The notes under the pieces are model-generated. The model had not been told where the DNA came from and made no database searches. It saw only the letters and a list, made by a program, of their open reading frames with translations. Positions 1-64,000 of a stretch of 64,000 bases of DNA are shown here, piece after piece. This stretch comes from Rebecca billardiae RCC1528. Its lineage: Eukaryota > Protista > Haptophyta. The translations under genes were made by a program, and so were the position numbers. Where the stretch lies: assembly GCA_965240325.2 (NCBI GenBank), contig OZ251225.1, forward strand, positions 1,426,001 to 1,490,000, written 5' to 3'. The stretch's first letter is position 1. Every line of letters begins with the position of its first letter.

Positions 1-1006
1 ACTGCACAGCTACCAGCGGTGCGGCCGAGTCGAGCACGTCCATCTCGCCGCGCTCGGACGCGACCCGCCGGCCCAGCTGCCTCAGGACAACCTGGAAGAG
101 CAGCGAGTATAGCGGGAGGGCGACCACCCGGATGATTGTCTTGGCGACGTCACTGAGCGAGCTGAAGTACAGGATCAGCGTGCGTGCACCGAGGAGGCAG
201 CCCCCCACGAGGACGGGGATGGCGATCGCGTACTGCGTGGAGGTCCTGCGCGACTTGCCCGCCGCGCGCAGCTGGCGGTATGAGCAGAGCGCGACGGCCA
301 CGGGGGGATAGACGTACATGAACGACACGTACTCGAGCGCCGTGAGCTGGGCCTTGTGTCGCTGATCCGTCCAGAACGTGTACCACATCGCCGCGTACAG
401 GCCAGCGACGACGAGTGCGTCGCGCACATGGACCAGCCACCGCTGACGGCCGGCAAGGAACGCCACAGTGGATGCGGCGGGGACGAGCCAGCCCATGAGC
501 GCTGCGACCAGCATGGCCGTGACGAACGCGTAGTACGAGGTTGCTGGAATGTCAGCAGCCTGGCTGTCGCCCACATCCGCCGCGATGGCCGTCATTCGGG
601 CGTGCTCCCCAGCACGCGCGTGGACGTGCAGCGCGTAAGTCCACCAGATGTTGCGCCCGATCAGCGCAACCAGGAGCGACAGCGCCACCGTGGCGAGCTC
701 GAGCATCTTGACCTCGAGAACAAACCACCACACTGCATTATATACCCCTCGTCCACCGCCCCTATGCCCGGCGAGGCAAGCGCTTCCCTCGCCTCCTTCT
801 CGGTCCGCGCCTGCGTCCTGCTTCTCTGACGTGATGGCCTGCGCACCGCGCACCGCTGCGTCACGCCCCACAGCGTCTCCGGGGTGGACTGCCGTGCGCG
901 TCTTTGACCATGCAATCTCATCCGACGGCTGGTGTGCCCCAGCTGCCGCATCGTGAGCGCCGTCGCGTGCAGGCGCCGCCGCCACCACCGTGATCCATGT
1001 GAACAT
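1..1006 (-). CDS. Multi-pass membrane protein, hypothetical; 3' end runs off the left edge of the window
   Basis: Manual translation of the minus strand from ATG at 1006 stays open to position 1 (MFTWITVVAAAP...AVWWFVLEVKMLELATVALSLLVALIG...YYAFVTAMLVAALMGWLVP...AIAIPVLVGGCLLGARTLILYF...IIRVVALPLYSLLFQVVL). It has several hydrophobic helices. It is absent from the ORF track because it has no stop in the window. Confidence 0.7.
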   Translation of the reverse strand, partial: MFTWITVVAAAPARDGAHDAAAGAHQPSDEIAWSKTRTAVHPGDAVGRDAAVRGAQAITSEKQDAGADREGGEGSACLAGHRGGGRGVYNAVWWFVLEVKMLELATVALSLLVALIGRNIWWTYALHVHARAGEHARMTAIAADVGDSQAADIPATSYYAFVTAMLVAALMGWLVPAASTVAFLAGRQRWLVHVRDALVVAGLYAAMWYTFWTDQRHKAQLTALEYVSFMYVYPPVAVALCSYRQLRAAGKSRRTSTQYAIAIPVLVGGCLLGARTLILYFSSLSDVAKTIIRVVALPLYSLLFQVVLRQLGRRVASERGEMDVLDSAAPLVAVQ

Positions 1007-1452
1007 CGCGGCCTCCGTTGATGTCGGCGAGCGATCGGACGGCCTTGAGCAACGATTGGTGCAGTTCGCGCCTCGGCCGGAGCACGAGATCCCTGGTCCG
1101 GAAGTTGAAGGACCCGGACGATGAAGACTGGCGGATGACCGTTAATTTCGAATTCGACAATCGACAGGCAGACCTGGGTGATCCAGACAGGTCACTGCAC
1201 AAGTCTAGTCGTAGTAGTTGCAGTTGCAGGCGTGCATGCCCTCTGGTTCAATGACTGCGTTGCTAGTGTCACGCGTGGACAAATAAGGTCGTTCATCTGC
1301 TCACCAGCATCATCCTGAGAGCTGGTCCAACGGCGTGTGACCGACGGTGATGGTCTCAGCGTCGCCGGTTCGTCGGCTGCCAATCGCCGTGCCGCCTACG
1401 CCGTGCGCGGGTTGACCGGCGGGCAGATCGCCCAAGGCTCCGTGCGGGCCGC

Positions 1453-2190
1453 CTAGTCCTCAATGACCTGGACGTCGATGACGTCGCCAGCGCTGCCTCC
1501 AGCTGACCCACCCCCCGGGCCGTCTGCGAGGCGAATCTGTCCGAGCCCAGGCGCGCTCACCACGGTCTGCATCTCGCGCACCGCCCCGTCCCCGTCGATC
1601 AGGGCCTGCACCTGCGCGGTGCCCGAGGCCCTCTCCCCCTGGATGGGCACGATGAGCGACACCTGCTTGCGCACCTGGCCGTTGACGTTCATCGAGGAGA
1701 ATCCCTGCGAGACCGGGTCGCCAGCACTCGCACGGCCAAGCGCCGACTTGATGCGGTTGTCCGCGAGCAGCGCGCTGTCCAGCCTGGCGAGGACCTCCTC
1801 CAGGTCTCTCGATTGCTCGGCGACGGCAGCTGCCATCATTCCACCAACTGACTTCATCAGTGGCGCCGCCAGGGCGCCAAAGATGCCGGTGTCGCGGAGC
1901 ATGGTGTCGACTGATTTGTCCACTTCGCGCTGACGCTTTGCTATGGCCGCCTCCTTCTTCTTCTCCGCTTCATCCTTGGGCTTGAAGAGCTTGCCGATGG
2001 ACTCGCCGATCTTGCTGAGCGCACCGAGCGGCCCCTCGCCGTCATCGGCTGCGACGATGCAAGCACGCGGATGAGCGATGCGGCTATGCGTGAGTGGGCG
2101 TGTGTGCAGCCCAGCAACGCGATAGGCGCGGGTGCTCGTGCACGCGAGAGCAACCAGCGCGATCGGGAGCACGTGGCGGACGGACGACAT
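1453..2190 (-). CDS. Hypothetical protein with a signal peptide plus transit-like presequence (probably plastid-targeted)
   Basis: ORF 1453..2283 with likely start MSSVRHVLPIALVALACTSTRA, then an R/H/S/T-rich segment and a globular domain with natural composition (…SQGFSSMNVNGQVRKQVSLIVPIQG…DVIDVQVIED). Confidence 0.7.
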   Translation of the reverse strand: MSSVRHVLPIALVALACTSTRAYRVAGLHTRPLTHSRIAHPRACIVAADDGEGPLGALSKIGESIGKLFKPKDEAEKKKEAAIAKRQREVDKSVDTMLRDTGIFGALAAPLMKSVGGMMAAAVAEQSRDLEEVLARLDSALLADNRIKSALGRASAGDPVSQGFSSMNVNGQVRKQVSLIVPIQGERASGTAQVQALIDGDGAVREMQTVVSAPGLGQIRLADGPGGGSAGGSAGDVIDVQVIED

Positions 2191-2444
2191 CGTGAATTCC
2201 GCGGACGTGCGCCGCGGCGGCGGCCGGCGAAGCGTCTGGAAGTCTGGCGGACGAAGACTAATTCTTGATGGAGACTTTTTCAACGTTCAGTCACCGCCCT
2301 TGGTTCAGTATTACGTCGGTTTGGTTTGCGACGAAGCACATGCTCGTCGGAGCGCATGAAGTTGTGCAGCACGACTATCAAAGTGGTGACACTGGCAGCC
2401 GTGTCACGGGCGTGTGGGAAGCACTTGATGATGCTCCAAGCCTT

Positions 2445-4724
2445 TCAGCCGGCCTCGCACAGGGCATCGACTTGCGGCAGACCACCGACCGCTGTGCACA
2501 GGCCTCGGACCAGCCGCGCGGCCCGCGCCCAGCTGCCGATGAACTCGGGCAGCGCGAACGAGCCGCACTCGGCCGGGTCGTAGCACGGGTCGTCCCAGTC
2601 CCACGCGGGCGGCGCCTCCGCGGCCGACGACTTCTCCGGCGCGGGGCGGGGCGTGCTCGCATCGGACTGGCGGCAGAGCTGCGCGAGGTGCGCGCAGAGC
2701 GCGAGCACGCCGTCGCGCTCGGCGTGACTGAGAGCGGAGCCGCGCCCGCCGGCCTCCTGCCTCGAGCCGCGCGCCGAGCTGCCGCCGCCGGCGCGCGCCT
2801 TGGGGCCGCCACCCGCGCGCTGCACGGCGCGCGGCTCCTCGCGCGCCCATTCGACGCCGAGCTCGCGTGCGTGCCGAAGCGCCGCGAACCAGTGCACGTC
2901 GGGGGAGCGAGGGTACCTGCTCTCCGCGTCGATCCCCGCGCGCCGCTCGATCGCGAGCGCCCGCAGCTGCGCGCGCGCGTGCGCGGTGTGCAGGAAGTTG
3001 CCGCCAAACACGACCGAGTCGACGGGCGTGTGCACCGCGTGGATCCAGAGGCTCGGGATCAGCAGCGTGTCGCCCGCGCGCAGCTCGAGGCGCGCGCACG
3101 CGTCGGCGCGGCGGCCGAAGAAGGTCGCCGCCTGCTCGTCCGAGCGCGACCACTCCTCGAACGCGCGCAGATTTGCCGCGCTCGGCGGCGCGACGAAGAA
3201 GGTCTTGGCGCCGCGCACAACGTGGTACCACACGGATGTGCCGCCCATGTCGACGTGGAAGTCGGTGAAGGAGCCCTGCGTCCCGAGCAGACAGTACTTG
3301 GCGACGCGCGGCGCGGCGGCGGCGGCGTGCGCGGGCGCACTCGGCCACGCGGTCAGGGCCCAGTCCGCCGCGCGCACCGCCGCGGGCGGCTCGACGAGCG
3401 CGCCCAGCGCCGTCTGCGAGATCTCGAGGGAGATCAGGTTGAGCAGACGCGTGCGCTTGCTCACCGGCCGCGTGCGCATGTGCGCCGCCCACGCCGCGAA
3501 GCTGAGCTTGCGCGTCTCCTGCGTGGCGACGTCGAGCACGTCGAGCGTGTGCTCCTCGCCGCCGAGCAGCCGGCCGACGTGCTCCACGCCGAGCGGGCGC
3601 TGCCCCACGCGCACGGGCACTCGGAGCCCGAGGCGCGGGCACGTCCAGCACACGGCGTCCGTGCTGCCGCCGCTGCGCTGCTTGGCGCCCGCGGCGGTGG
3701 CAGGCGCGGGCGCCGCAGCGCCGTCGTGCGGCGTGGGCCCCGCGCGCCACACGGTGGGCCGGTCGAATCCGCCCGTCCGGAGCCAGTCCAGCGGCACGGC
3801 CGAGGCCTCCTCGCCCACGCCGCCCTCCTCGCCAGCCGGCAGCTCGCAGCCGGCGTCGCGCGCGAGGCCAGCCTCGCACGCCTCAGGCACGGGCTCGGCG
3901 CCGAGCAGCCGGCCAAAGAGAGCGGCGAGTGGCGCGCCTTCGAGCTCGGGCGCGGTCTCGGCCTCGGCCCAGAGCGACTGCGTGCGCTGCCATGCGGGCC
4001 GCGCCACGCCATCGTCCTCGCCCTCGTCGTCCTCGCCATACCTGAGCCGCTTGCGAGTCCGCGCCGCGCGCCGGGGAGGAGTACGCTCGGCCGCGCTCTC
4101 GGGGTCCTCCTCTGCCTTGGCGCCCGTGGCCGGCACGGCCGGCCGCGCGGAGGAGGTCTGGGCGGGGCCCACGAGCGTGCTGCCGAGCGCGTCGAGCAGG
4201 ATGCGCAGCTCCGCGTGCTGCGCCTCGCTCACGCCGTGCTTGAGCTGAAGGTCTGCGGTCGCGATCTGGCACGCTCGCTGCGCGAGCGAGCTGTCTGAGA
4301 GCAGCGAGCGCAGCTCGCGCGTGTACGCGCGCAGCTCGAGGACACGCGAGCATGCGGATGGGCCGGCATCGGCTGCGCACGCGGTGCCAAGCACGGCGGC
4401 CCAGCGCCTGAGCAGTGGCGCGCGGCACGCGTTGCAGTAAAAAGTGGGGATGGAGCGCGAGCGATGCTCGGCGATGGGTGGCACGATGCATTCGCCATGG
4501 AACCACTCCTCGCACCGATCACACCAGATGTAGAACCGATTGGGGTCGTACCGCGTGCGGCACACGCAGAAGAGCGTGGGCTCGTCCTCGGGCGCCTGCT
4601 GCATGCGGGCTTGCCGGGTGGGCGGGCTGAGGCCGCGAGATGGACGTGGTCTTTTTGTGACGCTCACATCGCGGCGTCCACCCGGCCGGCGAGCGTCCAA
4701 AAGTTCAGCCGAGGGAGTGGACAC
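2445..4724 (-). CDS. PHD finger + JmjC histone lysine demethylase (KDM7/PHF8/JHDM1-like)
   Basis: PHD: LFCVCRTRYDPNRFYIWCDRCEEWFHGECI...FYCNAC. JmjC: KYCLLGTQGSFTDFHVDMGGTSVWYHVVRGAKTF...LLIPSLWIHAVHTPVDSVVFGGNFLH, with intact H-x-D...H iron ligands. Confidence 0.93.
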   Translation of the reverse strand: MSTPSAELLDARRPGGRRDVSVTKRPRPSRGLSPPTRQARMQQAPEDEPTLFCVCRTRYDPNRFYIWCDRCEEWFHGECIVPPIAEHRSRSIPTFYCNACRAPLLRRWAAVLGTACAADAGPSACSRVLELRAYTRELRSLLSDSSLAQRACQIATADLQLKHGVSEAQHAELRILLDALGSTLVGPAQTSSARPAVPATGAKAEEDPESAAERTPPRRAARTRKRLRYGEDDEGEDDGVARPAWQRTQSLWAEAETAPELEGAPLAALFGRLLGAEPVPEACEAGLARDAGCELPAGEEGGVGEEASAVPLDWLRTGGFDRPTVWRAGPTPHDGAAAPAPATAAGAKQRSGGSTDAVCWTCPRLGLRVPVRVGQRPLGVEHVGRLLGGEEHTLDVLDVATQETRKLSFAAWAAHMRTRPVSKRTRLLNLISLEISQTALGALVEPPAAVRAADWALTAWPSAPAHAAAAAPRVAKYCLLGTQGSFTDFHVDMGGTSVWYHVVRGAKTFFVAPPSAANLRAFEEWSRSDEQAATFFGRRADACARLELRAGDTLLIPSLWIHAVHTPVDSVVFGGNFLHTAHARAQLRALAIERRAGIDAESRYPRSPDVHWFAALRHARELGVEWAREEPRAVQRAGGGPKARAGGGSSARGSRQEAGGRGSALSHAERDGVLALCAHLAQLCRQSDASTPRPAPEKSSAAEAPPAWDWDDPCYDPAECGSFALPEFIGSWARAARLVRGLCTAVGGLPQVDALCEAG

Positions 4725-5273
4725 TATAGATCAAAAGGCCGTCGTTGGTGGAGATGTAGTGACGAGCGACTACAGGAATGTAATCAGATTGCTCCAGCAG
4801 GACGACGACCAGCCTCTGATAGCTTACTGCAGGACCGTCGATGACGGCTCAGCCAACGACAGCCGCTCCGCCGCGCGACGGGCCTGGCGTATTCGCGTTC
4901 ATTCGCCAGATTCGCCTGGCGGCCGAGACAAGTGCCAGCTGACTGGGGGTGAGCGCGGACGGCGGAGGCTGGCCAGCAGCCTGGCAGCGGAGCCCTGCGG
5001 ATGAAGGCGCTCTGCATGCGGGCACGGGACAGCGGCACGCCACGTGGCCGCGGAGGCGCGCCCACACTCGCGCGCCATGCGCCACTGCCCCGACTCCCAA
5101 GGCGGCAGCCGTCGCGCTCGGAGCGCGGTGGCCAACAGCGAGTCGGCGCGTCCGATCTCGTCACTCCAGGCGCGCTGGCCGCACGCGGCGCCGCGCACGG
5201 GAGCGCGCCGGCTGGGTGCGAGCAGAGCCCGAGGGCGGGCGGCGGGGCCGTGCGGCGAGCCTCGTCTCCGCTC

Positions 5274-6793
5274 TCAGCGCTTCAGGTCAGCCGGCCGCTT
5301 GCCCTGCTTGTCCACCTCGTCCGTCGGAGCGCCGGCCGCGAGCAGCAGCTTTGCAACCTCGGCCTGGCCGCTCTCATATGCCCACCACAGCGGCCCGCGC
5401 CCGTCCTCGGAGCGGATCTTGACGGCGTTCGGGTCGGTGGCCAGCCAGTACGCGACGCCGTCCGCGTCGCCCACCTCGATCAGCTCGCGCAGCATCGTCG
5501 GGTCGGCCTTGCTGCTCTTCTTCTTGGCGCCGGGCTTGGCGCCGCCGCCGTCCTTGGCCTTCCCCTTGGAGCCCGCCGCCGCCGCGCCGCCGCCGCCGTC
5601 GCCGCTGCCGCCGCGCCCCTCCATGCGCGCCATGTACTCGTCATAGTACTTCTTGGCGCTCTCGTCCGAGCCGACGTTAAAGTCCTCGAGCTGCTTGAAA
5701 GCCTTCTTCTTCTTCGCCAGCCAGTCCAGGGCGGGCGGGTACTGCCCCGAGCAGTACCACGAGCCGGGCGCGTCGCACACGCGGTTGGCCCTGTCCGCCA
5801 CCCACTCCTTGGATTCCTTCGAGACCGAGAGCACCTTGAAGATGCGCACCTTGCCGTACTTGGAGGTGTACACCTGCGCGCGGGGCGCGCGGCGGGGGCG
5901 GGGCGCGCGCCCAGGCGCGGCAGTGAGTGGGCGCGCACGCGCGCGCGGCGTGTGCGCGGGGGCAAAGTGGCGCGCGCCGGCGAGCGCGCAGGGCGAGACA
6001 GAGCAGCGGCCGGCGAGGCGGCGCGCGCGCGCGCCACGGTGTGCGCGCCAGCCGCCGCGCACCTCGCGGAAGCGGCTCGGGTCGACCTGCACGCCCGGCC
6101 GGTGGTTGTGCGAGTGCAGCTTGTACAGCAGCGAGTTCTCCATCATCGGCGTGGGCGTGCCGCCCGCGTAGAAGCCGAACTGGCGGCAGGTCGGGTCGCC
6201 CGGGCAGATGTCGTCATACACAGAGTTGCCGATGCGCGCCATGTGCGGCGACTTGGCGAGGTCGTCGCCGCCTGCGACGGCGCGGCAGCGGCACAGGCGC
6301 GCGACACACACACACGCACGGAAAGAGAGAGAGAGAGAGAGACGCAGGCGGTCAGCATGCGCGCCCGCCATGGCTGCGCGCGCACACCCGCCGGGCGCGG
6401 CGGCGGGTGCGGGCGTCTTTGGCGCGCGCGCACCGCCGCCCGCCCAGACGAGGACGTAGTCAGCGAGGTGGCGCACGATGCGGTGCGCGTGGACCTCCGG
6501 CGCGGTGAGGCAGCGGCCGAGGGTCGCGATGTGCTCGTGGTTCCACGTGTTGCCGTCGGCAATCGTCGTGCGGTTCGCGATGCCGGTGATCTGGTAGCCT
6601 GCGGCGGAGCGAGCGCGGCGCGTAGGTGGGCGGGCGCGGGAGGGTCGTGAGCGGGGGCCGGCGGTGCGAGCCATGCCGCGCGCCGCGGGCAGGCCCGTGC
6701 TCCTCGGCCCGTCAGGCTGTGGTGCGGCCGGTCTCCGCGCGGCGAGCGGGCGCGTCCACGCCCGTCGCCCCGCGCCGCACCGCCCGCGCTCTC

Positions 6794-6843
<50 letters not shown>

Positions 6844-8871
6844 ACCGTAGTCCCACCACGCCATCACGCGCGAGTCGGCGGGCGTGTTGTCGCGCAGCCA
6901 CCAGTACGCCTCGCGGTAGTCGTCGATGATCACCGGCTGGCCGTCGCGCAGGTGCGCCTTGAACATGATGGATGGCTGCGACATGCCCGCCGCCATCTGC
7001 TGGCAGATGTCGTAGAACTCGCGGAAGTAGCGCAGCTGCGCCCAGAGGATGCCGACGGCGAGCACGACGCGAGCGACGCGCATCGGCGGCGCGTTGTACG
7101 CTCGCTTCACGCCGTCGCTCAGCTTGCCGAGCGAGCCCGAGCCGCCGCCCTTCTTGCGGCCGCCGCGCTTGGCGGCCTCCTTCGCGGCCTCCTTGGCGGA
7201 GAGCGCCTCGGCCGCCTTGCCGGGCTTGCCAGGCTTGCCGCCCTTGCCCGCCGCCGACGCCGCCGCTTCGCTCGCCTTGGCCGCGGCTGCGCGCCGCGCG
7301 GCCGCCGCGTCCTCCTCCGCGTCGTCCGCGTCCGCGTGCGACGCCTGGTTGGCGAGCCAGCCGAACTGCGCGACGGCCCAGTCGAAGAGCAGGCCGGCGG
7401 TGATGCCGGAGAGCGCCGAGGCGACCGGGCCGAGCAGGATGATCAGCCGCACCATCTTGTTGCAGAAGTAGTACCCGACGATGCCGTAGGCGAGCAGGAA
7501 CGACTTGGCGGGCACGCGCTGCGTGTCAAAGTGCTGGTCGGGGTACTCAGGCGAGAGCCACGCGCGCACCGCGGCGAGGAGCGCGAGGCCGAGGGTGTAC
7601 AGCCAGCCGACCGGCGCGAGGTAGCACGTCCACACCTGCAGGTACTGGAAGTACGCGTTGTTGCTCGCCGGCTGGTGCTCCGCCACCGAGTCGACGAGCG
7701 GGTTGCCCGTGCGCGTGTGCTTGACAAAGAGGCCGCGCACGCGCGACGAGAGCGGCCCAAAGTAGCCGGTCGGGTAGAGCGTCGCGACGACGAGGGCGGC
7801 GGCGAGCGCGGCGACGGAGAAGACGGTGGTGCGCAGCTTGAACGCCTCCTTCGGCGAGAGCCCCCGCTGCCGCCGGATCACCTCCGACAGCTCGAGCAGC
7901 TGCATGAAGGCGAAGACGCCGAACGCGCCGAGCTGCTCGAGCGACTTGAGCGGCGTCCAGCCGACCACGGGCACGCACATCGCGCCGTACGTGCCGATGA
8001 TGTAGAAGAGGCTGTACGCCCTGTGCAGCGAGGAGGTGTACCGCCCGAGCAGCACGAGCATCCCCGCGTGCAGCGCGATCATGTTCAGCACGAAGATGTA
8101 CCCGCCCCACGCGGCGACCATGTACGTGTACGCGAGGCCCGTCAGGACGCCGACCGGCCACGACCGCTCGTTGCGCACGGAGCGCACCCAGAGGTAGAAG
8201 GTGAGGTTGAGCGCGGTCAGCGCGATCGACTCGTTGTCGTACCCGCCGCCCACCGAGCGCATCAGGTGCGCCGGCACGATCGCCATCACCGCCGCGGCGG
8301 CGACGCCCGCGTTTGGCGAGCGGCTCGCCTCGGTCGTGATCAGCCCGACGAGCAGCGTGGCCGAGACGCCGAACCACGCCGGGACGAAGCAGCACACGTC
8401 GTTGAGGCTCATCTTGAGCGACTTGAGCCCCGTCGCCTTCAGCATCCGCCAGATCGCCACCGCGGTGATCTGCATCCCAGGGTAGATCGTCGTGCCGATC
8501 GGCCGGCCGAGCGGGTACCACGACATGTAGTCGAACCACTTGAAGAACTTGGACCACCCATGATCAGCGAGGTACTGCGTCGCGCGGAAGTTGAACCACG
8601 GGTCGAACTGCCCGCAGCACGCAGCACCGACGGCCGGGATGGGGCGGGGGCGGCGCGGGAAGACGGGTCACGCGGCTGCGCGCGCGCTCCGTCCGCGCGC
8701 GCGCGCGCGCGCGCGCGGCAGTTGGGCGAGCGGCCGCCACGCGAGGGAGCTGCGACCCACCTCGTGGATCACCCTGCCGAACTCGCGGATCGCGTGCAGC
8801 CGAATGTCGTACGCGCTGTACGCGACCGCCAGCAGCGCGAGCGCGCGAGCGAGTGACGAGCCCCACCCCAT
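5274..8871 (-). CDS. STT3: Oligosaccharyltransferase catalytic subunit STT3 with C-terminal ankyrin repeat(s); 5 exons (8871-8761, 8607-6846, 6598-6434, 6271-6063, 5873-5274)
   Basis: Motifs IHE|FDPWFNFRATQYL, SWYPLGRPIGTTIYPG, RSVGGGYDNE, AAWGGYIFVLN, SVAEHQP, DDYREAYWWLR, WWDYG|YQI and DDLAKSPHMARI. GT-AG introns join these in frame. Confidence 0.97.
6789..6843. repeat. (CT)n microsatellite fused to a (CG)n run inside STT3 intron 2
   Basis: ctctctct...ctctcgcgcgcgcgcgcg directly visible next to the donor site. Confidence 0.9.
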
Positions 8872-9503
8872 GCTCGCACTCGGCGCAGCGGGCGGCGACG
8901 CCCTCGTGCGCGCGCGGTCTCGAGGCGCGCCTTGACGTGGCGCCCCGGACTACAATATTGATCATCCGGAAGGACAAGCTCGCGCTCGGCGGGCGCGCGG
9001 CAGCGGCAGGTACGCTTTGGCGAAACCCCCCGGACCGCGCTGCGCCAACACACCAACAACAGCCGGACTCCCCAGTAGAAACTTCCACCGTTCTTTTACT
9101 TCAGAGCTTCTCTGATCAGCTGTGAGTCGTGATCCTACGAGATCTTGAATTTCATGTCCCCAATTCCATCCAATGATTGTATGTCGGCCTGGCCGGCGTG
9201 GCCGCTGAAATATTTGCGATGGAGAGATCTCCGATCTCGTCCAATATCTGGAGCCATTCTTCCAATCGTACTTATTGTGAAAAGTCTTACAAAGTATATG
9301 CAAAGTAATGAAGGCATGGCTAAATAACGAAGCGCGTCATCAGCAAGTAATTTTGCTAGTAGAATCGGGCTTGTGGGTGGCGGGTGGTTCGGGGATCTTG
9401 CACTGGCAAACGAGCGTGAGAATAATGCCGCCGCCGCGTTGGCGCCCGGGGAGTGAACCAAGTTCGAGAGCCACGCCGCTTCGGCATCGAGGCGACTCAC
9501 TGG

Positions 9504-10473
9504 ATGGCAGCGAGCCTCAACGGGGCACAGGTCGACGGCTCGTACACAAACAAGGAGAGTTTGATGACGCGGAACGACGGCGCGGGGGCTGGCCTGCCCC
9601 CGCAGCCCATGGCGGGCATCGCGGACGGATCACTGGCAGTGCCACCCGCGCCTGCTTATGCTTCCGCCGAGCGCGGAGCGGGGCAGCACGCGCAGTTTTG
9701 GCCGTCGGCTTCGAACCGGAGCGGGCTGGGCGGTGGCGCTGCCGTCGCTCTCGGCGCGGGCGTCTCGAGTGGCATGGCGCATGGGTCGCAGCAAGGCAGT
9801 ACGGCCGCTGCCTTGGCTGCTGCTTTCGCCGCTGCCAACGGCATGAATGGGGGCGGCCTCGGCGGCGTGGCGGGGAGTGACCAGGCCTTTGCGGAGGCGC
9901 TCGCGCACGCACACGGCGGGGGCGCCGGCGCAGCAGACGGAGGCGCAGGCGAGGATGCGCAGCAGCAAATGGCCGCTGCGGCCCGGCGCGAGTGCATACG
10001 ACAGCTCACGGTGCAGCTGCTCGCATGCTCGCGCATGCCAGTCGAGCAGGTCCAGCGGGAGGCCATGGTGGACGCTGTGCTCAAGCAGCTGCGTTCGCTG
10101 CTGCTCGGGGAGAGCGAGGGGAGCAGCGGCACGACGAGCGCGCGGCTGACGGGCACCTGGGCCGACGATACTTCGTCGATGCTGCAACAGCCCGCGCTGG
10201 GCGTCAGCATGCCCATGCAGCCAGCTCGGTCGGTCGGGCTGGGCGCGTCGCTTGGGTTCAACTACCCGGCGCAGTCGATGGTGCAGCCGGGGCTCGCGCA
10301 GCTGGGTGCGCGCGGCGATAGCGCCGGTGGCGTGGGCGCGGGCGTGAGTGCGGCGGGCATGCTCGGTGGCTTCAACATCCCCAACGTCGGCGCCCTCGGT
10401 CAGGGCGGAGGCGGGAGCGAGCTCCCGCCCGAGACGCTCCTGGCGCTCAACCACCTGATGCAGCAGCAGCGGC

Positions 10474-10512
<39 letters not shown>

Positions 10513-10658
10513 GCCTGCCGGGTGGGTGGCCACCAGCCAGCGTGGCGCAGGGTGACAACGGCGCCATGGCAGCGGCCGTCGCTGCGGCGTCGACGCAGCA
10601 GATGCAGTTCTTCGGGAACGGCGGCTCGCCGTACTTCGGCAGCTTCGCCAAGCAGTGA
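9504..10658 (+). CDS. Low-complexity Gly/Ala/Gln-rich protein with polyQ tract (possible transcriptional regulator)
   Basis: ORF from ATG 9504 (MAASLNGAQVDGSY...). It has a short helical core (RRECIRQLTVQLLAC...DAVLKQLRSLLL), a polyQ tract and a natural-looking C-terminus. No recognisable domain. Confidence 0.7.
10461..10511 (+). repeat. (CAG)n coding trinucleotide repeat
   Basis: cagcagcagcggcgg(cag)12 encodes QQQRRQQQQQQQQQQQQ. Confidence 0.95.
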
Positions 10659-10856
10659 GCGAGCGCCCTGGGCCTGTTCCCCTCCCAGTGACCCAGTCCT
10701 CGCTCGCGGCCAATTCAGGCTGGTGGCGTGCCGGCGACCTGGACAAGCACGGGTGCGCCCATCATGGGTCGCCCCCCGAAACCAGCGTGAAGCAAACGAC
10801 GCTCGCTCTGTGCGATCGCCATCAGCTGGTGGCTGTGGGACTTGCAGAGCGTCGTG

Positions 10857-10910
10857 CAGATGGCGAGCTCGCACTTCCTCCGAACAGATGGCGAGCTCGC
10901 ACTTCCTCCT
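10857..10910. repeat. Short tandem duplication (cagatggcgagctcgcacttcctcc x2)
   Basis: Two identical ~25-bp copies with a period of 29 bp. Confidence 0.85.
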
Positions 10911-12299
10911 TCGTGACGTGACTCTGGAGACCGAGACGTCCGAGTCACGTCACGAAGGCCAGACCATCACAGCAGCCGAGTGCGGCGGCGCGGCCCGCGC
11001 GCGGCGGCGCGGCAGAGGCTGGGACGACCGTGGTGAGCGAGTCACCTTGGTTACAAGGGGCTTAGAACGTGCGTCATCCCTAGCTAACTGCTAAGCCTAC
11101 TATGACCGCGTTCCGCGGTCCTTCCGTAGAACCAACGCAGTTAGGGACCCGCGGTGCACCCTCCGTCGGCTGCTGTCTTGCAGTCTGCTGTCTGGCATGT
11201 GTAACAGTTTAGACGCCTGAGCTGCCATCAACTCAGTTGCCGCCGACCGGGGCCGGGCCGGCGGGCGGCCGTGCCAGCGGGACTGTCGCCGATAGCCAGT
11301 CCGCGACCGCAGCATGTACCGGTTGAAACGTCGCTACCATTGATGCCTCCACCCTCCACCTGGTCGTCGGGGATTGCAAGCATGGCTGCGTCGAGTACAG
11401 GGTCATGGAACTCGTCGACCCCGGCTCGTACTCCTCTATCGCTGCCAGCAAGCTGCGCGTTGGCTCCAACTCGCTGGGCCACTCACAGTTGACATGAGCG
11501 AGCGCCGGACACGGTGCTGCTGCTGGACTGCTCCGTCGCGGCGGATGTGGCGAGCGAGACGATGGAAGGGCTCGCGAGCAGCGCCGCCAGCAGCGCGCCG
11601 AGGTAGCACGTGGTGCCGAGGTTGCGCGTGCCCAGGCAGGCTGAGCATGCCGGCCTGGCGCGCGCTCGGCTGCTTGGAGGCCGAGTGCATCGGAGTGGAG
11701 GGCCGCTCCGAATCGCGCTGGCCCTCGCGCGGCACGCCTGCGCCTGCCGCCGAATCGCGCTGGCCCGCGCGCCGCGCGCCTGTGCGGTGTGCCTGCATCA
11801 GCGCCCCCGCCCCCGCGGGGCGGGCGGGCGGCTGCTGGCGGCTGATCACCGTCGAGCGCTGCGAGCGGCGCGAAGCGGTTTGCGGCAGCGCTTGTGGTGA
11901 AGTCCGTGACCAGGCGTTTCGCGCCACCGCCGCCGAGCGTGCCCACCGCCTCCAGCGCAGAGCGGACCCCGTCGAGGAGGTGGGAGATCACGGCGCACGC
12001 TGCACGGCCGTGCTTCTGGGCAGCCGCCGAGAGCGTGTGCTTTCCCCGCACGACGGCGATAGCTGCCTCGATGTATACGAGCGTGTTCACGTTCATCGTT
12101 TTCTTGACGAGCCCAACCTCACGCAGAGCGGCTCAGTACGCGGCGCGCGCAGTCCTCCTCGGCGTCGCAAGTCCATGCAGTCGTCGCGGCATGCTGTAGT
12201 GGCCAACTGTCGATCTACCGGCACCGTGGGCAAAGCGGGTCGTCCTCGCGACGCGAAGTTTCACCATATTATTATGGCATGCTGCTGATGCTATACTTT

Positions 12300-12725
12300 T
12301 GATTGGAGGGCGCGCGGGTCAGTTTGTTATGGGGAGGGTGTGAAAGACCGAGTACAGTTTACTAAGAATAAGAGACGCACACAGCTCAGGCAGGCGAGAT
12401 TAATTTGATGGTGGTTGGTAGCAACGGGCCATGATGATTGCGACGAAACTTAATGCACGAACGATTAGGAGGGGCGCGTGCGCAAAGTCAGTATAGTATC
12501 TTTCAGCAGTATTAGGGGGTAAAAGGCGCGGGTGTGAAAGACCGAACAACAACTAATCACTGATGACCGAGCAAGGGGGTTGAACCCCCTTGGACCGAGC
12601 AGCAACGGCCACGGGTCATGATTGCGACAAAACTTAACGCACGTACGATTAGGACGGGCACATGCACAAATTGTCGTCAGTTCCGTACCGTTCATCATGA
12701 TATTCGATTGAAGGGCGCGCGTATG
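12300..12725. repeat. Diverged ~180-190-bp tandem repeat
   Basis: gggtgtgaaagaccga at ~12336 and ~12530. gcaacgg..atgattgcgac.aaacttaa.gcacg.acgattagga at ~12421 and ~12602. gattg.agggcgcgcg at 12301 and ~12706. Confidence 0.7.
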
Positions 12726-12825
12726 AGATTCTAGATTCAATATGAGATTGCTATTGAGCTTGATCGAAGGATCGTTAGAACTGTTTAACCGCTTATTGCA
12801 CAATATGGCTGGGGCGGCGAGTAGT

Positions 12826-14108
12826 CCATGCGAGCCGCGCGGCGCAGCGCAGGTGGATCGCGCTTTGCAGCAGCTCAAGGCCGCGCTCAAGCTTTACGAT
12901 CGCGGTGCAGGCTATGCTCTGCCACCAACGCCGACTTCGTGTCGACGATCGGGCACTGCCGCCGACGAATCAGGAGACCCGCGTCGTCCTAACTGGTCCT
13001 GTGTCGTTAAATCATAGAATGAGTCTGTCTGTCCAGCATGGCCACGTGACCCGGACGATGCCCAGCGTCGCCACGAACACCGAGCCCGAGGGGACTTTCC
13101 CCGGCGAGCTGCGCTTCTCCGACCGCGCATTGTGTGACGGATCGAAGCGCACCGCCGCGGATGGCCTCTCGCGCTGGTGGACCATCACGCTTCCGGATGG
13201 CACGCGGCTGACGCACTCCAATTCCATCGCCAGCGGACGGCCACGCAGGAGGCTGGCTCTGCTTCTCCACAGGGAAAACCCGCCGGCCCCCGCCGGCGGC
13301 GCAAGGGAGGTCGTGGCGCGCCTTCTACTGCTCCCCCGCGGACCGCCCAGCACGCAGCGCGCACGCCGGCCTCGCCGGTGCGCCCGCCCGCCGCGCAGGG
13401 CTCGGACGCTGAGGCGCTGCCGGCGAACGACGAGCAGCAGCACTCTCAGAAGCGGAAGAAGAAGCCCCGGCGTGGGAAGCGCGGGCAACGGCGCGACGCC
13501 GAGGGCCGACGGATTCGTTCTCCATCGAGCCGTCGCTCCTCGACGCGCCGCGCCGTCAAGGAACGCCAGGCGCGCAAGGCGGCGCGCCTGGCACCGACCG
13601 CTGCACCCACGCCAGTCCCTGCTGCCCCGCTCCACGAGGACCGAGACTCGCCCCCGGGCGACGATTTGGACGACGAGGAGCTGCCGCAGCAGCGGACGAA
13701 GCGCACCCTGGACGACGCCGCAGCGCCAGCCGCCGCCAGCCAGCCAGCTGGCTCGAGCGGCAGGCGCGTACGCGACCGCCCGGGGAGCACGGGGCAGGCT
13801 CGACCAGCTGCTACTGTCAGCGGCTGAGACTGCCAGCTGACATCCGGACCTGCACCATCGCCCTCGCTCGGGGCACAGCAGGGCCATGCGAGCCGCGCAG
13901 CGCAGGTGGATCGCGCTCCAGCAGCTCAAGGCCGCGCTCAAGCAATCCGATCGCGGTGCAGGCTATGCTCTGCCACCAACGCCGACTTCGTGTCGACGTG
14001 ATCGGGCCACTCACACTGCCGGCGGTGACTGCCGCCGACGAATCAGGAGACCCGCGGCCGCGTCGTCCTACCTGTGTCGTTAAATCATAGAATGAGTCAG
14101 TGTCTGTC
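12826..14108. repeat. Pair of ~210-225-bp direct repeats (12826-13033 and 13884-14108) flanking an ~850-bp unique core
   Basis: Shared text ccatgcgagccgcgc...cagcagctcaaggccgcgctcaagc...gatcgcggtgcaggctatgctctgccaccaacgccgacttcgtgtcgacg...ctgtgtcgttaaatcatagaatgagtc, with small indels. Confidence 0.9.
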
Positions 14109-14246
14109 AGTGCCTGCTGCTGTCTTAGGACATGTAGCTACTGAGTTCGCGAGTCATCGCCAAGCTTCGTTTGCCTGAGCTGCTGCCACCAGCGCGTAAA
14201 GTGTGCGCTGATGGGCACCTCCTCGTCTGCGCACGGGCTGCGTCTC

Positions 14247-14541
14247 CTCATCCACTGAGTGCACGGCCTGCGCGGCGGCCGGGCCGCGGCGGGGTGGCGC
14301 GCACCGCCGGGGGGACGCACGCGCCGCGGGCCGAGATTAGTCCGGCCTCTTCGGCTCCGTGGCGAGCCCGCGGGGCGGACGAGCGGACTGCTGCGCGCCG
14401 CAGCAGGAGCAGCGCGCGGCGCGCAGCGCTCCGCGCGCAGCAGGGCCGTCTCATCCACCGAGTGCACTGCCTGCGCGGCGGCGGCGGCCGGCGCGCGCCG
14501 CCGGGGGGACGCACGCGCCGCGGGCCGAGATTAGTCCGGCC
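14247..14541. repeat. Duplicated ~95-bp GC-rich unit (14247-14347 and ~14450-14541)
   Basis: ctcatccac.gagtgcac.gcctgcgcggcggc...ccgccggggggacgcacgcgccgcgggccgagattagtccggcc occurs twice. Confidence 0.85.
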
Positions 14542-14934
14542 GCCGAGCCGCGGTGGCGGCGTCGGCGTGCGCGCCGGGCGAGGTGGGCGAGCTCGCGCGG
14601 CCCCAGGGGCTCAGCCGCTCAGCACGCCCGTGCACAGCGCCGACCGCGGTGGCGAGCGCGCACCGCTCGGCCGCGGTGGCAACCGCCTTTGTCGCGTCGT
14701 CGCGGCTGAGCGGTTGTTGGAAGCCGCGAGAGCCGTCGACCTCGGCTGCCGCGAGCGCCTCCTGCGGAGGCGCCGTCGCCGCTGCCGCTCTGACCGCGCC
14801 GCGCACGCCTGCGCCGCCTGCGCCGCCCACGCCGTCTGCGCCGCGAGCATCGTGCTCGTCGTCACGGCCGCGCCGACGTGAGCCGCGCCCGTGTCAGCCG
14901 CGCCGCGCGCGAGCGCGGGCGCGGCAGTGCGAGC

Positions 14935-14968
14935 ACCGCCGCCGCCACCACCACTGTCGTCAGCACCA

Positions 14969-15026
<58 letters not shown>

Positions 15027-15031
15027 AGTCA

Positions 15032-15073
<42 letters not shown>

Positions 15074-15105
15074 TCGCCGCCCGCGCCGCCGCCCGCGCCG
15101 CCGCC
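14935..15105. repeat. Long imperfect (GCC)n/(ACC)n microsatellite
   Basis: Continuous gccgccgcc/accgcc run. It produces the spurious polyP/polyG/polyA/polyR ORFs in the track. Confidence 0.9.
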
Positions 15106-15607
15106 CTCGCTCGGCGCGTGCGGCGCGCGCGGCGCGCGCGGCTCGCCGGGCGCGCGCGGCGCGCTGCCGCTCACTGCGAGCGGCGCTGCGCCTTGGCCAC
15201 CTGGCGGAGCGCGCGGTGCATCTGCGGGTTGATCGGCTTGCCCGCCGCCTTGCCCTGCACCGTGAGTGAGCGCGTGTACGTCGTGATGGCCGCCTCCTCC
15301 GCCGCCGTGTACCGCGCCTCCGGCAGCGACACGCGCCCAGCCAGACTCGCACGGTCACCGACTCGCGCTTGCGCCACGTCGCCGGGTTGCGCCGCGTGAC
15401 GTGCACCGCCTCCACCTCGATCACCGCCGCGTTGAACGACGCTCGGCCCCGCGAAGCTGTCCCGACTGCACTGGTTTTTGGTGAGCGACGAGGGCGGTTG
15501 ATTAAAAACAGGACAACGCTCCGCCCAAGGACTGGGCGGGCCGCCGCCGGACGGGTTACCGTAACGCCGAAAATTGGTTTCTTTGATGCTGTGATCGAAT
15601 GAAGATA

Positions 15608-15722
15608 GATAGCGATTACGGTTATCTCTGCTTCGGCCTGAGTACCCCATGATAGCGATTACGGTTATCTCTGCTTCGGCAAGAATCAGAACCACACGAG
15701 ATAATAGCGTTTACGGCGATCT
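15608..15722. repeat. 30-bp direct repeat x2 plus a degenerate third copy
   Basis: gatagcgattacggttatctctgcttcggc at 15608-15637 and 15651-15680; atagcgtttacggcgatctc at ~15704. Confidence 0.85.
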
Positions 15723-15989
15723 CGACTAGGTCGTAGCTCCCGTAGCTCCAATGAACGGTTTTGCTGGGATCCTTCTTCTAACAAGTTTTGGACTCGAAAC
15801 AATCAAACGTCGCTCGGCAAACTCGTACTTCAGCATACAAGAATGACAAAAATACTCACTTGTTTCACCCCCGGGGTATCTGATCCCACGTCCGTCCATC
15901 GACATACGGCGAATTGGCGGGCGCGCTTATTTCGTCAATGCGTCTTGCTAATGCAGAGCAATGGGCCAATGTACCCCTCGAAAAAGCGA

Positions 15990-16150
15990 AAACTCAGTAC
16001 TCACCCGCTCCAACGGCCCTTAAAATCGTCCCCCGTTCCCCTTTCTTTGATCAAAAGATCTTTTTGACAACGTAGTGAGGGCCCTCGGCGAGGGCTGCAC
16101 GCTACGCGCTCCGCCCTGCACCGCGGGCCATGACAGTAACTCTGCTAACT
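15990..16150. repeat. Dispersed structured repeat, copy 1 (homologous to 36900-37050)
   Basis: aaaactc...gccct.aaaatcg.ccccgt.cc.ttt.ttgatcaaa(a)gatctttttga.aacgt.gt...gggccc...ctccgccctgcaccgcgggccat...gctaact is shared by both sites. Confidence 0.8.
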
Positions 16151-16364
16151 TTACTCTTTGTAATGTCACTAGCTTGTAACTAACTAACGACAGTGGTGAG
16201 TGGATTGTGATCGGATGGCCGACCGCCCGACCGCGGCCCGGGAGGGCTCAGTGGATCACTCTCATCACTCACGCAAGGGCTGTACCAGTACCGTAGCGGG
16301 CGTCAATCTCGTCGCCTGCCTGAGCTGTGTGCGTCTCTTATTCTTAGTAAACTGTACCGCCGGA

Positions 16365-18333
16365 ATAACTCACTCGGTAGACCCACATGAGAGTAGATTG
16401 AGGTGGGGGCCGCGTTGATAAACGCGTGAGGTGACTAGGTCACACCCCCGAAGCCGTCCAGGATGCGACGCCGACCAGGAAGGACTCGCCGATGCATTCG
16501 AGCAACTACGCCGACAGAAGCCGATGACCGCCTAGACGCCGAAGAGGAAGTACTCGATGGAGCACGTAGACCGCAGGCGCTGGCAGCCGACGCCCCCCCC
16601 CAACGCAAGTTTGGGCAGAGCGCGGCGCCGCAGGAGGCAGAGGCCTCGAGGGCCTCCACCCCCCCGACACCGCGCGCACCCAAGGCCATGCCCACCCAGC
16701 AACCAGCAGGGTGGGAGGGCAGGGAGAAACAACTCCCAGAGGAGGAGCAGCCACCAGCGCAGCGGTGACCAGAGCAGCCACGCCGGCCGCCGCGCCGCGG
16801 GTGCAGCCAGCGAGCGCGGCCGCACCCAGACGCGCATCGCTTGCCAAGCTGCTGAGCCAATCCAGGCCCGCGCCCAATCCGGGCCTGGCTCGGCTTGACG
16901 ACCGGAAAACCTCCAGGCAGCCGGACCCTGGCTGCCAGCCCGCCCTCATGAGGGCTACCGGTGAGTTATACCCGCATAACCGAGCGGTTATACAACCATA
17001 ACTCACTCGATAGACCCACATGAGAGTAGATTGAGGTGGGGGCCGCGTTGATAAACGCGTGAGGTGACTAGGTCACACCCCCGAAGCCGTCCAGGATGCG
17101 ACGCCGACCAGGAAGGACTCGCCGATGCATTCGAGCAACTACGCCGACAGAAGCCGATGACCGCCTAGACGCCGAAGAGGAAGTACTCGATGGAGCACGT
17201 AGACCGCAGGCGCTGGCAGCCGACGCCCCCCCCCAACGCAAGTTTGGGCAGAGCGCGGCGCCGCAGGAGGCAGAGGCCTCGAGGGCCTCCACCCAGAAGG
17301 AGGTGTGGAATGCCACACCCCGCAGGGGTGGTGGCCGGGGGCCCGAAGAGGCCGAGGCCGCCGAAGGAGTAGCGCGAGGACCGAAGGCGGCAGAGGCCCA
17401 GAGGGGCTCCCCGCAGGGTTGTATGAGTAAGGACGATCCAGACGGCATGAGACAGTGGGCACGAAGACATGCGCGGCGGCGGCGGCGCAGGCGGGAAGCA
17501 GGCGCGAGACACGCACGCGTAGCGTCAGATAAGGTAGCAGGTCGCATCCCACACACAGCAGTGCACGGCAGACTGCAGAGGAGGCGGCAGAGAAGGAGAG
17601 AGCAGCACCCACCCGCCAGGCGATGAAGGCAAGCGAGACTGCGAAGCGTGAGAAGATTGCAGACGGGGACGCCTGGGAGCGGTTCCCAGGCGCCCCCATC
17701 GAAAGCAGAGCATGAGAAGATTGCAGACGGGGACGCCTCGAAGCGGTTCCGAGGCGCCCCCATCGAAAGCAGAGCATGAGAAGATTGCAGACGGGGACGC
17801 CTCGAAGCGGTTCCGAGGCGCCCCCATCGAAAGCAGAGCATGAGAAGATAGATTGCAGACGGGGACGCCTCGAAGCGGCTCCGAGGCGCCCCCATCGAAA
17901 GCAGATAGAGCATGAGAAGATTGCAGACGGGGACGCCTCGAAGCGGCTCCGAGGCGCCCCCATCGAAAGCAGAGAGCAAGCAGGGCAGGTGCACGAGTGG
18001 AGAGAGCGAGGGCTGAGGGCGGCCTACCGCCGACGCACACGCACCTGGAAGAAACACAACTCCCAGAGGAGGAGCAGCCACCAGCGCAGCGGTGACCAGA
18101 GCAGCCACGCCGGCCGCCGCGCCGCGGGTGCAGCCAGCGAGCGCGGCCGCACCCAGACGCGCATCGCTTGCCAAGCTGCTGAGCCAATCCAGGCCCGCGC
18201 CCAATCCGGGCCTGGCTCGGCTTGACGACCGGAAAACCTCCAGGCAGCCGGACCCTGGCTGCCAGCCCGCCCTCATGAGGGCTACCGGTGAGTTATACCC
18301 GCATAACCGAGCGGTTATACAACCCTAACTCAC
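16365..18333. mobile_element. Head-to-tail tandem of a non-coding element (unit 1 16365-16997, 633 bp; unit 2 16998-18324) with asymmetric sub-terminal inverted repeats and a 3' hairpin; Helentron/Helitron2 (HINE/DINE-1-like) architecture
   Basis: The units share nearly identical ~295-bp 5' and ~270-bp 3' arms with different middles. The 5' end ATAACTCACTCGGTAGACCCACATGAG is an imperfect inverted repeat of CTCATGAGGGCTACCGGTGAGTTAT (16945-16969). That is followed by the hairpin ATAACCGAGCGGTTAT (16976-16991). TAACTCAC recurs at 18326-18333. Confidence 0.65.
17649..17975 (-). repeat. Array of five ~64-bp tandem units, each containing a 17-bp-stem hairpin
   Basis: Units start at 17649, 17713, 17777, 17841 and 17913 (unit 4 carries two 4-nt insertions). 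Minus-strand hairpin: GATGGGGGCGCCTCGGA-ACCGC-TTCGAGGCGTCCCCGTC. Confidence 0.95.
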
Positions 18334-18344
18334 GGGCGCGAACG

Positions 18345-19844
18345 ATGGCGGAGCTGGCGGTCCTCCGCATGCTGGCCTGGTGCTCGCAGCCGGCGTTCGA
18401 GGCGGCGCTTTTTCTACGACGTGTGCGCGGGAGAGAGACGGCTCGATCGATTGGTGAGCGCCGCGCGCTCGCACCCGTCGCTCCACGGCCGCCCTCGTCC
18501 TGGCGAGGCAAGCCGGTCATCTGGTGCCACGGCGCCTCGCTCGGCGAGAGCATTGCCGTGCTGCCGCTCGCGCGCGCGTTGCTCGAGCAGTGCGCGGAGC
18601 GGCGAGTGCTCATCACGACGGGCACGCTTACAGCGCGCAAATGGCTTGGCGACGTTGTGTGCGCGGGCTCAGTCGAGGGCTTGCCTTCGGCGCGCGTTGC
18701 GACGAGCCTCGTGCCGTACGACGCGCGCGCGACCGTCGAGCGCTTCCTGCGCACGTGGCGGCCGAGCTGCGCCATCCTGGTCGAATCTGAGGTGTGGCCC
18801 GCGCTGGTGTGCTCAACGGCCGCCCACGGCGTGCCGCTCGCCCTCGTCAACGGCCGCATGTCCGCTCGGTCGCACGCGCGCTGGCGCTCGGCAGTCGCAG
18901 CTCCGATCGCGCGCTCGCTCTTTGGCCAGCTCGCAGTTGTGTCTGCGCAGTGCGCGGAGCAACGCACGCGCTTCGCGCTCCTGGGCGCGCACGCGCCCGC
19001 CGCGGCCACGGCCAACCTCAAGTGGGCCGATCCGCGGCTCCCGCGCCCAAGTGCCGAAGCGGTGGGGGCGCTCGAGCGCGCGCTCGACCTCGCTACGGTC
19101 GGGATCGCGCCGCGCGCGCGCTGGCTGGCGCTGTCGACGCACAGCGGCGAGGACGAGATGGTCGCCGACGCGCACGTGAGCGCAGCGCGCCAGGGCGCGC
19201 GCTCGGGAGTGAAGCTTCTCACCATCGTGATCCCGCGCCATGCGGACAGCCCCGAGCGCATCGCCGAGGCCGAGCGCGCGTTTGCCGAGCGCGGTCTCAC
19301 CGTCGTGAAGCACTCGACGCGCGCGCGGCCGAGCGGCACACGCGACGGGTCGGGCGGCGCCATGGCCGCCACTGGTGCGTCGCGGCCGGCCGACGTGTAC
19401 CTCTGCGACGCGATCGGCGAGGTGGGCGTATTCTTGCAGCTCGTGCGCGCGGTGCTTGTCTGCGGCTCTCTCGTCCGCGGCCCGGGCGGGCACAATGTCC
19501 TCGAGCCGATGCGCGCGGGCTGCGCGACGCTCGTTGGCCCGCACGCGCACGCGATCGACGCGACGCTCGACGCGGCGGTGGCCGTGGCGCCTGGGGCCGT
19601 GATTCGGCTGCGCAGCACCGAAGAGCTGGCGCCGTGGCTCGAGCGCCTCGTTGTGCGCGCGGCGGCGCCAGACGATGCGGGTTCGGCTGCCGCGGAGCTG
19701 GCGGGCAGGGGGCGCGCGGCCTTCCGGGCGGCCCGAGCGCTCGAGGATGGCGCACTGCGCACAGTCGTCCAAGCCTTGGCATGCGCGCTGCCGATGCCAA
19801 GGGCCGAGCAGGCGTCGTCGCAGCGCGGGCGATGCCAACCTTGA
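18345..19844 (+). CDS. kdtA: 3-deoxy-D-manno-octulosonic acid (Kdo) transferase, GT30 (WaaA/KdtA)
   Basis: RGRETARSIGER, IWCHGASLGE, LITTGTLT, VPYD...VERFLRTWRP...LVESEVWP, LVNGRMSARS, ANLKW, STHSGED, IVIPRH, DAIGE, GSL...GGHNVLEP: the complete WaaA motif series. No introns. Confidence 0.93.
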   Translation: MAELAVLRMLAWCSQPAFEAALFLRRVRGRETARSIGERRALAPVAPRPPSSWRGKPVIWCHGASLGESIAVLPLARALLEQCAERRVLITTGTLTARKWLGDVVCAGSVEGLPSARVATSLVPYDARATVERFLRTWRPSCAILVESEVWPALVCSTAAHGVPLALVNGRMSARSHARWRSAVAAPIARSLFGQLAVVSAQCAEQRTRFALLGAHAPAAATANLKWADPRLPRPSAEAVGALERALDLATVGIAPRARWLALSTHSGEDEMVADAHVSAARQGARSGVKLLTIVIPRHADSPERIAEAERAFAERGLTVVKHSTRARPSGTRDGSGGAMAATGASRPADVYLCDAIGEVGVFLQLVRAVLVCGSLVRGPGGHNVLEPMRAGCATLVGPHAHAIDATLDAAVAVAPGAVIRLRSTEELAPWLERLVVRAAAPDDAGSAAAELAGRGRAAFRAARALEDGALRTVVQALACALPMPRAEQASSQRGRCQP

Positions 19845-20255
19845 GCGCGTCACCGCGCGTGTGGCTCGGGCTGGCACGGCGGCGGTGCTGCCCGTGCGAC
19901 TGGAGTTCCGCACACTCGAGCACGCCTGACGCAGCACGTGATGATGGCAACTTCTCATTGACTCCAGCACTGCCTGACGACGTTACTACTGTCCGCTGTA
20001 ATACATGTGTAGTATCAAATCGTCGACTACAATTTAAAGTACTGCTGCTGTTTGTTCAGCAGCACGAGGCACACGATCACCCGGAGGCCGGAGCCCGCCG
20101 ATAGAGGGCGGGAAAAAAAAAAAACCGCTGGCCGCGCTTTCCGCTTGGAACCAAGGGCTTGATGGAACGGTCATTGCGGGCTTTGGACAGGCCCTCTTGA
20201 GAAGAGTTGCTCCGCCCCGGTCAATCGCCGCGAGCGGGCGGACGCTTTTGGCTTC

Positions 20256-23200
20256 ATGGCGATCGCCACCTACAAGCCGGAGGACGTGAGGGACCTCGCC
20301 GTGGCGCTGTGCAAGCTGCCAAAGGCCGAGGCGGCGGCGGCGCTTCGCCAGCATGCAAGCCCCATCCCCCGCGACTTCACGGCCCTTCTCTGGTCGCTCC
20401 TGCCCACGAGGTGTGCGCGCGGCGCGCCGCGCCCCCCGCCCCCCCTGCACCACTTCTCGGCCGCCCGCCGCTCGCGCGCGCGGGACCTCGCGTCTGCGCG
20501 AGCCGCTGAGCACGGCGCCCTCTGCACCGCGCTCCGTGCCGCCCGCCCCTCGCCCGCACCGCGCCGCGCAGCGGCGCGATCGAGTGGAGCACGTTCCTGC
20601 TGTGCGGCTCGACGACGCCGCGGCCGCCCGACGGCGAGATGGAGGAGACGCGGGGCGTGTGCGGCATGGTGTGGCGGACGGGCGACACGGTGTACCACTG
20701 CCGCACGTGTGGGATGGACCCGAGCTGCGCCATCTGCCACGAGTGCTTCCTGAACTCGGACCACGAGGGCCACGACTACTGGATGTTCTCCTCGGGCGGC
20801 GGCTGCTGCGATTGCGGCGACGCGGAGGCGTGGCGGCCCGAGGGGTTCTGCCGCAACCACTGCGGCGCGCACGGGCCGGCGTCCGACGAGCAGATCCTGG
20901 GCGGCATCGAGCCCTTCGTCCTGCAGGTGATGGAGGGCGTGCTCGGCGGCTGGATGCGGCTGATGCTCGACGACGGCTGCGCTGCGCCGGACAAGACGCG
21001 CGCGGTGCAGTGGCTCACGCAGCTCGGCGCGTGCAGCCTGTCGTGGCGCCGGCTGGCGGGCACAGCGCTGACCGCGGCCGCGGGCGAGCGCGGCGCGCCC
21101 GCCGAGCTCGCCGCCGGCGCGTCGGCGCTCGCCGTCGCCGAGGGCGCGCCGCACCCCGCGCGCGCGTCCCTGCTCGGCCACTTTCTCGCCGTCGAGGTGC
21201 GGATGGCGCGCGCGGTGCGCGAGGAGCTGCACCGGCTGTACTTCGAGCTGATGCGCGACGCGCGGTTCAAGCGGCAGCTGCTCTGCCGCATCATCGAGCA
21301 GTACCCCGCCTTCGTGCACCAGGCGCTCGACATGCACCTCAGCGGCGACCACATGACGGCCGACTCGGCGGCCACCACGTTTGGCAAGTTCACTGTGCAG
21401 TTCAAAGGCAACATGGTGGTGACGATGGTGGAGAAGGGGCTGCTGCCGATGCTGCTCGAGACGCTGCAGGCCGTGCTCACGCGCGCGCAGCGCGCCGACT
21501 CGCGCGACGCCGCGCTCGAGGCCGCCGTCGCCGCGCTCGTCGCCGAGACGGCGGATGGCGAGTTTGCCGGCGGCGGCTTTGACGGCGGCGCCGCCGGCGC
21601 CGACGGCGCCGGCGGCGCGGCCGGCGCCGAGCCGGGCGGGCTGCGCGCGCCGTCGGCGGCGGAGCACGCCGCGGCGGCGGCGGAGCTCGTCGTCAGCGCC
21701 GACGGCGGCGTCGTGCCGCCGCCGACGCCGCCGCCGCCGCCGCCGCCCGTCGTCGACGCTCGGTCCGCGGTCGTGCGCTCACACCTGTACGCGCAGCTGT
21801 GCTACGACATCCGGTACGCGCTCAACCACCCGCCGATCTCGCGCTCGCTGGCGGAGAGCGAGGCGCTGCTCTCGACGCTGCTGCGCTCGCTGAGCATGCT
21901 CGAGGCGATGCACCCGATGGTGCGCGCGACCGGCGCGCACGTCGAGCTCGAGGACTCGGCGTGGGGCGACGCGTTCTCTCTCGCTACTGAGGTGACTCAC
22001 CTTGTGCCGTATGTGCTGGCCGGCATCGGCGCCGAGCTGCCGCCGGGCGAGCACGGGCGCGCGCTCGGCGCGCAGCGGCACGCGCGGATGGCGGGGATGG
22101 CGGCGGGCGCGCTGGCGGAGTGGCTGCGCGCGGTGGGCGCGCTGCCGGACGCCGCCGCGGCGCTCTCGGCCGGCGCGCGGCTCGCGCCCTCGCGCGCGCG
22201 GCCGGGCGTCAGCTACCACCTGCCGATGCACCGGCTGCTGGCGGCGATCGCCGGGCACGGCGCGAGCTCGCTCGATCTCGAGCTGCGCGAGCTGGTGCCC
22301 CTCCCCGCGTCGGTGCCGCGCCACGCCTTCTTCGCCGCCGTCCTCCACTTCCCGCTCACGCTGCAGCACGTGTCCGCGCAGAAGCGCGCGCTCATGTGGG
22401 TAAGAAACGGGTACGCCGCGCTCAAGCAGTCGGCGCTCTACCGCTCCGCGCTCTTCTCGGACGCGTGCCTCGCGCCCGACGTGGGCTGCCTGCAGCTGTG
22501 CGCGCTCGAGCTCGGCTTCTCGCGCTTCCTCGGCGCGGCCCTCGCGCAGTGGGACCTGCCGCCCGCGCTGCGGCTCGGACCGGGTGCGCCGCGCGCCGAG
22601 CCGGCCGCCGCCGTGCTGCTCGAAGACCTGCTGGGCACGCTCGTGTCGGTGCTGCGCGAGCGCTCGCTGACGGGCGACGACGCCGAGCGCGCCATCGAGC
22701 GGCTGCTCGCGCACCGCCTCGCCTCGTGCGTCGCGGCGACGCACTCCGAGCTCGTCAACGCCGTGCCGCGCCGCGCCGTCGAGCACGAGGCGTTCGACGC
22801 GGTGCTCGCGCGGCTCGCCGAGTATAGCCCTCCGCGCGGGCTGCAGCAGGGGACGTTTTCGGCGCGCGCGGCGGCGTGGGAGCTCTTCGACCCGTTCTAC
22901 CCGCACTACTCGCGCCCCGAGCTGCACCGCGCGCTCGAGCGCTGGCAGCAGAGCGTGCGCGCGCCGGGCGACCCGAGCGCGCTGCCGCTGCCCGCGCCGC
23001 CGCCGCCCGCGGCGCGCGCCTTTGATGGGCTCAGGCTCGCGCCGCGCTGCGCGCTGCTGCATGCGCTCTTGCTGCGGACGCTGCACGGCGCGCTGCGCGG
23101 CTGCGCGCACGCGCCCGAGGGCGTGACCGCGGCGGCGCTGCGCCTGCTGCAGGAGTGCGTCTTCGCCGAGCAGCTCGCGCGCCACGCGCTGCCGCCGCGC

Positions 23201-26200
23201 ACAGGCTCGGCCACGTCCACGCCGATGGAAGTGGACGGCGTCGCGCCCGGCGCGGCCGCGGACGACGCGGCGGCGCCGGAGCCGCGGACGACGCGCGCGC
23301 GCGCGGCGCGCGGCGGCGCGGTGGCCGCCGCCGACGCCGCCGACGCCGCCGCCCCCGACGACGACGAGGCGGAGGAGCCGGCGGCGCTGGACCCGAGCGA
23401 GCGCGAGACGAGCGAGCGCGCCTTTGGGTTTGCACTCCCGTCGCAGCGCTCGCTCTGCGCAAACGCGCTCGCGCGCGTGCAGCTCGACGCGCCACCGGCC
23501 GGTCTCGCCGACGACGAGCCGCCCGCGCCGCCCGCCGCCGCGCGTGCCGCGCCGCGCCCGGCGCATGGCGCGGCGGCCGCGCCCTTCGGCGCAGCCGAGT
23601 TCCACGCGTGGCGCGCAAACGCGCTGGGCGGCGGCGCGCCCGAGGCCGTGGCGCGCCTCGGCGGCGGCGCCGCCGCCGCCGAGCGCGCCTCGGCCTCCTC
23701 CCTCGGCCCGCGCCACGCTGCGCCGCCGTCGCCGCCCGCGCCGCCCATGTCCTTGCTCGACGTGCTGTGCCACCTCGGCACGGACGAGTCCTTCGGCCCG
23801 CACAGCAACGCGCTGCGCCAGCTGGTGCTCAGTCTAGCGCAGCTCGACTCGGCCGTGTATGCGGCGGCGCGCGCGCGCTGGCCCGCCGCGCTGGGCCTGC
23901 CCGCAGGCGCGGGCGCGTGCACCGACGCCGACGCGGGCGCGGGTGGCGCGGCGGGCGCGGCGCGCAGCGCCTCGCCGCCGCGCGCGCCGCGCGGCCCCGG
24001 CTCAGCGGCCGGCTCGCCCGCCAGCCCCGAGCGCGCGCTCCGCAAGCAGCGCGCGCACGAGCGCAAGGCGGCGATCCTCGCGCAGTTTGCCCAGCGGCAG
24101 GCGCAGTTCACGCATGCGGCGGGCGGCCCCGACGGCGTGCCCCCGCCGCCGCCGCTCGCCACCACCGCCTCCGGCATGGCCTGCGACCACCTCGCGCCCT
24201 CCGAGCCGACGACCCCCGTGCGCGCGGACGCGGGCCGCGCGCACAGCGCGGCGGGCGGCGCGGGCGGCGGCGCCGTCTGTGCGAGCGCGAGCTCGCCCGG
24301 CACTCCCGTCCGCGCCGAGCGCGGCGCGGGCGGCGCGGCCGACGCGCTCGACGAGCTGGGCGGGTGCGGCGCGAAGGGCGCGGCCGGCGCGGCGCTCGCC
24401 GACGAGCCCGCCGAGCCCGCGGTGTGCGTGCTGTGCCGGGAGGAATGGCACCCGCCCGCCGCACCCGAGCCGGGCGTCGCGTGCGAGCGGAGCGGCGGCC
24501 ATGCGCATTCGGCCGAGCTCTTCGGGCTGCTGGCGTATGCGCAGTGCGCGCAGCCCGTCGGGCGCGAGGCGAGCCTGCCCGCGGTGCACGCCGCGCTCGG
24601 CGCGGCGCGCGGCGGCGCGCCGCGCGCCGCCGCCGCGCGCGACGGCGGCGGCGCGCCGCACGCCGAGCAGCAGCGCGCGGGCGCGCCCTCCGACCGCGCG
24701 GACGAGCACGCGCCCGGCCACGCGCCCGCGGCCAACCCGCCCGCGCGCTCGCGCTCGCACGGCTCGCAGCCCGGCGCGGACGGCGGCGGCGCGGACGGCG
24801 GCGCCGGTGCGCGGGCGGGCGGCGCGGGCGGCGCGGAGCACGGCTCCGACAGCGCCGAGCCGCACGCCGACGCCGAGTCTGAGGTGTTTGTGCGCATGGA
24901 GGACCTCACAGGACCACACGCGGACGAAGTGATGGCTCACGTCTTCGTGGTGATGCAGGCGCAGCACGAGGCGGACAGGCAGGCGGGGCGCGGCGCGCCC
25001 GGCCGCGCGGCGCTGGGCGGCGGGGGTGCCGACGCCGGCGGCGCCATGCTCGACGCGGATGCGGCCGACACGGATCTAGACGACGACGACGACGACGTCG
25101 TCGAGGACGACGACGACGGCGAGGGGCTGCACGGGGGCGGAGGCGGGGGCGTTCACGCGGCGCACGGGGACGCGCCCGCGCACGGACGCGCCGGCGGCGG
25201 CGGCGGCGACGGCGGCGCGCGCACGGACGCGCCCGCCGCGCTCGGCGCGCGCAGCGCCGGCGTCGCCGCCGGGCGCGCGGGCGCCCCGGGCGCGCGCGAG
25301 CTCGGCTCCGGCACAGCGGTCGATGCTGGGCTCGGCGGCGGCACGCACGCGCGCTGGCTCACGCGCGGCATCGGCGGTCCGAGCGCGCTGCACGTTCGCT
25401 TCTGCGGCCACCAGGTGCACGGGCGGTGCCTCTCGCGCGCGCTCGTCTCGCTCCGCCCCGAGGGCGCCGCGCTCGACGAGGACGAGTTCACCTGCCCCCT
25501 CTGCCGCCGCGTGTGCAACGCTCTCGTCCCGGCACACGCCAGCTCGGAGCGCCCGCTGCCCGCCGCCATGGCGGCGCCGCCGCCCGACGAGCGCCGGCCG
25601 GCCGGCGGCGCCGGAGGCGCGGCGGGCGCGGCGGGCGGCGACGACGCGGCCGACGGCGCGCGCGCCGCGCACGCCCTCGGTGACGCCGCGGCGCAGGGCG
25701 CAGGGCGCGCGCGGCCGCCGTGGCTTGCCTCCGCCGCCGCGGCCGACTCGCCGCCGCCCGCGCCGCGACACGCCGCGCCGCCGCCGCCGCAGCCGTCGGG
25801 CCTGCGCTCGTGGCTGCAGCGACTCGCCAGCTCGGGCGGCGCGGCGCAGTCGGCGGCGGCCGGCGCGCGCGCCGAGCCCCACGGCGCGCGCGGCACCGCG
25901 ACGCTCGTCGCCACGCTGCGGGGCGTGCTGGCCCACCACCCCGCGTACACGCAACACGTGTTTGACCCAGCGGCGGCCGAGCCGCCGGCCGCGCCGCCGG
26001 CGCCGCCTCGCGGCGGGGACGGCGGCGGCGCGGACGCGCCCGCGGCGCACGCGCGCGCGCACGCGCCGGGCGCGCACTCCGCCGCGCGCGGCGCCGCGGC
26101 CGCCACCGAGGACGACGACGACGTCGAGATGTCCGCCGCCGATGACGCACCGGCAGCCGAGCTGCTCACCGCGCCCACGGCCGGCGGCGTCAACGGAGCG

Positions 26201-28299
26201 CCCGCCGGCGCGGCGCGCTCCGCGGCGCGCGCGCTCGCGCTCGCGGCCGGTGCGTGCGGGCAGCTCGAGGAGCTCGAGCCGACGCCGCTGCTGCTGCTCG
26301 CGGTGGCGACGACGGTGGCGGGCACGATGCACGGCGCGCGCGCCAAGGCCGCCGACGCGGCCGGCGGCAGCGCGGCCGGCGCCGCGCCCGAGCATCCTCT
26401 GCGCGTGCCGCGCGCGCAGGCGGATGGCCTGTGTCAGCTGTGGGAGGTGGCGCTGGCGGCGGCGGCGGCGGAGGGCGCGGACGGCGGCGGCGGCGCGCGG
26501 CGCGGCGGCGCGGACGGCGGCGGCTCCGCCCTGCGCGCCGCGCTCGACGACGCGCTCTCACCGCCCGCCGAGTGGGTAGCCGCCGGCACGGGAGGCCCCG
26601 CGCCCCTCGGCCCCGCGCCGCTGCCGCTGCTGGACCTGGAGGCCGTCGCAGCCTCCGTCTGTGCGCTCGCGCTGTGCGCGCCGCCCGGGCCTGCGCAGCC
26701 GGAGGAGCGCACGGCGGTCGGCGCGCACGCGCGCGCCGCGCGGCTGCGCGCCTCGCTGCGCGTGCTGCACGCGGCCGCGCTCGTGCAGGCGGTGCTCACC
26801 GTCGTGTGCGCAGGCGGCGAGGCGCTCGACCTGCGCGCCGCCTCCGTGCCGGCGTGGCTGCAGGAGCTGCTCGCCGAGTGCGCGGGCGGGCTTGGGCTGC
26901 TGCAGATGCGCGCGCGCGCGGACGCGTCGGCGGGCGCGGCGCCGGCGCGCGAGCTGGTCTCCGTCGTGCTCGGCGCGATCGCCGCGCGCGGCGGGGGCTG
27001 GGACAGCGCGCTCCGAGCGCTCACCGTGCGCTGGCTGCGCTGCATGTATGTGCTGCTGCACTCAGCCATGCCGGCCGAGGCGAGGCTGCTCGCGCGCGGC
27101 GGCGCGCTCGGCGCGCCGGGCGGCGCGCACGCCGCGCAGCCGCCGCAGCAGCCGCCGCAGCGAGCCGGCGGCGCGCCCGCCGAGCCCGAGGCAGACGTCC
27201 ACGCCGCGCTCGCGGGCATCGACGCTGAGTATGCGATGCTGAGCGCCGCGCTCGGCCTGCCGTCGCTCGACGGCGTCCGCAACGCTCTGGGCTCCCGCTG
27301 GGCGGTCGTGCCGCGCTGGCTGGCCGCGCTCACCGTGCGCGCCGCGAGACCTGGCGGCCGCGCGTCGGCGCGGCCGCCGCGCCGTGCGCGGGCGCGCGCG
27401 CGCGCGGCGTGTGCTTACGCGCCCCACGCCCGCCGCGCCGCGCGACCCGCGCGCTTGGCCCCTGCGCGCTGCGCACACGCGCCCTCCGCGCTCGTCGCAG
27501 GCGGTGCGCTTGCGCACGGAGGCGACGCACCGCGCAAGCTGGTGCAGCCGGGCCATCGGGCTGGCGCTGCCGCTCGCGCAGCCCTCGCCGTTCGTCCCGC
27601 TGCCCACGCACTACAGGTGCACCCACGCGCGGCGCGCGCCTCCGCGCGCGCCCTCTCGCCCGCGCGCTCCGCGCCGCGCCCAGCCGCCTCGCGCCCGCGC
27701 GCCGACGCGCCCGCGCGCCGCGCCGCGCCGCGCCGCGCGCGTGCCGCCGCGCAGCGAGCTGTACAACCGGCACATCCACGCCAAGTGCTCGCAGTGCCGC
27801 CGCGTGCCGATGCAGCCCGCCGTCTGCCTGCTCTGCGGCACGCTCGTGTGCGCTGGCGGCTCCTGCTGCCGAAGCGGCGGCGACGACGAGTGCACGAGGT
27901 GCGGCGCCGCGGAGCGACTGCTCGGCGCGCGCGCGCGCCCGCCGCGCGCCGTCGCCACCACCGGGCTCACCCGCGGCGCGCGCGCGCACGCGCGCCGCCC
28001 GCAGGCACGCGGCCGAGTGCGGCCGGGGCCTGTGCGCCTACATCGTGCTCAAGGCGAGCACGACGCTGCTGTGCGTCGGCCGGCGGCACGCGTGGTGGGG
28101 CTCCCTGTACCTGGACATGCATGGCGAGGAGGACCGCGGCCTCACGCGCGGACGCCCGCTGCTGCTCAACTCGCAGCGCGTGCGCGCGGTGCGCTCGCTG
28201 TGGGAGTCGCACGGCGTGCGCGAGTACCTGGCACAGCACCCGCCACCCTTCCCGCACTTGCTGCTCCTTCGGATGCGCGGTCGCCAGCCAGGGCCGTGA
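20256..28299 (+). CDS. UBR1: UBR1/PRT6-type N-recognin E3 ubiquitin ligase; introns 20411-20571, 27335-27500, 27617-27754, 27899-28004
   Basis: UBR box CGMVWRTGDTVYHCRTCGMDPSCAICHECF...HEGHDY...GGCCDCGDAEAW...FCRNH. WVRNG and THSEL winged-helix region. Split RING (CVLC...FCGHQVH..C...FTCPLCRRVCNALVP). C-terminal PAVCLLCG...SLYLDMHGEEDRGLTRGRPLLL. Confidence 0.95.
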
Positions 28300-28709
28300 C
28301 GAGATCTGATCATCCGCCGGGGCCCCGCGAGTATTATGCCTGCGCTAGTCAGCTCTGCTGGAGTAGGTCGATCTGTGATGATGATCGTCCCGTTATTATA
28401 TGCGTCAGCAGTAGTCGGTACATAGTAGTGGTAATGACTAATGTTCTGCGCAGTCGTCTGCTGCTCCGGTGACTCCGATCGAGTCATCTGACAGCACTAC
28501 TAGTATAGTCAGCAGTGCGGCCCGCCGCGCGCGGCGGGGCGGCGGCAAGATGTATGAAGATCAATAAGTTGTGCAGCTCCTGGTCGTCCGTCCCTGCCAG
28601 AGCAGAGGATGCGCCCTGCTACTCCTCGTCGGGGGCCCGCGCAGGCAGCGTGCGCAGCAAGCCGCATCACGAGACGCGGCCCGGTCAGTCGGCGGAAATC
28701 GGCCGGCTC

Positions 28710-30110
28710 TCATCCCATCGATGGCATCGCCGGCATGGCCGGCACTGCGGGCGGCGTGGGTGTCGATGCCTTGAGCTTCAGCAGCTTGGAGATACCTTCC
28801 AGCCCCTTTTCGATCTGCTCCATCGGCTCCTTCATCGACGGCGAGTCGTCGCCTGCGTGCGCGCGCGCAGCGGAGCACGCGACGGCGCGGGCGTGAGCCG
28901 GCGGGGCGCGCGTGCGCTGCGCGCGCGCTCGGCGCGCGCCGCTGCTCTCACCCTTCTCCTTGCTCTCCGCGACCATGTCGATCACCTTGTTGATCGGCTC
29001 GGCGTTGAAGATCTTGGAGAAGTTCTCGATCATGGCGATCAGCTCCGTCGCCTGGTCTGGGATCGGCAGGCACGCCGAGACCAGCACGTTGGGCTTGATG
29101 ATCGACCTCAACCGGTCGGGAGCGTCCGTGATGAAGCCGAGCAAACTCGTGACCATCTGCTTCACGGCCTCGACCTCCTTCGACGCGGTGATCTTCGACA
29201 GGCTCTCCACGAGGCCGTCGATTGTGCCGGCGGTGGACATCAGCCCCGCCCGCTCCGTGAGCGAGTCCACGCCCTCCGCCGCCGCCTTCGCGTCCCCCTC
29301 GCCCGTCAGCGCCTCCTTGGCGCTCTCCAGCAGCTCAGGCAGGTCGCCGAGCGCGCCGAGCGTCCCCTGGATCTTCTCAGAGATGCCGCCGAGCATGTCC
29401 ACCATGTCGTTGATCATGCCGGTGAGCGCCTCCATCGCGCCGAAGCCGGACATGACGTCGTGGATGGTCGCGGAGAGCTCGTCGACCGTGCTCTTGATCT
29501 TGGCCATCGGGAAGAAGCACGAGAACTTGGCGGCGCTGCCGAGCATCTGCTTCGGGTCGTCGACAAAGCGCTTGAGCGAGCCGACCACCGCGTCGAGCTG
29601 CGCCTTCACGGGGCCCAGGTCGATGGCGTCGCCCAGCTGCGTGGCGAGGTCGCCAAACTTGTCCTCCATCCCCTCGAGCGCGCCCTTCACCGTGTCCTTC
29701 ACCCCGTCGATCTGCTCGATCATCACGGACGGGTCGAACATCTTCTTCATCTTCTCGGCCGCCTCGCGCGCGGCGGCCTCGGCCTCCTCCTGGGCCTTGC
29801 GCGCGGCCGCCTCGGCCTCCTCCTTGGCCTTCTGGGCCGCTGCCTCGGCCTCCGCCTTCGCCCGCTCCGCCGCCTCCTCAGCATCCTTCTTGGCCCGCTC
29901 CGCCTTGGACGTGGCGTCCTTCTTCGCCCTACTCGCCTTTGAGTCAGCGTCTGCCTTGGCCCTCCGCGCGGCCTCGTCCGCGTCGGCCTGCGCACCCTCC
30001 GCGGCGCCAGCTGCACCAGCCTGCGCTCTGTCCGTGAGATCCCCCGCCCCCGCGCGTGGTGTGCTGTTCTTCCTGAAGCTCGGCGCCTTGGGAAGCTTGA
30101 AGCTCGGCAT
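28710..30110 (-). CDS. Hypothetical alpha-helical protein with charged A/E/K repeats (LEA/apolipoprotein-like composition); probable intron 28853-28951
   Basis: ORF from MPSFKLPKAPSF. It has 11-mer-like repeats (KAEAEAAAQKAKEEAEAAARKA) and amphipathic helices, with strong codon bias. A GC-rich in-frame GT-AG segment looks intronic. Confidence 0.75.
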   Translation of the reverse strand: MPSFKLPKAPSFRKNSTPRAGAGDLTDRAQAGAAGAAEGAQADADEAARRAKADADSKASRAKKDATSKAERAKKDAEEAAERAKAEAEAAAQKAKEEAEAAARKAQEEAEAAAREAAEKMKKMFDPSVMIEQIDGVKDTVKGALEGMEDKFGDLATQLGDAIDLGPVKAQLDAVVGSLKRFVDDPKQMLGSAAKFSCFFPMAKIKSTVDELSATIHDVMSGFGAMEALTGMINDMVDMLGGISEKIQGTLGALGDLPELLESAKEALTGEGDAKAAAEGVDSLTERAGLMSTAGTIDGLVESLSKITASKEVEAVKQMVTSLLGFITDAPDRLRSIIKPNVLVSACLPIPDQATELIAMIENFSKIFNAEPINKVIDMVAESKEKGESSGARRARAQRTRAPPAHARAVACSAARAHAGDDSPSMKEPMEQIEKGLEGISKLLKLKASTPTPPAVPAMPAMPSMG

Positions 30111-31480
30111 GGCGGCGGGCGTCTCAAAGACACGGCGCGCCTCGGATGAGAATTGCAAAGCGAAAGTGAGCTGCTTGTGCCTTGCACCAAGGGCCGTACG
30201 GCCCTTGCTTGCACGGCATTCGTGATTGCGAGGAGATCCCAGGACGTCAAGGCCATTATTGGTCAAAGTTGAAGGTCGTGGCGGCTCGCCGCCAATACAC
30301 GAGCGACGACGAAATCCATACGACCCACGGCCCACGTGCGCGAATTTGTGCGACGTTCACAGCGACGAGGTCGCGGTCCCCGGCCGCTCCGACGCGCTCT
30401 TGACTTCCGCGTGGGACGTGCGGAGGTCAAGAACCCATCCTACTCGTCGACGGTGCCGACCTCGCCGCCCTGAACGTCGCACAAATTTGAGATTGGCACC
30501 TCGCTCGTGCAGGCCGCGACACGCATGCCAGGTCCGCGCGGCGCTCTGTGGGCAAGCGAGCCAAGGGGCGCAGCGAGTCCGGTGCGGCTGTCGTACGGGT
30601 CGAGCGCGAGCGCCGAGTCGCAGCCGCGCGCGCGCCGCGCCGCTGGCGCCGGGTCGCCCGGGGGAGAAGGCGCAGCTGCAGTGCTCCTCTGCCATCACGC
30701 GATCCGCCGGCAGAAAGACCAGACTTTGCGCCCAGTTTTGCCCAAAACGATGGGTTTTTAACTCCGCGCGATCTGGGTAACCTGACAGTTATAGTGGCTC
30801 GGCCCTTTAGTAGGTAAAAAGGTGGTTCATCTCTTCATCAGGAAGCGCCTGCGAAGCACACAGAACATCAACGACGAGCGGCGGAAAAAATGGTGGTGCC
30901 AAGTGCAAACGCTGACCGATTGTGTCGACTGTGTCTGTGACTGTGAGTCACTGTCTGCTGGGTCTGCATTGTCAGCAGCGGACGCAGACGCGAACGTCAC
31001 AGTGTACTACGTAGCCTGTCCGCGTCGACTGACAGTCTCAGCCACATCATGGGCAATATCAGGTCAGCACCTGCATCCCAACTGACCGTTGCCGCAACAC
31101 CTTGCCGGTGCATGCATCGGCAGAGTCAGAGACCGCCGTCGACGGGCTGACGCCTGAAGACAGCGCCAGCGGGGCAGCGGCGGCCCCGGGGCGGCCGGGC
31201 GACACTGTCCGCGACACTCACTGACAGCGCCAGCGGCGTCTGTCGCCCCGCGGCGACGTTGCCGACTAGTGATGGCAAGTGCCACGTCTGACGTCTCTCG
31301 GTCTCTTGTACTCGTAGTAACCATATCGACCGAGGCGGCGAGCGGGCGAGGCCCGGCGACGGGCGAGGATGGCCAAGACGACTCATCAGGCAGTAAGACC
31401 GACCGCGCCGGCCGTGGGCTGCCCATCACTGCAGCGGATCGGCCTGATGTGCGCGCATCGCAGGGTGAGCGCCGCTGGGC

Positions 31481-33006
31481 TCAGATGATGCCCGCGTTCT
31501 TGAGGCTCATGTAGACCCCGAGCGCGCCGACGAACGCGCCGAGCGGCACCAGCGGCAGGTTGGCGCGCCGCGCCGCCTGCGCCTGCGCGGGCCGGTGCTT
31601 CTCGGCCACCTTCACCCAGATGAGCGCCGGGAAGACGTACACGATCATCGAGCCGAGCACAGCGCCGGAGATGCCGACGAGCAGGCCGATGTCCCGCGCG
31701 ATGCACGCGACCAGCGTCACGAGCGCGAGCATCACCACCACGAGCGGGTCGTGCCTCGACGCGAGCGCGCGCGCGGGCGCCGGCAGCAGCGGCCCGAGCG
31801 ACGCGCACGACTCCTTGAGCCCGACAAATGCGAGCGGGAACCCAAAGAGAACCGACAGCCCGGTGGCGATGCGGCCGACGACCGCGAGCGGGTCGGAGCC
31901 GTGGTACGAGTTGAGGATGTTCGACGCCGTCGAGCGGCCGAACGTGAAGAAGCCCGACGCCATCGTCACCGCGTACAGCGAGGTGATGATCAGGAACGAG
32001 CCTCGCACGACGCCCGAGAAGCGCGGCACCGAGCGCCCCTCGAGCTCGCGGTAGAAGACGGGCGCGTTGTAGTGCGCGATGAAGGCGAGGCCGAGGTTGT
32101 TCACGAGCACGAGGGCCTTCGGCCCGAGCGTGAACAGGTCGAGGTCGGTGAAGTTGGGCTGCTGCGACGCCGACAGCTTGCTCGCCCACGCGCCGCCCGT
32201 GGCGTACGTGCCGTCGGCCGCGCGGATCACCATGAAGATGACCGTGTACACGACGGCCGCAAAGCCGAGGAGCGAGGTGAAGGCGAGGCCGGAGAGGTCG
32301 CGGAGCAGCGAGAGCGGCAGGAGCACGAGCGCGGCGAGGCCCACGATGTTCATCGAGCGCGAGTTGTACGCGCTCGGCACGCCCATTAGCTCGAGGATGG
32401 AGGTGAGCACGTCGCCCATGATGCCTGGGCGCGTGTGCGCGCGCGCGCGCGCGACGAGCGTGCGGCGCGCGCAGGATGGCGTCACCTCAGCGATGCGCGC
32501 GAGAGGCTGGCAAGTGCGCGGGCACTCGGCGCACGCGCACCAGCGTAGATGATCGCGGCCGAGAGGCACATGAAGTAGATCGCCGCGTCCACAATCCACG
32601 ACGTCTCCTCGCCCAGGCTGCGCGACCAGATGCCCTTGAACGTCATCTCGCCCGTCAGCTCGGCCGCCTCGCCGATGCGCTCGAAGGTGTGCGCCGAGAC
32701 GAGGCCGAGGATGGCCGTGAGCACGAGAGCGGGCACAAGACCCGTCCCCGCCCCCATACCCGCGGGCAACGTCAGGATTCCCGCGCCTGCCACGTTGTTC
32801 ACGAGATTGAAGACGGAAGCTGAGCGCGAGGACGCTTTGCCACCGCCCCGCACGCGGCGCACGAGGGAAGGAGCGCGAAGCGCTTGCGGCGTCTCGCTCG
32901 GTGTGCTACGCCGCTGCAGCCCAGGAGGGCCCGTGCCGCGACCATCGACGGCGCATGCCAGCACGGCAAGCGCGCACACGGCAAGCCGGGCCGATGACGA
33001 CATCAT
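31481..33006 (-). CDS. Amino-acid transporter (Aa_trans/SLC38/AVT family) with an N-terminal signal + transit-like presequence; intron 32425-32540
   Basis: SVFNLVNNVAGAGILTLP, LLPLSLLRDLSGLAFTSLLG, AFIAHYNAP, GFFTFG, GAVLGSMIVYVFPALI; about 11 TM helices. Confidence 0.92.
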
Positions 33007-33381
33007 CGTCGTTTTCGGCGATTCGGCGTGGACGGCGCTGAATGTTTCGTTGTCTGCTGCATCTGGCGTTGGTGTGGCGTTCGGAGGCGTCAGCTGACGA
33101 GTCGCGATTTGTCCTGAGCGTTCGTCGCAGTTTGGCCCTGCGCCTACGAAATGCACCGACGACGGTCTCGAGGAGCGAGCGTGAGGCCGTGCATGCATAC
33201 GAGCAGCAAGGTCAGCAGAAGCGCATCACATAGGTCCACCCGAGAGCAGAGCACATTCATCTCCAATGCTGCGACGGCGTGTCGCGTTACGAGCCCAGGG
33301 CCGGCGCGGCGCGCGCGGGCCGGCAGCGTCTGCCGCTCATAGTCATGCCCGCGAGTCGCCGTCAGAGCGGGGCGCAGCGGC

Positions 33382-35136
33382 CTAGGCCTTCTTGCGGCCG
33401 AGCGCGGCGATCTTCGTGGGCAGCAGCTCGACCATCTCGCGCGCGAGGTCGATCTCAGCGCGCATGAATCCGATCTCATTCTTGTCCGCGTAGTCCACGG
33501 CGAACCGGTACGCCTCGAGGCTCTGCGTGAGCGACTCGACCGTCTCCACCTTGCCGCACGCGCGCGCGAGCGCAAAGTGCGCGCTGACGAAGACCTCCTC
33601 GTTCTCGGCGTCGACGCGCTCGGGCGGGTTGCCGTCGGCGTCGTTGAACATCGCGAAGAAGCGCGCGTAGAACTCCGCCGCCTTCTCCGCCAGCGGCTTG
33701 AGCCGCGGCGCCGCCCTCGCGGGCGGCACCCCCTGCAGCTTGGCGAACCTTACGTCGAGCGCGTCCGTGTATGTGCCAGCCAGGTCGTACAGCAGCTGGC
33801 GCATGATCGAGTGGTACGCCTTGGGGTTGAGCGCGTCGGCGAGCGGCTCGAGCGCGGCGGCGCGGCGCTTGTGCATCGCCAGCATCCGCGCCGCGTCCGT
33901 CTCGTGCAGCACGAGCGCGCCGTACAGCCGCGCCTCGAGGTTGCAGCACGCGTAGTGGTCGGACACAAAGCCGTCAAGCACAAAGTGCGCCTTGGCCTCG
34001 CGCACGCGCACCGCCGCGGCCTTGAAGACCTCGCGCGCGGCGTCGAAGGAGCGGACGACGGCGGGCGAGGCGCACTGCGCCGACGGCGCGGGCAGTCCCT
34101 TCAGGAAACCATCGAAGCGCAGCCGCTCGTCCGCGAGCGAAATGGCGATGCCGCCGCCCGCGCCGCCGCCCGCCTCCGCCTCCGCCTCCGCCGGCGCGCT
34201 GCTCGCCGCTGCCTTGAGCACCGCGCGGTGCAGCTCCGCCCACGCGAGGTGCAGGTTGGCGCGCAGCTCGGCGTACTTCTCGACGGGCTCGCCCGACGCC
34301 TCCCGCCGCTGCTCGCTCGGGATCCCGCCGATCACCCGCTCCGCCGCGTGCAGGCAGTGCTCGGCCACGTCGTGTGCGCCCTCGGACGTGTAAAAGGCGG
34401 CGAGCGAGATGGCGTTCTTGCACCACCCGTGCCGCTCGAACTCGGGCTCGCCGCCGAGCTGCCGGCGCAGCGTGGCGTGCGCGTGCGTGGCGGACTGGCG
34501 CGGCTGGCCCAGGTGCCCGTACACCTGCGCGAGGAAGAAAAGCGTGTGCGTGTGCAGCCGCTCGAGGCTGGCGGCGGCGTCCGCGGCGGCCGCGCCATCG
34601 GGAGGGCACAGCGGCGGCGCGTCGGCAGCCGAGAAGCGCGCGTACAGCTCCTTGGCCGCGCTCAGGTGGCGCAGCGCATCGTCGTGCTGCTCGCGCTCGG
34701 CGCACAGCGTGCCGAGGTGGTTCAACGCGTCGCAGCGGTGCAGCGCGTGCTCGGGGCCCTCCCCAAGCACCTCGAGCGCGCGCGAGAGCGGCGCGCTCGC
34801 CGCACCAGGCTCCTCGGTCGACATGAAGTTGATGCCGAGGAGCGCGTCGACGATGCCGAGCACGTCGCGCGCGGCGGCAGCGCGCGACGCGTCAGCGTCC
34901 CCGTCCTCGCCCGCGCCGAACGCCTCTGCCGCGCGCCGCAGCCGCTGGAGCACGCGGCGCTCTTCGTACCGCGTCTCGTACGGTCGTGACTCGTCGTTTG
35001 GCTGCGCGCGCAGCCGGTCGGCCTCGGCGAGGTCGCGACGCAGGCGCTCACGCAGCGCAGGGACGTCTGCCGGCACGTCGACGGGCTCGTCCTGGTTCAG
35101 AAAGCCCTTCTTCAGCCCGTCCCCCGCCTCTGCCAT
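33382..35136 (-). CDS. KIFBP: KIF1-binding protein (KBP) homolog, TPR-like
   Basis: THTLFFLAQVYGHLG...HATLRRQL, FVLDGFVSDH, MHKRRAAALE...LNPKAYHSIMRQL, EIDLAREMVELLPTKI match the KBP_C family pattern. Confidence 0.88.
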   Translation of the reverse strand: MAEAGDGLKKGFLNQDEPVDVPADVPALRERLRRDLAEADRLRAQPNDESRPYETRYEERRVLQRLRRAAEAFGAGEDGDADASRAAAARDVLGIVDALLGINFMSTEEPGAASAPLSRALEVLGEGPEHALHRCDALNHLGTLCAEREQHDDALRHLSAAKELYARFSAADAPPLCPPDGAAAADAAASLERLHTHTLFFLAQVYGHLGQPRQSATHAHATLRRQLGGEPEFERHGWCKNAISLAAFYTSEGAHDVAEHCLHAAERVIGGIPSEQRREASGEPVEKYAELRANLHLAWAELHRAVLKAAASSAPAEAEAEAGGGAGGGIAISLADERLRFDGFLKGLPAPSAQCASPAVVRSFDAAREVFKAAAVRVREAKAHFVLDGFVSDHYACCNLEARLYGALVLHETDAARMLAMHKRRAAALEPLADALNPKAYHSIMRQLLYDLAGTYTDALDVRFAKLQGVPPARAAPRLKPLAEKAAEFYARFFAMFNDADGNPPERVDAENEEVFVSAHFALARACGKVETVESLTQSLEAYRFAVDYADKNEIGFMRAEIDLAREMVELLPTKIAALGRKKA

Positions 35137-35242
35137 GGTCTCGCACGTTCGTCGCGGGGCCAGCGGCGGCGCGAGCGTCCAGACCCGCCTCGCCGCTCGT
35201 GCAGTTCAACGGTCCAGCGTCGGCACTCCTCCGGTTGCAGCG

Positions 35243-36532
35243 ATGGCCGCCGCTGCGTGTCGCCGGCGCGTCGCCCTGCTGTGCGCGGTGGCGCTCTCGT
35301 TGGCCGGCGCTGCAGGCCATGGCGGTGGTGACGGGCGGTGCCGGTTCCCAAAGTGCCCGTTCATCTACGTGTACGACAGCCCGCCGCTCAACGCGCTGCT
35401 CATGCGCCAGCTCGACGCCGGCTTCGATCGCAAGATCAACATTGACATGATTGTGCACAAGGCGCTGCTCGACTCGGGGTGCACGGTGTCCGATCCGAGT
35501 CAGGCGTCCTTCTTCTTCGTGCCGTACTACTCGAGCTCGAACCACCGCGACCCTGACGGCCCGCACCCGCTGTGCACCCTCATCAGCTACCTGCAGACTG
35601 ACTGGCGCGACCACGTGTACTGGTCACGCAACGCGCAGCGCGATCACGCGCTGGTGATGGCGAGGATTGCGGACTGGTACGCGTTCGAGCGGCTGGTCGA
35701 GCGCACGCGCACACGCCTCACGCTGCACCCCATCGAATCGATCCGCGCGCGCAACCACACGCTGCCGCTGCCGTACCCCGTGCACGCGGAGGCGTCGAAG
35801 CGCCAGCTGATTGTCGACCCGCGCAAGCGCACGCCGGGCACGGCGCCGCTCGGCCTCGCCTTCTTCGCCGGCTCGAGCGTGCTCAACTCGATGTCAGGGA
35901 ACCACTCCACCGTGATGCGCACCAACCTCAAGAGCGCGATGGACGCAGAAGGCTCGAACTCCCTCTTCATCGAGACGGGCCGCGCGGGTGGCACGACGCA
36001 CAACGTCGTCAACAAGGTGTGGAAGGACGCCAAGGCGGCGAACGCGATCATCGACTACTCCTCCGGGTACTTCTTCTGCCCCGTGCCGCCGGGCGACTCG
36101 AGCTCGTCGGCGCGCTTCTTCGACTCGTTCTGGCGGCTGTGCATCCCCGTGCTCTTCGGCCACGGCTGGCAGCTGCCGTTCAGCCGCGTGATCCCTTACG
36201 ACAAGATTGTTGTCACGATGCCGGCCGCGCTGCTGGAGACGCGCACGGGCGCCGAGCTGGCGCTCAGCCAGCTCCGGCATATGAGCATCGACGAGCGCGT
36301 GCGCAGGCGGCAGCTCATGCTCAACGTGCGCCACCTCTTTGAGATGCACTACGTCGGCAACCAGCCGTCAGGCGTGAAGATGCTGATCCGCATGTACGCG
36401 CACCGTGCACTCGATGCGTGCCGCCATCGGCGCAGCGCGGCGGGGAGGCGGCGCGAGGGCGTGCATTGGGACGAGCTGCTCAACGACACGCGCTGCGCAA
36501 CCCGTCGCAGCCCGACGTCCCATGCGCAGTGA
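35243..36532 (+). CDS. Exostosin-family glycosyltransferase (GT47)
   Basis: Signal anchor, IYVYD, TVSDPSQASFFFVPYY, YWSRNAQRDH, LAFFAG, FCPVPPGDSSSSARFFDSFWRLCIPV, LPFSRVIPY. Confidence 0.9.
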   Translation: MAAAACRRRVALLCAVALSLAGAAGHGGGDGRCRFPKCPFIYVYDSPPLNALLMRQLDAGFDRKINIDMIVHKALLDSGCTVSDPSQASFFFVPYYSSSNHRDPDGPHPLCTLISYLQTDWRDHVYWSRNAQRDHALVMARIADWYAFERLVERTRTRLTLHPIESIRARNHTLPLPYPVHAEASKRQLIVDPRKRTPGTAPLGLAFFAGSSVLNSMSGNHSTVMRTNLKSAMDAEGSNSLFIETGRAGGTTHNVVNKVWKDAKAANAIIDYSSGYFFCPVPPGDSSSSARFFDSFWRLCIPVLFGHGWQLPFSRVIPYDKIVVTMPAALLETRTGAELALSQLRHMSIDERVRRRQLMLNVRHLFEMHYVGNQPSGVKMLIRMYAHRALDACRHRRSAAGRRREGVHWDELLNDTRCATRRSPTSHAQ

Positions 36533-36899
36533 GTGGGCGCGCGCGGTGCCACTGGCCCACAGAGGGCGAGGCCCCCGGCCCCGGTGCCATGACTAGAGAA
36601 CTCGTAGAGCTCTGAAACTTTGATTCAAGCCGTGACCGCGGCTGAATCAAGGGCCGGCGCGCCCGGGTTCGTCGCGCTGCTTTTTTTTACTATTCACAGT
36701 TAGAGGTGATCAAGTTTCCCGATCCCTTGCCTTGCCGTTTTTATCGGTTGGCGGTTGGCGGCAATCTCATACTTAAAATCGCGCTCGTAACGAACCGTTA
36801 CGCTTAAGTCACGTCCGGCTGACGTCCAGATCGCACTTTACTTAGGGAATGTCGTGGGCGCGCTCTTTTTCGGCCTAATAGACCTCTCTATGCGATCTC

Positions 36900-37050
36900 A
36901 AAAACTCGAAACTCGGTCTCCGCCAGCCCTAAAAATCGCCCCCGTCCCTTTTTTCTTGATCAAAGATCTTTTTGAAACGTGGTTCGGGCCCGCTGGTGCG
37001 GGCTCCACGCTGCGGGCTCCGCCCTGCACCGCGGGCCATAAGCTAACTAG
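36900..37050. repeat. Dispersed structured repeat, copy 2; GC-rich stem-loop followed by CTAG|T (Helitron-like 3' end)
   Basis: Homologous to 15990-16150. Stem GGCCCGC-T-GGTGC-GGGC...GCCC-T-GCACC-GCGGGCC ends at 37037, and CTAG at 37047-37050 is followed by T. Confidence 0.65.
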
Positions 37051-37236
37051 TGCATCATGCTAGCAGTATAGTTAGCTCCGTAAGTAATAATTATTATTGA
37101 TCATCGTCGTTACTAGTCGCAGGACCGGGTCCGACCATTAGTCCATGCATTAGAAACATTTATCAGCATAATCAATATATTTGATTTAATCATGATGTGA
37201 GATGACAGATTGAGATGTCACGCTGTGACTGCTGTT

Positions 37237-37252
37237 TCTCTCTCTCTCTCAC

Positions 37253-37283
<31 letters not shown>

Positions 37284-37296
37284 GCTCTCTCTCTCT
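37237..37296. repeat. (TC)n microsatellite
   Basis: Interrupted tctctc run directly visible. Confidence 0.9.
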
Positions 37297-37611
37297 GGCT
37301 ATATCGATCTATATAATTACTGTATCGTCCTTAGATGAATTAGCTTAGTGCTTATTCGGAGACGAAGTGCGAGTCTGCGGCTATAGTGCTACGCGACTGC
37401 ACTGCTACCGTCGTGATGATTCTAATAGCCAGCCTGCCAGTGCTCGCTGACCGCACACGTACCGCACTCTGAGTTTGACTCCGATGCATGAGTCTGAGCC
37501 GACCGCCTCGGTCGGACATGCAAGCGGCGCGCCGGCGATCGCTTTTCTTTTGCCACTCGGGTGGGCGCGTCGGCTTGCCCCCGCGGGGGGCGCCTACAGC
37601 GCCGTGACAGC

Positions 37612-38487
37612 TTACCCCGGGGCCCATCTACAGCGCATCGCGTTGGCGCTCGGCAGCCGGAACAGCGTCGAGTGGTTCCGCGGGTACCTGTGGTCAATCC
37701 CGCTATCAGGCCTCGACGCCGCGTAGTAGTAAAACGCCAAGCTGCGGCGAGATCGATGTGAGGGGCAACGCAGGGGCTCGGGATGGCCGTGGTAGCTGAA
37801 GTCGTCAGACGAAAACACGACCAGGCGATTGCCCAGCGGGGTGATCCTGGCCGCGCACGCCGACATGTTGCGATCCCACAGCTCGAGGTGACCGCCCCAC
37901 GACTCATCCCAACCACCATTCACGAAGAGGAAGACGTTCACTCGTCTCTCGTTGTTCACGATGGGATGGCGCGCAAAGTCGGCGTGGATGTCTAGCGACC
38001 CACCACGCAGCGTCTGGTGCAGCCCCGCGCCGAAGTTGTACGGATCCGACACCAGGGGCCCGATGCCTGTGAGCGCCTCCAGGATCTGGACAAACTCCTG
38101 GCTCTTGAAGGCTGCCATGATCCCTTGTGTGGTGGCGCCCATCTTGAGCTCGTCCGGCTCGAACATCTTGAGCAGCACAGTCCCGCTCTCAGGCCTGTAG
38201 AAGCATTGCTGCGTTGCGCCCTCCCGCTCACGGCGCAAGCATGTCTCGCTGGGCGACTCGCCGCCCTGCACAACATCGTCTGGGAATTCGGCGTCGAGCC
38301 GCTTGAGGAGACTCTGCGGTGCAACCCCGTCAAAGACTGCGTGAGGGAAGGGCTGGCGGTGGGGATACTCGGCGCGGCTGCGCTCCAGCCGGCCGGGGGT
38401 GAGCGCAGCCTGCAGCGCCGCGATCATGTGCAGGCGGGCCGCGGCCTTCGTTGAACGGCCATGAAGGCGGACGTCGACGGCCGGCAT
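37612..38487 (-). CDS. 2-oxoglutarate/Fe(II)-dependent oxygenase (2OG-FeII_Oxy_3 / prolyl-hydroxylase-like)
   Basis: PFPHAVFDG, GAGLHQ...GGSLDIHADF (HxD), RRVNVFLFVN..W...WGGHLELWD, NRLVVF...SYHGHP (distal His), RRSLAFYYY. Confidence 0.9.
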   Translation of the reverse strand: MPAVDVRLHGRSTKAAARLHMIAALQAALTPGRLERSRAEYPHRQPFPHAVFDGVAPQSLLKRLDAEFPDDVVQGGESPSETCLRREREGATQQCFYRPESGTVLLKMFEPDELKMGATTQGIMAAFKSQEFVQILEALTGIGPLVSDPYNFGAGLHQTLRGGSLDIHADFARHPIVNNERRVNVFLFVNGGWDESWGGHLELWDRNMSACAARITPLGNRLVVFSSDDFSYHGHPEPLRCPSHRSRRSLAFYYYAASRPDSGIDHRYPRNHSTLFRLPSANAMRCRWAPG

Positions 38488-38688
38488 TGCGTCGACGAAC
38501 TCATCACTGTCTCACTGAACCATTTTCGTAGTAGTCGCGAATCTCCAAATCGTCAAATCATTGACGTCGTTCTTCACATTCTATTTTCGATATTGCCAAG
38601 TTAGCCAACCGCCGTTGCCGCGCCCCTAAATCTCGCATCTGGAGATCCCCCGCTGCCCGAGCCGCGCGATTCTCGCGGCAGATCCGCG

Positions 38689-40401
38689 ATGGCAGCTCAA
38701 CCACGGGCCCCGCGCCAATGCAGCGGCGCCTTGATCGTGGTGTGCGTGCTCCTGCTCGGCAACGTGGGGGCTACGCAGTCGATCTTCGACTTGATCGTGC
38801 GGAACCCTCCGCATGACGGCGGCTCGGCGGTGGCCGCGCCCGCCTCCGGCGGGGTCGTCGACCTGGCGCATTGGGCCGCTACGCATCATCTCGACAGCGG
38901 CGGGCATGATCGTCGCAATGAGCGCGATGATCTAGGGTCCGGTGGCGACAGCATCATATCCCTGACCGAGTTCATGCGCAACCGCCAGTACGAGCACGCG
39001 GCATCGTCGAGCGTTCAGCACGGCACGCAACCGGAGGCAGCGCCCACTCCGCGAGCGGTCGACCACTCGCGGGAGTGCTACACTCGCACCGACCGGAGCG
39101 ACTACAACGGCACGGTGTCTGTCACGGCGTTCGGCCACACGTGCAGGCCCTGGGCGTTTCGCTACCGCAAGGAGCGCGGGCAGGTCGAGGTCCACGCCTC
39201 GCACAACTACTGCCGGGGCGTGCTCGCGCCCATGCGCTGCGCGGCGTGCTACCCGTCGTGTGACGGCGCCGGCCCATGCTACACGACCCTCGAGTGCTGC
39301 GATGTCGGCATGCCTTCGAGGTCGTGCCCCGCTGGGCCGGTGGCGGCACCCAGCCTCAGCGTGCGCGCCCCGGCGACCACGCCCACGCGGCACTCGCCGC
39401 CGCCGCCTCCCTCCGCCGCCGTGGACTCGTCCTTCTCGTGGCGGCTGCTCAGGCGCTCGTTCCCCTCACCGCCGCCACCGCCGCAGCCAGTGCACTCGCC
39501 GCCGCCGCCAAGCTACGCGCCACCACCCCTGTCGGCGTCGCGGGAGTGCTACACGAGCCACGACGGCAGCGACTACCGCGGCACGGCGAACGTCACCGTG
39601 AACGGGTACGTGTGCCAGCGATGGACGGACCTCTCTCCCAACAACCATTCCCTCCGGCCCGGCACAGCGCTCTGGTATGAATCGGGGCTCGGCGACCACA
39701 ACTACTGCCGACGGCCCGGCGGTTTCGCCTGCCCGTGGTGCTACACGCTGCGCTACGACCCCGGCGGCCTGGAGAAGCGGCGCGATCGCCGGGAGCGCAA
39801 GCAGAAGGAGCACAGGGAGAAGGACCGGCACCACCACACGCACCTGGTGCGCCTCGGCCCGAAACGCGCGCACGGCGTCGAGCCTGGCCGGACGCCCGCG
39901 CACCGCTGACGTCCCCACACCGTGCGCCCCCCCCCTCGCGCCACGCGCCCCGTGCAGGCGTGGGACTGCTGTGACGTCACGCAGTACATGCAGCGCTCGT
40001 GCAGCCGGGCCCGCACGCGCCTGGCGCCGGAGACGGCGCCCGAGACCGTGCCCTCGACCGTGCCCTCGGCCGCGCGAGCTGTGGACGAGAGGGAGGGCTC
40101 GATGATGCAGACCGCGCTTGCCGCCATCATGGCCGGGTCAGTTGTCCTCATCGCGATGGGCGCGGCGGTGCTGGCTCTGGTCCGACGCGGCGCGGTTGAG
40201 CACGCGCCGCCTCGCCAGCATGCGCCGTCCACGCGCACTCCGGCGCCCGCTGCAGGACCTGGACTTGGACATTACGACCCAGCGTTGCACGACGCTCATC
40301 GTCCGGCAGCGACGATCTCGAGCGGCGTCGAATGGGAGTGGGACGACGATCGCCGAAGTCGAGGCACTGTCTGCGGAGCTGGCGCCGTCATCATGCTCTG
40401 A
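38689..40401 (+). CDS. Type I membrane protein with two kringle domains and a Pro-rich linker; intron 39847-39957
   Basis: Signal peptide. ECYTRTDRSDYNGTVSVTAFGHTCRPW...HNYCR and ECYTSHDGSDYRGTANVTVNGYVCQRW...DHNYCRRP...PWCYT...|WDCCDV. SPPPP repeats and a TM helix (ALAAIMAGSVVLIAMGAAVLALV). Confidence 0.85.
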
Positions 40402-40552
40402 CCGATGCGATGACTAGTAACTACTACGTATCATCATCACGATGATGCCCGCCTGTGACAGCTGCAAATAAATAATAATGCTATTCGACGCAGTAATAAG
40501 TAATAACCTATATATATATTAACTTAATATTGAACCCGAACCGTGATACGTC

Positions 40553-40555
<3 letters not shown>

Positions 40556-40622
<67 letters not shown>

Positions 40623-40637
40623 AGTAGAGAGAGAGAG
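40556..40637. repeat. (TC)~32 microsatellite followed by a short (GA)n tract
   Basis: Directly visible. Confidence 0.95.
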
Positions 40638-41209
40638 CTAGATATATATATACGTAACTAGCTATGAGCAGCTGGCTGATGCATGTCAGCAGTCGTCGTA
40701 GTCAGTAGCGACGCTGCCAGCATTCGTATAGGGGTATACTATACTAGTACCGTAATAACCGAGCGCACGGAGCAGCACGCTGCACGCCACTGCCAGGCGG
40801 CTGCCCGAGCACGGTCTCCGACTGAGATGACCGACTCCGCAGCGCAGTCCGGCTGCACACGCTCCCTCAGTCTGCGTGCCGCTGGCATCATGATCAGGAG
40901 TAGTGAATCAGGGATTCAGGCTGCAGGCATTCATCAGGTGCGCTGACTGCGCAGACACTGCGCTACTCTCAGATGACGAGTCACTAGTCAGACTTAGATG
41001 GCCGCCCTGCGTCTAATTTCAGTCTATAATGATGATGATGCGCGCGGATGGCGCCCTGCGTAGTGCGTGCCACTAGGGGCATCGGATGAATATAATGTGT
41101 TACTCAGTTACTTTCGGGCAGACAACGCCGACTACAGCTCTAGGGCCACTACGCGACGCAGCTGGCATCGGTCGGAAGCCCGCCTGAGGGTGTCAGAGGC
41201 CGCCCAGGG

Positions 41210-43592
41210 TCAGCCGGGGCTGCTCGCGGCGAGGCCGCCTGGCAAGCTCTCGAGCTTGGCGGTGCCCTCGAGCCAGACGCAGGGGTCGCGCTCTTTCTTC
41301 TTGACGGACGGGTACATGGTCGCCTCGAAGCGGCACTCCTTCTGACAGTACGCCACTCGGATGCCGAACAACCACATCACCAGCTGGTGGAAGTCTGATG
41401 CGTCGCGCGTGGACGCGAAGCCGCCAAAGATGGCCGACGCCTCCTCGAGCGAGACCTGCACGATGTGCGCGTGGCTCACGTTCGCCGCTAGCCGCGCGAC
41501 CTGCGCGTCCGAGCTGCCCCGCGGCACCTCCACCACGAGCGAGGTCTCGCCCGCGCGCGCCTGCGGCGGCGACGCGCCGGCCGGCGCGCCCGCGGCGGCG
41601 CCTCGCGCGGCGCGCAGGATGGCGCGCGAGTTGGACACCTGCGGCGCCTGCCGCAACTCGTCGCCGTACAGGTGGCCCTCAAAGCCGGTGGCTTGGAACA
41701 CCTTGCCCACGTGCGTGCTCGAGATATGCGTCGGCTGCTCGTACCAGTGGCTCGAGTCGAAGATGTGGTCGAACGGGCATACGAACGGCAGCTGCGTCGC
41801 GTGGTGCCCGCCCGGGATCATGCAAGCCTCCAGCCTGTAGAAGTAACGGTCGCAGTAGCACCAGAAGCGCGGCAGGATGAGCGTGCGGTTGAGCGCGACC
41901 GCAAGCGCGATCGCGTGCTGCAGCTTCGCACGGACGCGCAGCTGCCAGTCCACGTGCTGCCACGCGCGCTGGTCGTAGTCCGCGCGGTCGAAGGGCACCG
42001 TGTGCGGCAGCGCGAGGTCGTCCGTGACGAGCAGGAAGCGGCGGGTGTAGAGCAGCTTGGACGGCTCGCCGCCCGCGCCCGGTGGCGGCGGGAGCGCGGC
42101 GGCCGACGAGCTGGCGTGGCGCGTGAGGAAGGGCAGCTTCCACATGCCGAAGTCCTTCATGCGCTGCAGCTTGCCGTACGCGTACGAGGCCGAGTCGCCC
42201 CACGTGAACGTGACGTGCACCGCGGTCGGCCACACGCCCGTCGAGAGGAAGCGCTGCTGCACGAAGAACGAGTGGCCGTTTGCAAAGTAGATGGTCGGGA
42301 GCACGCCGACCACGTACCGCTCGAGCTTGCCCGGCATGCACACCATGTACACCTGCTTCGAGCCGGGCGTGTGCCCCTGCGCCGCCGAGAGCGGCACGCC
42401 GTAGCGCCCGCTCTGGAAGGCGGCGGCGCACATGCTGCGCCTCACCTTGTCAGACTCGGCGTTGCGCGCGCCGTCGTGCCACACGGCCGAGCCGAGCGGC
42501 CGGCCGTCGATCATCTCGTTGAGCAGGTTCTGGTCGTTGTAGCCCTCGCAGCGCGCGTGCTTGCCGCGCACCTCCTCCGGGCAGCGGTAGTACTGCACGA
42601 GCCGGTCCTGCGGCGCGCAGTGCGCGCGCGCGCGAGCGCGGCGGCACGCGTGAGATGGCGCCGCCATCGAGGCTGCGCGCGGTGCGGCGCTCTGCGCCGC
42701 GGCCCCGCGGCCCCGCGCGCGGCGCGAGCCGCCGACGTGCGCGCACCTCCCACTCCTTCACGAAGGTGAGCGAGCGGTTGTTGGCGCGGAAGAACATCAT
42801 GCCCGTGTTCTTCTGCACCGGCGTGTACCAGCACCCCGAGTTGCCGTCGCTCTCGTCGTCCGTCGAGTCGATGCAGTCCGTGGAGATGAGGAGGTCCGCC
42901 TTTGAGAAGTCATGGTACGGCGGCTCGCGCCCGTACACCAGCGGGCGCGGGTCGCGGAACCACGCGGTGTCCGTGTCCGAGATGAGCACGTCGCGCCCGC
43001 CGCGCAGCAGCGACTGGATGAAGAGCGTCTTGAGCACGCCGAGCCCGGCGAAGCCCTTGTCCGAGCCGCGCACGTTGAGCATGCCGGCGTTCTGCAGCCC
43101 GGAGAGGGCGTCGCTCGACGACGCCTCCGCGCCGCCGCGGTGCACGGCGTGCACGGGCACGCCCCACCGCTCGCACACGGTGACCATGGTATCGTCCATC
43201 GCGCCGAGCATGTGCGGCAGCTCGAGCGCGCGGATGTGCAGCACCCAGTTCAGCGCAAAGTCGAGGACGCCCTTGGTGGCAAACGTGACGATGATGAAGG
43301 ACGGATCCTCGACCGCGCCAGCGGCGCCGGAGTGCGCTGGTTCGGCCGTCGACGCCTGAGGGGTGGTCGCCGGTAGTGGTGCCCGCCGCCGGTGCATCGG
43401 GGCCTGCACGCCGGGCAGCTTCGAGGCAGGCTGCACCTCAGCCGATGCTGGTGTGGCGGCGCGCGCGGGCTCAGCCGGGCGCGGGCACGGGTCCTGCACG
43501 GCGCTCGTGTACTTGACGTATCGAAAGTTGACAAGGAGCGAGGCGACAAGCAGCAACGCCACGAGCCATGCGACGCTGCGAAGCCCGGCCAT
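41210..43592 (-). CDS. Nucleotide-diphospho-sugar transferase, GT77 (XEG113/RRA-like arabinosyltransferase); intron 42608-42746
   Basis: Type II anchor, IIVTFA...FALNWV, DVLISDTDTAWFRDP (DxD), DLLISTD, NTGMMF, NDQN, FANGHSFFVQ, AVHVTF, ALAVALNRTLILPRFWCYCDR, LPFVCPFDH. Confidence 0.9.
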
Positions 43593-43782
43593 GCTGCTCC
43601 TCCCCGGCGACCAGGCACGGTGCCGCGCCCTCCCTGGACGACGACCCCGGCAATGGCGGTCGAGCCAGCAGGGCGACGTTTACAAGAGCGCGTCCGGTTC
43701 CTGGGCAGCGCGCGGCGGCGCCGGGCGCACGGGACAACTCCAAAACCTGCCCGGCCCGGGCGGCAGGTCGCGCCCCGTCCCG

Positions 43783-44943
43783 ATGCTCGACATCGCTCAC
43801 TTCCGGGACGACAAGTGGGGTGACGTGCGCACCGTGTGCGAGTCGCAGAGGCGCCGGCGTGCGCGTGTCCAGCTCGTTGACCAGGTCGTTAAGCTCGATC
43901 GCGCTTGGCGCGAGCTATGCCCGGCCGTGGACAAACTCAACAAGTCGCTGGGAGACATCACGCGCCAGTGCAAGCGAGGCACTCGGCCGAGTGAAGCTGA
44001 TCGAGCACGCGCAAAGACGCTCAAAGCCGAGGCCGCGCGCCTGCAGCAAGAGATGCATGGCGCGGAGGTTGCGCTGATCGACGCTCTCCGAGCCGTCCCC
44101 AACCTTGTACACCAGGATGCTCCGCATGGCGAGCCCGGCCCAGAGCATCGCCGGCCGCTGAGCACGCATCAGGCCGTGGGCGTGATCGACGAGAGCGTGC
44201 TGAAGAGCGCGCGCACCCTGAGTGACCACATCGTACACAGGCTCGTGCGCGGCAGCGCAGAAGCCGCGCCATCGGTCGCCGACGACCAGCCATCCCCAGA
44301 GCATGCGCGCCCTGCTGCTGACGACAGCCGGGCCGCCGGCATTCGCGCGCGTGTGCATGGCATGCGCATGCGCGCAGGTGGCGGCGATGCGCGGCTGACA
44401 CCGGGTGGCGCGGTCCACGGATGCCTATGGCTCGCTCCGCACGAGCTGCCGGCGCGCTGTGTCTTCGATGGGCTCCATCAGGGAGCCACCAACGCACCTC
44501 CGAACTCATCAGCAATGCAGCTGTCATCGCCACAGCGCGGCGCGTTGGCTGGCTGCATGGAGCTGTGGGTGCTGAGCGCTGGCGATCCGTACAGCAGCTG
44601 GGATTGCCTGGAGGAGCTGCGGGCGGATGCAGTCGCCGCGCTCGTCGGGCTGGGCATAAGCGTTGGTGTGCGCGACCTGCCTGCAGATGAGCTCGCGCCA
44701 GAAGCAGCGCGCACTTACGACCTGCACGCGCTGAGCTCCGACCAGCTCACAACGCGCGGTCCTGTCCTCGCGCGCTGCACAAACCACGCCGACTACTTGG
44801 CTCGCGCGCACGGCGTGCGCGTCCAGTCCGAGAAGCTGAGGGACCACTGCAAGCGGTACGTGCACACCACGGTGCTCTCATTCGCACCCACGGACACTTT
44901 GCTCACTATGCTGCATCAGAATCAGTCACGGCTTCAAGTATGA
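43783..44943 (+). CDS. Seryl-tRNA synthetase-like protein (cytosolic type), catalytic motifs degenerate
   Basis: N-terminus MLDIAHFRDDKWGDVRTVCESQRRRRARVQLVDQVVKLDRAWR...VPNLVH matches the eukaryotic SerRS arm. The C-terminal SWDCLEEL, AARTYDLHA, LARCTNHADYLAR, KRYVH blocks align with the SerRS catalytic domain, but TxE, motif 2 and motif 3 residues are lost. Confidence 0.85.
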   Translation: MLDIAHFRDDKWGDVRTVCESQRRRRARVQLVDQVVKLDRAWRELCPAVDKLNKSLGDITRQCKRGTRPSEADRARAKTLKAEAARLQQEMHGAEVALIDALRAVPNLVHQDAPHGEPGPEHRRPLSTHQAVGVIDESVLKSARTLSDHIVHRLVRGSAEAAPSVADDQPSPEHARPAADDSRAAGIRARVHGMRMRAGGGDARLTPGGAVHGCLWLAPHELPARCVFDGLHQGATNAPPNSSAMQLSSPQRGALAGCMELWVLSAGDPYSSWDCLEELRADAVAALVGLGISVGVRDLPADELAPEAARTYDLHALSSDQLTTRGPVLARCTNHADYLARAHGVRVQSEKLRDHCKRYVHTTVLSFAPTDTLLTMLHQNQSRLQV

Positions 44944-45548
44944 GTCGGCCGTGACTGACGTGAAGACATATCATCAGAGTCGCGCCGCTTGCCCGCCCGG
45001 CGGCCGCTGCATGTCCATATGCCGCCCATGTATAGCCTGTCCGACTGTGATATTGTACAACCGCCATGCCGATCTTGACTCGTGCCGCCTCGGTCTCGGT
45101 CTCGGAGCGGAGTCGGAGCCATCCGACCGGGGAACACAGTAGTTTGAGTCGTCGGCGACGATCGGAGCGCCGCTGCCTAACTCAGTTAGGGCCTTCAGCC
45201 GAGTCGTCCGGGCCGTTCCAGGTACGTAGGCTTCATCATCAATGACGGCGTACTAGCGCTGTATGTCGGCGTGCACTGCGCGACTGACTGCCTCTGACGG
45301 CTTAGAGTGACTCCGTTACCACCCCACGACTCCCCGGGCGGTTTTCTATCTTATTGGCATATGATACGCGTCGTAGTGCACTCAGACTGCATTATTATTG
45401 CTGATGAAGCTAGTGCCTAGTTAGTTAGCTAGCTAGTAGCTACGTTACTACTTTACGACGCACGTCCGGCACAGCCGGCGGCTCAAGGGTATATTCCTAA
45501 TGTAAAAACAGTTTGTTCTGCTACTTCTTCTAGTTATTAAGATCGAGT

Positions 45549-45644
45549 AAGAATCAGCAGCAGCATCGAACCGTCAGAATTCACTGATATGCCCTGAAGA
45601 ATCAGCAGCAGCATCGAACCGTCAGAATTCACTGATATGCCCTG
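45549..45644. repeat. Perfect 48-bp tandem duplication
   Basis: aagaatcagcagcagcatcgaaccgtcagaattcactgatatgccctg x2. Confidence 0.95.
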
Positions 45645-46162
45645 ATTATGAGCGCGCGGATTTAATTTGATTAGCAGTCGCGCGATGACCCGGCCTGATG
45701 AGATGAGCTGCGCGCCGGCTGCCACTGTAATATACTGCCGGTAACGGTCGGTCGGTAGCTATATATTGTTGATTACGTTGTGAGTGCTGATTATCATGAT
45801 GCGCGATCCTACGGCGCGGAGTATATATGTACGCCTACGGAGTACGGCGGTTATTTCTAAATAGAATATATACGCACTTTATTGTCGATCTGACTTGGCT
45901 GAAGACTTCAAGGGGCTGCGTAGTCACGTTGCCAACGGTCGGCTGCCAGGGGCCGCGTCCGGGCGTACCCGTGGCGTAGTGAGCTGCGCGCACGTGCTGC
46001 CGGGCAGTCTAATGAATCACTTCCAGAGCACGTCGTGATAGAGACTGCGCATCGGACCGCGACGTGCTTCAAGACCACGCCGATTGCGTGCGCGTTGGAG
46101 GCGTTGTTCCCTGGCAGAAATCCTGTGTGAGTGCCACTGTGTGCGCAAGATGACGGCCCGCC

Positions 46163-47090
46163 TTAGGGCTGCTGCTTGTTCGCTTCGCGCTTCGTGCGCC
46201 CTTTCTCCCACGCCTCCTCGAGCTTCTTTTTCGTGGTGTCGTCGGCATCGCGATACATCTCCGACAGCAGCTGCGCGGTTGATTTGCCTTCGTTGTGCTT
46301 AGCTTGCTCTGCCTTGCGCGCCTCCGCCTTTTTCTTGGAGTCGTCCACCGAGCCCCACTCCGCATCTGGCACCTTCTTCGCCAGCTTGATGAGGATGCGA
46401 TCGCTGCGGGGCAGGCGGGGCACACGCCAAGGCCGGTCGGGTTGTGCTCACGCGCGGCGCGGGGCTCTGTGTCGTGCGCAGCACGCTCTCTCACCTCTTG
46501 ACGTTGCAGCTGCTCTTGTCGGGGTCGATCTCGTCGAAGAGCGGCCGCACGAGAAGGACGCGGTCCTTCTCGCCGGTCTGGTTCACACGGAGGCTGAGGG
46601 CGTTCGATTCAAACTCGCATGCGATGTTGCCCTCGGGCAGCTTGTCCACGCCCTCCATAGAGATGTACAGCCTGTGGGGGCACGCGCGCGCGCGCGTGGA
46701 GCGAGCACGTGAAGTGCCAGCGCAGGCGACTTCACCGAGGCGGGCGCAGGCGCTTACTTTACGAATTTGCCGGTCTGTTTGCGCGCGGGCGTGGGAAACG
46801 CGCGCGAGTTGGAGCACGCCGCTGTCAGCACGCGTGGGCGCGCGCAGCGGAGGCGCGAGCGCGTTCGTGCAGCGTGCACGCGGAGTTACCTGATCCCAAG
46901 CATAGCTTGTGATTCGGTTGTCGCCGGCCACAGGCTGGTTGCGGGACGGTTTTGCGGCGATGTCCTCGGAGAGAGCAGCCCGGTGCTCATCCTCGAGGGC
47001 GAGCAGCTCCTTTCGGAGCACTCGTCGCGCTCGCTCCGTTCTGGCCTGCGCCAGGAGCTCCCTGCATTGAGCCAAGTCATCCGACGCCAT
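46163..47090 (-). CDS. CACYBP: Calcyclin-binding protein / Siah-interacting protein (N-terminal helices + CS + SGS); exons 47090-46890, 46774-46758, 46671-46495, 46403-46163
   Basis: The spliced product reads ...ITSYAWDQ|TGKFVK|LYISMEGV...CEFESNALSL...LFDEIDPDKSSCNVK|SDRILIKLAKK...W...LLSEMYRDADDTTKKKLEEAWEKGR. Confidence 0.87.
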
Positions 47091-47367
47091 CGGTGGCCGC
47101 GGCATTGGTGGCCGCGAAAGCGACTCCGCGACTTGCCACGACCCACCTCGAACCGTCGTATTGTACTACTACTATTGTACTATGATAGTACTGTAGGTAC
47201 GGTACTGCAACTTGAACTTGCACGCATTGTCAAGCCTTGAAGGGCCGTGGTCAAGCGGTTGAAATTGGTTGACGACCAATAATCCAAGGCCTGTTGCGCG
47301 GGCAGCTCGTGGTCCGTGTCGTCAGTCGTCACTCGTCTGGACTGGTGTGCCGCGGGGCCAGACGACG

Positions 47368-48303
47368 ATGGCGTCGCATCTGGTGCCCTTTCCACACTCA
47401 CGACGACGTCGGCTGGCCGTGATAGCGATGTGCGTGGTGTTCGCGGCGGTGGCATCCGCGCATACGGCCGATGAGCGCGCGGGGGACGTGCCAAGGCATG
47501 GCATCGGTGGCCACTACTGGAAGAAGTACCACGCCGACATCAGGCGAAGCGTGCAGAACATGAGCACGGCAACCAACGTGATTCTTTTCGGCTGCATCGA
47601 GTGGTGCCGAAAATTTGGTCGCGACTATCTGTGCATGTCGTACAGGCGGCACGAGCGACGCGCGTTGCACGGGCTGCAGTACGAGGTTGTGTGCAACTCC
47701 GGCGACACGACCAATAATATGCTGTGGGGGCTGTTGCATGGCGAGCTGCCGCCGGCAGGCGTCAAGCACGTGGAGGCAGTCGTGTACATCCCTGGCCCGT
47801 ATAACCTCGTGGTGCTCTCGCCGATGTTGCGATCAGACGTCATCACCCCGGAGCAGGCCGCTGAGGGCTGGCTACAGGGTGCAAAGGCCGTGCTGGGCAA
47901 CCTGACGCAGCGCTTCGCGCCACGTGCGCGCGTCATCACTCTGGGCGTGCTGCCACATGGCGACACAGGCTCTGTCGAGCTCGACGTGATCGCCCGACTG
48001 AATCGCGGCCTCCAAATGGTCGCGCGTGCGACGCCGCGGCATCACTGGGTCGATTGCACGCACATGGTCCTCAAGCCGGAGGGCGGCGTCGACTGCTCGC
48101 TGATTGACTGCGAGCCTGGGCACGCATTCATCCTGACACCACGCGGGTATCAGAAGGTGATGAGCAACTGCCTCGCGCCGCGCATGCGCAGCATCCTGTC
48201 TGGCACGCCCAGTGAGCTGTTTGAGCCACACGCAGGCCTACGAGCTGACGATGTGGTGGGAAGCGCTCCCGCCGACGCCGAGCACGTGGTCGTGAGCAGA
48301 TGA
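47368..48303 (+). CDS. Secreted/anchored SGNH (GDSL/PAF-acetylhydrolase-like) fold protein, catalytic residues apparently altered
   Basis: Signal peptide, NVILFGCIEW, SGDTTNNMLWGLLHGEL, VVYIPGPYNL, ARVITLGVLP, WVDC...LTPRGYQK follow the PAF-AH Ib block order. Confidence 0.7.
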   Translation: MASHLVPFPHSRRRRLAVIAMCVVFAAVASAHTADERAGDVPRHGIGGHYWKKYHADIRRSVQNMSTATNVILFGCIEWCRKFGRDYLCMSYRRHERRALHGLQYEVVCNSGDTTNNMLWGLLHGELPPAGVKHVEAVVYIPGPYNLVVLSPMLRSDVITPEQAAEGWLQGAKAVLGNLTQRFAPRARVITLGVLPHGDTGSVELDVIARLNRGLQMVARATPRHHWVDCTHMVLKPEGGVDCSLIDCEPGHAFILTPRGYQKVMSNCLAPRMRSILSGTPSELFEPHAGLRADDVVGSAPADAEHVVVSR

Positions 48304-48910
48304 CACACGACCGCGGCCGGCGGTCTGGCGGGATGCCCTCCGGGCGCCGCCGCGGCGCAGGCCGCGCCGGCCGATCAGACTCAGGCCGGCGGTCCGGGTC
48401 GCCGAGTCCGCGACGGCAAGAGCCATCACTAGGCAGAGAGTCCACGGCCCTTCACGGGTAGTCATGTTGTCGGTCGACTCTCGACTGGCCCGTGCCGGGC
48501 TACCGCCGTCGGTCGCCGCGCCAGGCCGCTGCCAGTGGCGATCGACGTCGTCCGGTCGAATTATATATATTATATTAAAATTATTGCATATTATTCATGA
48601 ATATTTTTGATATACTACTGCTGTCACCCCGCGATCTGATCATTACTGTCACTAAGTGACTGCTGCAGTACTGTCACTCACTGCCTGCTGAGTGTGATAA
48701 GCTACTAGCTAGTCTGCAATGATACGCCCGGCACGGCCGCACAGACGGCGCGCGCTGCCGGACTTGACGGCTCATTCATTATCAATGTTCGGTCGATCGC
48801 TGCATCCGACGAGTGCGCATCACGTGAACGTGAGCCAACGCCGCCCCGGCGAGTAGCTCGGACTGGCCTCGGACAGGCTACGGTGTCGGATGGCCGATGG
48901 CGCCCGGTCC

Positions 48911-49474
48911 TCACCGTGATGCGAGCGTGCGCGCGATTTCGCGGCCAAAGGCTGGCTGGTCGAACCGGAACAGCTTGGTGCCGCCAGCCACCGTCGCCTC
49001 CGAGGAGGGCGCGATGCCCTCGATGGGCCAGTGGAAGGATATCACGCGCGCACGCTCCGGCAGCGAGGCGAGCGCTGGCAGTAGCTGCCGATTGCCGCTC
49101 GTGCTGAGGTAGAGCGTGACGACGCTGACGTCGCGCAGGTCTGCCTTGGCCGCGTCGCCCTCGTGGATCTCGACTCTGCTGGCGAGGCCCGCGTCACGGA
49201 CCGACTGGCGCGCGGCCGCAGCCAGCGTGCTGTCGTACTCGTACCCAACCGCGCGCGCCGCGCCAAACTCGCGCACGCCGAGCACGCACAGCCGGCCGTC
49301 GCCGCAGCCGAGGTCGGCGAGCACGTCGTCGCGTCCCACCTCGGCGAGCCGGAGCATGGCGGCGCAGACGGGGAGCGGGGTGGGGACGAAGGGCGCCAGC
49401 CGCGTGCCCAGGATGAAGCGCGCCCACGAGCCGAGCCACAGCCCGCCCTCCGCCACGGAGCTGGTGAACTTCAT
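48911..49474 (-). CDS. Class I SAM-dependent protein methyltransferase (FAM173/ATPSCKMT-like)
   Basis: LAPFVPTP...AMLRLAEVGRDDVLADLGCGDGRL...AVGYE...GDAAKADLRDVSVVTLYL...ARVISFHWPI. Confidence 0.85.
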   Translation of the reverse strand: MKFTSSVAEGGLWLGSWARFILGTRLAPFVPTPLPVCAAMLRLAEVGRDDVLADLGCGDGRLCVLGVREFGAARAVGYEYDSTLAAAARQSVRDAGLASRVEIHEGDAAKADLRDVSVVTLYLSTSGNRQLLPALASLPERARVISFHWPIEGIAPSSEATVAGGTKLFRFDQPAFGREIARTLASR

Positions 49475-49845
49475 GCCGCCGTCACCAGCGCCTCCGGGAG
49501 GCAAGCGCAGCCATCATGGACTGACTGCTGTTCGTGTGCGGGGCGGGCAGACCTTGCGGTTGCGTGCCCGGTCCGCTCGCAGCGCGTCCGGCGTGAGGAG
49601 CGTCGTGCCGGGCCGAGGCCTAGCGGGGAGATCCGCGTGCGACACGTGGCGGCCGCCGCCGCTTTCTAACTGGCGAGCGGGTGGTTTCCCACAGACCACG
49701 TACGAACTTCAGCCGCTTCCACCCGACTCGCTTCCGCAAGGCCGCAGAGAAGATTTTGGAAAGCGCGAGCATCTGATTGATTGTGGGCCTTGCGCGTGCA
49801 TCCTGGGTGGCGCAGCAAAGGCGGCCCGCGAGGAAGTAATCGACG

Positions 49846-52223
49846 ATGTTCAGCCGCACGGCGTGGCGCGTGGGCGCGGGATGCTCGGCCGCGGCCGCGG
49901 CGGGGGCGGTGGTGTACGCGAACATGCCCACCGTTGAGGCTTCCGCTGGCCTTAAGAAGCGCTACTCGATCATGGACGAGGCTGACGTCGATGGCGAGAC
50001 GGTCGCTGTGCCCAAGTGGCAGCCGCCCACGCGCGCCGAGATGAAGGAGGCGATGAAGGGGCAGGAGTTTGACGTGCTGGTCATCGGCGGCGGTGCGACG
50101 GGCACCGGCGTTGCGATGGACGCCTCGACGCGCGGCCTCAAGGTCGCGCTCGTCGAGCGTGACGACTTTGCGTCGGGCACGTCGTCGCGCTCGACGAAGC
50201 TCATCCACGGCGGCATCCGCTACCTCGCACAGGCGTTCCAGTCGAAGATCCCGCCGAACACGCTGATGGACGTGTTCCTGCACCTGCGCTACAACCACGA
50301 GTACATGAAGATCGTGCAGGCCGACCTCTTCGAGCGCGCGTACATGATCGACTCGGCGCCGTTCATGACGCACCCGATCCCGATGATGGCATGCGCCGCG
50401 CCGAGCGCACCGCGCCGCGCGCCGCGCGCCCCGCGCGCCGCGCGCACGGCGCCGCCCGGCGCGCGCGGGCTGAGCCGGCGGCATGCGCGCCGCGCGCGCC
50501 CCGCGCCCGCCCCGCGCCCAGGTGCCGCTGTACAAGTGGTGGGAGGTGCCGATGATGTTCTTCACCGGCAAGCTGTACGACCTGATTGCCGGCCGGCGGC
50601 GCACGGTGCCGCCGAGCCACTTCATCCCGCGCGACGAGGCGCTGTACCAGTTCCCGTCGATGAAGGACAAGGACAACGAGGGGAACGGGCTGAAGGGCTG
50701 CCTCGTCATCTACGACGGCCAGCAGAACGACACGCGCATGAACCTGCACATTGCGCTCACCGCGATCAACGCGGGCGCGATGGCGCAGAACCACACCGAG
50801 GTGCTCTCGCTCCTCACGTCGGGCACGAAGGGCTCGAAGGACTACAAGGTGACGGGCGCGCAGGTGCGCGACATGATCACGGGCGAGGAGTACAGCGTGC
50901 GCGCCAAGCAGGTGATCAACGCGTGCGGCGTCTTCTCCGACAAGATCCGCCGGATGGCCGACCCCGAGTGCCGCGAGATCATGGTGCCCGCGCCGGGCAC
51001 GCACCTCATCATGCCCGACTACTGCTCGCCCGACCAGATGGGCATGGTGTGGTTCACCAAGGACGGGCGGATCCTGTACCTGCTCCCGTGGGAGGGCTCG
51101 ACCATCGCGGGCACCACCGACACCAAGGGCGAGATCACCTTCGAGCCGCGCCCCACCGTGCCCGAGATCGACTTCATCCTGAGCGAGTGCAACCGCGTGC
51201 TCAAGGATCCGGTCGACTACTCGACGGTGCGCTCGGCGTGGTCGGGGATCCGCCCGCTGGTGCGCGACCCGAAGGCGGACCCGAGCGACACGAAGAAGCT
51301 CTCGCGCGACCACGTCGTCGACGTCGTCGCGGGCAACCTCGTCACCATCGCCGGCGGCAAGTGGACGACCTACCGCAAGATGGCGGAGGACGCGGTCGAC
51401 AAGGCGATCGCCGTCAACGCCGATCTCAAGGCGTCGGTGCAGTCGGGCTGCATCACGTCGACGATGCAGCTGGTCGGCGCGGACCGCGGCGGCGAGATCT
51501 GCAACCAGAACTTCGACCGCGTCACCGTCACGCTGCGCGAGGAGTTCGGCATGGACAAGGACACGGCCAACCACCTGCGCGGCAACTACGGCACGCGCGC
51601 GCTGCAGCTCGCCGTGCTGGCCAAGAACAGCTACTCGCACGTCGACAAGGGCAAGACCTTCTACAAGCGGCTGCACCCCAAGTACCCGCAGCTCGAGGCG
51701 GAGGTGGCGTTCGCGGCCCGGTGCGCGCGCTCGCGCGCGCGCGCCACCGTCCCCGCCGCGCGCCCCCGCCGCGCGCGCGCCGCGGTGCGGCTCACACCGC
51801 ACCGCGCGATCGCGCGCGCCGCGCACGCGGCCACGGCAGGCACGACTTTGCGGAGACGGCGACGGACGTGATCGCGCGGCGCACGCGCATGTCGTTCCTG
51901 GACGCGTCGGCCACGATCGAGATCCTGCCGAAGGTGCTCGAGATCATGGCCAAGGAGAAGGGCTGGAGCAGCTCGCGCATCGCACAGGAGGAGAAGGACG
52001 TGCGCGCGCGCGCTGCGCGAGCGCGCGCTCCGCTTCGCAGCCCCACGCGCCCCGTGGCTCACGCGGCACGCGCTCGCGCACGTGCGCGCGTTCTCCCTGC
52101 CAGGCGCGCCGCTTCCTTGAGACCATGTACCTCCCGGAGGGCAGCGCAGCCGAGGTGGTCAAGCGCGGCGCCAGCAAAAAGCTCGTGAAGAAGCTCACCT
52201 ACCTCCCAGAGGGCGCCAAGTGA
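49846..52223 (+). CDS. GPD2: Mitochondrial FAD-dependent glycerol-3-phosphate dehydrogenase; introns 50389-50521 (GC-AG), 51721-51839, 52000-52103
   Basis: [87 protein letters not shown]; mitochondrial-type presequence. Confidence 0.96.
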
Positions 52224-52791
52224 GCTTGAGCTCTCCCCCGCAACGCCCGCGCCGATGGCTCTCAGCGGGCGGCACTGCATTCAGAGTGCGCTTGCACACG
52301 GTCGTTGATCCGCGCCAACCCTGGCGTTGGACGTGTTGGTTGCGCCAATCACGGCACTTCCGACACCGGGGCTCCCCTGCCTGCTCTCCTGTCTGCCTGC
52401 GCCTACGCGCGCGGGTGGCGGCGGCAGTCAGCTACGTATCCGATGTGACACTTTTCCGGCGCTGCGACTGCGTCATCGTAGTTCGTACTAGGGACACGAC
52501 GACATATGCGCGCCATATCACCAGTTGTGAACATATGCATTGTCAGACTATGAAACCGTGTGTAGAATCCACTCCCGCTCCACGGTCGAGTGGCCTCCGA
52601 CGGCTGAGTCACTGAAATTCATGTTCCATCATCGGAGTCTACAGTTTATGAAGTCCTACGTCGTCGGCCTCATATTCAGTCGGGGCAGCGCTGGTCCCGG
52701 GCCCGGGCATGCCGCGCTCAACACTTCCGGCGCTGCTTGTTCCTGTAGTTGTCGCGAATCCAAGATTCGCCGGTGGTTCCCGTTCATGATC

Positions 52792-54021
52792 ATGGCGCGC
52801 CGCCTCTTCCGCTCGCGCGGCGCGTCGAGCCGGCTGGGCATGGTGGCGTGCTGCTCGAGCGCGGCGTTATACCTCGGCGCGCAGGCGTTTTTTGTCACAC
52901 ACGCCGACGGTGGCGCGGCCGTGGCCGCCTCCGCGCGCCGCGCCGCGCCGCTGGCCACGTTTGGCGTGATCGCCGACGTGCAGTACGTCGACGCGCCCGA
53001 CGGCAGCAACTACAAGAAGACGGTGAAGCGGCACTACCGCGGCTCGCTCGAGGTGCTGCGCCGGGCGGTGGCCTGGTGGAACGCCGAGCCGCGCGTGGAC
53101 TTCGTCGCCAACCTCGGCGACGTGGTCGACGGGCAGTGCGCGCGGCTCGGCCAGTCGGAGTCGGCGCTGCGCACGGTCGTACACGAGTTTGGCCGCTGCG
53201 CGCACGGCGGGCGCGTGGCGCACCTGGTGGGGAACCACGAGCTGTACAACTTCCCGGACCGCGACGCGCTCGACGCGCGGCTGGGCCACCGCGCCGGCGG
53301 CCCCACCGACTACTACGCGTTCAGCGTCGGGCGCGCGGGCGGCGACGCGGCCGCGCCGCGCGTGCGCGTGCTCTGCCTTGACCCGTACCAGATCGCGCTG
53401 ATGAGCACGGACGAGGCGGCGAAGGCGGAGGCGCTGCGCCGGCTGAAGGCGCACAACCCGAACGACGTGGAGCACGCGGCCGACTGGACGCAGGGCCTGC
53501 GCGACGGCGAGCGCCACTGGGTGCCGTACAACGGCGCGCTCGGCGCTGAGCAGCTCCGATGGCTCGCGGCCGAGCTCGCGAGCGCCGAGGCCGCGGCCGA
53601 GCCGGTCGTGGTGCTGTCGCACACGCCGCTGCACCCGGGCGCGTGCGACGGGACGACGATGGCGTGGGACTGGGAGGACGCCCTCGCCACGATCGACGCG
53701 CACGCCGGCAACGTCGTCGCCATCATCGCCGGCCACGACCACAAGGGCGGCTACCACCGCGACCGCGCGGGCGTGCACCACATCACGCTCAAGTCTCCGC
53801 TCAACCTGGGCAGCCTGGGCGAGTGCTACGGCCTCGTCGAGGTGCACGAGTCCGCGATCGAGATCCACAGCCCACGGCTGGGCGACCTGCTGCCCCCCAC
53901 CGCACTCCAGTCGGAGGGAGTGTCGACCTCGGGCCAGCCCGACGTCGGCAGCGCGCGCGTGCCGGGCGCGCTGCCCCGCGAGGTGCTGAGGCTGAGCAGG
54001 CTGCCAGCGCCGTCGCGGTGA
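52792..54021 (+). CDS. ADPRM: Mn2+-dependent ADP-ribose/CDP-alcohol diphosphatase (metallophosphoesterase)
   Basis: FGVIADVQY, RHYRGSL, NLGDVVDG, GNHELYNF, YNGALGAEQLRWL, SHTPLHP, AGHDHKGGY. Confidence 0.9.
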   Translation: MARRLFRSRGASSRLGMVACCSSAALYLGAQAFFVTHADGGAAVAASARRAAPLATFGVIADVQYVDAPDGSNYKKTVKRHYRGSLEVLRRAVAWWNAEPRVDFVANLGDVVDGQCARLGQSESALRTVVHEFGRCAHGGRVAHLVGNHELYNFPDRDALDARLGHRAGGPTDYYAFSVGRAGGDAAAPRVRVLCLDPYQIALMSTDEAAKAEALRRLKAHNPNDVEHAADWTQGLRDGERHWVPYNGALGAEQLRWLAAELASAEAAAEPVVVLSHTPLHPGACDGTTMAWDWEDALATIDAHAGNVVAIIAGHDHKGGYHRDRAGVHHITLKSPLNLGSLGECYGLVEVHESAIEIHSPRLGDLLPPTALQSEGVSTSGQPDVGSARVPGALPREVLRLSRLPAPSR

Positions 54022-54405
54022 GGGCGGGCCTCTACCCACTGCACCACGACGACGTCGTGACTCTGCACAGACCGCGGCCGATGTGCGTGCCGCGAGGACC
54101 CTGACGACGCCTCATCACGGCCTTGTCAGCCCTCGCGGGCTCGGCCTCGCCCTTGGCCTGGCGCGGCTGGCGCCCGGCCCCGCCTGACTGAGACCCCGCA
54201 GCGCCCTCGCCCTCGTCCTCGGGCTCGGGCTCGGGTGTCAGGTTCAGCGCGGCTGGACGGCGCTGCTCGCGCGTCAACGATATGCAATAATGCTGCATAG
54301 CTTAATTCAAGGGGCCTATCTTAAGAACTCATCGTGAAACATCGGCGTCAGCCTTCAATGCGACGCGACAGTCTTAGGAAGTCGGCTGATTGATCGACTC
54401 AGATG

Positions 54406-54753
54406 TCACATCAGAGCTTGGCCACTCTGACCGCCCCATCTGATGCCCTTGCGCTCCTTGGCATTCCTGCTGTTGCGCGCAGAGGGCGACTCCAGCCCGG
54501 AGCGCTCCAGCGAGGACGAATCGATCATGAAGCAATCGTACAGCGCGAGGCACATCCCGCCGAGCACCACCAGGATGAGGCCCCAAATCGCCGCGTCCAC
54601 GGCGACAAAGCTGTCCTGCACGTTGCACGCCTCAGGCGTGCCGTGCGACACGCAGTTCCCAAAGAAGCCGACGGACAGAACGAGCGCGAAGATGCCGACG
54701 GAGCAGACCGTGCCCGTGAAGCACCGCGCCGGGCTCGGCCGGTCGCCGTACAT
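54406..54753 (-). CDS. Small two-TM hypothetical protein
   Basis: MYGDRP...VCSVGIFALVLSVGFFG...AAIWGLILVVLGGMCLALY: two hydrophobic helices with a Cys-containing loop. Confidence 0.5.
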   Translation of the reverse strand: MYGDRPSPARCFTGTVCSVGIFALVLSVGFFGNCVSHGTPEACNVQDSFVAVDAAIWGLILVVLGGMCLALYDCFMIDSSSLERSGLESPSARNSRNAKERKGIRWGGQSGQALM

Positions 54754-55085
54754 GTTCCGCTCCGCCCTCGGGCTCAGCCGGTGGCGCCGGCGGCCACCAT
54801 GTGGTTCTGAATGACGAGGCTGCCGCTTTCTCACCAGTCACCAAGCGTCGCGCCGAAACTGAGCAGTCGCGAGGCGGGCGCGAGGGCGGTCGCGACCTCG
54901 CGGCCGGGCGTGCGCGTGCGCTGCCGCGCTCGGGTGCGCGAGGAGCGTCGCACGGGCGGCGGCGCGCTCTCGGCGCGGACGGCGGACAGCCAACCTCGCG
55001 TAGGGTGCGCTCGGCGGCGGCGGCAGCTCGCGCGCACGCTCGGGCGCTGCGCACGCACGCGCGCCGCAGCGCAAGGAGGGGCAGC

Positions 55086-56135
55086 ATGGTGTTCCTCCTG
55101 CCCGACGTGACCCCGGCGCCCGCCGCCGCGCCGGCTGCGAGCGAGCCGCTCTCACGACGCGCGCGCGCGCTCGCCGCGCTCGAGCGGGAGCACGGCGCGG
55201 CCGAGGAGAGCCGCGGCCGGCGGCAGCGCGCGGCGCTCGGAGTCGCTCCCGACTCGTCCGTCGCAGTTGCAGACGACCCGCTGACGCTCGCGAGTCTGGT
55301 GGCGGCCGAGGACGCGGCGAGCGGGCGCCTCGAGCTCTACGCCGAGCTGCCTCCGCTTGCGTCGCGCGCGCGCCCGCCCCCAGCCGCGGCGGCCGACGCG
55401 GAGGCGCGCGTGCTCGGGTATGCCCAGGCCGTGCTGCGCGGGCCGCGCTCGCGCCGGGGCGGGCTCGACGCCGAGCAGGCGGCGCGCGCGGTCTCGACCA
55501 AGCTGCGGGGCAAGCCGGTGCTCCTCGAGAGCGCGGAGGCCGTCGCTCGCGCGCGCCGCGCGGCCGCGCGCGCCAAGCGCGCGCGGCCGGCCGGTGCGCG
55601 CGTGGGCGCGCTCACGCGCGCCACGCAGCGCGCGCTCGGCGCCGGCCGCGCGCGCGGGCCGGCGACGGGCGCGACGCTGCGCGCGGACGTGCTCGCGGCG
55701 CAGCACGCGCGCTGGTGCGCCTACGCGCGCGCGCTTGTGGGCGGGATGGACGCGCGCGAGCTCGCGCGCCTCGCGCGCGAGCTGCATGCCGTGCCGCTGC
55801 GCGGCGGCGGCGGCGCGGCGGCGAGCGCGCTCGAGCTGCTCGGCGCGCGCGTGCGCGTCGCGGCGGCGCCGTGCCCGGCGCTCGTCGGCGTGCGCGGCAT
55901 CCTCGTCGCCGAGACGCGGCACACGTACCGGCTCGCGCACGCCGACGGCGAGGCGGCCGGCGAGCCGGCCGGCGAGGCGGCCGGCGAGCCGGCCGGCGAG
56001 CCGGCCGAGCGCGCCGCGCGCGTGCGCACCGTGCCGAAGCGCGAGTGCACGCTCGTCCTCGAGCCTCCGGCCGACGTGTTGCGAGCGTTTGCCGAGCGCG
56101 CCGGCGTGCACGCGCTCACGGTCGAGCGCGCGTGA
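55086..56135 (+). CDS. POP4: RNase P/MRP protein subunit POP4/Rpp29
   Basis: QHARWCAY, LELLGARVRVAAAPCPALVGVRGILVAETRHTY...VRTVPKRECTL match the UPF0086 pattern. Confidence 0.85.
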   Translation: MVFLLPDVTPAPAAAPAASEPLSRRARALAALEREHGAAEESRGRRQRAALGVAPDSSVAVADDPLTLASLVAAEDAASGRLELYAELPPLASRARPPPAAAADAEARVLGYAQAVLRGPRSRRGGLDAEQAARAVSTKLRGKPVLLESAEAVARARRAAARAKRARPAGARVGALTRATQRALGAGRARGPATGATLRADVLAAQHARWCAYARALVGGMDARELARLARELHAVPLRGGGGAAASALELLGARVRVAAAPCPALVGVRGILVAETRHTYRLAHADGEAAGEPAGEAAGEPAGEPAERAARVRTVPKRECTLVLEPPADVLRAFAERAGVHALTVERA

Positions 56136-56615
56136 GCGAGCTCGTCGCCCGGAGTCGCCTCTCTCCGGGCGTGGTCCGACGGCGAGTCGCCTCCGAGGCG
56201 CCCGCCAGCACGGGCGCGTGCGCTTCTGGCGTGGCCCCTCGTCCGGATGCGTTCCGATGTGTCGTGCAGTGAGCCGAGTTTGTGCCACACTGCGGGCAGT
56301 TGATCGGCGGCACCGCTCGCTCGAGCGAATCGGCGAATCGGCCCGTCTTGCACGCCCTTTATCATCATGTGGGCAGATGGCGATCTGCGCCATCTCAAAT
56401 ACTCGGGCGTTCCGTCAGTTGGTATCTTCTCAGCGCCGGACGAGTGATCTCGCACCCATCCGAGCCACGTGGGAGGTTTTTTCCTTCGCGGGTTTATGAA
56501 TTCGAACCTCTCAGGCTCCAGACTCCAAGTGCCCGGTTGCGAGCCCACGCCGGTTCAGCCGTCGCCGCTCATCGGCGATATAACCACGCGTTACCGCGTC
56601 GGCGCCGCCGGCCAC

Positions 56616-57593
56616 ATGGCGCGCAGCGTCGATAGCCCCACGGCGTACGGCACGCCCCCGCGGCGCGGCTCGCCGGCGTCATCGACGAGTTCCATCTTCT
56701 CCATCTTTGGCTCGGACTCGTCGCCGAGCTCGCACTCGCCGCCCACGCCGGCGCGCGAGAAGGTCGTGTCCGATTCCTTCCGCGACGACGTGCGCGACGC
56801 AACGGTGGCGAGCCTGCGGGCGCTGCTGCCGCTCCGGCTGCCGGCGGCGAAATCAACGCGCGAGAACGACTCGGCCAAGCCGGCCGCCGTGGTGAGGGCG
56901 CCGCCGCCGCCGGCGCGCTCCCTCGTCGTGCTCGCGCCGCACGACCAGCGGTGCGTGGGGCGCTGCATGCAGTCGCCCGCGCGCCGCCGTTCCGCGCGGT
57001 CCGCGGCCGCACTGCGCGTCCGCGCGGCGGGGCAGCTCGAGCGCATGGCGAAGCACACCGTCACGCTCGCCTGCGCGCGCGCTCTCCGGCTCGCGCGCAA
57101 GCCCGCGCCGCCGCTCACCGCCGCGCTCGAGGCTTTGGTCGTGGACACGGCCGTCGTGTGCGCCGACGGCATGTGCCACCTCGCCGGCCTGCGCCGCTGC
57201 GTGTGCTCCGAGGGGTACGGGCTGTACGTCGTGCGCGTGCGCCGGCTCGACGCGGCCGGCCACGGGCACCCGGAGTGGGAGACGTGCCGGCGGTACAGCG
57301 AGTTCCGCACGCTCCACCTTGCGCTCGCTGGCGGCGGCGGCGGCGGCGGCGCGGGCGCGGGCGGTGCGTTTGCGCGCGCGCTCGCCGGCCAGCTGCCCCC
57401 GCGGCTGGGCAAAGCCGTGTCCACACTGCCGCCGGTCGTCGCCGCGCGACGACGCGCGCTCGATCGCTACCTGCAGCTCGCCCTCGGCGCCGCGCGTGAG
57501 GAGGGCCGCATGCCCGACGTCCTCGAGCGCTTCCTGCGCGGCGACGTGGCGTGCTTTGGGCTCGAGTCGAGCTCGCCGAGCGGGCACAGCTGA
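56616..57593 (+). CDS. PX (phox homology) domain protein
   Basis: YVVRV...WETCRRYSEFRTLHLAL...LPPR...VVAARRRALDRYLQ...VLERFL; Ser-rich N-terminus. Confidence 0.8.
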   Translation: MARSVDSPTAYGTPPRRGSPASSTSSIFSIFGSDSSPSSHSPPTPAREKVVSDSFRDDVRDATVASLRALLPLRLPAAKSTRENDSAKPAAVVRAPPPPARSLVVLAPHDQRCVGRCMQSPARRRSARSAAALRVRAAGQLERMAKHTVTLACARALRLARKPAPPLTAALEALVVDTAVVCADGMCHLAGLRRCVCSEGYGLYVVRVRRLDAAGHGHPEWETCRRYSEFRTLHLALAGGGGGGGAGAGGAFARALAGQLPPRLGKAVSTLPPVVAARRRALDRYLQLALGAAREEGRMPDVLERFLRGDVACFGLESSSPSGHS

Positions 57594-59003
57594 CGTGACG
57601 GGCCGTCTTCATGGACGAGCACTTGCGGGCCCGCCAAGCGTCGACGTACCGTACGGCCCGAGGGCGACGAGCGTTCCTATGCCCGCTGCCGCCGGCGATG
57701 CACTTGCAGTTGGGCGACGAAGCGCCCGCGGATCTCCGCGCCGCGTCAGACTCGGATCTGACGCGCGACGCGAGTCAGCGGCCCTCGAGTGTCCCGCCGT
57801 CAGACTGTCGATACTGTGTCACACGTACTAGTACTATAGTACTGCAATAATTTCCGCGCGCATCGTCGAGGTACGTAGTTGTCGTCAGTCCGTCTGCTGT
57901 GACCGTCAGGTCGTGGACGCCAGTCACGCTCTTACCGAATACCGTACTCCCGGCCACTAGTCCTAAGCGGCATCGTATTGTCAATGAATAATATTATATA
58001 ATATGATGATGACGCAAGAGTATATATACCCGGTTGAGCGGCGGAGCGACGGAGTGTTACCAGTGTGCCCCTGTGTCCACTGCTGTCCTCGGGCTCGGGC
58101 TCGGTCCGCAATTCCGCACTGTCGAGTGTGACGAGTGTCGCAGAGCCTGTCGGTCCTCGGTTCATGGCTGCTATACTTCAGCATACAGTTTGGCTATGAC
58201 TTAACTATGACAATAAGTCGGTCCGACGTCTCCGACGAGTCACTCCGGCCGAGTGCCCAGCGGCTCGCCTGAGCCTCGGTGGCACTGGCAGCTCGGAGCT
58301 ACACCTGCCAGCCGTAACTACTGTACAGTCGGAGCCAATGATAAGCTCATACTCGTCCGCGAGCCCGGACGAATATTGATGAGTAATAAGCACGCCGGCA
58401 GAGGAGATGAAGACTACACTCCCGGACTCACTCCCGACTATCCGCGACCGATACCGCCGATTATACGGTCATCGGCTCTGAACTCGTGCTGCCGCACGGG
58501 CGGCGGTGCTCCGTGCTGCCGCCCCGGGGCCGGGGCCGGAGTGTTTGCGGCTTTGCGCGTTACCATCGACGGGTCCGGACTCCGTCGGCGTCTGGTCGGA
58601 GACGGCCGAGACGGAGTGACACTTATTGTATGGTGCATAGAGTGTAGACGGGCCAGTACTAGCTGCTGGCGCTAGTCGTACGGTCGTATTGTAGTCAGTA
58701 GACGTAGTTTTGCGGACTGACACCGCTCAAGTCTCGGATGGACGACGTTGTGCAGTGCTCCGAGTGCTTGGGCTGGCGGCTGGCGGCCCCTGGTACAGAT
58801 TGAATGGCATCCATCATCCTGGACGCACGACGCACAGTCTCGCTGTACATCTCGGTCGTTCGACCAAAGAAATAGGGGGGGGCCTTGCTCAACGACCCGA
58901 CGACGACGAGAAAATGCTTCGTCCAATCGCAATTTAAAATGTGCTACTAATACCTGTAAGTAATAAACGTCGCGTCTAAACGACCGCGCCAGCAACGCGT
59001 ACG

Positions 59004-60023
59004 ATGCCGGCCCGCGTCACCGTGATGGCTGGCGTCTTCCTCGCCACGGCGCAGGCGGCTGCGTTGTCGTTGAACCAGTCGGCGCAGCTATTGTCATGCG
59101 CGCCGCCCAAGCGGAAGTACGCTGGTATCTGTGGCTACATCCAGACGGGCACGGTCGATGCGATTGCCCGCGCGGACGTTGCATGCCGGCACCACCCGCC
59201 TCGCGGCGCGAGCGTGAGCCCGGGGCGCTGCGCGGCAGTGAGCGCGCCGGGCGCACAGCTGCGCCGCCGCAGCGACGTCGGCTCGGAGCTCGGGCAGGAC
59301 GTGCTGCTCGACCGGCTGTACTTCCGCGGCAAGATGTGTGGCACCTTCGTCGAGCTCGGCATGATGTCCGGGCTGGCAGCTTCGAACACGCTACGCTTTG
59401 AGCAGCTGCGCGCGTGGCGGGGGCTGTGCCTCGAGCCGAATCCGCGGCTGTTCAAGGCGCTCGCGAGGAATCGCCGGCTGTGCACGAATCTGAACGTGGT
59501 AGTCGCTTCCGAGCGCGGCAGCCAGTCCTTCACGATCACGAGCGAGTCCGGTTTCGACTCGCTCACGCGCTTCCTTGACCACGACAAGCTGCGGCGCGCG
59601 CACGTGCGCGTGCGCAAGACCGTGGACGTGGAGGCGGTGCCGCTGCGCGAGCTGCTCGCGCAGCGCGGCTCCGCGCACGTCGACCTGCTCAGCCTCGACG
59701 TGGAGGGCGCCGAGCTCTCCGTGCTTCAGTCCATCGACTTTGGCGCCACGTCCTTTGGGCTGCTGCTTGTCGAGGGCGGGCACACGCGCGCGGCCGTCGT
59801 CTCGCTGCTCGAGCGCGCAGGGTACCAGCTGCACGGCGTCGTGGGGTACGACGCCGTGTTCGCCAACGCTTGCCTGCACCCGAGGAGGCCATCGCTCGCC
59901 GAATGGATGCGCGCCGTACCGTGGGAATGCATCCTCGGCCCAGCATCAGCGCAAAATGGCAGTATTACTGCAGGGTCCGCGATGATCACCCCGCCACAGG
60001 CTTGCCGCCGCCGCGTCCGGTGA
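59004..60023 (+). CDS. FkbM-family (Methyltransf_21) methyltransferase with signal peptide
   Basis: SELGQD, GTFVELG..SG...SNT..FE...WRGLCLEPNP, VDLLSLDVEGAELSVLQSIDF. Confidence 0.9.
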   Translation: MPARVTVMAGVFLATAQAAALSLNQSAQLLSCAPPKRKYAGICGYIQTGTVDAIARADVACRHHPPRGASVSPGRCAAVSAPGAQLRRRSDVGSELGQDVLLDRLYFRGKMCGTFVELGMMSGLAASNTLRFEQLRAWRGLCLEPNPRLFKALARNRRLCTNLNVVVASERGSQSFTITSESGFDSLTRFLDHDKLRRAHVRVRKTVDVEAVPLRELLAQRGSAHVDLLSLDVEGAELSVLQSIDFGATSFGLLLVEGGHTRAAVVSLLERAGYQLHGVVGYDAVFANACLHPRRPSLAEWMRAVPWECILGPASAQNGSITAGSAMITPPQACRRRVR

Positions 60024-60704
60024 CATAGCTCGTAGCTGTATCATGCAGACTAAATATGCAGTCGCACCACGGCAGGCTGTGCCGCAGACAGTGCCGAGCC
60101 ACGCGTGGTACGTAGTCCGAGTAGTCCGAGCACGAGTGGCTGATCGACTAGCAGGCTCCAGTGAGCAGCGCTGGCGAAGCCCGACTGGCCGATCCGCCGC
60201 GCGGACCGGACCAGTAGAGTGAGTAGTCTTAGTACAGTAGCCCGAGTATATATAATATAAGCCGTACGCGGCCCGCGCCAACTAGCCTACGACTAGCTGC
60301 TGACAGTAATAAGCTATATATACTAGCCAGGGTAGCTAGGCGGTCACTAGATCGGACGACTATACGCGAATAATAATCGATCTACTGCTGATATGATGAT
60401 ATGATGCTGCAACGGGTAGTGCGGGGTACGCGACGACTAAGCTGCGCTATATATATATATTACTACCGTACGTCGTACCGACAGGCGTAACTCGATACCG
60501 GGCGGGCGGCCGCCATTAGGCGGATATCACTCATTGATTCAGCCGCAGCAGCGCGGCGGAGTCAACTGCGCACTATACCGTACGTAGTATACAGCGGCGC
60601 GCCGGACCGCGACTCACGGGCGCTAGCTAGCTACTGTAGTCGCCGTCGGTAGCGGCCTGACCGCGACCCCGGCGACCACCGTGTCCGTTGGCGGCCTGCC
60701 GCGG

Positions 60705-61916
60705 CTATCTCCACACGCGCACGCGGCCCGGGAAGCGGCGCTCGAGGCCGACAAGGTACGCGTGCTCCGAGCGGTACAGATGCTGCGCGCCCTCCTTCTC
60801 GGCCCGCTCGGGCGAGAAGTAGTGCTCGCGCGGCGTGCCGAAGCCGTACACGTCGAGCGCCTCGCACAGCGCGAGCGCGGCGAGCACGCCGTTGAAGCCG
60901 CTCGTCGGGTGCGAGCGGCCGTCGGCGTACGCGGGGATCTGCGCGTCGACGTGCTCGGCGAACGAGTCCGCGCGCACGTACACGGCGGGCGCGCGCCGCG
61001 CGCCGCCGCCCGCCGCCTCGCGCTGCGCGAACGCGAGCAGCTCGGCCGCGCCGTTGCGCCGGGGCACGAAGAGGAGGGCGGGCGGCGGCATCTGCTCGGC
61101 GTAGAAGTCGCAGCCGGCGACGCGCGCGGCCTCGCGCGCGCCGTCGGCGCGGAGCTCGACGCGCGTGGCCTTGCCGGCGAGGCACGCGCGCGTCTGCACG
61201 TCGGCGAGCACCGCGAGCGTCGTGCGCGCGCCCGCGTCGGCGGCGAACCCGCCGCCCGCCGGCGCGCCGTTGAAGCGCATCACGAGCTCGTGCGCGTCGA
61301 TGTACGGCCCGTAGCCGGAGCGCAGCAGGCTGCCCGACGAGCCGACGACGGCGCACGTGCGCGCGAGCGAGGCGCCGGCGAGGTCGCGCTCGGGGAGCGC
61401 CGCCGCGAGCCCCGGCGCGAGCCGCGCGTGCGCGGCGTCCGCGTGCGGCGGCGCGTCGAACGCGTCGCGCGTCCACACGAGCCGCACGCCTGCCGGGAGC
61501 GGCGCGAGCGCGCGCCCGCCGCGCGCGGGCGGCGCGGTGAAGGGCAGCTCGGGTGGCTCGAGGCCGGACGGGACCAGCGCCGCGCGCGCGGGGCCTCCGC
61601 GGCGCGGCGGTGGCGAGGGGGAGGGCGGTGGCGGCGGCGGCGGCGGCGGCGAGTCCGAGCGGCCGGCGGCGGCGGCGCGCCGCGGCGCGGCAGCCACCGC
61701 CGCGGGCTGCTCGGCGTCGCGCCGGCGGCCCGCCCATCGGACGTGCGGCGCGTATCCCCACAGCGCGAGGCCGAGCAGCGTCAGCACCCACGCGCCCAGC
61801 GCCGCGACGAAGACGAGGCGCGCCGCGCGCCCGCGCGGCGCGGACGCCATCGTGCGCGCCGCCACCATCGACGAATTTGTGCTTGTTGGATCGAGAATGG
61901 ATTCGCAAGTGGCCAT
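60705..61916 (-). CDS. GT29 sialyltransferase-like glycosyltransferase (start may be 61868 or 61850)
   Basis: Type II anchor and Pro-rich stem. Sialylmotif L (RTCAVVGSSGSLLRSGYGPYIDAHELVMRFNGAP), S (PTSGFNGVLAALALCEALDVYGF), III (HYF) and VS (HLYRSE). Confidence 0.92.
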   Translation of the reverse strand: MATCESILDPTSTNSSMVAARTMASAPRGRAARLVFVAALGAWVLTLLGLALWGYAPHVRWAGRRRDAEQPAAVAAAPRRAAAAGRSDSPPPPPPPPPSPSPPPRRGGPARAALVPSGLEPPELPFTAPPARGGRALAPLPAGVRLVWTRDAFDAPPHADAAHARLAPGLAAALPERDLAGASLARTCAVVGSSGSLLRSGYGPYIDAHELVMRFNGAPAGGGFAADAGARTTLAVLADVQTRACLAGKATRVELRADGAREAARVAGCDFYAEQMPPPALLFVPRRNGAAELLAFAQREAAGGGARRAPAVYVRADSFAEHVDAQIPAYADGRSHPTSGFNGVLAALALCEALDVYGFGTPREHYFSPERAEKEGAQHLYRSEHAYLVGLERRFPGRVRVWR

Positions 61917-62387
61917 GCATTTTCACATAGCGCTATTTTTGGCCGGATGTCGTGCCGCGGCCCGGGTGGGGTACTTTTCGGCGTTAGGTTACCCTTGCAC
62001 GCTTCGGCTGCTCATATTGATGTTCGTCCGCGCTCCATCAACACCAGTATTCGGCCGTCGAGGCTGAACCGGAATCGGCGATCGAGAGCTCAACCACAAT
62101 CTGATGAATGTGATGACTTCGTGATAATAATAAGACAGTAGTTGACTGGGCGGCCCTTGCTGATGAGTCTGAGAAAATAGTCAGCGCACGAATCGAGGGC
62201 GCTTGATACCGTGCGAATGATGACGCATCAGGCCGTGCAAGAGCCCGAACCCGCCGCGCATCATCAGCTAGAGGAGGGTCCTTGGCCGAGCACGAGCCAG
62301 CGGAGGGCCTTGGCTTGCCCGCGGGCCTCGGCAGTGGCAGCGCGGTCGCTCGGGGGCGCTCCTCGGCGCGCCGTGCCGCAGCCACCG

Positions 62388-64000
62388 ATGGCGCGCGATG
62401 CGTGGAGCGGGGTGGGCCCGCTCGTCGTCCGCCGCGCCGGCAGCCAGTCGCCGCCGCCGCCCGCGCCCGCGCCCGAGGCGGCGGCCGCGCCCGCGCCCGC
62501 CGGCCCGTACGGCATGCTCATCATCGCCGACCCGGGCCCGCAGCCGGACGCGATCGAGGCGCTGCTCGTCGCGGGCGTGCTGCACAAGCGCGGCGTGATC
62601 CAGCTGCGCGGCGTGATCTGCAACGGCGGCGGCCAGGCGCGCGCGCGCGCGCGGCTCGCGCGCTGCGTGTTCTCCCACGTCGGCGTCTCGGGCGTGCCGA
62701 TCGGCGTCGGCTCCGACGGCGCCGAGCAGGAGCCCGCGTCGCACGAGTGCGCGCGCGCGCGCGCGCCGCGCCGCGCCGCGCCGCGCCGCGCGCGACCCCT
62801 CCTCCCTCTCGGGCGTTGCCGCCGTCGTCGTCGTCGTCGCCGTCGCCGCGCGCGCCCGGCCGGTGGGAGCGCTCACCCGCCCGCCCCGCGCGCGCGCGCG
62901 CGCGCGCGCCGCAGGTACGGCATCAGGGGGTACTCGCGCGTGGACGAGGAGCGGCTGCTCGACGGCGCCGCGCTGCTCACGTACGTGCTGCGCACGGCGC
63001 CCGACCGCTCGCTCCGCGTCGTGCTGCTCGCCTCGTCGCAGCGCGACTTTGCCGACGCGCTGCGCGTGAGCCCGCAGCTCGTGCGCCGCGCGGTGCACGC
63101 CGTGTACGCGCACGGCGGGCTGCGGCCGGACGCGTCGGCGCTGGGCGGCTGGGCGCCGGACCCGGCGGCGAGCGCGGACCTCGACGCGGACCTCGACTCG
63201 GCGGCGCGCGTCGTCGCCTTCTGCCTGGGCAGCGGCGTGCGCCTGCGCCTCACCGCGGCGGCCGCGGTGCCGATGGTGCCGATGTCGCTCGTGCGCGCGC
63301 TCGCCGAGCGCACGCACTGCCCCGTGATGACGTACCTGGCGAACGCGCAGTACCTCGGGCTGCAGGGGCTGTGGGAGCGCGTGGCGGAGGGGCGCGCGCC
63401 GCCGCACGCGAGCCGGCGCTGGTTCTTCGACACCTTCTGCAAGCCCGGCGCGCTCGACGCGCTCGGCGGGCCAACCGCGCTGCAGCGGCTCGCGCCGAGC
63501 GCGCGGCTGCACCGCCAGCTCGCGGGCTACGTGCAGCCGCACGCGGTCGCGACGCTGCTCTCCGCGCTCGACGGCGCGCGGCTGGGCGGCGGGCCGGGCG
63601 TGGGCGTGGGCCGGCGCGCCGCCGCGGCGCTGCGCGCGCCGCGCGCGCCGCTCGAGGTCGGCGGCGTCGCGCACGAGCTCGGCACGGCGCCCGAGCACGG
63701 CGCCGACTCGCAGGCGGTCGTGAGCGTGTTGCGCGAGACTTATCGCGACGTCGTGCTCGCCACCGCCGCCTCCGCCGCGGCGGAGCGCGCGCGCGCGGAG
63801 GCGGCGGAGCGCGCGGCGCGCGCGGGCGGCGCGCTCACCTACGCCGCCGTCGCGACCTCCACCGCGGGCAAGCTCTCGTGGTGGTGCTCGTGGCACCTGC
63901 CCTGCCTCGGCTCGTCGCGCGAGCGGCTCAAGGCGGCGGCGATCGGGCCGGCGACCGCCGAGCTCGGCGGCGGCCCGGCCACGCCGCGCACGTCGGGGCA
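62388..64000 (+). CDS. Nucleoside-hydrolase-fold (IU-NH-like) protein, divergent; intron 62747-62914; runs off the right edge
   Basis: Manual translation gives MLIIADPGPQPDAIEALLVAG...IQLRGVICNGG...RARLARCVF...VPIGVGS...HE|YG...SLRVVLLAS...AVYAHGG...DLDSAARVVAF. This follows the IU-NH N-terminal pattern with an altered Asp cluster. Confidence 0.6.
   Translation, partial: MARDAWSGVGPLVVRRAGSQSPPPPAPAPEAAAAPAPAGPYGMLIIADPGPQPDAIEALLVAGVLHKRGVIQLRGVICNGGGQARARARLARCVFSHVGVSGVPIGVGSDGAEQEPASHECARARAPRRAAPRRARPLLPLGRCRRRRRRRRRRARPAGGSAHPPAPRARARARRRYGIRGYSRVDEERLLDGAALLTYVLRTAPDRSLRVVLLASSQRDFADALRVSPQLVRRAVHAVYAHGGLRPDASALGGWAPDPAASADLDADLDSAARVVAFCLGSGVRLRLTAAAAVPMVPMSLVRALAERTHCPVMTYLANAQYLGLQGLWERVAEGRAPPHASRRWFFDTFCKPGALDALGGPTALQRLAPSARLHRQLAGYVQPHAVATLLSALDGARLGGGPGVGVGRRAAAALRAPRAPLEVGGVAHELGTAPEHGADSQAVVSVLRETYRDVVLATAASAAAERARAEAAERAARAGGALTYAAVATSTAGKLSWWCSWHLPCLGSSRERLKAAAIGPATAELGGGPATPRTSG

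Follow-up and report, generated by a model that had tools for sequence, protein, structure and literature searches.

To our knowledge, SLIMP, an animal mitochondrial protein, is the sole well-studied seryl-tRNA synthetase (SerRS) in which the tRNA-binding arm has been kept and the active site lost. In the catalysis of SerRS serine is bound by the TxE loop, ATP by motif 2 together with the motif 3 Arg, and Mg2+ by a Glu-x-x-Ser element. The amino acid:[carrier protein] ligases are bacterial proteins derived from the atypical methanogen-type SerRS, which have no tRNA-binding domain and have an active adenylation site. SLIMP itself derives from the mitochondrial SerRS2 (PMC10570016).

The window (the whole stretch of 64,000 nucleotides that was analysed) contains a gene whose product, called pseudo-SerRS below, appears from its sequence to be the second such case besides insect SLIMP, having arisen independently by a cytosolic-type route. 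Both are SerRS paralogs which keep the coiled-coil arm and, in the present case by prediction, the class II fold, which have lost the catalytic pocket and have been under selection across many species; in both, conserved tRNA contacts of the arm stand beside an ablated pocket (PMC10570016). However, SLIMP is mitochondrial and is paired with the arm-less SerRS2alpha, while pseudo-SerRS is of the cytosolic type, its closest canonical relatives have intact arms, it starts at a conserved MLD without a presequence and it has lost a stretch of the motif 1 region. The carrier protein ligases share with it the origin from SerRS and the absence of tRNA charging (PMC9437257), but with the arm lost and the active site kept they represent the opposite pattern. 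The features of the locus are the following.

41210 to 43592, minus strand: GT77 neighbour, divergently transcribed (Pfam PF03407, E 3.8e-20; tblastn)
43593 to 43782, no strand: divergent intergenic spacer of 190 bp shared with the GT77 gene, head-to-head arrangement
43783 to 44943, plus strand: complete pseudo-SerRS coding sequence, 386 aa and stop (ORF and translation; SerRS fold by AF2)
43783 to 44130, plus strand: N-terminal coiled-coil tRNA-binding arm, residues 1-116, ending NLVHQDxPHG (Pfam Seryl_tRNA_N)
44131 to 44388, plus strand: shortened, fast-evolving motif 1 region and first core remnant, residues 117-202 (alignment, pLDDT)
44389 to 44562, plus strand: former TxE loop and motif 2, residues 203-260 (hhalign columns, column table, regex)
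44563 to 44940, plus strand: C-terminal half of the class II beta-sheet, conserved, but motif 3 degenerate, residues 261-386 (alignment, AF2)

The reading frame 43783-44943(+) has no internal stops over its 386 aa, and Logan contig L001 contains an identical copy of the coding sequence. The surrounding stop-to-stop frame is 526 codons long. When the local 2.5 kb was shuffled 300 times, the longest open frame had a mean of 216 codons and none of the 300 reached 386; openness by itself, at 70% GC, is only moderate evidence that the ORF is real. The GC1/2/3 periodicity was coding-like in every segment, including residues 117-202. The GC3 value of 0.75 is well under that of the GT77 neighbour (0.91-0.95), which could reflect low expression or a somewhat weaker constraint. 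The upstream in-frame ATG at 43591 is present in the window copy only among the orthologous proteins (group 1, see below) and overlaps the GT77 start codon; in the alignment all group 1 proteins begin with the conserved MLD that opens the SerRS domain and have no N-terminal extension. A mis-modelled, intron-bearing gene was considered and rejected, since P0002, an orthologue known from a transcript, aligns collinearly along 98% of the length and the periodicity extends through every segment. The sequence-only reading had raised the possibility that a corrected gene model restores motifs 2 and 3; a tblastn search with five canonical SerRS found the missing catalytic motifs encoded in no other frame of 42500-47000. 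No tRNA genes were found in the window.

Pfam Seryl_tRNA_N (PF02403) matched residues 1-109 above the gathering score and over the full model of 108 positions (E 1.3e-13). With tRNA-synt_2b, for which the canonical SerRS controls gave E values of 1e-35 to 1e-47, no match was obtained even at E < 1, either in the window protein or in any member of group 1 or of its sister clade, group 2. HMMER against the PDB returned two collinear stretches to the Arabidopsis cytosolic SerRS (residues 1-115 to 1-118 and 211-382 to 246-412), and the profile-profile alignment (hhalign) of the family with 16 canonical cytosolic SerRS covered 346 columns (probability 99.9%, E 1.3e-34). The blocks SW..LE, EAAR.YDL, ARCTNH.DY.AR and KRYVH were aligned and conserved with SerRS in this comparison. 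Compared with the canonical cytosolic enzymes (6GIR/8P1Z of Arabidopsis, 3VBB/4RQE of human), pseudo-SerRS has the same N-terminal domain, ESQRRR helix, DxxWR and NxVH..P, but it is about 60-90 aa shorter and has no C-terminal extension.

The conservation relative to P0002 is a mosaic, the identities being 66%, 27%, 45% and 72% in the four consecutive segments. The arm (residues 1-116; 66%) is predicted with pLDDT above 90, has two long helices in the AF2 model (30-64 and 71-104) and contains the group-specific invariant loop W12-G13-D14 with R16. Residues 117-202 (27%) fall short of the canonical SerRS length by approximately 30 aa, the indels are in-frame, the loop 159-177 is disordered (pLDDT < 50) and the motif 1 Pro is the sole canonical invariant kept. 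In residues 203-260 (45%) the strand ELPxR is retained, and variable low-complexity loops stand in place of TxE, FRxE and the RVHQFEK hairpin, with low pLDDT at 202-212 and 235-253. Residues 261-386 (72%; pLDDT about 90-96) include the family invariants S272, W273, R310, Y312, N334, H335, D337, R341, R353, D354, T362, L365 and F367.

The loss of the active site was examined column by column. Among the 80 core columns which are at least 93% conserved in the 16 canonical SerRS, group 1 keeps 9, and the column table contains none of TxE, the motif 2 Arg and Glu, RVHQFEK, Glu-x-x-Ser or the motif 3 Arg. All the corresponding positions (T238, S239, E240, R269, E271, R284-K290, E345, E356, S359, T394 and R400 in the numbering of P0012) are replaced and unconserved. 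The canonical Glu-x-x-Ser, which serves Mg/ATP, reads Val-x-x-Arg in pseudo-SerRS, and Thr or Ala takes the place of the motif 3 Arg. The regex searches for TxE, FRxE, RVHQFEK and the motif 3 Arg were likewise negative in every family member. The window protein is confirmed as a SerRS paralog without the known catalytic residues, and it is probably catalytically dead. The description given by the sequence-only reading, an intact ORF with the arm kept, the active site lost and the C-terminal blocks collinear with SerRS, agrees with Pfam, regex, column and profile results alike.

The arm gives a different picture at the positions that touch the tRNA. The tRNA-contact residues of human SerRS are R9, R44, D51, N54, N58 and S61 (PMC4666401). 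In group 1, R9 and R44 are kept in 9 of 9 sequences, D51 in 8 of 9 (as D or E), N54 in 5 of 9, N58 in 8 of 9 and S61 in 7 of 9 (as S or T), and this retention equals that among canonical sequences. At the equivalent of human Asn58 the window copy carries Gly, while the other 8 family members compared have Asn. Next to the tRNA-binding face an invariant Trp-Gly-Asp-Pro-Arg loop occupies the place of the canonical Gly-Gly-x-Pro-Glu, and the group-specific invariant substitutions are G13W, E17R and E115Q in human numbering. METTL6 touches human SerRS at K12/G13 (PMC11479938), the place that the remodelled loop occupies in pseudo-SerRS. The sequence of the WGDPR loop suggests a new partner surface.

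The AF2 model (pLDDT 84.2, pTM 0.83) matched 8p1z with a Z of 25.7 over 316 residues. A control model, built from pseudo-SerRS sequences only, without canonical SerRS in the alignment, gave pLDDT 80.9 and Z 25.2 to the same structure; shallow alignments underlie both models. The explanation that canonical sequences had imposed the fold was rejected, as the pseudo-only alignment returned the same one. The match to 8p1z aligned 307-316 residues within the model range 1-386, and all top matches of the predicted models were SerRS. The order of the secondary structure elements is that of canonical cytosolic SerRS (Z about 25 over about 315 residues). Thus pseudo-SerRS is confidently predicted to retain the class II fold of SerRS.

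Group 1 is present in at least 8 lineages with proteins of 329-443 aa (orthologues P0002-P0008), the haptophyte Diacronema lutheri (KAG8467382.1) being the only named relative. P0002 is a full-length orthologue derived from an MMETSP transcript and is 55% identical to the window protein, which shows that a group 1 gene is transcribed in a relative. In an exhaustive HMM search P0002 scored 745 bits, P0003-P0008 134-197 bits and all others at most 94 bits; word-index searches for further named members with the family profile and the group 2 core returned only already known members. The hallmarks of group 1 are the WGD(P)R loop, ESQRRRR, NxVHQDxP(H)G, SSW, (A)R.Y, NHxD[YF]xxR and RD...[YF]VHT..LSF, together with the lack of catalytic motifs. 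The dN/dS of the group was 0.34 (Fisher p 0.003) and 0.31 (p 1e-19). The family is under purifying selection, although at an overall omega of about 0.3 the constraint is fairly loose. For the window's own lineage a leave-one-out test of invariant residues stands in for dN/dS, and in this test the window copy kept 47 of the 49 columns in which the other 7 members all agree.

In the ML tree the pseudo-SerRS clade (100/100) was nested (96/86) with the cytosolic-type SerRS, and group 1 formed a clade of its own (100/99). The best PDB matches by sequence and fold were the cytosolic SerRS of Arabidopsis, human and Candida, with Z about 25 to the Arabidopsis and human structures, and cytosolic SerRS outranked the mitochondrial ones against the window protein by both measures. 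Since the pseudo clades nest among cytosolic-type SerRS in this tree, which contained no SLIMP sequence, their origin would be independent of SLIMP and its mitochondrial SerRS2 ancestor. The sequence-only reading had assigned the protein to the eukaryotic cytosolic type, held it to be a conserved pseudo-enzyme rather than a decayed pseudogene and proposed its independence from SLIMP, and it had asked for orthologues and a dN/dS; tree placement, the Diacronema orthologue, ratios of 0.31-0.34 in place of a value near 1, the retained invariants and the confident fold bear out all of these views. The roles which that reading suggested, a heterodimer partner of SerRS, a variable-arm adaptor or an m3C cofactor, are candidate roles.

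Group 2 is a degenerate sister clade of group 1 which was seen in metagenomes only, marine and other (P0009-P0018, P0030, P0055, P0057, P0061, P0108, P0198 and P0199). The sister relationship (100/100) is accompanied by a shared Ser to Arg and Val to Ala change in the ELVSCSN block; both clades lack the same catalytic motifs and retain ELPxRY. However, group 2 proteins are 412-569 aa long, have more of the motif 1 region and a canonical GG loop, have lost the D51 and N58 contacts, and in the two contexts read the GT77 gene was not adjacent. For the taxon of group 2 nothing finer than 'eukaryote' came from cluster look-ups, contexts or the protein atlas, and its contigs are eukaryote-like. A literature search for group 2 found no description, and one for cytosolic-type dead SerRS in algae found no paper.

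Upstream of the pseudo-SerRS gene, the GT77 gene encodes a signal-anchor and a Nucleotid_trans domain at 42744-43592(-), and a conserved C-terminal domain of approximately 460 aa at 41231-42610 without a Pfam family. GT77 enzymes with a signal anchor are likely lumenal type II membrane enzymes. In the window these parts occupy two different frames, therefore a short intron or a frameshift has to be assumed; a 788-aa single-ORF protein of Diacronema spans both in tblastn. The identity of the GT77 proteins between lineages is 56-85%. The head-to-head arrangement was found in 7 of the 8 group 1 lineages (the window, L002, L003/4, L005-7, L008/L014, L015/16 and L017; it is absent in L009) with spacers of 12-230 bp, and the outer neighbours of the pair vary. 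The spacer 43593-43782 would be a bidirectional promoter, from which the two genes are probably co-transcribed, although the synteny could also have been conserved passively, as rearrangements will rarely strike so short a spacer. Elsewhere, an ALMT gene has a conserved tail-to-tail position in L002 and in Diacronema and is absent from the window.

We consider it rather probable that the ORF is a selectively maintained, dead paralog of cytosolic-type SerRS, most likely binding type II tRNAs without charging them. A duplication of cytosolic-type SerRS would have given the ancestor, in which the residues that bind serine, ATP and Mg2+ would then have disappeared along with some of the motif 1 region, while the class II scaffold and the full-length N-terminal coiled-coil arm stayed. 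Such a protein may bind tRNASer, and possibly tRNASec, and serve as a tRNA adaptor or regulator, by itself or together with another protein. Binding of type II tRNAs seems the most likely because the arm residues which read the long variable arm in human are conserved, and on this ground we infer a non-charging binder of long-variable-arm tRNAs. In the alignments the motif 1/dimer-interface region is the least conserved part, so that the protein may or may not form dimers. This region bears directly on the rather unlikely case that pseudo-SerRS is an obligate SLIMP-like subunit, which would form a heterodimer with the canonical cytosolic SerRS and offer its arm in trans, or would titrate or regulate that enzyme. 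In SerRS a tRNA does span the dimer, held by one monomer's arm while the other monomer contributes the active site (PMC4666401, PMC11479938), SLIMP is a working precedent of an arm-keeping, site-dead SerRS (PMC10570016) and the class II core fold appears to be kept in the model. However, degeneration is greatest in the motif 1/dimer-interface region, which has also been shortened, and unlike SerRS2alpha the nearest canonical relatives (P0044, P0045, P0056, P0196 and P0197) each keep their own Seryl_tRNA_N arm, so that arm complementation would not be needed.

A scaffold function off the tRNA, in protein-protein contacts or tied to the co-regulated GT77 glycosyltransferase, is improbable. It would explain why the head-to-head pairing has persisted despite differing outer neighbours, the substitutions G13W, E17R and E115Q would provide a new surface for it, and non-translational roles of SerRS are known (PMC10817482). 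Nevertheless, the variable-arm contacts are conserved as well as in canonical enzymes, the lineage L009 does without the pairing, and a GT77 protein with a signal anchor, likely lumenal, is not an obvious direct partner of a cytosolic protein. The invariant R310, Y312, N334, H335 and the Arg at the former Mg-binding Ser, all on the floor of the former active site, could point to a remodelled pocket for a different reaction or to a small-molecule sensor like HisZ; this is very improbable, as every known ligand residue for ATP, Mg2+ and serine is gone and the motif 2 hairpin has become unconserved, low-confidence loops of varying length. That the ORF is a recently dead pseudogene or a chance frame has a practically negligible probability. 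Open frames of 200-300 codons are common at 70% GC, overlapping ORFs exist and the GC3 is below that of the GT77 neighbour, but full-length in-frame orthologues with omega about 0.3 in at least 8 lineages, the invariant residues kept by the window copy, the mRNA of a relative encoding the same architecture and the failure of all shuffles to reach the observed length led us to reject it.

The favoured reading, a non-charging paralog kept for tRNA binding, has consequences for annotation, as JGI pipelines give these proteins the name 'seryl-tRNA synthetase', and with such naming the functional aaRS genes would be overcounted. The family is conserved in several algal lineages, including the cultivable Diacronema lutheri with its genome and published RNA-seq (PMC8379373), and has in group 2 a larger sister clade visible solely in metagenomes. 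It amounts to a natural experiment on what becomes of a synthetase scaffold after the loss of catalysis. The family may also offer a handle on the biology of long-variable-arm tRNAs (tRNASer, tRNASec and m3C32 targeting) in selenoprotein-rich algae. As a tentative extension, groups 1 and 2 together may be an ancient clade of cytosolic pseudo-SerRS, widespread among marine protists, whose members would pass tRNAs via the WGDPR loop to a modification enzyme, to an enzyme of the selenocysteine pathway or to a regulatory partner. If this hand-over were true, substrate selection would have been uncoupled from aminoacylation.

The pseudo-seryl-tRNA synthetase (pseudo-SerRS) gene and its surroundings comprise the following features:

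window:43783-44943, plus strand, pseudo-SerRS, an uninterrupted open frame of 386 codons
window:43591-43782, plus strand, potential upstream extension of pseudo-SerRS from an in-frame ATG at 43591
window:41210-43592, minus strand, GT77 gene, in two frames (42744-43592 and 41231-42610)

Since the DNA at this locus is approx. 70% G+C, long open frames are common there. In 300 shuffles of the local 2.5 kb the longest frame averaged 216 codons, yet 386 codons were reached in none (0/300), thus the openness of the frame supports coding but is not decisive. Pfam found a complete Seryl_tRNA_N domain at residues 1-109 (E 1.3e-13) and no match to the class II core family, tRNA-synt_2b. In HMMER searches of all PDB sequences the best match was Arabidopsis cytosolic SerRS, with which the protein is collinear in two stretches (1-115 with 1-118, 211-382 with 246-412). 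The sequence-only reading had therefore described the frame, its N-terminal domain and the SerRS-collinear C-terminal blocks correctly. The ATG at 43591 overlaps the start codon of the opposite-strand GT77 gene by 2 nt and would add 64 Arg-rich residues; it is probably unused, because no orthologue conserves this extension and the GC periodicity of coding DNA is missing from it. Directly downstream of the gene (window:45000-46500) the G+C falls to 0.54-0.60, as against about 0.70 in the window.

A gene-model artefact, in which motifs 2 and 3 would lie hidden in another frame, was rejected. Five canonical SerRS sequences, run as queries in tblastn, matched the annotated frame alone, at its N- and C-terminal blocks; neither motif was detected in the other frames of 42500-47000, and the rest of the window holds no canonical SerRS. 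The coding GC1/GC2/GC3 pattern (GC2 lowest) runs through all four ORF segments, the poorly conserved middle included.

The word-index search returned the window protein itself (Logan contig L001) and P0002, a 367-aa MMETSP transcriptome protein marked complete, 55% identical across 98% of the length. The two-sequence profile was then run exhaustively against 1.84 billion cluster representatives: P0002 scored 745 bits, six more representatives (329-443 aa) 134-197 bits and, across a clean gap, the rest 94 bits or less. The only named host in this family (group 1) is Diacronema lutheri (KAG8467382.1, annotated as hypothetical protein), a pavlovophyte haptophyte whose genome is 73% GC and rich in single-exon genes (PMC8379373). 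JGI and Logan assemblies supplied further members, annotated by JGI as 'seryl-tRNA synthetase'. The ORF is thus conserved and not a lone one, with one orthologue from a haptophyte and one from a transcriptome. All members carry Seryl_tRNA_N and none tRNA-synt_2b, and our literature search found no paper describing such a protein.

The nine-sequence alignment has 47 invariant columns, which lie in the arm (D3, F7, R8, W12, G13, D14, R16, E20-R26, D39, W42, R43, and further N107, V109, H110, Q111, P114, G116) and in the C-terminal sheet (S272, W273, R310, Y312, N334, H335, D337, R341, R353, D354, T362, L365, F367), while residues 117-260 are variable, with in-frame indels. In P0007 (L009:5218-6549) the coiled-coil arm carries at its tip an insert of about 33 aa, made of Gly/Ala/Ser/Glu-rich repeats.

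The alternative of a decayed pseudogene was weighed by Nei-Gojobori estimates for the orthologue pairs whose DNA is on record and, for the window lineage, by leave-one-out on invariant residues. Omega was 0.34 between contigs L002 and L003 (18.5 synonymous and 17.5 non-synonymous differences, Fisher p 0.003), 0.31 between L003 and L015 (p 1e-19), and 0.45-0.55 in deeper pairs, where dS is saturated. Of 49 columns that do not vary among the other seven lineages, the window protein retains 47, equal to the other members, and its identity to P0002 is mosaic (arm 66%, 117-202 27%, 203-260 45%, 261-372 72%); these two results do not fit neutral decay. As caveats on selection, the GC3 of the ORF is 0.75, that of the neighbouring gene 0.91-0.95, and at position 57 the window copy carries Gly, every other member Asn. 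Judged from these comparisons the family is conserved and under purifying selection, in line with the earlier proposal of a pseudo-enzyme.

Group 1 was aligned with a second group of degenerate sequences and with 16 canonical cytosolic SerRS that had been verified; the canonical set has 88 columns conserved at 93% or more. Group 1 retains 5 of 8 of these in the arm and 9 of 80 in the core. In this alignment it keeps none of T-S-E-Q, the motif 2 Arg and Glu, the FRVHQFEK hairpin, N335, K341, E345, the Glu-x-x-Ser metal site, T394, the motif 3 Arg and E407; by regex every member has zero catalytic motifs, while the canonical controls carry all four. The claim that the arm was kept and the active site lost is borne out. 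Profile-profile alignment to canonical SerRS (probability 99.9%, E 1.3e-34, 346 columns) means that the scaffold is homologous throughout.

The AlphaFold2 model (41-sequence alignment; pLDDT 84.2, pTM 0.83) has only three low-confidence loops (159-177, 202-212, 235-253). Its top structural matches by Foldseek and VIA-align are SerRS only; against Arabidopsis 8p1z 316 residues were aligned over 1-386 (Z 25.7), and the human, Candida and Naegleria cytosolic enzymes ranked above mitochondrial SerRS. Because this alignment contained canonical SerRS, a control was run with 29 degenerate sequences and no canonical ones, and it gave the same secondary structure (pLDDT 80.9, Z 25.2).

The second degenerate group (group 2) comes from ENA, JGI and Logan metagenome assemblies only, on eukaryotic-looking contigs of about 60-62% GC. 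In its proteins (412-569 aa) Seryl_tRNA_N is the only domain and catalytic motifs are absent; counted in 50%-identity clusters the group, which is sister to the window family, is the larger of the two.

Group 2 loci: L010:6001-7299, L011:4054-5352, L012:3045-4322, L013:449-1726
Group 2 proteins: P0009-P0018, P0030, P0055, P0057, P0061, P0108, P0198, P0199

In the careful maximum likelihood tree (LG+C20, 48 rows, rooted on bacterial-like sequences) the support was 100/99 for group 1, 99/97 for the second degenerate group (13 rows) and 100/100 for both together, on a long stem (1.74). Long-branch attraction between them is possible; however, they have derived states in common, such as Arg for Ser and Ala for Val within the ELVSCSN block, and Trp for Phe following what was the motif 2 strand. 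The joint clade is nested (96/86) with some of the cytosolic-type SerRS. Among these is P0044, a canonical 644-aa enzyme with a C-terminal Dpy-30 motif (PF05186, E 4e-5) and one of the joint clade's closest canonical relatives. Two odd proteins from the HMM search, P0029 (457 aa; long branch, without TxE and FRxE by regex, still scoring on tRNA-synt_2b) and P0067 (403 aa; partial core match only), fall inside the canonical cytosolic group and may be additional independent degenerations or gene-call fragments.

The pseudo-SerRS gene and the gene that encodes a signal-anchored GT77 Nucleotid_trans protein are arranged head-to-head. The conserved C-terminal domain of the GT77 protein, of about 460 aa and without a Pfam family, is about 58-59% identical across lineages. 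Unlike in the window, the GT77 gene is a single ORF (788-841 aa) in Diacronema (L005-L007) and L015, so the two frames mean that either a short intron or a frameshift lies near 42610-42744. The divergent pair, with 12-228 bp between start codons, recurs in L002, L003/4, Diacronema L005-7, L008/L014, L015/16 and L017; L009 alone among the group 1 lineages lacks the GT77 neighbour. The outer neighbours differ among lineages, an ALMT gene lying downstream of the orthologue in L002 and Diacronema only and being absent at the window locus. Between lineages the GT77 protein is 56-85% identical, against 32-60% for pseudo-SerRS. We read the pairing as proof of orthology; it also hints at co-transcription from a bidirectional promoter.

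In the human SerRS-tRNASec structure, helix 1 residues R9, R44, R47, D51, N54, N58 and S61 contact the variable arm, as mutations also support (PMC4666401). Over this stretch human numbering equals that of P0012, a group 2 protein. Group 1 has R9 and R44 in 9/9 members, D51 (D or E) in 8/9, N54 in 5/9, N58 in 8/9 and S61 (S or T) in 7/9; R47 is variable in canonical enzymes as well, and D51 and N58 are lost in group 2. Since these contacts are largely kept, we infer that group 1 proteins would bind tRNA. Beside this face group 1 has private invariant changes; in human numbering these are W for G13, R for E17, R at position 27 and Q for E115. Of the two contacts that human SerRS makes with the m3C methyltransferase METTL6, one is the K12/G13 loop (PMC11479938); for group 1 this gives a lead only.

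Like SLIMP, the insect mitochondrial paralog, the window family is a SerRS paralog with the arm kept and the active site ablated. However, SLIMP descends from mitochondrial SerRS2 (PMC10570016), while the pseudo clade lies among cytosolic-type SerRS, therefore its origin is independent, as had been suggested. The family is a new variant on this design that evolved independently, and its members may act as non-charging binders of long-variable-arm tRNAs.
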